Below the pieces are notes generated by a model. It worked only from the letters and a program-made list of their open reading frames with translations. It was not told the DNA's origin and ran no database searches. 48,427 nucleotides of DNA from the NCBI RefSeq assembly GCF_001194135.2, contig NC_068996.1, positions 57,156,818 through 57,205,244 on the forward strand, in the 5' to 3' direction. Positions 1 to 48,427 of this stretch are shown here, one piece after another. This stretch comes from Octopus bimaculoides (lineage: Eukaryota). The first letter of the stretch is position 1; each line of letters begins with the position of its first letter. The position numbers were made by a program, and so were the translations under genes.

Positions 1-360
1 GTGTATGTATGTATGTATATGTATGTATGTATGTATACATGTATGCATGTGTGTATGTGTGTATGTATGCATGCGTGTATGTATGCGTTGATGTATGTAT
101 GTATGCAATTATGTGTGTATGTATGCATATCTGTGTGCATGTATGTATGTACGTATGTATGTTTGTATGCATGTATGTATGTATACATGCATGTATGTGT
201 GTATGTATGTATGTATGTATGCATGCATGTATGTATGCATGTATATATGCATGCATATATGTATGCATGCATGTCTGTATGTATGCATGTTTGTATGTAT
301 GTATGTATGTGTGTGTGTATGTATGCATGTATGTATGTATGTATGTATGTATGTATGCAT
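1..360. repeat. Degenerate (TATG)n microsatellite
   Basis: Continuous TATG/TGTG/TGCA variants; source of the spurious MYVC ORFs. Confidence 0.97.
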
Positions 361-477
361 ATAGACAGAAAGGAGAACTTTATAGAAGAAAAAATGAAAA
401 GGCAGCATAGATTGTGTATACAAGTGTGATACCTTCGTCAGTTGTCGATTGGTAATTATAACAATTTCGGCGCGCGT

Positions 478-534
<57 letters not shown>

Positions 535-2036
535 GCCAAATGGTTAAGAAATTAACTTCGCAATCATGAGTGCCCATTTCCATTCTGTTTGATGGCATTT
601 TATATATCCTTGAGTTGACCCATGTCTTGTGAGAAAAACTAGGTAAAGAGAAACTGTATGGGAATCACACTGGATGGATTGTATTTGTAAAGCAAAGGTG
701 CAACTTTGTCATACATTGTCCCGTTGGTTCCGTCTGCCTAATTATCTATATCTATGGAGCAGTCAGCTACACACCTGCAGATTCAATGACCCTGGTAATA
801 CGGTTGATCAAATTACACACACACACACGGACATACACATTAGTATCCATGAATAAAAATACTTTTAATGATCCTGCATTATTTAGTTCAAAATTTAGCC
901 TTCAACTATTGATTTATATAAACCGGCAAAGAAACTTCTACGTAGTCACTTGATCTACTAGAAATCGCAGCCATTCATCTTAGAAAAGAACACATGTTTG
1001 ATTACATAACAGTTTCCCTGCACATGGAGAAAGAACAAATACTTTCTATCATTTGTACTAGAAAAACCCATTCAGCGACATGATGATCGTCTATATCAGT
1101 ACTTGCCAAGCATTTTCGGGTCACATTCCTTGCGCCCCACCCCTACTCACCATCACAAACATAGACCCTTCTTCAAATTCAAAGCAACTGTATTTCACAA
1201 ATAAAACTTAACCTAATCAAGCCGTCATTTTGTTGTTTTTACATCCATCATCCCCTTTTGGCCACCCCGTTATCACCCCACTTTTCTTCAGCGCCCCACC
1301 CTTCTCTGGATATTTCCACCGTTCCCAGTGGGACAGTACCGTCCACTTTGAAAACCACTGGTTTATGCAGTCTTACATAGAAATGACAGCCAACTTACCT
1401 CACACCAAACCATGTTGTCTTAAAAAAAGTGGACGGATACAAAAAGGCGAGTATGTTACGGCCGAAAACTCTTTGATCATCGGTCTATTCAACCAGGACT
1501 GATCTAAAACTAAACCATCCATACCATTCCCCGACCTCAACAACACCAACAAGAAGTTAAAGTTTTTTTCTTTCTTTCGTTCGTTTTTTTCTTTTAGGTT
1601 TACCTCATATTTTTTAATATTTTTTTTCTTTCGATGTTCCACGTTTCAGACTTTATGTCTGTGACTTTTAAGTATTTCTAATGTTTTGTAATTTTATATC
1701 CAGCCATTCATGTATTCATTCATTCATTCATTTATTCAAAATGAATTTCATGTTCAAATCAAAAGAATTCTCTTTTGATCAACAAGAAAGAATGAAAAAG
1801 AAATGCTATTTATTGTGAACAATCGAAAATTCCGCCTTGAAACAAACGGTTATATATAAAAAAAAAATTTTTTAAAAGAAGAAGAAAAAAAAAACGAAAA
1901 GATTTATCGATGCGGAAAATTTAAAAATAAATAGTATTTATTATCAAAGAGTTTACACACTCTCTTCTTGATAAAGGTAGCCTCTAATCAATCAGTTTGA
2001 AGTATTAAAACTATTGTAAGCTAGAGTAAGCAATTC

Positions 2037-2069
2037 ATCTCTCTTTCTCTCTCTCTCTCTCTCTCTCCC

Positions 2070-2115
<46 letters not shown>

Positions 2116-2290
2116 CTGTCTATCTATCTCTATCGCCTTCTCTCTCTCTCTCTCTCTCTCCATCTCTCTTTCTCTTTCCATCTTTCTCTTTCTTTCTATC
2201 TATCTATCTATCCATTTATCCATCCAGCCATCCATCTATTTATCCATCCATCTATTTGTCAGTCTGTCTATCTACCTAGTTCTCTGTCTA
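2037..2290. repeat. Compound (CT)n/(TA)n/(TATC)n microsatellite
   Basis: Directly visible. Confidence 0.95.
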
Positions 2291-2297
2291 TCTGACT

Positions 2298-2610
2298 GCA
2301 CGCGTGGCAGTGTGGTAAGAAGCTTGCTTTTCAACCACATGGTTCCAAGTTCAGTCCCACTGCGTGGAACCTTGGGCAAATGTCTTCTACTATAGCTTAA
2401 GGCCGACCAAAGCATTGTGAGTCGATATGGTAGACGGAAACTGAAAGAAGCCCGTGGTGTGTGTGTTTGTGTCTGTATTTGTCCCCCACTACCGCTTGAC
2501 AACCGGTTTTGGTGTGTTTATGTCCCCGTAACTTAGCAGTTCAGCAAAAGAGAGCCAATAGAATAAGCACCAGGCTTCAAAAAATAAGTCCTGGAGTCAA
2601 TTTATTCAAC
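2298..2610 (+). mobile_element. tRNA-headed SINE, family B (ACCTTGGGCAA core, internal GT microsatellite)
   Basis: A-box-like GTGGCAGTGTGGT and B-box-like GTTCCAAGTTCAGTCCC, then ACCTTGGGCAAATGTCTTC and the body CCCCGTAACTTAGCAGTTC. Other copies: head 11348-11385 with tail 12175-12395, 15400-16145 (interrupted), 33690-33830 (-), 34520-34930, 39705-39830. Confidence 0.8.
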
Positions 2611-3456
2611 ATCAGAGGCCTGTCAATGGGGATATCAGTCCACAGTTTTATATCAAGGTATGATATAATACATATATATATGTCATCATCATCATCATCA
2701 TCATCTTAATTTAATGTCTGTTTCCCATGCTAGTGTGGGAGTAGATAGACAGCCAACAACTGATGAAGGTCGTTCTTTATGTTACTTGTCCTGTTTTCCA
2801 TTTGTTTCTCTCGTTGTTTGTGTATTGAACTCATTTGTTTTCGTATTTCATGTTGTTACTGTTGGTGACGTCCTGTACCCATATATGCATATATATATAT
2901 ATATTATTTATATTNNNNNNNNNNNNNNNNNNNNNNNNNNNNNNNNNNNNNNNNNNNNNNNNNNNNNNNNNNNNNNNNNNNNNNNNNNNNNNNNNNNNNN
3001 NNNNNNNNNNNNNNNNNNNNNNNNNNNNNNNNNNNNNNNNNNNNNNNNNNNNNNNNNNNNNNNNNNNNNNNNNNNNNNNNNNNNNNNNNNNNNNNNNNNN
3101 NNNNNNNNNNNNNNNNNNNNNNNNNNNNNNNNNNNNNNNNNNNNNNNNNNNNNNNNNNNNNNNNNNNNNNNNNNNNNNNNNNNNNNNNNNNNNNNNNNNN
3201 NNNNNNNNNNNNNNNNNNNNNNNNNNNNNNNNNNNNNNNNNNNNNNNNNNNNNNNNNNNNNNNNNNNNNNNNNNNNNNNNNNNNNNNNNNNNNNNNNNNN
3301 NNNNNNNNNNNNNNNNNNNNNNNNNNNNNNNNNNNNNNNNNNNNNNNNNNNNNNNNNNNNNNNNNNNNNNNNNNNNNNNNNNNNNNNNNNNNNNNNNNNN
3401 NNNNNNNNNNNNNNNNNNNNNNNNNNNNNNNNNNNNNNNNNNNNNNNNNNNNNNNN

Positions 3457-3524
<68 letters not shown>

Positions 3525-3574
3525 TGGGTTCTCTTGTGAATGATAAATGAGAATTGAGAAAAATAAAGCGTTAA

Positions 3575-4545
3575 TCATGTTCTATGGACACGAATGTGTC
3601 ACTTGAGGCCTGCTGGTGCCTTGCAAACCATTTGGCAAATAGAACAAGTGTTGAGGACTCAGTTTGCTTGAGTGCTTGTGGATCATTTACTATGTGTTTT
3701 GTTGAGTGTACAGCTTGGCCTGCTCTGCTTCATGTCACAAAACCACAATGGCAAGTAAGGAGGTTTCCATTTAAAGGAACAGTGTCTTGCCGGCGTGCCT
3801 TCATGCTTGCACGAAGTTGATCCCGATGCTGGAGTCGACTTTACTGAAAATCTTTGAACTGATGAGAAGCAGGACAGATGCCACGTCTTGCATTCTGATG
3901 TTTTATTTTCCCAGGAAGAAAAGGGAATGTTGCATCACTTCAGATTGTCTTTGAAGCACAAGAGTGACCTTCCAACTGACCTTCCTGCTGGGAATTGGCC
4001 AATGAGAAGCTGCTATGGAATTCTGATATCACTCATATGTGAGAGATGACCTGACCATCAAAGATGTATTTTGATGAGAATGCCTTCAATAGCTGATACG
4101 TTGCATTTTGTTAGTACCTCACTGTTATGAATATGGTCACTTGGTTTTATGCTGGAGATAGTATACAAGCATCGCATATGAAAAACTTTCGGTATAAAAT
4201 TCAAGATTCAGCACCATAATGTACTGATGTCAAGACCACCGACTTATCTACATTGATTTTCACCTTCAACGATACGTCGTGGCTGTTCCAAAGCCTGTGA
4301 TAAAGATTACCGAAAGTGGAGCTAACCTTCCCAGTTCTGCAGTCAATTTCTTTATCCATCACTGGACATAATGGAACCAAAATAAACGAAGGAGGAAACA
4401 GTTTTAATGCTTTCCCATCAACATATACAGAAAGGTCAACAGTAGGAGATTGGTCACGAATGGGCAAATAGACAAGCATCAGTTTTCTTGATGTTGCTGC
4501 TAGCAAAAAAGAGCACTTGTCCGAAAAGAGCATTCAGAGGTTGGT
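3575..4545 (-). mobile_element. RTE-clade (BovB-like) LINE, degenerate 3' part of ORF
   Basis: Minus-strand translation gives MDKEIDCRTGKVSSTFGNLYHRLWNSHDVSLKVKINVDKSVVLTSVHYGAES. RT-thumb-like residues and a C-terminal CHCGF..SRAG..HSTKH zinc-finger-like motif follow. Stops and frameshifts throughout. Confidence 0.88.
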
Positions 4546-4756
4546 TTGATATGCACACGAAAAGTTATTTAGAAATTGTTTGGCGCGAAACGACGATGAT
4601 GTTTTGAGTCATTGACTGACGAGGAAAATTCAGCTGCGAATATTCCGTGTATCGTGTCTTTGTCTAATTTCCCGTCCGTTAAGTTTTCGTCAAGTTTTCC
4701 GTTTGCTCAGCTTTCGTCTAACTTCTCCTTATTGTGTTCTGTCTGTTCAACCCTTT

Positions 4757-4798
<42 letters not shown>

Positions 4799-5140
4799 TA
4801 CCTGATTATTATTTTTTTTCTAATATGTAATTCCTGTACATCAACCTCCAAACCTTCCAATATATCATATATAGTATGAGTATGTGTGAGTGCGCGCGCG
4901 TCAAATCACCCTCTGTCCATCTGTGTGATTATCTTTCTACGTAGAGGGATTGACAGACGAACAGACTGTTATAAAATCTATGACGTACATTTGATGCTGG
5001 AATAAAATACAAACCGACATTAATGCACCGAATGTGCGTGATAAGTCAGCTGTTTATTTAGCCCCGAGTTTATTTAGCTTCGGCAGCGACGATGATTGAG
5101 ATTATGTTGGCGGTAACGTTGACGGTGCTGCTGCTGATGC

Positions 5141-5141
<1 letters not shown>

Positions 5142-5199
<58 letters not shown>

Positions 5200-5209
5200 N
5201 NNNNNNNNN

Positions 5210-5277
<68 letters not shown>

Positions 5278-5570
5278 GGTGATCGTGGTGGTGGTGGTGA
5301 TGGTGACAACGACGACGACAACAACGATGTCTATTTTGAAGTGTGCCTGTTTAGGCTGGGTTACCACTGAATTTGACAATGCATTGCCGTGATACCTACC
5401 AAGCCAAGTCAGGGCATACATGAAAATAGTCATCGTCGTAGTCACCATCACCATCAGCAGCTGCATTGTCATTACCGTCATCGTCATCATCATCGTTGTC
5501 GTCATCGTCCTTGTCATCATCATCGTCGAGGTCGTCGTCGTCGTCGACGACGTCGATTGTCACATCAAGT
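5142..5570. repeat. (GAT)n/(GGT)n/(CAT/CGT)n trinucleotide low-complexity tract with a 10-N gap
   Basis: Directly visible. Confidence 0.95.
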
Positions 5571-6986
5571 ATGACTTTAATTACAGAAAATACTTCTTTC
5601 ACATCGCTACTCCATAACTGATAGTGGTCTCCCTCATGGAGTTACAGACCAAAGGTGCAGGTAAAACCATTCCTGTACCAACTATCGCAGAATCTAACGT
5701 TTTCTCCTTTTTCTTTTTCGTTACTTTGTCTTTTCTCCTCTCTATCTTTTTCACCTTTTCTCTCTGATTTCATTCACTATCCTACCTTATAAAACCGAAA
5801 TCAGGCCACTCGCTTCTGTAAGATGGTACTTAACCGCATCCTTATAATGGAATTTCGAGGCCTTCCTATAACGACTTCTCTATTTCAGCTCACTATTGAG
5901 TATGACTGTGTTTGGTAGTTCATCAGTTTCTTAATTTGTCCACGATGCATTGTTTACATTTGAAAAGAATAGAACAAACGTACTAGTTCTACTGATTAGT
6001 ATAGTTTCCATTTTGTTTACAGCTTGATTCCTCGTTATTTTCACGGTCGATTTCCGAGATTCCCAAAACCAACAGTAGCAGACTGTATATGGCGAGCCTT
6101 CTCTAAGTCCAAGCATTTAGCTTCAGAAATCCTATTGCCTAAATATACGAACGTCTTCATTACCTTTAAACACTGATTCATGATCAAGATGATTGGAGAT
6201 CAAGATATTTCGGCACCTCAGATTCAGATTGATACATGGCATCATTCTTCATTATGTAAATCGATAGAGAGATGTCTATTGCCACACATTCAAAATGATG
6301 CGTAATTTTTCTGAATGTCTTCCAGAGAAAGAGTCACAACATGAGTCGTCAGCGAAGAGAAATGCTACAATATATATGATATATATTCTAGAACTTCCAA
6401 ACGGATCTCTTTGTCAGCATAGGTTCGACAGACCGCTATTCACTCGTATGCAGACAGAAAACTCCATTTCAGTTCTTATCATCAGTAAGCAATAATCTCA
6501 GTAATAGAGTCATGGTATTGGTCTTTGTTTTGACTATTTGTTTCTACAAATAGAACTTCAGTTAAGATTCTAATTGCCTCCTCGAGTGTCACTGGCAAAT
6601 ATAATGAGTAACGTCAGGCATTAGCACTCATCCATACTTCAATTTTCCTGTCCTACGAAGACGCAAAGGGCTTAGATTCATTGACGTAATCAGGGACTTC
6701 GAACTAAAGTAAAGGGATTCTATCATGTAAGTGAATTTTTCCTGGCATCCGAATCTTATGGGTAGCTATCATTAAATGTATTTTGTTCGGTTCTGCTAAT
6801 TTCTTCTGGTATACCAGAGGCAGAAAACCATATCCATGCATTCTGAATCCACATTCAGTTTCAATAAAAATTTCTACGTTGAATTTTTTCATTCAGATGA
6901 TGATTAAGAGGATCATCCCGACTATATCAGATAGAGAAATCCCCCCATAGTCCAAGCATTCACTTCTTTCACCTTTCTTTCATATA

Positions 6987-7818
6987 CAGGACGTTTGGGT
7001 CAAATTTGACGAACTTTTTGTCTCCTATTTTCAGAAACATATTGACATATATAGGTGAACAGTCAAACTGTGTTGGATAGCATAAAGAGTAAAGTTTTGG
7101 GCTGAGAAAAAGTTATTAGATATGGAAAATTGGAAGCCATGTGAATATTAGAAAAGAGTTACCTGTATCATGATGATACGCGCCGGGTATCAAAGAGCCA
7201 ACATCACGACTACTACCCAATGCTCCGTCTACTCTGTAAAAGCTTGTAAGACGTGACATGGACAGCTACAATGGAGGCTATAAAACCGCAGACAGCAGAA
7301 AAGACGCAGCAGGCGTTCTGACTGCACATTGGAATTCATCCAACAACTGATAAGTAGGACCTTAGGCTCATTTCAGATGGTTATATGAAGCTGCTGGAGA
7401 CTGTGTTCAATCCCAGGCTGGAGAGGATTGCTGTTCGAAGGTTATGTGTGGAAACAGGATCTGATTCCTTCCGATGCCTCCGGAAAGAATCAGAAGTAGT
7501 TGTCGGAGAATTTCTACTTCATCAGTCCTAATTTATGGCTTCGTAATTACCTCGATTGTAACCCCATGAATTATTATGTGTGAGGCACAGTTGAAAAAGG
7601 CACCAACTACTCAGCTTGCAACCAATATTAAGTAGGTGTTCAAAGATCTTCTCAAGAACACAGTGAGGAATGCATGTGCCAGATTCCAGAGCCATTTTGG
7701 GGTTGTGGTGAAGCTGAGGATGGCTATTTCGCGTAAACTGATGTCTCTCAGCCATAATCTAGTTGAAATTATTTGAAATTATTTTATGCAAACTGTCAAA
7801 TTTAACCCAAACACCATG
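6987..7818 (+). mobile_element. Internally deleted Tc1/mariner element, maT (DD37D)-like
   Basis: 24-bp TIRs CAGGACGTTTGGGTCAAATTTGAC and (reverse complement) CATGGTGTTTGGGTTAAATTTGAC, with 4 mismatches. TA at 6985-6986 and CA (mutated TA) at 7819-7820. Residual transposase: KLLETV..., WKQD, SENFYFISPNLW..N..DCNPMNYYV*GTVEKGTN and VRNACARFQSH. Confidence 0.88.
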
Positions 7819-8705
7819 CATATGGGAGTCAAGAGTATTGATGACCAGAGACCTATTACTGGTATAAGCTAGTACAGTCTGTGCATGGCCGATGATTAAA
7901 CTGATAACCCTAATCCCATCTAACTTCTTAATAAGAAGGACGGAGATGCCGATGAAACAATGCCGATGAAAAGAGCAGGTAATTCCAGAAAATTAGCGGC
8001 CATCAAACGGCCATGGCTGGGGTATCATCACACTGTAGGCACTTGTCGGCCAAAATCTGCGTAGCTTGTAAAAGAGAATTAGTCGTTTTCAATCGCAAAA
8101 GTTCGCCTGATACCTTTCCTCACTTCTCGTCTCCACTACGAAATTTTTTAAAAAACCAATGTTGAACTCTTCCGAATGGTCTTTTGACCAAATGTTTGGT
8201 TGATATTGTGACCAGTTTCCGTTGTTTTGCCTTAAGTTTTGAACTCTTACAATAAAATCGAGTGAGTTTGCTTTTATTTTCCTTCTTTAGTTGACAGACT
8301 AAAATAAGCAAGAACAGCGAACACAAAACTATTAGCATGAATTAATAACTCGAAATCTGTGCTACAAAATGGTATATCATATGGACATAATTAATTAAAT
8401 GGTTTTTTTTTCCAAAATAAGTATCAAAGTTTAAAATAACAAAATTCAGTAATTCTTATTACATTAGACTAGTATAATTTTGCTTTTGCTCATTTATGGA
8501 CGTTTGTAAGCGCGTGGGTGCTTTTTTTTTTACAGTTTTTATTGTTTGTGTGAACGGGCCCCTAATGACGAATAAAGAAAATATTATTACGTGATAGTAT
8601 TTCTTGATAAATATTGCCCTCTAAAGTTATAGGGCCGTTGTGCTTAGTGAAAGACAAATTATTATTATTATTATTATTATTATTGTTATTGTTCTTGTTG
8701 TTGTT

Positions 8706-9130
8706 AAGACGGCGAGGTAATAGAATCGTTAGAACATTAAAAAAATATGCATTGACGTATTTTTTCCGGCTCTTTACATTCTCAGTTCAAATTCTACCGA
8801 AGTCAACTTTACTTTTCATCCTTTCACAATCGATAAAGCACCAGTCAAGTGCTGGGGTCGAGGCAGTCGGCTAACTCCCTTTCCTTAACATTGACGGCAT
8901 TATGTATAAATCAAAAATCATTATTGTTGTTGTTGATAATAATTCTTTGTAATTTTGGACAAAGCCAACAATTTAAGGGGAGCGGATTAGTCGTTTACAG
9001 TCACCCTAAGACTTAACTGGTACTTTATTTAATCACCTCCGAAGAGATGAACTGTAAAGTCTGCTCAGTATTGGAACTCAAAATGTAATGGCCCGGAACA
9101 AATACCACAAGGCCTTTTTTTTAACCACCG
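8706..9130. mobile_element. Tail-to-tail pair of family A tRNA-headed SINEs (8706-8915 +, 8940-9130 -)
   Basis: Head GGCGAG..GAATCGTTAG, B-box-like CAGTTCAAATTC and TTTCATCCTTT..TCGATAAA motif, followed by a reverse-complement copy. Confidence 0.75.
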
Positions 9131-9349
9131 CTCCTAATATTTGTATTCTTTATATTTTATGATATTTTTGCTAGTTTTTGCCAAGTATCCAAATCTCGTT
9201 AGCATTTCACTGAATTTCGATCGTGTGTCAGCAAGTAGGGTTTCTTTCCGCCACACAAATTAACCCTGAATAATTCCGTTTCATTTAATGGGACAAACTG
9301 GTTATTTTCAGTTTTTATTATTTCTATCTGATCAGACTTTTTACACATT

Positions 9350-9710
9350 TTTTTTCATCCATTTATACAGAATTTGGTATACGGATATTTCTAATGGCAA
9401 CTAACACTATTTTCGCTATTGTGTTCCAAATTCTTTTCATCTCAATCACAAAACCGACTATTTTACTCCTTTTTTCTTTTTTATTTGTTTTTGTTTCTTT
9501 TGCTTTGCCTGGGATCGAGACATCAATGAGAATGTCTGGTTTTTGCTTTGCTATTGTGAAGTCTTATGTCTGGTTAATTATCTGCCCTGGCTTTATCTGT
9601 GTTCATAGCCATATATCCCATGATTCTTAGTCCTCTGGTGTTTGTGGCAGTTTCCAGGATATATTTAAACCGAGACTCTGTCGCTTTCAGTTCCAGTTCT
9701 TTGCTGTTTA
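9350..9710 (-). mobile_element. Old R4/Dong-clade non-LTR retrotransposon remnant (restriction-like endonuclease domain)
   Basis: Minus-strand frames join to IMGYMAMNTDKARADN*PDI...ILIDVSIPG...KEKRSK..IEMKRIWNT.AKIV, matching the R4/Dong WD...NRPDI...LIDVSIP...EKLSKY..IEI.R.W pattern. Confidence 0.7.
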
Positions 9711-9804
9711 TATCAACATCTGTCTTTAGAATATATTTTTGATCAAGTTGAGTATCCAGTGTTTTGTTTTTGTTTTTTTTCACTTTTTACTTATCTAAAA
9801 TGAA

Positions 9805-10040
9805 ATCTACAATAGAATACTGCTTCTACATGTGGGAACTGTGCTACATTGTGCTATGTAGCAGCACCACATGAGCCGTACACACGTGGTGATGCTACAG
9901 ACAAACACTCTGGTCAGCATCCAAAAAGAAAGGTTGATTCACTAACATAATACAGTACGTTACCCACATATGTACCGGTTCCTTACTACAATGGCCTCTG
10001 TTCCTCAAAACTTTCTAGTTCCGCCACAGAACTAAATCTC
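9805..10040 (+). mobile_element. Highly decayed CR1/Jockey-type LINE 3' ORF fragment
   Basis: STIEYCFYMW and YYNGLCSSKL resemble the P.MEYCSHIW and YRYYNGLCSSEL motifs. Confidence 0.45.
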
Positions 10041-10519
10041 TTCTTTCTGATAAACAGATTCCTCAGTGCTATAAAAAAAAAAAACACACAGAAAAGCTGT
10101 GACAGATAGCTTAAAGACTATTGAGATACCTTTCAAAATTGAGATTCCTTTCTTCTCACAAGATGGTGTCGAACTTGTTTGTTACGACATCTGTTGTACA
10201 TTCTACATGGCTAACTCTTACCATGGAGTAGTTTTTCTTTGGGGGGGGGGTTATACACAGTGTTCTTGCTTCTTTTATTTTATTTTTTTTTTTTTGAAAT
10301 AAAGAATACGTTTCCAATTGTGAGCCTCTGAGAGGCATTGCATAGATTTTTAATAACGTCATTTTGTATACCAGTTAACGACGTGCATAAGACACTGAGA
10401 CTCTCTGTTTAGTTGTGGATCTTTTCAGGATTCGATGCGTGTTTATTAGTTTTTTAGCTTTTTTTTTTTTTGTGGCTTACATAACTTCACCATCTTAAAA
10501 GTCATCACTGGTATTTAAT

Positions 10520-10700
10520 ATTGATTTCAAATTTTGCTACAAGGCCAGCAATTTCAGGGAAGGAGTAAGTACTTAACTGATACTTATTTTATCGACTCCG
10601 AAAGGATAAAAGTGGCGGAATTTGAACTCAGAACATGAAGACGAACAAAATGCCACTAAGTATTTTTCCTAACGACTCTGCCAGCTTGCCGCCTTTTTAC
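10520..10700 (-). mobile_element. Family A SINE
   Basis: GATTTCAAATTTTGCTACAAGGCCAGCAATTTC tail and GGAATTTGAACTCAGAAC B box (reverse complement). Confidence 0.8.
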
Positions 10701-11385
10701 TGGTGTTTAATATTGAAAGACTTATACTCTCTGTCGAATTTAAACAGCTTTGCTATAATAAATAATTTCATTCCTTAAGAGCATCGTTCTGGAATGTTCC
10801 AGCTTCGTTATTAGAAGATGATTCTGTTAAAAGAACTCCGACAGTAAAATACTCATCTTGTCTTCTTGTAAAAGTGATTATTTTGTTGTAATATTTTCAT
10901 TTTGAACACTTTCTAAAGTTGAGGTCCTCTGGTTGCAGCTGCATCCTGATCCGAAATTCAACTTCCGCCATGTCAAATTTAGCACCCTAAAGCTTTCTTT
11001 TCCCACACTCCCACACTCTGGATAACATTCTTTGTGGAACTTCTTTGTCAGTTCAGCAATTCTTTGTGAAGTCTTTCCTGTAGGCTTCAGTCAGTCTACA
11101 AAACTGTTTCGCCTGCATTTGAGTTTTACTGTGTTTGTGTGAGACGACCACCCGCGACGTTATAAGTACAAGCACGGAACTGTGTCATCAGTTCGGCTAG
11201 CTGGTGGTGGTATTGGTGCTTGTAGTGTTGGTGGTGGTAGTGGTGCTGGGAGTAATATAGTTGTAGTAGTAGTAGTCAACACTTATATTCTTTCTGTATT
11301 TCCCCTACAGCTGCTGCAATTGCTATTGTTATTGTTGTCAGTAAGAGTGACTGTGTGGTAAGTAGCTTGCTTACGAACCACATGG

Positions 11386-11419
<34 letters not shown>

Positions 11420-12619
11420 TATACAAATAGTAAATGAGTATATGCATATATACGTACAGGTATGNNNNNNNNNNNNNNNNNNNNNNNNNNNNNNNNNNNN
11501 NNNNNNNNNNNNNNNNNNNNNNNNNNNNNNNNNNNNNNNNNNNNNNNNNNNNNNNNNNNNNNNNNNNNNNNNNNNNNNNNNNNNNNNNNNNNNNNNNNNN
11601 NNNNNNNNNNNNNNNNNNNNNNNNNNNNNNNNNNNNNNNNNNNNNNNNNNNNNNNNNNNNNNNNNNNNNNNNNNNNNNNNNNNNNNNNNNNNNNNNNNNN
11701 NNNNNNNNNNNNNNNNNNNNNNNNNNNNNNNNNNNNNNNNNNNNNNNNNNNNNNNNNNNNNNNNNNNNNNNNNNNNNNNNNNNNNNNNNNNNNNNNNNNN
11801 NNNNNNNNNNNNNNNNNNNNNNNNNNNNNNNNNNNNNNNNNNNNNNNNNNNNNNNNNNNNNNNNNNNNNNNNNNNNNNNNNNNNNNNNNNNNNNNNNNNN
11901 NNNNNNNNNNNNNNNNNNNNNNNNNNNNNNNNNNNNNNNNNNNNNNNNNNNNNNNNNNNNNNNNNNNNACAGAGGGAGGAAGTAGAAGAATAGGTGAGCA
12001 ACGAGAGGAAAAGAGAAAGAGAGGAAAAACGAGGGGGGAAAAGAGATACGTAGTAGTAACAGAGGAAGAACGAGAGGGGTAAAGCGAGATACGTAGTAGT
12101 ACAGAGGAAGAACGAGGGGGGGGGGGGAAAGAGAAAGAGATAGAGTAGCATACATGTATACATATACATATGTGTGTGTGACTGTGTGTGTGTTTGTGTG
12201 TCTGTGTTTGTCCCCCCAACATCACTTGACAACCGATGCTGGTGTATTTACGTCCCCGTAACTTAGCGGTTCGACAAAAGAGAATGATAGAATAAGTACT
12301 TGGCTTACAAATAATAAGTCCTGGGGTCGATTTGCTCGACTAAAGGCGGTGCACCAGCATGGCCACAGTCAAATGACTGAAACAAATAAAAGATTAAAAA
12401 GTATTGTAGAAACAATTGAGCACCGTACTAATATGCATTTATGTACTGGAATGAAATCAAAGTCGATTACAGGTAAGTACCAGTCATATACTTGGATTTA
12501 TTCAGTCGATTACCAGTGAGGTACAGGGGTCAATTATATCGACGGCAGAACATAATGCTGTAAGTGTGACGTCTTTGAGAGACCTTTAGGACAGGGATGG
12601 TCGGTGTATGTGGACAATA

Positions 12620-12770
12620 CCACACAATATCTTGTGAATTCACATGGCTTATTAGTTAGATTGTTGAACTCACCGTCGTATGGTCATGGGTTCAATTTCC
12701 AGATCAGTTGGTATGTTGTGTCTTTAGGCAGGTCACTTTATATCATATTGTTCCAGTCCACCGAGCGCTT
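12620..12770 (+). mobile_element. Family C tRNA-headed SINE with CORE-like domain (partial)
   Basis: CATGGCTTATTAGTTAG head, GGGTTCAATTTCC, then TGTTGTGTCTTTAGGCAGGTCACTTTA..GTTCCAGTCCAC. Homologous to 21716 and 43477. Confidence 0.65.
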
Positions 12771-13258
12771 CGCAAACTATTAACCTCAAACGCCAGCTGT
12801 CAACGCTCATGATGGCTTGAGATACTATCTTACTTTAAAACAATCCGGCGGCGGTGGCTGCAGCAGCAAATGTTGTTGTTGATGTTGTTGTTGTTATTGT
12901 TGAGCGTAAAACCAGACTTGATTCGGCCGTCTTTTGATCAAAGGTGGTACAATTGTGATTATCCAATCTTTATTCAAACGTAATATATCTTGGATTCCAT
13001 TAACCAGCCTGCTGCTTTTTAAAAAAGTAGTGGATTGTAAATAAATTTGAGAGAGATTTCGTTATTGTTTCTAGCATCAGCATACATACATCCTTAACTT
13101 CTTCCTTTTAGTTATCAAGTTGACATATCTTTCAATATAGCGATTGGCAACAAAGTCGGATTGGTCAGTGTTACAGACCATCTTCCTTACTATAGGAATT
13201 CCTTACCCCTTCACTTTTCTATTTTCATTTACTTATTTATGTATTTATTTTCTTTCAG

Positions 13259-13352
13259 ACGGAGATTTGCGCAAGTACCCTTACAGATATTATTCAGGGT
13301 GTGGTCAGTGGTGCAGATGGCTGCATATTTTCCTTTGGATATTCACGAGCAA
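13259..13352 (+). CDS. KIF26: Internal coding exon of a KIF26-like (kinesin-11) motor domain, up to the P-loop
   Basis: Polypyrimidine tract ending ttttctttcAG (13258) and donor GTAAGT at 13353. The 94 nt (phase 0 to phase 1) translate without stops as [31 protein letters not shown]+A. This aligns with vertebrate KIF26A as I recall it ([36 protein letters not shown]), with [13 protein letters not shown] identical. No neighbouring exons found in the ungapped sequence. Confidence 0.9.
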
Positions 13353-13639
13353 GTAAGTCCTCTTTGCTAATTTTTAGACTATAATCAAGTCATTGGAGCA
13401 TCCTCCACCCCTCATTGAGTTTATCTGAAATTTCGAGTCAACAGACGTTATGATGGCTGCTGACTAAATACAATTCCTAGATATCAAAAAGAAAAAAATA
13501 TTGCCCAACGATTGATGGCCGACCCAATAAAGTACCGAACGATTAATTGAGAGGTTCGTTGTGTCCATAGTCAAGTTAGTTAACTGTCAAATATTCAGTC
13601 CATCTAGATGTAAAGGATCCCAACCTACCCCTTAAAAAT

Positions 13640-14070
13640 AAATTTCTTTTGTTTCTACTAAAGGACAAGTTCTGGGATTTGGGGAATTGGGCTAGTCGAC
13701 TACATCAACCCCAATTCTCGACTGATACTTATTTTATCGACCTGAAAGTATGAAAGACGAAATTGGCCTCTGCGGAATTTAAAGCTAGAGCGTGAAACCG
13801 GACAAAATGCCGCTAAGCATTTTGTCCGGTGTCTTAATGATTCTGCCCGCTCGTCACTTTTTAATAATGGTTTCAATCAAGGCCAGTAATTTTGAGGTAG
13901 GAGTAAGTCGATGACATCTACCCCAGTACACGACTAGTACTTATTTTATCGATCCCGGAAGGATGAAAGACAAAGTCGACCTCGGTGGAATTTGAACTCA
14001 GAACGTAAAGATGTACGAAATGCCGCTAAGCATTCTCCCCGCGTGCTAACCATTCTGCCAGCTCGCCGCG
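13640..14070 (-). mobile_element. Two tandem family A SINEs (13640-13855, 13870-14070)
   Basis: Each has GTCGAC..CATC.ACCCCA..ACTTATTTTATCGA..GATGAAAG, the GGAATTT.AA B box and AAATGCCGCTAAGCATT. Confidence 0.85.
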
Positions 14071-14979
14071 GTAAGCAGTGCTGAGATTAGATCTCAGACT
14101 GGTTGGTCACTCAGAGGAAATGATTAAATGTAAAAATTGATGGCGATTATTGATGATATTTAGTGAGATCTATCCAATTCATGCCAGCAAAGAAAAACAG
14201 ATGATAAACCAATATTAATGATAATGACGACGACGATGATGATGATTATGATGATTCCGAAAATGTCTCATCTATCCATTTAACGCTACAGAAACTGGAG
14301 TTATAATCATCACCTCTGTGGATCTTTGAGCTTATAAAACTATTAATTTTGCATTTGACCACGACGCAGCCTTACCATTTTTACTTCATTATTCAGAAAT
14401 TAGGTCTCAGTTCACCGTAGTAGTGAGCAGGAGTTCTGTTTACTGACGAATGTTTAATAGGTTTGCAATGTCGAGCTGAAACTCATAATCTGTGTATAAC
14501 TGACCAAGTTATAAATATTATTCGACTCGTATAATTCGAAAATGTCAAGCAATTATTGTCTCTAATCACACTTACGTAGAATGAATATAGAATGATCTAT
14601 TATATATTCATATTTCGTATTTATACATTTCACTTGTAATTATTCATACATGCACTTCATATTTTTTATATACGTTTTATAATGGATTAATTTTAATATC
14701 ACGTTGATTGCTGTTCATATTCGGTTACTATTGTCAATTCTTTTAGATGACTCATTGTTAAAATCATGTTTACATTTTACTCTGTATACGCACAAACATA
14801 GATGTGTGTGTGCGTTTGTGTGTTCTTGTTCGCGTTGTATATTTACTTTATCACGTATTCAGAGCGTCTTTGTGGCTAGCATAAGAATAACTGTCATTAC
14901 TGCAGCCACTGCCACTATACTGCCACCCACTCTTCCCCTTTATCAAAATCATTATCATCGTCATCATCATCATCATCTT

Positions 14980-15400
14980 CAGCAGAATCGTTAGAGCGTC
15001 GGAACAAATGCTTTGTGGTATTTTGCTCTTGCTATTTTTGAGTTCAAATCCTGCCGAGGCCAAACTTATCTTTTCATCCTTTCGGAGTCAGTAAAATAAA
15101 GTTCCAGTTGAACAATGAAGTTGATAATATCGGCTGAAACCCTGCCCTAAATTTGCTGACCTTGTGCCAAAATTTGAAACACTTGTCATTATTATTGTTG
15201 TTGATAAGGCAACCAGCGGGCAGAATCATTAGCAACCGGACAAAATGATTAGCGGCATTTCGTCCATCAGTACGTTCTGAGTTCAAATTCCGCCGAAGTC
15301 GACTTAGCCTTTCATTCTTTCAGGATCGATGAAATAAGTACCAGTTGAGTACTGAGGTCGATGCAATCGATTTATCCCCTCTTCTAAACAAAAATTTCAG
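14980..15400 (+). mobile_element. Two tandem family A SINEs (14980-15185, 15205-15400)
   Basis: GCAGAATCGTTAG head, GAGTTCAAATCC/GAGTTCAAATTCC B box, TTTCATCCTTTCGG motif and CCTTGTGCCAAAATTTGAAAC tail. Confidence 0.85.
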
Positions 15401-15543
15401 GCACAGGTGGTAAGAAGTTTGCTTCCCAACCACACGGTTCTGGGTTCAGTCCTATTGCGTGTCACCTTGGGCAACTGTCTTCTATTAAAGCCTCAGACCA
15501 ACCAAAGCCTTGTGGACGGAAACTGAAAGAAGCCCGTTATATG

Positions 15544-15593
<50 letters not shown>

Positions 15594-15597
15594 GAAA

Positions 15598-15859
15598 AGT
15601 CTGATTCCATGTTTTATTATTTGCAATTTTTGCAATTTTACAATTTTACAATATTGAAACAAACTAGTACTTTCATACGTTACGCAATCATCAGGTTTAT
15701 TTAGCGACAGTCATGTTCTGCAACTGACAACTCTGTCAATTGTGCAACAGGACTATCACTAAATAAACCTGGTGATTGCATAACGTATGAAAGTACTACT
15801 TTGTTTCAACATTGTAAAATTGTAAAAATTGTAAAATAATAAAACATGGAAATCAGACT
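15598..15859. mobile_element. 262-bp near-perfect palindrome (foldback/MITE-like) inserted in a family B SINE
   Basis: Arms 15598-15729 and 15734-15859 are reverse complements with scattered mismatches and one 7-nt unit difference; loop ACTC. SINE head lies at 15400-15540 and tail at 15915-16145. Confidence 0.9.
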
Positions 15860-15916
15860 AAGTTGGAATTTCATTGATTAAGATATATTCTTCTAAACAC
15901 AACCATACAAACTCGG

Positions 15917-15956
<40 letters not shown>

Positions 15957-17054
15957 CCCATCACCGCTTGGCAACTGGTGTGGGTGTGTGTACACCCCTG
16001 TATCGGCAAAAATAACTGATAGAAATAATAAGTATGAAACTTTTAAAAAAATAAGTACTCGTGTCAATTCGTTCGACTAAGATTCTTCAAGGTGTGCCCC
16101 AACATGGCCACAATCTCACGACTGAAACAAGTAAAAGATAAAAGATTAAGACTACGCCAATAGTAGAAAGGAATATTGTTGTTGGTGGTGATGGTGGCGG
16201 TAGTGGTGGTGATGACGGCAGGAGGCGGAGGAGTTGTAGCATCATTATCATCATCTAATACACATACTAGGGTTGTGTGAAAATAATCAGTTAAAAAGTA
16301 AGAGGTTCAGAAGTTGAGCAAATTTGGTTGGATGGTAAGTTCCTGCAATAGTCTAAGTACCAGCTCGATATCCCAAAGGTGCCAATGTAGGTTTGAAGGA
16401 AAACGCATTAGGTTATCCAAGTAGTATCTATTTATTTTTTGCTAAGTTAGCGTATAAGGGTCTCTAGCATAAACGAGGTGTCCACAATTTCGAATTTTTC
16501 GGCAAAGAGCACGGCTTTGTGAACTGCACTTGGACAAAAATGGAACTATCGGAAGCTGACCGTGTCATTTTCTTTTTTAAGGTTTTCAAAAATAAAATCA
16601 GCGAATTGGTTGGATTGAATTTCATGAGGAAGATCAGCAGCAGCAGTGGGTGGAGGGATCTTTAAAAAGAAAATTTAGAGTCGATGAGGTTTAGCTAAGA
16701 AATAGCGATTGAACATATTACATGGAGGTGGTGAAGCTAGTTATCTATAATACATTAAAAATGCTTGCTTGCAATGTTACACAGCCAAACTGGCGCATAA
16801 TGGGAAAATGCTTTGAAAGTAAAGTGCCCCTGAAATGTGAATACGAACGGAAGTTTCGCGTAAATCGGACCAATGGTTATTGAGATATTCGAAGTTTGGG
16901 AGTAAAACAGTGCATAATGGGAAAATACTCCGAAAATAACTTAACCCTGAAAGGGAAGAAACTCTAACTTTTCCATTAGACACATTATGATGGGCAAAAT
17001 ATTTTAAAGTGAAAATGACTTTAAAAATACGGTAAATATTTCGTAAAAGACCCG

Positions 17055-17385
17055 TTCGTAACCTCGGTGCGAAATAGTTTTTTTTTTCCCCATAGGTTTC
17101 TTCCGAGTGTATTCAACGTGTCACGCCTCCAAAGATTTGGCTGCTATTTCTAGCACGCCCTACTACAAAAAACAGCTATTTGCGATAAACGACTCGAAAT
17201 ACCTGTCACCTGGTAGGAGGACGTGCAAGAAATAGCAGCCAAATCTTTCCATTACTGGGGAAAGGAGCCGTTTATACGTGATTTCGATGTCACATTCGTT
17301 GAAAGCATGCGAAATAACAGGGAAGAGAAAAAACAAACACGAAACAAAGCTCCGTTGCTAGGAAACTCAGACTTCCCCGGTGACC
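17055..17385. mobile_element. Unclassified interspersed repeat, rearranged relative to its copy at 43665-43975
   Basis: 17060-17130 matches 43668-43735 (direct), 17131-17185 matches 43917-43970 (direct), and 17228-17380 matches 43790-43940 (inverted). Confidence 0.7.
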
Positions 17386-17479
17386 CAACGGGTCACGGAT
17401 TGTCTAGTCAGTTTATAAAGCCCTGTTAAGATCGCATCCAGCCTACTATGTTTTAATTGACGCTCAGTCATTTTTCTGC

Positions 17480-18135
17480 TTTGTTCGAGAACATACTCTG
17501 GTGGGTACAGCGGAACGAAAGTTGTTCGATGAACTATTCAATGTCCGATGTTTTTTCAGTGATATTTGCCAGATTGTTTCTGAAAGCAGTGGACTGAAGA
17601 CGGTTGTGTTTAACACTTGTCGTAACTCTCATCGGTGAAAATGAAGCACCGAGAAAAGCCAATAACAGTAGCCAAGATGCAGGGATTACTGAGTAGTTGT
17701 GCAAGGAAAAAATCGCTGGGGGTAGATGGTCAGCATTACGAGTTATGTGTTAACTTGATATTCTTGGCAAACGTCTGTGACAATTAGCAATAGATTTGAA
17801 ACTTTGCCAATTGCCTGAGCCTTGTAGTAATGGCACTGCAGAGGGAAAACGCGAAAAGAGAGATCATCTGTGATAATTTCATGCCCATAATTCCGTTGAA
17901 CGTAAAGTTAATTTAATTAAGATGTTCCCAAAATGCTTGGCGTTCATCGTCGGTAGTAATGTTGGCACCGCTCTAACCTGTGCAACTCTTAGAACGACCT
18001 CTGTCTCATATGATACATCGTAGAGAAATTTGGTAATAAACTTGTCGTTGTCTTGGAAGCAATTCAGGGTGTCCTTGAGAACAATCTGAATTGTCCCATC
18101 AGCGACGCCTTTCTTGGGGCGTCACTTCTAGGTCT
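17480..18135 (+). mobile_element. Tx1/L1-clade LINE, decayed RT N-terminal part
   Basis: EKPITVAKMQ..LSSCARKKSLGVDGQHYEL, DNFMPIIPLNVKL, KCLAFIVGS, LTCA and YIVEKFGNK match the Tx1 RT pattern PITV.EV..S.GKSPGLDGLPYELY..DNFRPITLLNVELKIL..KRLA.IV. Confidence 0.78.
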
Positions 18136-20053
18136 GTTGTATAATCCTGGGGTGTGGAAAACTCAAGAATTGCTCCGGGGGGNNNNNNNNNNNNNNNNNN
18201 NNNNNNNNNNNNNNNNNNNNNNNNNNNNNNNNNNNNNNNNNNNNNNNNNNNNNNNNNNNNNNNNNNNNNNNNNNNNNNNNNNNNNNNNNNNNNNNNNNNN
18301 NNNNNNNNNNNNNNNNNNNNNNNNNNNNNNNNNNNNNNNNNNNNNNNNNNNNNNNNNNNNNNNNNNNNNNNNNNNNNNNNNNNNNNNNNNNNNNNNNNNN
18401 NNNNNNNNNNNNNNNNNNNNNNNNNNNNNNNNNNNNNNNNNNNNNNNNNNNNNNNNNNNNNNNNNNNNNNNNNNNNNNNNNNNNNNNNNNNNNNNNNNNN
18501 NNNNNNNNNNNNNNNNNNNNNNNNNNNNNNNNNNNNNNNNNNNNNNNNNNNNNNNNNNNNCATGTTTCTTATTCGGGCAAATCTTTACCGTTTTTTTGTT
18601 TATTTTATTTATTTGTTTATGTGTAGTCTTTTTTAATTTTTCGAAAGGTAACTGAAATCTTCAAAATTATAAAAATTGTTGTTTCTTTTTTTTTTTTTTT
18701 TTTTAAGCATACCTTGGTTCAAGAAAAATAATTAAGGGCATCGTGAAAGCGTCATATTTAATTAAAACTAAGAAACATAATTCACGATGATGAATAATTT
18801 GTATTTGTCAACTGAAAGGTAGAATCACTGAAATTATACATAGATAGAGTTTTGCAAATGATTCGAAAATTCATCTTTGAAAAATCAAAGTCATTAGCTT
18901 GAATTTTCAAAACCAAATGTGTGCATTTTTTTACCCCCGAATTGTGAAATCAGAATTTCCAGTACTAAATTCCACCATTCCTTTCCTTGTATTCATGTGA
19001 ATCTACCTTTTCGATTCTGAAAACAATAAAGACAAAATGCCTTTCAACATTAAAAAAACGTAGAAATTCCCTTCTGAATATCATCACTGACAAATATCAA
19101 GAGGCAGTTTGATAAATTGTGCCAAAACAAACACTCACACCCAACGGAAGATATTCCTTGTTACCATTTTTTTAAATTTTTGTTTTATGTTTTGTTCTGT
19201 GCGGCTGATAAAGTTTTGTATTGTTTTTGTTGTAAATTGTATATTTTTTATATATATAATCACACATACGGATTTTATTATTTTGTTACTCACTGATATT
19301 TATACCACTGAAAGAGGGCCGCAAGAAAATACATCTGGTAATAAAGGGACCATATGGGAAGGTTATTTAAGAAAAGATAGTACAGAAAACTTGCTTTCTA
19401 AATTGTGCTGTTTATTTGGTTGCGATTGTGTTGTGTATACGTTATAGTATCGAGTGGTGATTGTGCTGAATAAGAGTCATGTTATACTATTGACCAATAT
19501 ATGTGTAGAATATGTTGTGTGGGTTAGCATAATGTCAGGTGTTGATTGTGTAGAATGTATGATGAGTAGATTGTGTTATTTTATTAGGTTGTGATTGTGT
19601 TGTGGCAATAGTGTTGGGTATTGTATGTGTTGTGTGAGCTGGAATCCAGCTGCCGACCATATATCTTTCGACGACCATGTCACTCTGAAAACATTTGTGG
19701 TCATTGTCGTCTTAAACGAAATAAAGTAATATTGAAGATGGGAAAATATTGGTCCACGTTTCATAATCTTTCGGCGCAAGCTACTTTACATAATCTGAGC
19801 TTTTTCTTCCGTTCTTGTCTCCTCCCGCAACTATTAATATGCCGTAACTGTTGCTTTGAACAGTTTTGTCCGTGCTGAGTCCTTCTATGCCAATCCTCCT
19901 CCTCCTTCCCCTTCAAATTTTACTTCTCTTTCTGTCAGTGCTACATTGATTCCTTTTTTTTTTTCTTGTTCTTGATAAAAATCATGGCATCAATTTCTTT
20001 ACAATTTAACAAAGATCTCTTCTTTCAGACGCTCTTCAGTTTTCTTAGACTTC

Positions 20054-20110
<57 letters not shown>

Positions 20111-20111
<1 letters not shown>

Positions 20112-20744
20112 TACTTTTAATCTGCATGCTTGTTACAACCACTCACCGAGACACACCCAGCATCCTAGGGCGAGTGAAGAATAAGAGATATTACAGTATG
20201 ACTGAAAGCTTGGGGAGGGAAGGTAGTGAAATATCTTCATGTAATACAATACAAACATTTAAAATGATAGGGTTTTTCTAAGGATGTGGGCAGTACTTCT
20301 CAGCGCAATCTTTTGGATTTCTTTGAGACATGGTTCTCCTGGGATCTTATCTAGATGTTTCTGGCATCCCTTTCTTATCATACCTAGGGCACCCACAATA
20401 ACAGGAACAGTTCTCACTTTAAGATGCCACTTATTTTGTATTTCAATTTCCTGGTCCTTATATTTACTTAATTTGTCAAATTTCTTTACAGATACATTTT
20501 TATCAGTAGGAACACATCTATTAGTCTACAAGTACTGTCTTCTCTGTCTTTAATGACTATGTCTGGTCGATTAGCCTGGATCGTTGTCGGTGTTGATTGG
20601 AAAATCCCAGAGGATAGTGCCATTTTTACCTTCAATGACTGGCTCAGAATAATGTCCATACCAGTAAGCAGGAGTGCTGATTTTGTAGTGTATACATATT
20701 TTCCAATGTAAACACTGCTCTACACCATCGTGGCGATTTTTGTA
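20111..20744 (-). mobile_element. 5'-truncated R4/Dong element embedded in (TAA)n
   Basis: YKNRHDGV..., LWDFPINTD..IQANRPDIVIKDRE..., KFDKLSKYKDQEIEIQNKWHLKVRTVPVIVGALGMIRKGCQKHLDKIPGEPCLKEIQKIALRSTAHILRKTLSF*, then ~150 nt of 3' UTR. (TTA)n tracts on both sides (20054-20110 and 20743-20785). Confidence 0.92.
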
Positions 20745-20785
20745 TTATTATTATTATTATCATTATCATTATTATTGTTATTATT

Positions 20786-21407
20786 GAGTGAGAGAGAAGT
20801 GCATGCCATCAAAGTTAGGCTGGGGTACAAATATGCGAAGCCCATTATACCCATCATGACTACCCGTCTGATAAGGGTACACCAAGCACATGCATCACAA
20901 CTATGTGTGCGTGACATGGTGATCTCATATTAAGATAAACAGCGCNNNNNNNNNNTGCATCACAACTATGTGTGCGTGACATGGTGATCTCATATTAAGA
21001 TAAACAGCGCATGAGCTTGCAGGTGGAGCCCAGTTAGAATTTTCTTCAGGTCGAGTAGCCCATCCTGGTCAAAAGGTCCCTGAATAAGGTTTGTTTAAGT
21101 ATGTTGAGCAAAACACCCATGTTTCCAAAGGTGATTTTTTCAAACCCCAAAGAACTCCTCTCAACACATGGCTATGATGCTCCCCCACTACTTCTGCTCG
21201 TGATCAGAGATGCACATATCGTCAGCCACCAAGGGACATGCTCAACTGGTTAAGGTCAAACAACTGACCAGCAAATCTGTGGCATTGAGCAGAATATTTG
21301 TTGTAGTCCGTCTTTTATATCAAGACAAAACAATGTACATGATAACACTTCCAATCAATTAAGATCAGAAGCCATGAGAGCCACTGCCTGGTACTGCATC
21401 CGGGCAT
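20786..21407 (-). mobile_element. ~570-bp (after removing the gap duplication) non-coding interspersed element flanked by (TAA)n-like tracts
   Basis: Non-coding. Bounded by ttatt repeats on the left and tttattgttgttgtt on the right. No tRNA A/B boxes or TIRs seen. Contains a 10-N gap with a 55-bp overlap artefact. That it is a multi-copy family is recalled, not shown in this window. Confidence 0.6.
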
Positions 21408-21715
21408 TTATTGTTGTTGTTGTTATATTGTATGTTTTTGAAGTTTTTTTTCCACTTGTGTCTTCGTTATTGATGTTATCCACGATCGTGACATCTTTCC
21501 TCTTGTTTTCTATTTGCTTCTGTATGTTTGTCATGTTAGTTTACTTGATGTTTTGATATTCTTCTATAAATAGATCTGAAGGAGTAACCACTTTTCTTTG
21601 CAACCACATTGGCAGTTGCTTGTTATTTTATTTAACCTGGTGATATTGTTAACCGTGTCTACTTTCATTGAATTTTTGATGGTCAGCATTTTTATTGTTG
21701 CTGTTATTCTATAGT

Positions 21716-21958
21716 GAAGGTGCGTGGCTTAGTGGTTAGGGTGTCAGCATCATGATCGTAAGATTGTAGTTTCAATTTCTTGACTCGGCAATGTGTTGTT
21801 TTCTTGAGCAAAGCACTTCATTTCACATTGTTCCAGTCCACTCAGCTGGCAAAAATGAGCTACCCTGCGGCGGACCGGCGTCCCATCCAGGTGGGGAATA
21901 TGATTACACCAGGGAAACCGGTTCTATGAGTCTGTGACATAGGAACTTTACTTTACTT
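21716..21958 (+). mobile_element. Family C tRNA-headed SINE (CORE-like domain plus CCCTGCG..GGAC.GGCGTCCCATCCAGG segment)
   Basis: A box GTGGCTTAGTGGTTAGG, degenerate B box, TTCTTGAGCAAAGCACTTCATTTCAC..CCAGTCCACTCAGCTG, and ACTTTACTTTAC tail. Confidence 0.8.
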
Positions 21959-22234
21959 CTGTTTTATAGTTTTATCCTTGAGAGGTTCCTAGGAAAATCG
22001 ATTTTTCAAAATTCTTTAATTACCCAATACCCGCCCCCTTAGATTATCATACCCATGATTCCCACCGTATAACTTCCTATTTCTAAATCAATTTTATTTA
22101 TATTTCCTTTTATTTATATTTTTGTGTGTTGTTCTGATTCACTTTTTGTTGATCAGTGTGTGCGCTCTGGGGTTTTGTTCCATTGTGCTTTCCAATCTAC
22201 TTTATTTCATATGCGTTACATAGGTTTATTTTCG

Positions 22235-22267
<33 letters not shown>

Positions 22268-22479
22268 AACTAGTGCATTAAGAAAACGATCGATTAGTTA
22301 TTTGGATAAATATCTAACCAATTGACTAACAATAAAAAGTGATATCGAACCAGTGCAACAGTTTCTTCTTATCATTATTGGCGTAATGACCCTTCCGACA
22401 TACACACACACACACATAAAGCAAAGAGTGTATCAATAACGAAAGCAGAAAACAACAAATGTCAGGAGACATTCAAAGT

Positions 22480-22580
22480 AAATATTATTAGGTTGACGCT
22501 TAAGAAAGGAATAAAAGTTATAAAGTAAATGTGATAACGTTTTGGACATAGTCTTTCGTCTGATGAAGGAGCTGAAAAAA
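22480..22580 (-). mobile_element. Penelope-like terminal repeat remnant with a decayed hammerhead-ribozyme core
   Basis: Minus strand CAGACGA-A-AGAC-TAT-GTCC-AAAA-CGTT...AGCGTC versus the PLE-type pattern CTGANGA-A-GG..CC-GAAA-CGT...GCGTC. Related CTGAYGAAGG fragments at 430-450 (-), 2758-2775 (+) and 4614-4650 (+). Confidence 0.5.
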
Positions 22581-22692
22581 GAAGAGAGCCACATTTTCAC
22601 ACTTTTTTTTAGCTAATATCCAAAGTTTCACTGAGATAAGGTTATCTTTCCTCCAAATTTTAAATGATGGGAAGCGGAATGTTGCTGTAAAG

Positions 22693-23198
22693 AAGGGGCG
22701 GGGAAACTTTTTAGTGCCGCGGGCAAAAATTTCCTATGAAAAAGGTTTTATATCTGTGTAAATCTTGTATATATCTATTAATAATTCGATGTACATTAAT
22801 AAAGATAAGTTTAACACATTAAATTAACGCGTAACATCTTCATTAATGTCGCCACTGAATTTAAGACGTTTATATTACTTTATGAAGTATTCTATATTTT
22901 TTAGCTTGAGTGTAGTTGGGTCTCAAGGGGGTGGTACAAACCTAGCAATATGTGTTCAAAAGAGAAAACAAAATTTCCAGTCAAATGGCAATTACCAGAC
23001 TATTTCTCTTCGATTCTAACCGTTTTAAGTCGCAGTGGAAACGCAACCTTTGTTGCAAATAGGCATGTGAATATTGTATAAATTTTGTAATTGAAAAATT
23101 CATTATATTTTGTACATACGAGTATATCGGCCAGCGGGCGCAATAGAATGTGCTCGTGGGCGCAATTGCACCCACGGGCGGGGGTTTCCCCACCCCTG
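22693..23198 (-). mobile_element. Non-autonomous hAT (Charlie-like) transposon with both ends intact
   Basis: 15-bp TIRs AAGGGGCGGGGAAAC and (reverse complement) CAGGGGTGGGGAAAC. Perfect 8-bp TSD CTGTAAAG at 22685-22692 and 23199-23206. The minus-strand remnant FIQYSHAYLQQ..FSTAT..ESKRNSL resembles the hAT C-terminal dimerisation motif. Confidence 0.92.
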
Positions 23199-23432
23199 CT
23201 GTAAAGTGTGTGTAAAATAATAGAAATATATTTCTCGAGTCAATTTAGGCTTCATCTGTTTTATTTTTCGAAACTCCAAGAGTAAAATCCGAATCTTTAA
23301 TTCAAAATGTCCTAAGTTTCATCCGGTACCTGTTTATTAGTTTTTGCTAGTCGAGTTTTGCCTCGCTCTATTTTACCGACCATTTATACATCAGGGTCAA
23401 AGAATGCACTCCTTTAATTTTTACATTGGACT

Positions 23433-23563
23433 TGTAGGGAAACGACCGTGCGAACCAAAGGAGATGGCGACGAATTGGAAACAGGCTCCTTTTCACGCGT
23501 CGCACGGTCGACACAAAACATGTAATATGACATAATGAAGGCTCGCTTGTGAGATGCGAGCAC

Positions 23564-23616
<53 letters not shown>

Positions 23617-24465
23617 CGTTAGATATATAGAGAGAGTAAGTTTTATTAGCATAGTGAGATATGTGTCTATGTGTCTGTGTGTGCGTACATGCGGCAATAT
23701 AAACAATACAATACATAAGACAAGCCTTCGTATGAACAATAGTATGTATACAGTAATAAGTGTGTATGTGAGTGAGAAATACAGAGCATGGAATGAGAGT
23801 CTGTAACATAGACTAAGAGAGTCCTGAACACAAAGATAGAGAAATACCAGTTCATAGAAGAGTTACACAGTAGGTAGAATATCTGTGCAAGAGATCGTGG
23901 CCGAATAGCAGAGCTGAGGTGTCACATGTTGTGTGTGAAGTTGAGCGTCGATGTTGTGACCGGTTATTTGGTACAGAAGATCCTCGTAGGTTGGTTCTGG
24001 CTGTTATTTTCATGGTGGAAACAATCCACACAAACAGTGTTGAGATGGAACCGCGGTTGCTGTTGGTAGCGTGTACTCTGGTGGTGGTGTTGGTGCTGGC
24101 AACGGAACTGTTGTAGACAGTAGATCGGTGGTGTTGTCGTCGCTGGAAAGTGGCTGGTTGGTGTGTGGTCAAACGACCAGACCTGTGAGAGGTCTGAAGT
24201 TGAGACAAACTGGCGTGGATGAAAGAGGGTTATTTATAGATTAAAAAAAGGGCTCCGGAAAAAGCAGAAAAACTCTCTCTCACGTGACCTTAACAGAAGG
24301 CCACGATTGGTCGGTATGCACCCTGGGGCGAAACAGAACTGGAGACAAATGCCGCGCAAATAAGAACCAATCAGGGTGGTGGATACAACGGTCCAAGCGC
24401 CGAAAGCTAGATGTTAGCCGCTACGTTATCATTCGTAAATAAATACCCGAGAGAGAGGTTTCACA
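23433..24465 (-). mobile_element. Solo LTR (probably Gypsy/BEL type)
   Basis: TGT...ACA termini. On the minus strand, in order: CCAAT-box motifs (24305-24310, 24367-24371), CACGTG (24281-24286), TATAAATA (24231-24238), AATAAA (23642-23647). Flanked by TTGGACT on both sides. No gag/pol. Confidence 0.75.
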
Positions 24466-24659
24466 TTGGACTCAATTATACAACTTTTATTTATATTGTT
24501 TGGCGTTCATTATTGTTGTTGTTTGAGGCGGGTAGAACGGATTTTGGTTAATATTAACAGCAGAATCGCTAGCNNNNNNNNNNCTTTTATTTATATTGTT
24601 TGGCGTTCATTATTGTTGTTGTTTGAGGCGGGTAGAACGGATTTTGGTTAATATTAACA

Positions 24660-25260
24660 GCAGAATCGCTAGCACGCCGGGCGAAATGCTTAGCGGTATT
24701 TCGCCTGTCTTTACGTTCTGAGTTCAAATTCTCCCGAGGTCGACTTTGCCTTTCATCCTCTCGTGTTCGATAAAATAAGTACTAGTTGAGCACTGGGGCC
24801 GATATAATCGACTTACACTCTCCCCAGAAATTTCCGGCCTTGTATCAAAATTTGAAATCAATATTAACCTTTTCTACTCTAGGCACAAGGCCCGAAATTT
24901 TGGGTGAGGGGGAGTCGATTAGCTCAACCTCAGTATGCAACTGGTACTTAATTCATCAACCCGAAAGGATGAAAGGCAAAGTCGACTTCGGTGAAATGAA
25001 TATTAACCGCACGTGGTATCAGATCGTCAGCAATCATGAACCTTTACAAATTCATGAATTTATTGGCTCGGAATGGTGGATCGGTAGAATCATTAGAAGC
25101 GTAGCAAAAAATGCTCTGTCATATTTATTCCGGCACTTTACGTTCTGGATTTAAAACTTGCAGACGTTGACTTGGCTTTTCATCTCTTCGTTATCAATAA
25201 AAGTACCAGTTGAGTATTGAAATAAAATACACCCTGCAAATTTTAGGCTTTGTACCTATA
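24660..25260. mobile_element. Cluster of three family A SINEs (+, -, +)
   Basis: 24660-24860 (+; GAGTTCAAATTC, TTTGCCTTTCATCC), 24870-25000 (-) and 25075-25260 (+, older). Confidence 0.82.
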
Positions 25261-25735
25261 TACTTAAAATATGTTTAAAACTAACTGTTGCTAATATATA
25301 ATCAATTAACATTACACAGTATTATAAACTCTCCATCAGTTTTTTTTTTGTTTGTTTGTTTTACTATTTGAGTCTTTTTAATCGGTATTATTGGATATTT
25401 TTCCGAGTAGAGAAGCAGGGTTGTTGAACTATCCCCTGGTGTTCTTTAAAGACGGTGGGTGGCAGATTTGACAGTATTAAGTTCCCCTGTACTCTGAATG
25501 GAAACGTTACCGAGTTTAACCTTACCTTTTAGTTTTCAAAGGGGTGAAATGAAAACACCAGTTAAGTAATAGATGGGGTGAGGACAGAGGTTGATATATA
25601 AATCGTCTGTTCCCTTCGATTAACAATTTATGCCTCCCTGTCTCTATTACAACTTACCCACCCCCAATATCAATGAAAGAAAATACCAGTCAAATAATAA
25701 ATTCAAATATTGGATTCATTTTATTTCTTATAGTT

Positions 25736-25739
<4 letters not shown>

Positions 25740-25797
<58 letters not shown>

Positions 25798-25811
25798 TCT
25801 CTCTCCCTCTC

Positions 25812-25844
<33 letters not shown>

Positions 25845-25845
25845 T
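25740..25845. repeat. (CT)n microsatellite
   Basis: Directly visible. Confidence 0.97.
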
Positions 25846-26954
25846 TGTTTTTCTCTCTCCCACTTTGTTCTTTTTCCTCTTCTCTCTCTATGTCTCTCCT
25901 TTCTGTTTTTTTTCCTCGACCTTTCTATCTCTCACACACACACACAAAGAGAGAATTGTTCCCGCTGTGTTTATGTTAGAAATCATCAGTGTTATTAATG
26001 CCACCATAGTCGTCGTCGTCGTCGTGTTTTTCATTGTCAAATATTTCTCTTTTATGTTTACAGTTGCGATGACATTTCCGTTTATGACAAATACTGTTGC
26101 TTCATCTAGCTTTTTTTTTATTGTGCTTTTGTGCTCTTTTTTTTTTTCCATTCAAACAAAAGTTTATTTTATTTTGTTTTGCTTTTTTTTTAAATACATC
26201 TGAAGAGAATGTACACTCAGCCAACGGAAATATTGACCATGCAGTAGCAAGCATTTCATGTTTATTCATTATATTCATCAGAAATGCCTTTTTTTTTTAT
26301 TAATGATCATTACAATTAGAACTTAACTTTTTTTTTCTTTTATTTCTGTTTGTAGTTAAATAATTTTACAATATCCTGCAGGAATACTGTTGTGGCAATT
26401 TTGTTTCATCTTATCTCGCAACAGTTATGAATTCAATGTCTGTCCCAGTTTGTGACGTAATGTTAAACATAACGACCTTATATTTTCCAATTGATTAACG
26501 GCAGAAAAAAAAGGTAAGGAATCATAATGAACCAACCAGATCCTTCTTGCTAGAATAGCAACAGCTGGTTAATTCCACCAAGTCAGCAATTCTTGGATAC
26601 TGAACGAGTTCTTGCAGAATAGCTTCGTGACTTTGTCGGTATCTCGGTCAGTCCCGACTGACGGCATTTCCAGTAAAGCTCATTCCGAACCGATTAATAC
26701 CTCCAAATAATATGGTGAGGGATATACAGACGTTGTCGAAAATGCCTGGACGTTGTTCAAAATATCTGGAATAAAAGATCTACGAAATAGACTTGTGTAG
26801 TTTTAACAAAACATTAGACAGACTAGTCCTAAATATACAAAACAAAACAAAAAATCTAAAAAACTGGTATCGTCATGTTTGGGTTGCCTTTGATCAGAGG
26901 CGAAGTGAATTAGAGCTGATTCGGGAGTAAATAACAACAATCATTCACCTAGGT

Positions 26955-27140
26955 ACCACCAGATCATCTGGTAATGTTACCTGTGATAGACTGATGTCCT
27001 ATCCTGGTAGAAGTTTATCTCTCATCCTTTCTCTCGCCTTTTTGTACACAACACTATACTCTCCATTGTCACATCCCACCAGATCATCGGGTAATGTTAC
27101 CCGTGCTAAACTGGTGTCTTATCCTGATGGAGGTTTATCA
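26955..27140 (+). repeat. Tandem duplication of a ~70-bp SINE-like segment, ~120-bp period
   Basis: CCACCAGATCATC.GGTAATGTTACC.GTG.TA.ACTG.TGTC.TATCCTG occurs at ~26956 and ~27076. Confidence 0.75.
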
Positions 27141-28399
27141 TTATCACTATGTAGACGTTGATTATTCCTGTTGTGAAACCAGTCTTATTTGCTATAAACC
27201 TTGAAGTATTTTATCCCTCAATGATCAGGTGTAACTACTCAATTAGTGTACTCCATTGCTCAAAGCAGTTTTCAAAACCCTACAAGCATACTGAATTGAC
27301 TTGTTAACCATTTAATTCTTAAATAATTAATTCCTTGTAATATAGAAGGAAGTAATTTGCTTTGATATCAGCGTCAACAAAATCAGGGTTATAAGGAATG
27401 CAGTGTACACCCATTCAGTCTCCCTTTTTAACAGCCCAGTTGAATTTTGAACATCACCAAATAACATGGCTCACGTGACCATTGGGCATTCTCTTAGATT
27501 TTTTTTTAATGCTGGCATAACCTCCAACTGTTCGAAAGCTGCATCTCAGTCATATCTACATAAACATACATACATTCCTACTCCCCTACCTCCTCCTTGT
27601 ACATCATCAGTCATCCCCCACCCTATCTCTCATTTCACAACATGTTTTGCATTAGTTGTTTTCCTTGAAGACAAGAAGCATGCTTTTGTTTGTTTTTTTC
27701 TTTCTGTATTTGTTCCCCTTTATTCTTGCATTTCATATTTTTTTAGCTGTACAGCAGATATTTTACAATAATTTTCTAGATATAGATGACTCTTATGTCA
27801 TTCCATTCATAGTAAACACAATCTCTCAAATGGGTTATTCTAAATACAGTTATTATTCCCCTTATTTTCCTGTCTAGTCTTGTTAAATCACTCCACAATT
27901 CATCATCCTTAGGCCAACAAAATAAACTTCTGGTCAAGTACTTCAATCAACTTCAACAACTAATTTCCCACAAATTTCTGGTTCTCAAAACAATTTCTCG
28001 CAATTACCTTTCTTACTTTCAAATTTCCACTATCATATAAATTCTATCCTATGAATTTTGGGTTTTGTAGATTTGGGACCTTGCTGTGTATTTAGTCATA
28101 GGGGTTGATTAAATGCTAAATATTTTTGCCAGAACTTCATGCATGCCTATTAAAATATTTCACCCTAAAGTCTGGGATCTTATCATCCTTCCCAGTTCCT
28201 TTTGTTTGTTTGGTTTTTTTTATCCTAGCATCTCAGCTACCACTTGAGTTGATATTGCCCTCCACAACTGTGCAGGTGCTGCGCTTGTTTTCAAACATTC
28301 TCGTCAACCCCTCTTCTCACATTCCTTTTCTCTCACTGCTGGGATTGCATTGATGTCTATTTTTCTTTTATCAACATCTTGATAAAATCGATTTTAATT

Positions 28400-28940
28400 G
28401 GAATCAATTTTTTTTTGTTTTATTTAAAGAATTCTTGACGTTTTTCATACCAATGATTCTTTGCAGTTTAACAAGGATCTCTTGATTTAGACATTCATTA
28501 ATTTGAGGTACATTTTTGTTTTGCTATATTATATTTTGGGATTATTTGTGTTTTTCATTTTGTTTTCATTATTGATTTCATTAAGGATTGAGAGATTTTT
28601 TTTCCTCTTGTTTCCTGGTTTTTTTTTAATTCTGTATTTGTTTTTTTACATTTAGATATTCCAGAATAAGTAGATCTAAGAATGAACCCAATTTTCCTTT
28701 GCAACTACAGTGTCTCTTCTGCATATATTGTTTCATTTACCTTGATAATCTTGGCATTTACATCAGTTTTCATTAAATTTGTGATGTGGTTTTTATTGTT
28801 CTTATTTCATAATTAAGTTTTATGTTTCGGTGAGTGCTTTCATTGGTCTTCCATTGAAGTCTTCCATTCATATTCATTCTTTAATTATTCTCACCTTTAG
28901 ATTATTGTCATATTCAGAATTCTCGTTTTCACAATTTTCT
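28400..28940 (-). mobile_element. Possible R4/Dong ORF N-terminal remnant
   Basis: VNETIYAEETL..RKIG resembles the pre-RT motif N..IYAAATVV..K.G. Segment 28440-28490 is similar to 19985-20025. Confidence 0.4.
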
Positions 28941-28951
28941 TTATTTTGCTC

Positions 28952-29035
28952 TATTGTATATGTCATTTAGTATATTGTATATGTCATTTAGTATATTGTA
29001 TATGTCATTTAGTATATTGCATATGTCATTTAGTA
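28952..29035. repeat. 21-bp minisatellite x4 (TATTGTATATGTCATTTAGTA)
   Basis: Four units with one substitution. Confidence 0.97.
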
Positions 29036-29264
29036 TTTCTCACCCTCAGTCCATTTTAGTTATTTTGGTTATTTTCATATTTTAAAAAGATTTTTGCAAA
29101 TTTTACTTGCCAAAAATTATTCACAACTGCTTTCCTTGTCTGTAAAAACAAGTTGTCATCACTTGCAGTGAACTTTATTATGCTGATGAGATCCAATATG
29201 GCTAAAATATCTCCATAGATGTACTCCTTTCCCACAAACAAAGACTACATTTCCCACTAAGTGT

Positions 29265-30050
29265 CATCATCATCATTTAACATCTGCTTTCTATGCTGGC
29301 ATGGGTTGGATAGTTTGACTGAAAACTGGTAAGCCAGGAAGTTGCACCAGGTTCCGATCTGATTTGGCAAGGTTTCTACCCCAACCACTCTGACTGAGAG
29401 TGTGGTGGGTGCTTTTTACATGCCACTAGCATGGGTACCATTGACCTGAAACTGGCATCAGCCACGACTACAATCTCACTTGGCTTCACAGGTCAACATA
29501 AGCATGGTATATCACCAACGGTTTTGGTCACCTGTCACTGCCTCCATGAGACCCAATGTTCGAATAGTGCTTTTTATGTGCTACTGACACAGGTGCCAGT
29601 CACTGGCATCAGCTATGACTACAATTTCACTTGGTTCAACAGGTCATCACAAGCACAGCATATCGCCCAATGATTGAAGGGTGCTTTTAAAAGGGCCAGT
29701 TATGCATCACTGGCATTGACCACAAGTGCAATCTCACTCAGCTTGATGTCACTGCCTCCATGAGGTCCAACACATAAATGCCACCAGCATGGGTGCCAGA
29801 CAGCACTGGCATCGACCATGATTATGATTTCACTTGGTTCAACAGGTCTTCACAAGCACAGCATATCACCCAACGACTGGAGGGTGCTTTTAATGGGCCT
29901 GTTAAATGACACTGGTATCGGCCATGACTATGATCTCACTTGGCTTGACAGGTCTTCTCAAAGCACAGCATATCTCCAAAGGTCTCAGTTGCATGTCATT
30001 GCCTCTGTGAGGCCCATCATTCGAAGATTGTGCTACCACCTCATCCCATA
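29265..30050 (-). mobile_element. Family D SINE-like retroelement with (GAT)n tail and an internal array of ~5 degenerate 110-150-bp units
   Basis: CATCATCATTTAACATCTGCTTTCTATGCTGGCATGGGTTGG tail (reverse complement), then repeated CACTGGCATC.GCCATGACTA..ATCTCACTTGG.T..ACAGGTC.TCACAAGCACAGCATATC units. Other copies: 37700-37920, 40130-40420 (fragments), 41578-42183. Confidence 0.75.
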
Positions 30051-30089
30051 AATTTTGAAAGATTGTTAATTCCTTGAAATTATCTAAGA

Positions 30090-30480
30090 TAGTAAATTTA
30101 GAGAACTGTTAAAGCATTGAAGAAAGTGTCTAACACTCATTTTTTTCCAGCCCTTTATGTTCCGAGTTCAAATCCTGTTGATTTCAATATTACTTTCCAT
30201 CTTTTTTAAGGGCTAGTATCATTTATCAACTGACCTCCTTCACCTTCCTCTAATTCTAAGCCTTAACCCTTACGTTACAAACAATATTATGAAGAAGATG
30301 ATTTGGCAGAATCATTTTAGAGCATCAGAGAAAATACTTTGCAGTTTTTCTTTTTCTTTCTTTCAACTCTCCACATTCTGAATTCAAATGTGGCTGAGGT
30401 CTGCTTCTCCTCTCATCCTTTTGAGTTTCACAAAATAAAGTACCAGTCAAATACTGAGTTCAATTTAACTAACCCTCTCA
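30090..30480 (+). mobile_element. Two old family A SINEs
   Basis: GAGTTCAAATCC and GAATTCAAATG B-box remnants; TTCCATCTTTT and CTCATCCTTT motifs. Confidence 0.6.
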
Positions 30481-30774
30481 CCTCCTCCAAATTTCTAATC
30501 ATGAGCTTAGAAACAATTTCTTGAAATTATTTCCCTTTCTTGCAGAATTTCTAACACTAACCACTAGGTATTAGTTTTCTTTCTCTTACAAAGATGGAAA
30601 TTTGTAATTAATTGAGAATTTTTATTTATTTATTTTTTCATGTATACACATAATTCAGTAGATTACTTCATACCTTACTGATCTAAATTCATGGTATTGG
30701 CCCACTTCAGTTATTCCCCTTGGTAGACTTTTTTCTTTTGAATTATATTTACTACTTAGTTACTCCTGAAAATT

Positions 30775-30990
30775 AATGAAGTGACCTGACGTAGCCTTAG
30801 TTTTCGGCAGGTCACACTCTGGGAGTTTATTGGTGGGCGGAGCAGATATCTGTCAACATCCCTCCCACTCTCCCATCACCATTGCCATGGTAATAATAAC
30901 TTTGTAAATATCCACATCACTATCTATGACTCATTTGCTCACACATTTGCCATCTAATTAACGAGATTAACTGTTTCCATGGGAACAACA
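30775..30990. promoter_or_regulatory. Candidate intronic enhancer or alternative promoter with two RFX X-boxes
   Basis: Non-repetitive by eye. GTTTCCATGGGAAC (30973-30986), ATTGCCATGGTAAT (30880-30893), ATTGG plus GGGCGG (30829-30840), TGACTCA (30927-30933), TGACGT (30787-30792), inverted GTGACCTG/CAGGTCAC and TGTAAATA. Confidence 0.5.
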
Positions 30991-31149
30991 TCCTTGCGCC
31001 TGCACACAGTTGCATGTTTATGACCGGCTGCGTGTCTTGTGCAAGTGTGAATGAGCGTTCGGCCATGCATCTATGTGTGTTTGTATGTGGGTGGGGAAGG
31101 AGGGGGTGAATGCTTGTACATGTGAAGTAAGTATATAAACTGGTGTAAG

Positions 31150-31150
<1 letters not shown>

Positions 31151-31245
<95 letters not shown>

Positions 31246-31410
31246 GGTTACATACACACGTGTGTAACTGTATTAAATAATTCGTAAATTAATTTATATA
31301 TGATGTTGTATGTGTGTGTGCATGTGGGAGAGAGAGAGAGAAAGAGAAAGGGAAGGAGAAAGAGAAAGAGAAAGGGAAGGAGAAAGAGAAAGGGAAGGAG
31401 AAAGAGAGAG
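31151..31410. repeat. (TG)n microsatellite and purine-rich GAAAGA/GGGAAGGA repeat
   Basis: Directly visible. Confidence 0.95.
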
Positions 31411-32196
31411 ATAGATAAACAATTAATTAATAATATAAAGGGGCATAGAACACTTTAATATTTTTGTGTGATTAAGCAAATACAAACAACACACACACAT
31501 AAACACACCGCACACATTATCCATACATAATTACACAAGCAGGTAGGATGATAGATGCCAACACAATTAGATAGGTAGATAAATACACAGATAGATTGCC
31601 CAAGTAAAGCAAATAAATGGATTGATGATAAAATTGTGTGAGTATACACACATGTGCACACACACACACTCATAGACACACAGACACACACACACACACA
31701 CACACACTGAAAGACAGAAAATAGAATAATATAGATGTGTGCTTAAGGATCATATCCTGCCTGTATGTTTAGATATCAAGATAAGATAGTATTTTATGTA
31801 TTTATTTATTTTATTATTACTGTCTTACCTCTATATTTCATTGCTATCTGAGGTGGTGGGCTGGGCTGGTATGATTTATTTGTTACTGCAATTGTTTTTA
31901 CAGCTGGACACCCTTGCTATTTCTTCCTATCCTTAAGGAAGCTCATGTAATAATGTGGGCATAGGGTAGACTGGTGTATATGTGTGTGTGTGTATGTATA
32001 TATATATATATATATACACACAAACATATACACATACAAATATATAGATATATGTTTATTTATATATATATATGTTCATGCATAAATATATCATGTATAT
32101 ATATGTATGTAAACATACATTGATATATATATATATAAAATAGTAGTATAACAAGCACAGATATATATATATAGAGAGAGAGATTATATATATACA

Positions 32197-32231
<35 letters not shown>

Positions 32232-32409
32232 TTATTTATTTATATATATATATTATACAATGGCAATCATAATACTTTGCACCTGTATGTTAGGGTGTAC
32301 TCTCAATAAACAAAATGAATTAAGTAAAGTATTTATGTATCTTCCTCATCATCTGCTACATCATCAGCATCAGCATCAGCAATATTACTATCTTCATTGT
32401 TGTTTAAAC

Positions 32410-33000
32410 TATACTTTTGTTCTTTATCCACAAAAGTATTGTTTGAATAGAAGTTTTCTTGATTTTGGTTCATCATGCCAATGAAGGTTAATGATCCAGA
32501 AAGTTTGAAGAAGCCTATCAAACTTTGAAAATTCTCTCCTGAATACCAAAGACACTTCTCACAATCCTTCTTCCTTGGAATACATTTCTCTGGAATTCCT
32601 TCCCTGCTCATTCATTAACTGCTGACTTTGATCCAAATAAGTTTAAACCGAATATCAAATATAAACAGGAAATTATAGGCCTATAATTTTCTGCTTATAT
32701 TTCTTATACTTCTCCGATGACAGAATACCCAGCATTTGGAACCTTGGATCAATATGATAATCCAGTAACTGAGATATCCCAAAAACAGCTGTAAGAGACT
32801 ATATCTACATCTATTAATTCTATTTACATTGTATTAGCATTAACTCTCTTAAATTAAACTAAACTAAATAAACTTAGTCCTGCCTTGAATAACCGTTTTC
32901 CTCTTCTTTAACTCATACCTACTGATTCTAAGGTAAGCTACTAACTATCGATTCTCTTCCAACTGGACATTTGTGCTAGCATAACTCCAGCCACTATTTC
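32410..33000 (-). mobile_element. CR1-clade LINE 3' ORF remnant
   Basis: GLSY*.RFQMLGILSSEKYKKY..KIIGL, KCIPRKKDCEK and KFDRLLQT resemble LSYWERL.MLKLYSL.RRRERY..KII.GL, FNCIPK and LDRLLQTIPD. Confidence 0.62.
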
Positions 33001-33244
33001 AACTGGGATCCTAGTGGCTTGTCAATTGGAGTGCTCAGACTGCATCTTTATTAGTTTCGGTCACCTTGTCCTAAATTCCTCATCTTATATATGTATATAT
33101 ATATATATATATATATTTAAATGTAGATATATATATATAGTGAATACCTGCCCTGTTCTCTCTATATTTATGTCGTTGTCATCACATTCATGTTGATTTT
33201 TCCATACTTGCATGAGTTGGATAGCCACCAGCCACCTCTTATTT

Positions 33245-33472
33245 CTTTATTGCCCACAAGGGGCTAAAGATAGAGGGGACAAACAAGGACATACAAAGGG
33301 ATTAAGTCGATTACATCGACCCCAGTGCGTAACTGGTACTTAATTTATCGACCCCCCTGAAAGGATGAAAGGCAAAGTCAACCTCGGCGGAATTTGAACT
33401 CAGAACGTAGCGGCAGGCAAAATACTGCTAAGCATTTCACCCGGCATGCTAACCACTCTGCCAACTCGCCAC
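33245..33472 (-). mobile_element. Well-preserved (young) family A SINE
   Basis: Reverse complement reads GGTGGCGAGTTGGCAGAGTGGTTAGC...GTTCTGAGTTCAAATTCCGCCGAGGTTGACTTTGCCTTTCATCC...TGTGGGCAATAAAGAAATAAG. Confidence 0.9.
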
Positions 33473-34003
33473 CTCTTGCTTCCAAAAATGTGATATTTCT
33501 TATGGCCAGACATGATTTCATGGAGATTTGGAAATGAATGACAGCACATGTATGGTAACTCTCATACAAAACAATGAGAAGACAAGGAGATGCCAACACA
33601 CACACATATGCATATACATTTATATGCACACATGCACACATACACACACACATATACACACACATACACATATATGCAATGAGCTCCATTCAATTTCCAT
33701 CAACCAAAATCCATTTCTAAGGCTATGTTCTCTGCCTGGATTTATAGTTGAATTTACATGTCCATGCTGCTATGTTGTGGGATTGAACCAAAAACCATGT
33801 GGTTGTGGACTTCTTAACCACAAGGCCATCCCTGTATACACATGTATATACATACACTACACAAATATATAGAGCCATACCTACACACATAGGCAGTCAC
33901 ATATACATACATACATAGACAGTCTCACACACACACATACCAATATATAGATTTTTTTTGTCATTTTTTTCAAACAGAAATAACTTAAATAGGTACATTT
34001 TAA

Positions 34004-34223
34004 CTCTTTTGCATTTAAATTGGCCATATCCAGCCAAAATATTCTACTTGCTATAAGTTCAAATAGGATAGATTTGATCTCTCACACCTACCCTACAATG
34101 TCATTCTAAATTTAAAGTATCACATCATCAAACTTCAAGGCTATGAGATAATGCAGGATTAATTTCTACACAATGTGAATGAATAATCATTACATTTGAC
34201 AGAATAATTTGAATGCTGAAGGG
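34004..34223. mobile_element. piggyBac-like MITE
   Basis: TTAA on both sides (34000-34003, 34224-34227). 18-bp TIRs CTCTTTTGCATTTAAATT and (reverse complement) CCCTTCAGCATTCAAATT. Confidence 0.8.
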
Positions 34224-35209
34224 TTAAGGGCATATACACTTGCTTACACACATACAGACACATAAACATACATGCATGTATGCATACATGCATAGACACA
34301 CACACATACACACTCTCTCTCTCTCTCATGCACACACTTGTACACATATGTATATGTGTATATATCTGTGTGTGTACAATTCAAATCAAATCAAAGAATA
34401 TTGGTGAGGTATTCCCATGAAAACATTGCCCTAGTGCAAACATAAGCAGCCTGAGTGAGTTGTTTGGAAGAGGAAGTGACAATCATGTCGAGTGAGTGAG
34501 GTCAGTTGCCGCAGCACATGTGAACATTTCTCCTTACATCAGTGAGAAGAAGAATAGTTAGAAAGAACTGCAGGCATGGGTGTGGGATAAAATGAGTTGG
34601 CTTAGCAAGCATGCGGTTTCAGGGTCAAACCTACCACCAGGCACTTTGGATAAGAGATTTTCTATAGTGCCAGGCCACCCAATGAATTTAGGAGAGAGAG
34701 ACCTTGTGGAAACTCATTATATTTGTGTGTGTGAATCATTTTATTTGTTTCCTGCCATGTAGTAACTGGTGATGATTTGTTTGTAGCCTTGTAACTTAGC
34801 AGTTCAGCAAATAGGAGACAATAAAATAGATACCAGACTGAAAATAAGTACTAGGGTCAATTTAATTGAATAAACCCTTCCAAGCTGTCCCCCAGCAAGG
34901 CTACATTCCAAAGACCATAAAAAGTAAACAGATGAAAGACTAACAGAAAGAGTTTGTTATAAATTCACATTTAAACCAAAAGTTAATGACAACAATTGCT
35001 TTAGCATTGTTGTGACAGTCTGTTAGAGGAAGGTTGGAAATATGCAAGACTTTGATATGTAACAATTACCGTCATTGTCATCCAAATTCCAGTGATTTTT
35101 GCTTCTTTGTTAGAAACCTGATCCCTCCTTCTGGGAAGAAGACTAACAAAAAAAAAACAAATGAAAGGAAGATAACATTATCACATGTATAAACACATAT
35201 ACATAGATA

Positions 35210-35515
35210 CATATGCATATACATGGATATTTACATACACATATAGATAGACAAACCGACAAACAGACAGATAGACAGACAGAAAGAGATAGACAGACAG
35301 GCACACACACACACACACAACACAACACATATATACACATGTACATACATGCATACATACATACATGCACGTATGCATACAGACATACATACATACGTAC
35401 ATACATACATACACACACATACACACATACATACATACATACATACATACATACATACATACATACATACATGCATGCATACGTACATACATACATACAT
35501 ACATGCATACATGCA
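35210..35515. repeat. (AGAC)/(CA)/(TACA)n compound microsatellite
   Basis: Directly visible. Confidence 0.96.
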
Positions 35516-35849
35516 GTAGGCAAGCAGTAGAGGCAAAAATAAATCCGTAAATTACGTGAATTGATTATAATAAATCCATGACTGTTATATATTGATTTAC
35601 ATCTTACAAATCAGGGATCACTCTTTTCAAAATTCCCTCGGTACCAAATGTTGATCCATAGAACAGATGCACACTTGGAAGAAATACACTCTCCATACTG
35701 CCAAAAAGTTTTGGTCAAATGATTTAAAAGTAACTTTAGAATGCAAAAGGGTATCAACAGGGTTTTTTTTTTTTTATCTTTCTACATTATTTAGCATTTC
35801 AAAGGGAAATCAAAGCTGACAAGAACATCTCTATGTGATTGGTTGATCT

Positions 35850-36030
35850 TAGCTGCTTAATTTCCCTTGCCAGGTGTTCTTAACTGTAGATGGAATTGTA
35901 GTATTGCTGCTAAGGTATATAGCATGTCTGGGATGTCTTGGCACTCTTAATCCAGGTAGAATCCATTCCTCTCCACATCTAATGATGGCCAATTTCTTCT
36001 GGACATGCACTCTTACAACTCCATCTAGAG
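35850..36030 (-). mobile_element. Possible RTE 3' ORF fragment
   Basis: CPEEIGHH and PRHPRHAIYLSSNTTIP weakly resemble the RTE C-terminus. Confidence 0.35.
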
Positions 36031-37192
36031 TTAAGGACACACAGGCAGACACAATGAAAGAGGGGAAGAAAATAACTGAACCGTAGTACAGGTCTGGAAC
36101 TCTATTTTATTAATCCCTGGAAAGATGAAAGGCAAATATGACTTCAAATGGATTTGAACTGAGAGTAGTATATCCATTTCAACACCAAATCACTCTCTAC
36201 CATCTTAGAAAAAAAAATGCATACATTGAATAATGTTAGTCTAGGGTCAGTGTGCCTAAGAAATATAAGAGATTGGCATCATTAGATTACTTATGGTCAT
36301 AAGTCCGATAAGTGAAGGATAAACTGGTAAAGCATGACTAAACAACAACTGCAATACTTCATTTGTTAATCCAAAGGTGAGGTTCACACATAACTTGTTA
36401 TTTCTATTGATATCAGCCCACTCCTGGTTCTATGATATAAACTTCCAGTTTATGTCCAAAACACCAGTTTAATAATGCCAAAGTTGTCTTTCTAAATTCA
36501 TTTTTTCATTTATTGAAACAAAGGCAGTGCATTTCAACAGAAATATGATAACAAGACAGTGAAAATTAAAAAAAAAAAAAGAAAACACTGAAATACTAAG
36601 ATGTAACCAGGGAAAGACATCTGATAATTAACAGCCAAGAAATTCCTACACAACACAATTTTGCTAAACTAACAATCCTACTTGTAGAAACAAATGCATG
36701 GATCGGGAAATGTTCCTAGTGTTAATTATATTCTGAAACTCTTGTCAAAACTACACACTTTTTGTGAAGTGTACAGGTTTAGTTGATGTAATTAATCAAA
36801 ATAATTAATCTCAATGCCAAAAAAAGTAAGAGGTAAAGTTGACCCCTGCATGATCTAATAAGAGGACAAAGCTAAATACTACCAGACACTCTAAATGGAG
36901 TAGTGAACTAACAAAATAATCTCTACAAAGACATTCAGCCTGCTAGACACAGCAGTCTGGTCTCTTTCAATCTCCATTTTGTTGTCTTAAACAATTATTG
37001 GATTATGTATTTGGGTGATCCTGGTTTCTGATAATAGGCTTGCTTTAGTACAGCAGTCCTAAGGCTAAGCAACAACAAAATCAAGAAATATTGTTAGAAA
37101 ATACCTTAAAAATATTCACAAAAGATAAATACATCATGAATGATATATTTGCTTGCAGTCAGAAAACATAAAGGATATTAATCTTGCTAGAA

Positions 37193-37405
37193 TGGATGTT
37201 ATTCTTGGTGGTAAGGAAGGTGTTTTTATTGGTAAGGATGTTATTCTTGCTTGTCAGGTAAGGACATTATTCTTGCTGGTAAGGACAGTTATTCCTGGTA
37301 AGGATGTTATTCTTGTGGGTAAGGATGTTATTCTTGCTGGGAAGGATGTTATTCTTGCTTGTCAGGTTGTTATTATTGCTGGTAAGGATGTTATTTTGGC
37401 AGATA
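37193..37405. repeat. Degenerate 21-bp minisatellite (GGTAAGGATGTTATTCTTGCT), ~10 units
   Basis: Repeated units read in frame as GKDVILA. Confidence 0.93.
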
Positions 37406-38336
37406 AGTGTCAGCTGTCCTTCCACAGTAAACATTTAATTCAAAATGAGAATAAAAGTAAAACAACTTTTATGCACAACTGCTTTGAAACCTATAAATTT
37501 TCTATTCTGATTAGAAATCATCAAATTCCTCATCTTTTGACAAGCACCTTCCGTGCTGGCATGCATCAGATGCTTTAGAGGATCTCATATATCCAAGAAC
37601 TTCATTGTGTTCCAGACTCTAATTTGGCATGGTTTCTATAGCTGGATCATGCATGCTAAATGAAAACAATGATGATGATGATGATGATATATAGGCATGT
37701 AAATATATCATCATTGTCGTTGTCATCGTTTAACGTCCACTTTCCATGCTGGTATGGGTTGGACAGTTTGACTGAGAACTGGCAAGCGGGGAGGCTGCAC
37801 CAGGTTCCAATCTAATTTGGCATGGTTTTCTACCACTGGATTCCCTTCCTAATGCCAACCACTCTGAGAGTGTAGTGGGTACTTTTATGTGCCACCGGCA
37901 TGGGAGCCCATCAGGCGGCCATATATTTTAAATTTTGTATTTATAAAGAGTCTGACGAGCTGTCCACATGGCTTTGCTTTTTGAATGCAAAATCTTGGGT
38001 AACTCTATGTCCAAGATATAAAATTTTTGTTGTAATATGTATACATATATAAATTTAAATGTCAGATCCAGGGATCGATGTGTAGGAAGAAAGTTAGCGT
38101 CAAGCAATCCATAGTAAATATAAAATAACAACTTACAGGGAGAATAGTGGTTTATTGAGACAGAAAGCTATGGATATATTTTCGCATCTAAGAATGATAA
38201 GCTGAAGATATCCTTGGCCTGAAGAGTATCCAGTGGTATACACCGCACTTGGATTTTACCACTTCTGAAGTTCTGCTCACTATGAAACATATCTAGCCCA
38301 GATCTTTCCTATTCTATTTCATAACTCTTGTACATG

Positions 38337-38392
<56 letters not shown>

Positions 38393-38519
38393 TATGCACA
38401 TATTACAGTATCAACCAGACCATCAGATGCTGTAACACACCACTGATCACAATGTGCTTATAATTCTGCCTTGATGGCACCATTCTTTTCCATTTTGACC
38501 TTAATTGTTTAACTATATC

Positions 38520-39180
38520 ATCTTCCCGTCATCAGGAAAGCCTTCTAAGTGGCTTTTTTAAAATCTCTTATACCACACGGCAACTGCACAGGTCTCTCTG
38601 TTTCTGTGAATCTTGCAACATGACCAGCCTGGCAGAATTTGTTTCCAGTATTCTGTGATCACATCATTCCTGCCACTCCGCTCTTGTATTATTTTGAATG
38701 TGCTCTCTTAATAATATTCTTTGCATGGATCTTTCCATGGCTGTTTGTGTTGTAGCCAATCAACAATCTATCCTCTTCATAGCAGTCCATGTCTTGTGAA
38801 AAGAATCCATGTAGGATGATGCTATTGAAGAGTCTGGCAAATGTGGAATTATCCAGCTTTGTTTTGAGCACATCCTTTCTTCAGTTAAATGCTCTCCATC
38901 CTACCCTTATTCTTTTTGAGATTTTAGCATCTATATCTCCATGCATATTCACTGTAAGTGCTGTAAGTAGATGCACTCTCTTTTACCTCCACAATTTCAT
39001 CATTTCCCACTTCTATTCAGCCTTGTGCCATGTCTCCTGACCACATATATTTTGCTTTCATGCTATTTTTTTTAAGACTTTCTGCTAAGCTATGAGTGTT
39101 GTGATGCCGTCTTCCCAGGAGCTTTGTCTGTTTCATCAGTTTGAGGGCATTTTCAATTTCACTGCTCAATGAAATTAGAA
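38520..39180 (-). mobile_element. RTE-clade LINE remnant with a large internal deletion
   Basis: SSEIENALKLMKQ.K (RT start) is joined to VLKTKLDNSTFARLFNSIIL..., TWTAMKRIDC*LATTQTAMERSM.RI.LREHIQN and QAGHVARF. Confidence 0.8.
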
Positions 39181-39270
39181 AAAAAAAATATATATATATA
39201 TATATATATTTTTGCTGTAGTTTCAGCTCAGAACTGCGGTCATGCTGATGCACTGCCATTTGTGTGTGAC

Positions 39271-39378
39271 ACTTACTGCACCTAGGTTTCCCAAGCGGTC
39301 ACCCATCTAAGTACTCACTAGGCTCGACGTTGCTTAACTTCGGTGATCGGACGACAACCGGTGCTCTCAACATGATAT
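39271..39378 (-). pseudogene. 5S rRNA pseudogene (or 5S-derived SINE head)
   Basis: Reverse complement ATATCATGTTGAGAGCACCGGTTGTCGTCCGATCACCGAAGTTAAGCAACGTCGAGCCTAGTGAGTACTTAGATGGGTGACCGCTTGGGAAACCTAGGTGCAGTAAGT aligns to molluscan 5S from about nt 11. Several substitutions; no oligo-T terminator. Confidence 0.93.
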
Positions 39379-39421
39379 ATATATATATGTATGTATGTAT
39401 GTGTATGTATATATATATGTA

Positions 39422-39659
39422 CAGGGTGCGATGGGTTAATTGTTGCCATTTTATATTTTTTATTTTATGTGTGCACCTTGTTATTTTTTTATTTTGTTGA
39501 CTACACAGTACAGTAGGGTCAGTTAGGCATTGTCTGTGAGTAAAACAGCACCATGGCACAATTCACTCTGCCAGAAATTTGAAAACAAGCCGAGTTTCAT
39601 GTCCAATGAAGGAGATGACGTTGGCATGGGTGCCATTCGTCGAATTTAGTTCACACCTG
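39422..39659 (+). mobile_element. 5' end of a maT-like element joined to a different mariner-like end
   Basis: TA|CAGGGTGCGATGGGTTAATTGTTGCC followed by ~165 bp homologous to 41537-41375. Ends TTCACACCTG|TA. Confidence 0.78.
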
Positions 39660-40755
39660 TATATATAACGAGGGACAGGGAGAAAGAGAGCAAAAGGTAT
39701 TTAATTGTACAGTTGTGTGATTAAGAAGTTTGCTCACTGTGCCCTGCCTTGTGCAGGATGTTGAGCAAGTGTTTAAATTCCTGAGCTAACCAAAGCCTTG
39801 CTGAGAGGTGCAGCATCAAAAGACTGAGAGGAGTCATTGTGTGTGTATGTGTGTGTGTGTGTGTGCTGAGACAGTGTGATGGTCATCAGTCAACTTCACT
39901 CTTAAAGATGATGTCATTCCATTTAACAATGTCTGGCTATTGTGCTGTTTGTGATGGAAGGAGTAGGAGTATATATGCCCTTGCTTGGAAAAAGGGTGAG
40001 GATTGGTGACAGAAAGGGCATCCGGCTGTAGGAAATCTGCCTTATTGAATTTTGTCTTTTCCATACTTGCCTAGAAAAGTAGATGCAAATATAATAAAGA
40101 TGATACACAAAGGTACATACATCTTATCATCAGCAGCAGCATTTAACCATTTAATATCCATATCCCATGCTAGCATGGAAAGCGGACATTAAACAATGAT
40201 GATGATGATGATGATTCCAGGCTAGCATTGTTGCAAAGATTCAACAGGATCCAAAGGCTTGAAGGACTGCATCATGTTCCACTATATTTGCTTCGAATCT
40301 ACTGCTGGATGCCCTTCCCAACACCAATTATTTACAGAATGAACTGTGAGCTTTTTATTCTGGCACCAGCACCAGTGATGTCACCATGCAGCTTGCAAGA
40401 CTACAAGCCCCGAGATAGATGGCTCTCTGACAGAAGGGGTAAGAGCAGAATAAGGTTCTTGCTGCTGAGGAGTTGCATGGTTACACATTTTAGAAGAGAT
40501 TATGGGAGTAGAGTTGGGGTAGAGATGGAAAGAGATAAGGATATATTGATGACAGTGATGTCAGGATGTACCTTCAAGTTTTGAGGTGGGTAGAAGGGAG
40601 TGAAGACAAAACAACTGGAAGTCAGGGATGGGGGTTGCAAGAGTGTGTTATTGGAGACTCAGAGATGGGTACTAGATAAGGATGTTATGCACACACACAT
40701 TCACAAGCACACACACACATATTTATACATATATATATATATACACATATATATA

Positions 40756-41534
40756 CAGGGTACAGTGAATATATTGTTGTCTAAATTACGCAAAAATGAA
40801 AACAACACTGACATTTCATTTTAATAGATATATTTTACCAAAATTACATCAAAATGTTTTGAAATACTAAAGACTAAATTTATTCAATAAAATCGGCAAT
40901 GACTTCAACCATGGAATCTCCTGCAACTCTTCTGAACGGTCTCCTTATTTAAGTTGGTGAATGCTGCCATAATCCTTGCTTTTGCTTCATCTTTGGCGTT
41001 TCAAGGCCAGATGATAGGGGTGATGTGGTTGTAGAAATTGTCTGACAGCCATGACTGGGTTCTCCTGCTTGTGTGACATGGTGCAGAGTCCTGTTGCCAG
41101 AGATAGGGTCTTCCAGCAACCACCCTCTTGACTCAGAGGGGCACTATCTCCTCCAAGCACTTGATGTAGGCCTCCATGTTGAGTCTGAGGCTGTGTGGGA
41201 AGATGAATGGAGGCATAATGTCGCCATCACTAGTGATCCCTCCAAACACCCTGATGTTGGCTGGATGTTTGATTTTTATCACTTTTGGTACATGTCCTCA
41301 GATTGACACCCAAACACTCTGAAAAGTTTGAATTGGTGCTTCCAGCGTGAATGCCAAGCAGTACAGCATGTCATTTCCAAATTTCTGGCAGAGTGAATTG
41401 CATCATGGTGCTGTTTTTCTCACAGATAGTGTCCAACTGACCCTACTATACTGTGTTGTCGACAAAAGCAAAAACAAACAATGCACATGCATGAAATTAA
41501 AAATATAAAATGGCAACAGTTTACCCATCGCACC

Positions 41535-41537
<3 letters not shown>
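40756..41537 (-). mobile_element. Internally deleted maT (DD37D)-like Tc1/mariner element
   Basis: TA on both flanks; degenerate 26-bp TIRs (CAGGGT...TGTTGYC). Remnant KHPANIRVFGGITSDGDIMPPFIFPHSLRLNMEAYIKCLEEIV..VKRVVAGRPYLWQQDSAPCHTSRRTQSWLSDNF..IWP. Confidence 0.92.
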
Positions 41538-41577
<40 letters not shown>

Positions 41578-41579
<2 letters not shown>

Positions 41580-42183
41580 CATCATCATTGTCATCGTTTA
41601 ACGTCCGCTTTCCATGCTAGCATGGGTTGGACGATTTGACTGAGGACTGGTGAAACTGGATGGCTACACCAGGCTCCAATCTGATTTGGCAGAGTTTCTA
41701 CAGCTGGATGCCCTTCCTAACGCCAACCACTCTGAGAGTGTAGTAGGTGCTTTTATGTGCCACCGGCACAAGGGCCACTCAGGCAGTACTGGCAACAGCC
41801 ATGCTCCAATGGTGTTTTTACATGTCACCTGTACAGGAGCCAGTCCAGTGGCACTGGCAACGCCCTAGCTTGAATGTTGTCTTTCACGTACCACTGGCAC
41901 AAGTGCCAGTGATGCAACGCTGGTAACAATCATGCTCAAATGGTGCTTTGAACGTGCCACCTGCACAGGGGCCAGTCAGCGGCCCTGGCAACGATCAAGC
42001 TCAGACGGTGATGCCAGTCAAGTGATGCTGTCATCGAATTTGATTTCGATTTCATTTGCCTCAACAGGTCTTCGCAAGCAGAGTTTAGTGTCCAATGAAG
42101 GAAAGATACACCTAAGTGGGCTGATTACACCATTAGCATAGGCCACAGGTTATGGTCTCACTTGGCTTGCCAGGTCTTCTCAG
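41578..42183 (-). mobile_element. Family D SINE-like element with ~60-bp internal repeats
   Basis: Reverse complement GGTTGGCGTTAGGAAGGGCATCCAGCTGTAGAAAC...CCCATGCTAGCATGGAAAGCGGACGTTAAACGA plus a GAT-rich tail. Repeated TTTT.CGTGCCACC.GCAC..G.GCCAGT units. Confidence 0.82.
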
Positions 42184-42397
42184 GCAGACTGTATGACGCA
42201 TATGTACGAACAGCCATGCTACATGGCAGTGAAACATGAGCCGTGACTGCTGAGGACATGCGTAAGCTCGCAAGGAACAAAGCCAGTATGCTCCGATGGA
42301 TGTGTAATGTCAGTGTGCATACTCGACAGAGTGTAAGTGCCTTGAGAGGAAAGTTGAACCTAAGAAGCATCAGTTGTGGTGTGCAAGAGAGACGATT
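42184..42397 (+). mobile_element. RTE-clade LINE ORF fragment running into a gap
   Basis: RLYDAYVRTAMLHGSET*AVTAEDMRKLARNKASMLRWMCNVSVHTRQSVSALRGKLNLRSISCGVQERR. Confidence 0.88.
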
Positions 42398-43392
42398 NNN
42401 NNNNNNNNNNNNNNNNNNNNNNNNNNNNNNNNNNNNNNNNNNNNNNNNNNNNNNNNNNNNNNNNNNNNNNNNNNNNNNNNNNNNNNNNNNNNNNNNNNNN
42501 NNNNNNNNNNNNNNNNNNNNNNNNNNNNNNNNNNNNNNNNNNNNNNNNNNNNNNNNNNNNNNNNNNNNNNNNNNNNNNNNNNNNNNNNNNNNNNNNNNNN
42601 NNNNNNNNNNNNNNNNNNNNNNNNNNNNNNNNNNNNNNNNNNNNNNNNNNNNNNNNNNNNNNNNNNNNNNNNNNNNNNNNNNNNNNNNNNNNNNNNNNNN
42701 NNNNNNNNNNNNNNNNNNNNNNNNNNNNNNNNNNNNNNNNNNNNNNNNNNNNNNNNNNNNNNNNNNNNNNNNNNNNNNNNNNNNNNNNNNNNNNNNNNNN
42801 NNNNNNNNNNNNNNNNNNNNNNNNNNNNNNNNNNNNNNNNNNNNNNNNNNNNNNNNNNNNNNNNNNNNNNNNNNNNNNNNNNNNNNNNNNNNNNNNNNNN
42901 NNNNNNNNNNNNNNNNNNNNNNNNNNNNNNNNNNNNNNNNNNNNNNNNNNNNNNNNNNNNNNNNNNNNNNNNNNNNNNNNNNNNNNNNNNNNNNNNNNNN
43001 NNNNNNNNNNNNNNNNNNNNNNNNNNNNNNNNNNNNNNNNNNNNNNNNNNNNNNNNNNNNNNNNNNNNNNNNNNNNNNNNNNNNNNNNNNNNNNNNNNNN
43101 NNNNNNNNNNNNNNNNNNNNNNNNNNNNNNNNNNNNNNNNNNNNNNNNNNNNNNNNNNNNNNNNNNNNNNNNNNNNNNNNNNNNNNNNNNNNNNNNNNNN
43201 NNNNNNNNNNNNNNNNNNNNNNNNNNNNNNNNNNNNNNNNNNNNNNNTACATATGTATATATATATATATATATATGTATGGATATATACATATGTATGT
43301 ATTTGATTCTTTAGATGTGCTGGCCTCCTGATAATTACTCGATATTAATTAATATATGATTAATTACCAGATTTTATAATAATATGTATGTT

Positions 43393-43468
<76 letters not shown>

Positions 43469-43476
43469 CATATATA

Positions 43477-43665
43477 GTGAAGGTGCATGGCTCAGTGGTT
43501 AGAGCGTCGAGCTTACAATCATGAGGTTGTGAGTTCAAATCCCAGGCTGCTGGGCTGCATGTTGTGTTCTTGAGCAAGATACTTTATTTCACGTTGCTTC
43601 AGTTCACTCAGCTGTAGAAATGAGTTGCTACGTCACAGGTGCCAAGCTGTATCGGCCCCTTTATA
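43477..43665 (+). mobile_element. Family C tRNA-headed SINE
   Basis: A box TGGCTCAGTGG, B box GAGTTCAAATCC, then TGTTCTTGAGCAAGATACTTTATTTCACGTTGC..CACTCAGCTG. Confidence 0.85.
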
Positions 43666-43975
43666 CCTTGGTGCGGAGCAATTTTTTTCCACAGTTTTTT
43701 GTTTCAGGTGCATTCAACGTATCTGACCTCCAAACCTGCTGCAAGCCACTTTTTTCCAGAAAAGAAAGGTGAGAGCTGTGGTGGGGGACCTCGAATTTTC
43801 CCACCAAGGGAGTTTTGTTTCGCAAGTCTTTTTTCTTTTTCCAGGTTATTTTACATGCTTTCAACAAATGTGATGTTGAAATCCCGCGTAAACGGCACCT
43901 TTTTTCCAGAAAAGGAAAGATTTGGCTGCTATTTCTAGCATGCCCTACTACCACGTAACAGCTGTTTGTGTTCAG
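43665..43975 (+). mobile_element. Unclassified repeat, same family as 17055-17385
   Basis: Shares GTG.ATTCAACGT...CCTCCAAA, AAAGATTTGGCTGCTATTTCTAGCA.GCCCTACTAC and the inverted ATGCTTTCAAC.AATGTGA segment. Confidence 0.7.
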
Positions 43976-44859
43976 ACCAAAATATTTACCAACACTCTTC
44001 CTTCCATTTATTTTTTCCACTTTATGGAAGTCAATATTTTCTCTGTTGACATCCACCACGGATCAAGGTCACGGATCAAGTGGAAACACACCAATCACTG
44101 TTGCCTCTTGATAAGACAGAGAAATTTCCCCACTGTCTTTGCAAGCAACAAGTGGGTGGATTTGGTTTCAAATCCAGACAGGACTAAACGAGATCCTAAA
44201 CGAGAAATAAGTGGTGTTATATCGGGGTTGAAAGAATGATGCATACAATATTTTTAATATGCTAAGACAATCTGAAAACAATAGAAACTTTTTAATGTTT
44301 ACCAGTTTTTATGAAATTTTTAGATTAACGGATTTGAGTTAACAGAAGTTAATTAGTTTGATAATAATTTTCAAAGTTAACTTAGAAGTCAAATCGTTAA
44401 CGAAAATGTTAACTTTGTTAATTAACAATTAACAGATTAATGGAGTTATGCCCAGCTCTGCATATATGTATATATATGTATATATGTATATGTAAATATG
44501 TGTATGTAGATGTGTATGTATATGTGCATATATTCAGAGACACATGCACACACACACACAACACACATACACATACACATGCTAGCAAGTAATCCAGTGA
44601 CTTCTGGAGAACAGTCAACTGTGTTGATGACCAATTTTATTAAGAGAGAATCATCTTAATTTTGTGTAAATGTATTTATTTGAAACTCAGCATTTACATT
44701 CTTTGTAAACAGAGACATACAATTCAAAAATAGTCTTACCTCAGGCAGTACCGAAACAAGCAATTCTCAGTGAGCAGCTTCATGATAAATAATGTTCTTA
44801 GAATCTTCACCTTGAGCGTTCACTTAAAAGATTGTTCATGTTTCTCGCATGTGAACATC

Positions 44860-44926
44860 CAACATATAGCTAACATACACATACACACACACACACTCTC
44901 TCTCTCACGAGTATGCGAATTCATGC

Positions 44927-44957
<31 letters not shown>

Positions 44958-45620
44958 AGCATGTGTGTGTATGTATGTATATATATATCTATATGTATAT
45001 ATTACATATATATATGCTATTTTATTTATATATATATATATATATATATAAAAAATAGCATATATATATATATCTATACACACGCACATCCATATACATT
45101 TATATTTGTATATATGTGCATGGATATGTATATATATATATATATATATATATGCATATATAAATGTGCATATGTATGTATGTTGTGAAAAATAATAGAA
45201 TTACAATCTTTTTTGGTAATGCTTATTTGTTAGTAATTGAAAGTTTATATAAAATGCTGAAAATTGAAGACTGTAAGTAATTGAATACCTGATTAGCATA
45301 ATGAGTAAAATATCATCATCATTGTCGTCATCATTACAGCTGTCGTCAACAATACTGGTGGTGGTGTTTGTGTGGGAGTGTGGGGTGGTGGGAGTGGGGG
45401 TGGAGGAGGATGAAAAGGAGATGGTGGTGGTGAAAGTTGTGTTGTTGTTAGGGAGGCAATGGTAGTGGAGGAGGAGATGGTGGTGGTGGTTTTGGTGGGA
45501 GTTGTGTTGTTGTTGTTGTTGGTGGTGGTAGTGGTGGCGGCAGTAGGGATGGCAGAGATAGTGATGGTTGTAGTTACTGTGGTGGTGGTGGTATTGGTAG
45601 TGGTGGAGGAGAGGCAAGAG
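44860..45620. repeat. (CA)/(TA)n and GGT/GTT low-complexity tracts
   Basis: Directly visible. Confidence 0.9.
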
Positions 45621-45949
45621 AAGAAGGTAATATGTTTCAATGCAGATCTATTAGATATTATCCATCTGATATACAGTGGACAAGAATGTGAGTGGATTAA
45701 CACGGATCAGGGTTTCACTGCAGTGTTGAAGGGTATCCAGGTGGTTTCAGATAAACTTTGCATGTGATTACGTGTGTGTGTGTGTGTGTGTGTGTTTATG
45801 AAAGAACTTGCATGTGTGAGATAATTCATATGAGAGCATAGATATATGTATGAGAGAGAGTAGTATCTGTGTGAATATGTTATGTGTAAAAGATAAGATG
45901 TATAAATTGAGAGAAACGAAGACTAGCTGTATGTGTGTATTCTAGTAAT

Positions 45950-45985
<36 letters not shown>

Positions 45986-46194
45986 TGTGTGTGTGTGTGT
46001 GTGTGTGTGAGGGCAGGGTTTGCACGCCTTTTCAAAACCAACAAAATTGTGACAGAAAATGCAGAAGGCATCCAAAGATTTCACTTGAAAGTTTGCAACA
46101 GAACTCCATTCAAGATATGTTACAATAAACTGGCAGCACCATTAAACCAGGTGTATATACTACTACTACTACTACAAATAATAATAATAATAAT

Positions 46195-46415
46195 GTATTC
46201 CAGTATTTATAGGTGCATTGGGAATTATCCCTAAAGATCTGAACAGATGGATAGAGGGGAAAAAATAGACATAAAACCCAGTTTAGTACAGCTGCAAAAA
46301 ACAGTATTATTAGGGAAAGCTAGGATATTTAGAAGGGTTTTTTCATCTAAGGTTATTTGTTGTAGCTCAATGTTAGGATTCTTTTCCTTTCCAACAGTCT
46401 AATCTGTTGAATGTA
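46195..46415 (+). mobile_element. Severely 5'-truncated R4/Dong element inside (TAA)n
   Basis: IPVFIGALGIIPKDLNRWIE / IDIKPSLVQLQKTVLLGKARIFRRVF, then a short 3' UTR with hairpin CAACAG-tctaat-CTGTTG. (AAT)n on both sides. Confidence 0.9.
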
Positions 46416-46430
46416 TAATAATAATAATAA

Positions 46431-46461
<31 letters not shown>

Positions 46462-46548
46462 AAGAAGAAGAAGAAGAAGAAGAAGAAGAAGAAGCAGAAG
46501 AAGAAGAAGAAGAAGAAGAAGAAGAAGAAGAAGAAGAAGAAGAAGAAG

Positions 46549-46582
<34 letters not shown>
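46416..46582. repeat. Compound (AAT)(AAG)n(AAC)n microsatellite, followed by a family A SINE remnant (46583-46670, -)
   Basis: Directly visible. Confidence 0.95.
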
Positions 46583-46689
46583 GTGATTTCAAATTTTTGG
46601 CACAAGGCCAGCAATAATGCCCCTAAGCATTTTCCCCAGCATGATTACAATTCTGCCAGCTCACCTGTTGGACAAAAGACACTGGAGAT

Positions 46690-47860
46690 TCACATAAAAA
46701 GGGCAAACAAAAGAAACACTAACAATAAATAAAAATTTCTAACAATTTCCCCAATATATGGGGAATTGCCCCCCTGAGGCAATCAAGGAACCCCATAGAT
46801 CTCAAGCCACCTCTCTTTCTTCTTTATTTCTCAGCTTACAAGCACCAAGTAATTGTAGGCTCACTCACTCAGGCCATCTTCACCACATTCACCCACCTCT
46901 CAACAAATTTACTGGAAGGTAGCACATCTCTTTCAATCCTCAACTTCTTTTTCAAATGGAATTTTAACAAGTCATTGAGGGCTTAGCCATAGAGGAAATT
47001 ATCTGTCTTCAATCTCGTTCACCACACTATCTCTTTCACCATAGCTACCAGACAGAGCTGCCTGACCTTCCTGACCAAAAGGAGATGGTGGGACAGTCTT
47101 CACAATGGAGTCAATCGATAGCTAGGTTCATCCTTCAAGCTGTTCAAAATAAGTCCACAAGTCAACAATGCTTAAGCACTATACATGTCTATGCAGGATG
47201 GTTTCGTCACTCTGCACACATCTCAGGCAGACACAGCTGATGACACTACCATGCCTGTAGAATTTATTCCAAACCAGCACTGCTCCCTGATAGCACTGCC
47301 AGGCCAGCAATTTCTGAAAATTATCCATGGGTCATGGTCTGACCAGCCAGTTGATTTTCATCAATGCCCAGAGTATCACTGAGAAAGGTTTTGTTCTAAC
47401 CTACTGCTAACCTCTATAGAATGCCATAGTAGAAACTCCACTGAACACATTGGCTGACCAGCAGAAGGCTATGGAGAAGCTCAAAGTACTCAAGGTGCCA
47501 GGCATCCTGCCTCAGTCTACACTTGACCCAGGACTGCAGCACAGTCAATGAAAAGTGCTTCTAACAAACACCATCAAGGAAATACTGGAGATGTCATAGC
47601 CTCAGCATATGTCTGTGCATCATTACCTACAACATGATCAGTCATCCACTGAGCAGATGCTGACAGCAAAAAGAACCATCTGACCAGTGGAAGAGCAAAG
47701 GCTCCATTTTGGTGAGCTATGGAACAGAGCAAGGTACAACTGTCAGGTGGTAACAGAGGGTGGATGCAATGTAGACATTTGCTGCTTTGACCAACTTCAG
47801 GAATAGTTTCTTCTCAGCCCATTTCTGGGTAAGACTAGCCACCCTGTTCTTTATGTTTTG
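46690..47860 (-). mobile_element. Tx1/L1-clade LINE 3' end
   Basis: RVASLTQKWAEKKLFLK..ANVYIAS..YHLTVVPC, FQKLLAWQCYQGA..KFYRHGS..CLRCVQSDETILH...C (CCHC remnant) and KFHLKKKLRIERDVLPSSKFVERWVNV, then 3' UTR. Confidence 0.88.
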
Positions 47861-47869
47861 CCCTGATAT

Positions 47870-48377
47870 TTTCCTGATTATTCTGGCCATTCCAGAGAGG
47901 CAAACCTTTTGTAACTGGACATACTATTCCAATTTCCTTTATATTCCTCTTGATTCCTTCTGATACTGATCCCAAGGACCCAACAGTAATTGGCACTATC
48001 TTCACCTTCTTCATTTTCCATAGTCAGGCTATTTCATACTTAAGAGGGTTGTATCTATCTGTCTTTTCGCCTTCCTTTGTGACTATTCTTGGGTCACAGA
48101 GGCATGTAACCTCAACTATATAGCATAGTGGTGGTGCACCTTGTCCACCACCACTAGGCCCAGTCTGTTATGCTCTGGCACCTGATCTGTTTGGAGTGGG
48201 AAATACCAGAGGATTTTGCTAGACTCCAACTCCGCCACTCTTCGTGGTTTCTGCTCATACCACATCTTGCCTCCCTCTAGTCCCCACTTTTAGCACAGAT
48301 TCCAATGTAGAACTTTCACTACCTGGTTGTGTCACCACAACTTGTGGTTCGGGGCAAGTCTAGGGCATTTGTTTGTG
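47870..48377 (-). mobile_element. R4/Dong endonuclease-domain remnant, 5' end abutting (TAA)n
   Basis: KCPRLA..HNQVVKVLHWNLC..WYEQKP..KILWYFPLQTDQVPEHNR..LVVVDK, then VEVTCLCDPRIVTKEGEKTDRY..LKYEIA*LWKMKKVKIVPITVGSLG. (TTA)n at 48378-48402. Confidence 0.88.
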
Positions 48378-48427
48378 ATTATTATTATTATTATTATTAT
48401 TACTTTATGTTTGACTTTTGTTTTGCA

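Follow-up and report, generated by a model that had tools for sequence, protein, structure and literature searches.

When the codon for a conserved glycine of a kinesin P-loop begins with A in the genome of a cephalopod, is the glycine restored in RNA by A-to-I editing, or has it simply been lost? The question is raised by a single exon in the octopus DNA analysed here, a stretch of 48,427 nucleotides referred to below as the window. An initial sequence-only reading assigned the exon to a KIF26-like kinesin, placed the second glycine of its Walker A motif in a codon that is split by an intron and starts with A, and offered both answers: either editing of that base (A13352), with consequences for nucleotide binding and for splicing, or a motor that has lost its P-loop.

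The exon, its splice sites and its gene

On direct reading, the exon end as first described, GYSRA and a split codon starting with A in front of a GTAAGT donor, is accurate to the base (Table 1). The open frame begins exactly at 13259, and the homologous exon in a genomic contig from another mollusc (L002) starts on the same codon, also after TTTCAG. At the 3′ end, which reads ...GGA TAT TCA CGA GCA A, the split codon makes the following intron a phase-1 intron. The exon frame is intact and the splice sites are consensus, the donor CAA/GTAAGT matching MAG/GTRAGT at 8 of 9 positions with its sole deviation at -1. The in-frame open reading frame of the window across the exon measures only 27 aa. 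In-frame read-through of the donor gives AGT AAG TCC, or S-K-S, with a stop after 11 codons, and by coincidence this S-K-S (13352-13360) equals the protein's true S-K-S across the splice junction. For that reason a tblastn alignment runs 3 residues into the intron, an overrun that is a trap for calling the exon boundary by similarity. A GT further downstream (Table 1) was rejected as donor, being poor and in conflict both with the phase-1 intron position kept in L002 and with the diversity of residues after Gly (E, Q, W, D and others) in the single-exon open reading frames of other species. With it the Ser codon, AGT, would be wholly exonic, so that the residue is Ser under either donor.

When 1.84 billion representative proteins were searched exhaustively with HMMER for the 31-aa exon peptide, 89 hits came up at E <= 1e-3. 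A word-index search for homologues gave no candidate for the exon and its read-through taken together (43 aa), and for 138 aa of the Octopus protein it gave fragments from outside the cephalopods alone, the Octopus proteins themselves not among them. The peptide is 100% identical to residues 329-359 of a 1941-aa protein (P0003), the Octopus vulgaris 'kinesin KIF26B isoform X2' (CAI9734877.1), whose 90% cluster also contains O. sinensis XP_029648872.2 and XP_036367637.1. All 87 of the significant matches that bear the motif are KIF26-like, and those with names are KIF26A or KIF26B from mammal, fish, arthropods, molluscs and a brachiopod. With so short a query, the 31 aa taken alone score under the 29.3-bit cut-off of the Pfam Kinesin profile (PF00225; E=0.16, 11.4 bits). 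Membership of the kinesin superfamily comes by way of the orthologous Octopus protein with the identical exon, whose motor domain matches the same profile at E=1.2e-48 (166 bits) and has KIF3B, KIF3C and kinesin-1 as its best PDB matches (E ~1e-29 to 1e-27). The motor signature is FAFDAVF...DGC(I/L/V)F(S/C/T)(F/Y)G(H/Y), lacking both IFAYGQT and DLAGSE (for the motif description see PMC3387196). These similarities make it an exon of the octopus KIF26B orthologue, a 'non-motor' kinesin of the kinesin-11 family, and existing Octopus annotation already names the gene KIF26B-like.

The next exon had been expected nearby. In the 48-kb window, tblastn with the whole O. vulgaris protein found this exon alone and no other exon of the gene, and motif scans together with KIF5B and approximate KIF26A probes likewise brought out no neighbouring exon there. 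The O. sinensis KIF26B-like gene spans 141 kb, and the flanking exons are therefore placed outside the window, with introns of >13 kb upstream and >35 kb downstream, provided that no N gap conceals an exon. Two resemblances within the window were dismissed as chance: a 'KSYTVGR' at 23858, tried as the next exon, has the wrong phase and a stop in front of it, and a 'CIFISFGH' stretch at 33041-33076 (+), in an open reading frame at 32945-33193 (...DICAS...CIFISFGH...), has no splice sites, no Pfam match and a different spacing.

Table 1. Features of the window (positions counted from its first nucleotide)
Positions	Strand	Feature	Details
13239-13258	+	Polypyrimidine tract and 3′ splice site	ATGTATTTATTTTCTTTCAG; read directly; acceptor TTTCAG/ACG, junction 13258/13259
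13259-13352	+	KIF26B-like (kinesin-11) coding exon	94 nt; 31 aa and first base of next codon; motor-domain segment leading into the P-loop
13348-13368	+	Hairpin of 6 bp, AGCAAG/UUUGCU, with 9-nt loop	Sole predicted local structure (ViennaRNA MFE and partition function)
13352	+	Last exon base, A13352	First base of split Ser codon A/GY (G/GN in other species); donor position -1
13353-13358	+	5′ splice site GTAAGT, CAA/GTAAGT	6/6 intronic positions equal to consensus
13357-13362	+	Alternative GT, TAA/GTCCTC	4 nt downstream of donor; weak, unlikely; would also give Ser
13694-13853, 13878-14067, 15215-15402 (-), 24660-24842 (-), 33297-33472, others		SINE-like interspersed repeats	~160-180 nt; copies 72-84% identical
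2-357, 5135-5263, 25740-25898, 31152-31243, 35327-35512, 37171-37395, 46432-46550		Dense microsatellites and one 21-nt tandem array	
2915-3456, 5200-5209, 11465-11968, 18183-18560, 20946-20955, 24574-24583, 42398-43247		Seven N gaps	

The rest of the window

Two of the SINE-like copies stand in tandem from ~340 nt downstream of the exon and do not pair with it; ARAGORN detected no tRNA-like head in the SINE-like repeats. The microsatellites are of the (TGTA)n, (TGA)n, (TC)n, (TG)n, (ACAT)n and (AAG)n types. Inside the KIF26B-like intron, 5S rRNA (Rfam RF00001, 78.6 bits, E=4e-15) is matched over its full length on the minus strand at 39270-39388. The matching sequence is probably a 5S pseudogene or a 5S-derived repeat and not a working gene, since it adjoins an (AT/ACAT)n microsatellite at its 5′ end and lacks a T-run after its 3′ end. 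The adjoining sequence, 39383-39585, is repeated in inverted orientation at 41374-41576. The flanks of the 10-nt gaps at 20946 and 24574 are exactly duplicated (55 and 90 nt, 100% identity), and this looks like a scaffolding artefact.

A serine under the second Walker A glycine

Four Octopus proteins all read GYSRA-S-KSHTMFG, the annotated continuation being GYSRASKSHTMFG. With Ser in the protein and A as its first base, the codon is therefore AGY, and by the annotated protein the next exon should start with G followed by T or C, in keeping with the expectation that it would start with G. The place of this residue in the motor is arrived at in several ways. On the Pfam Kinesin profile, exon residues 3-28 fall on positions 58-83, which brings the split codon to about profile position 87. 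In a phmmer comparison with PDB chains, 'ifsfgysraskshtmfg' is aligned to KIF3B 'IFAYGQTGTGKTYTMEG', Ser pairing with the second Gly of GQTGTGKT, and in a MAFFT alignment Ser lies under the second Gly of KIF5B GQTSSGKT. The canonical Walker A, GxxxxGK[S/T], is thus absent from the Octopus protein, which has G-Y-S-R-A-S-K-S.

Among 87 motif-bearing kinesin-11 relatives, the column of the second Walker A glycine holds Gly in 84, Ser in 2 and Val in 1, the last being a butterfly single-exon open reading frame that reads on into an intron. Ser is restricted, within these 87, to the Octopus cluster and one related, cephalopod-like species. The bearers of Gly include Manis KIF26A, teleost and frog KIF26B, the sea spider Nymphon and insects and, in the lophotrochozoan set, the gastropods Littorina, Patella and Elysia, the bivalve Sinanodonta and the brachiopod Lingula. 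Both the initial alignment of the split codon to this glycine, backed by Pfam, phmmer and the 84 of 87 homologues, and the statement that a codon with A in first place is not Gly, given the Ser of the annotated Octopus proteins, have stood up.

Many of the short hits are single-exon open reading frames that run into an intron, and the residues they show after Gly vary (K, E, Q, W, D and others), as is produced by read-through of a G/GT... junction; a phase-1 intron therefore lies inside this codon across bilaterians. The L002 exon is likewise of 94 nt, of the same phase and with a TTTCAG acceptor, and it ends AGA CAA G/GTTTGT. With G as its last base, the octopus difference comes down to a single G-to-A at the last exon base, and on the distribution of residues Gly clearly appears to be the ancestral state. 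In the comparison of orthologues that had been suggested as a check, the gastropods have Gly and the cephalopod-like relative has Ser in its mRNA, encoded by AGC.

The relative that shares the serine

The second bearer of Ser, P0005 (1670 aa), and its cluster mates come solely from Logan assemblies of SRR27666078, SRR27666076 and SRR27666072. The contigs concerned (L001, L007 and L008) are of 6-6.7 kb and have an uninterrupted 5-kb open reading frame for a gene that in Octopus has huge introns; they are therefore transcripts. P0005 and the Octopus protein have an overall identity of 57%, which rises to 85% in the motor region, where other molluscs reach 66-74%. From these values its source would be the closest relative found, not an Octopus and most likely another cephalopod. 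All three contigs read GGA TAT TCC CGT GCA AGC AAA GCA, or GYSRASKA, and the AGC has two consequences: the Gly-to-Ser change is an old one, common to both lineages, and most of the mRNA of that species has A at the site. Over ~5.8 kb the three contigs show 6-7 differences of mixed types, with one A/G mismatch, so that editing differences at majority level are not visible in this transcript.

Two further features of these contigs may be recorded. The residue after the Walker A Lys is Ala (GCA, positions 1118-1120 of L001, and also in L007 and L008) and not Ser or Thr; as the contigs are RNA-derived, the Ala codon may stand as GCA in the genome or come from heavy editing of ACA (Thr to Ala). Beyond the 3′ end of the KIF26-like sequence, L008 has on the opposite strand, at 6164-6598 (-), a BUD31-like open reading frame, which suggests either convergent genes with overlapping 3′ UTRs or a chimeric contig.

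Catalytic state of the motor

In the MAFFT alignment, switch I is SSRSH in KIF5B as against LRHSH, SRHSH, ARSSH or GRSSH in kinesin-11, and switch II is DLAGSE in KIF5B as against DLGSCS, DLGSSS or DLGSCE in all of the kinesin-11 sequences aligned. The Gly and Glu that serve gamma-phosphate sensing and the salt bridge are thus lost from the kinesin-11 switch motifs. The orthologous Octopus protein has EELRHSH and DLGSCS, where the canonical forms are NxxSSRSH and DLAGSE; the exons for these segments are outside the window.

The family was already regarded in this light. Neither IFAYGQT nor DLAGSE is present in human and mouse KIF26B, and mouse Kif26b remains microtubule-bound when ATP is supplied, without ATPase-dependent microtubule release (PMC3387196). 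In a recent review KIF26A/B and VAB-8 are described as non-motile proteins that 'lack a functional P-loop' (PMC12646758), and kinesin-11 is reported to be ATPase-inactive and constitutively microtubule-bound (PMC3387196, PMC12646758). Judged by its motifs, the Octopus KIF26B-like protein would have neither ATPase activity nor motility. The suggestion in the sequence-only reading that the motor has lost its P-loop is well supported, there being a genomic Ser in at least two Octopus annotations, the same residue in the mRNA of a relative, degenerate switches and the literature just cited. Further loss of the P-loop in an ATPase-dead family is the mundane expectation.

Substitution, editing or another explanation

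The reading preferred here, with a probability of roughly 85%, is that a kinesin-11 motor already without activity underwent a plain Gly-to-Ser substitution in the genome. On the branch to Octopus and at least one relative, a G-to-A change at the first base of the second Walker A Gly codon would have turned GGY into AGY, the genome then encoding GYSRA-S-KS in place of GYSxxGK[S/T]. It is proposed that the change was tolerated because the motor was already dead and the intronic half of the donor is perfect. In a motor domain without catalysis, and in a family of microtubule-bound scaffolds or regulators, loss of the tight phosphate-binding turn would carry little cost, and the intact intronic GTAAGT would offset the A at -1 and leave the donor still strong for U1. 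The protein would be mostly or entirely in the Ser form, and no RNA editing would be needed to explain the sequence. The exonic and intronic halves of a 5′ splice site are known to trade off against each other, and the contrast between the octopus donor and that of L002, where G at -1 is kept beside a weaker intronic half (GTTTGT), would fit this. Tolerance would in sum be a matter of relaxed constraint, of compensation within the splice site and of a motor that does not bind nucleotide. On the other side, GK[S/T] is found in 84 of 87 despite the degenerate pocket, which hints at some constraint on the loop in most lineages, and hints too that loss of the Walker A Gly in cephalopods is not obviously neutral.

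That ADAR edits A13352 in neural pre-mRNA or mRNA, AGY being read as GGY and part of the protein regaining its Walker A Gly, is considered improbable, and that such editing is appreciable in octopus neural tissue, restoring Gly and at the same time strengthening U1 pairing at the donor, still less probable. The codon arithmetic fits, a Ser codon with A in first place being AGY and AGY to IGY giving Gly (the relative has AGC), and with Gly ancestral the position falls under the definition of a 'potential restorative site' given in PMC6881472. In coleoids, kinesin-1 is one of many neural proteins subject to recoding (10.1101/2022.09.25.509396; PMC4384741), and at the GluR-B R/G site there is precedent for an edited exonic base 2 nt upstream of a donor that affects splicing (PMC1920255). 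The favourable A-A-G context that had been pointed out is confirmed on the sequence: A on the 5′ side, where ADARs disfavour G, and the favoured G on the 3′ side are well tolerated, though as evidence this is weak, about 1 A in 10 having such neighbours. Given this context and the extent of coleoid editing, partial S-to-G recoding is possible.

However, the structure on which an ADAR would act does not emerge. A 401-nt segment of the pre-mRNA is predicted to fold less stably than its shuffles (z = +1.23), and the predicted hairpin of Table 1, present in windows from +/-60 to +/-400 nt and lost at +/-700 nt, where the site is unpaired in the MFE structure, is too short for an ADAR substrate. 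No inverted repeat covers A13352 within +/-1 kb, the only one that touches the exon (12 nt, 92% match) ending 6 nt before the site, and a blastn-short comparison of the exon +/-60 nt with the whole 48 kb returned no reverse-complement match >12 nt. An editing-complementary sequence, not seen by eye, was not found by computation either; within the window the site has no predicted extended duplex, though a partner could still lie in the outside exons. In the spliced mRNA of the relative, the +/-200 nt around the site are also without unusual predicted structure (z = +0.54).

Nor does conservation of the flanks point to editing. Between the window and L001 the exon is identical at 67 of 94 nucleotides, and of the 24 codons for identical amino acids 15 differ synonymously, including the two codons just upstream of the site, so that synonymous divergence is not reduced. 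Conserved cephalopod editing sites, as Liscovitch-Brauer and colleagues are said to have found in 2017, typically lie in conserved flanks. A is read in each of the three RNA-seq contigs, which come from three runs, so that editing is not the majority state in the relative. Against appreciable restoration there is also the median level of restorative editing in coleoids, which is <2.5% (PMC6881472). The published editing tables consulted, from the supplements of PMC8382921 and PMC4384741, have no KIF26 entry, and in the preprint on kinesin recoding (10.1101/2022.09.25.509396) KIF26, kinesin-11 and the P-loop go unmentioned. A restored Gly would not in any case restore catalysis, switch I and switch II being gone, and with the rest of the catalytic pocket lost the notion of a tunable switch acting on nucleotide binding is weakened. 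As to splicing, the edit would indeed improve the match of the donor to the AG/GT consensus, but there is no sign that the donor needs it. Editing of A13352 is left with the codon test and an acceptable neighbour context in its favour and with the duplex, the complement, the synonymous constraint and the RNA contigs of the relative against it, and is unsupported, if not formally refuted.

The plain substitution has two other rivals. It is scarcely credible that the A is an artefact and the real gene encodes Gly, whether through a mistake in assembly or sequencing, through a private SNP, or because the copy in the window is a pseudo-exon or pseudogene. The window is repeat-rich, with seven N gaps and a single exon of the gene, but the 141-kb span in O. 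sinensis accounts for the absent neighbours, the intact frame and consensus splice sites do not suit a decayed copy, and the same exon peptide followed by Ser is present in models from other, independent assemblies (O. vulgaris, on a contig of 58.8 Mb, and O. sinensis GCA_006345805.1), with Ser also in the mRNA of the diverged relative. The identical Ser of the O. vulgaris and O. sinensis proteins effectively refutes the assembly error or SNP that had been allowed for at the outset. Very improbable, too, is a gain of function in which Ser in R-A-S-K, a minimal basophilic-kinase R-x-S motif, acts as a phospho-switch for microtubule binding; that the phosphate would occupy the former nucleotide-phosphate pocket of the relic P-loop is pure speculation. 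The YSRASKS context is read directly from the sequence, Ser is kept in two lineages whose proteins are only 57% identical overall, and KIF26B is phosphoregulated elsewhere in the protein (PMC3387196). However, R-x-S motifs are very common by chance, Ser would be just as likely to persist in two species if it were neutral, the motor domain being slow to evolve, and the proposal is otherwise pure inference.

Relation to known systems

Within kinesin-11 (vertebrate KIF26A and KIF26B, C. elegans VAB-8 and yeast Smy1p, a non-motile family) the best homologues of the Octopus protein are KIF26B or KIF26A. It shares with the family the Pfam Kinesin motor, the change of IFAYGQT to (I/L/V)F(S/C/T)(F/Y)G(H/Y) and that of DLAGSE to DLGS..., and differs in that other bilaterians keep GK[S/T] (84/87), whereas Octopus and one relative have SK[S/A], the last Gly being lost too.

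The GluR-B (GluA2) R/G site resembles A13352 in being an exonic A that opens its codon (AGA to IGA, Arg to Gly) and lies 2 nt upstream of a donor, and its editing affects the protein as well as how the neighbouring intron is spliced (PMC1920255). The R/G site is, however, paired with an intronic editing-complementary sequence (PMC1920255), whereas here there is a predicted 6-bp hairpin and no complement in the window; moreover the GluR-B edit lowers splicing efficiency, whereas an edit at A13352 would shift the donor towards consensus. With the restorative ('harm-permitting') sites of coleoids the position has in common a genomic G-to-A, a conserved nonsynonymous position and a neural-type gene (PMC6881472), but the signatures of structure and conservation are absent here and the RNA contigs of the relative carry A. 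The recoding of cephalopod kinesin-1 described by Rangan and Reck-Peterson also concerns a coleoid kinesin motor domain, with recoding proposed to tune function, but kinesin-1 is an active transport motor (10.1101/2022.09.25.509396).

Implications

By itself the finding matters little: the gene is annotated, its family is regarded as ATPase-dead, and a degenerate P-loop is expected variation. A13352 is all the same a textbook case of a 'potential restorative editing site', at position -1 of a donor and in a lineage that edits heavily, and if it were edited, recoding, a Walker motif and splicing would be linked, with a restorative site in the nucleotide-binding loop of a pseudo-motor. With GK[S/T] kept in 84 of 87 relatives despite a dead pocket, the cephalopod Gly-to-Ser is a natural experiment on a relic loop, whose possible roles include nucleotide binding without hydrolysis, or a structural one.
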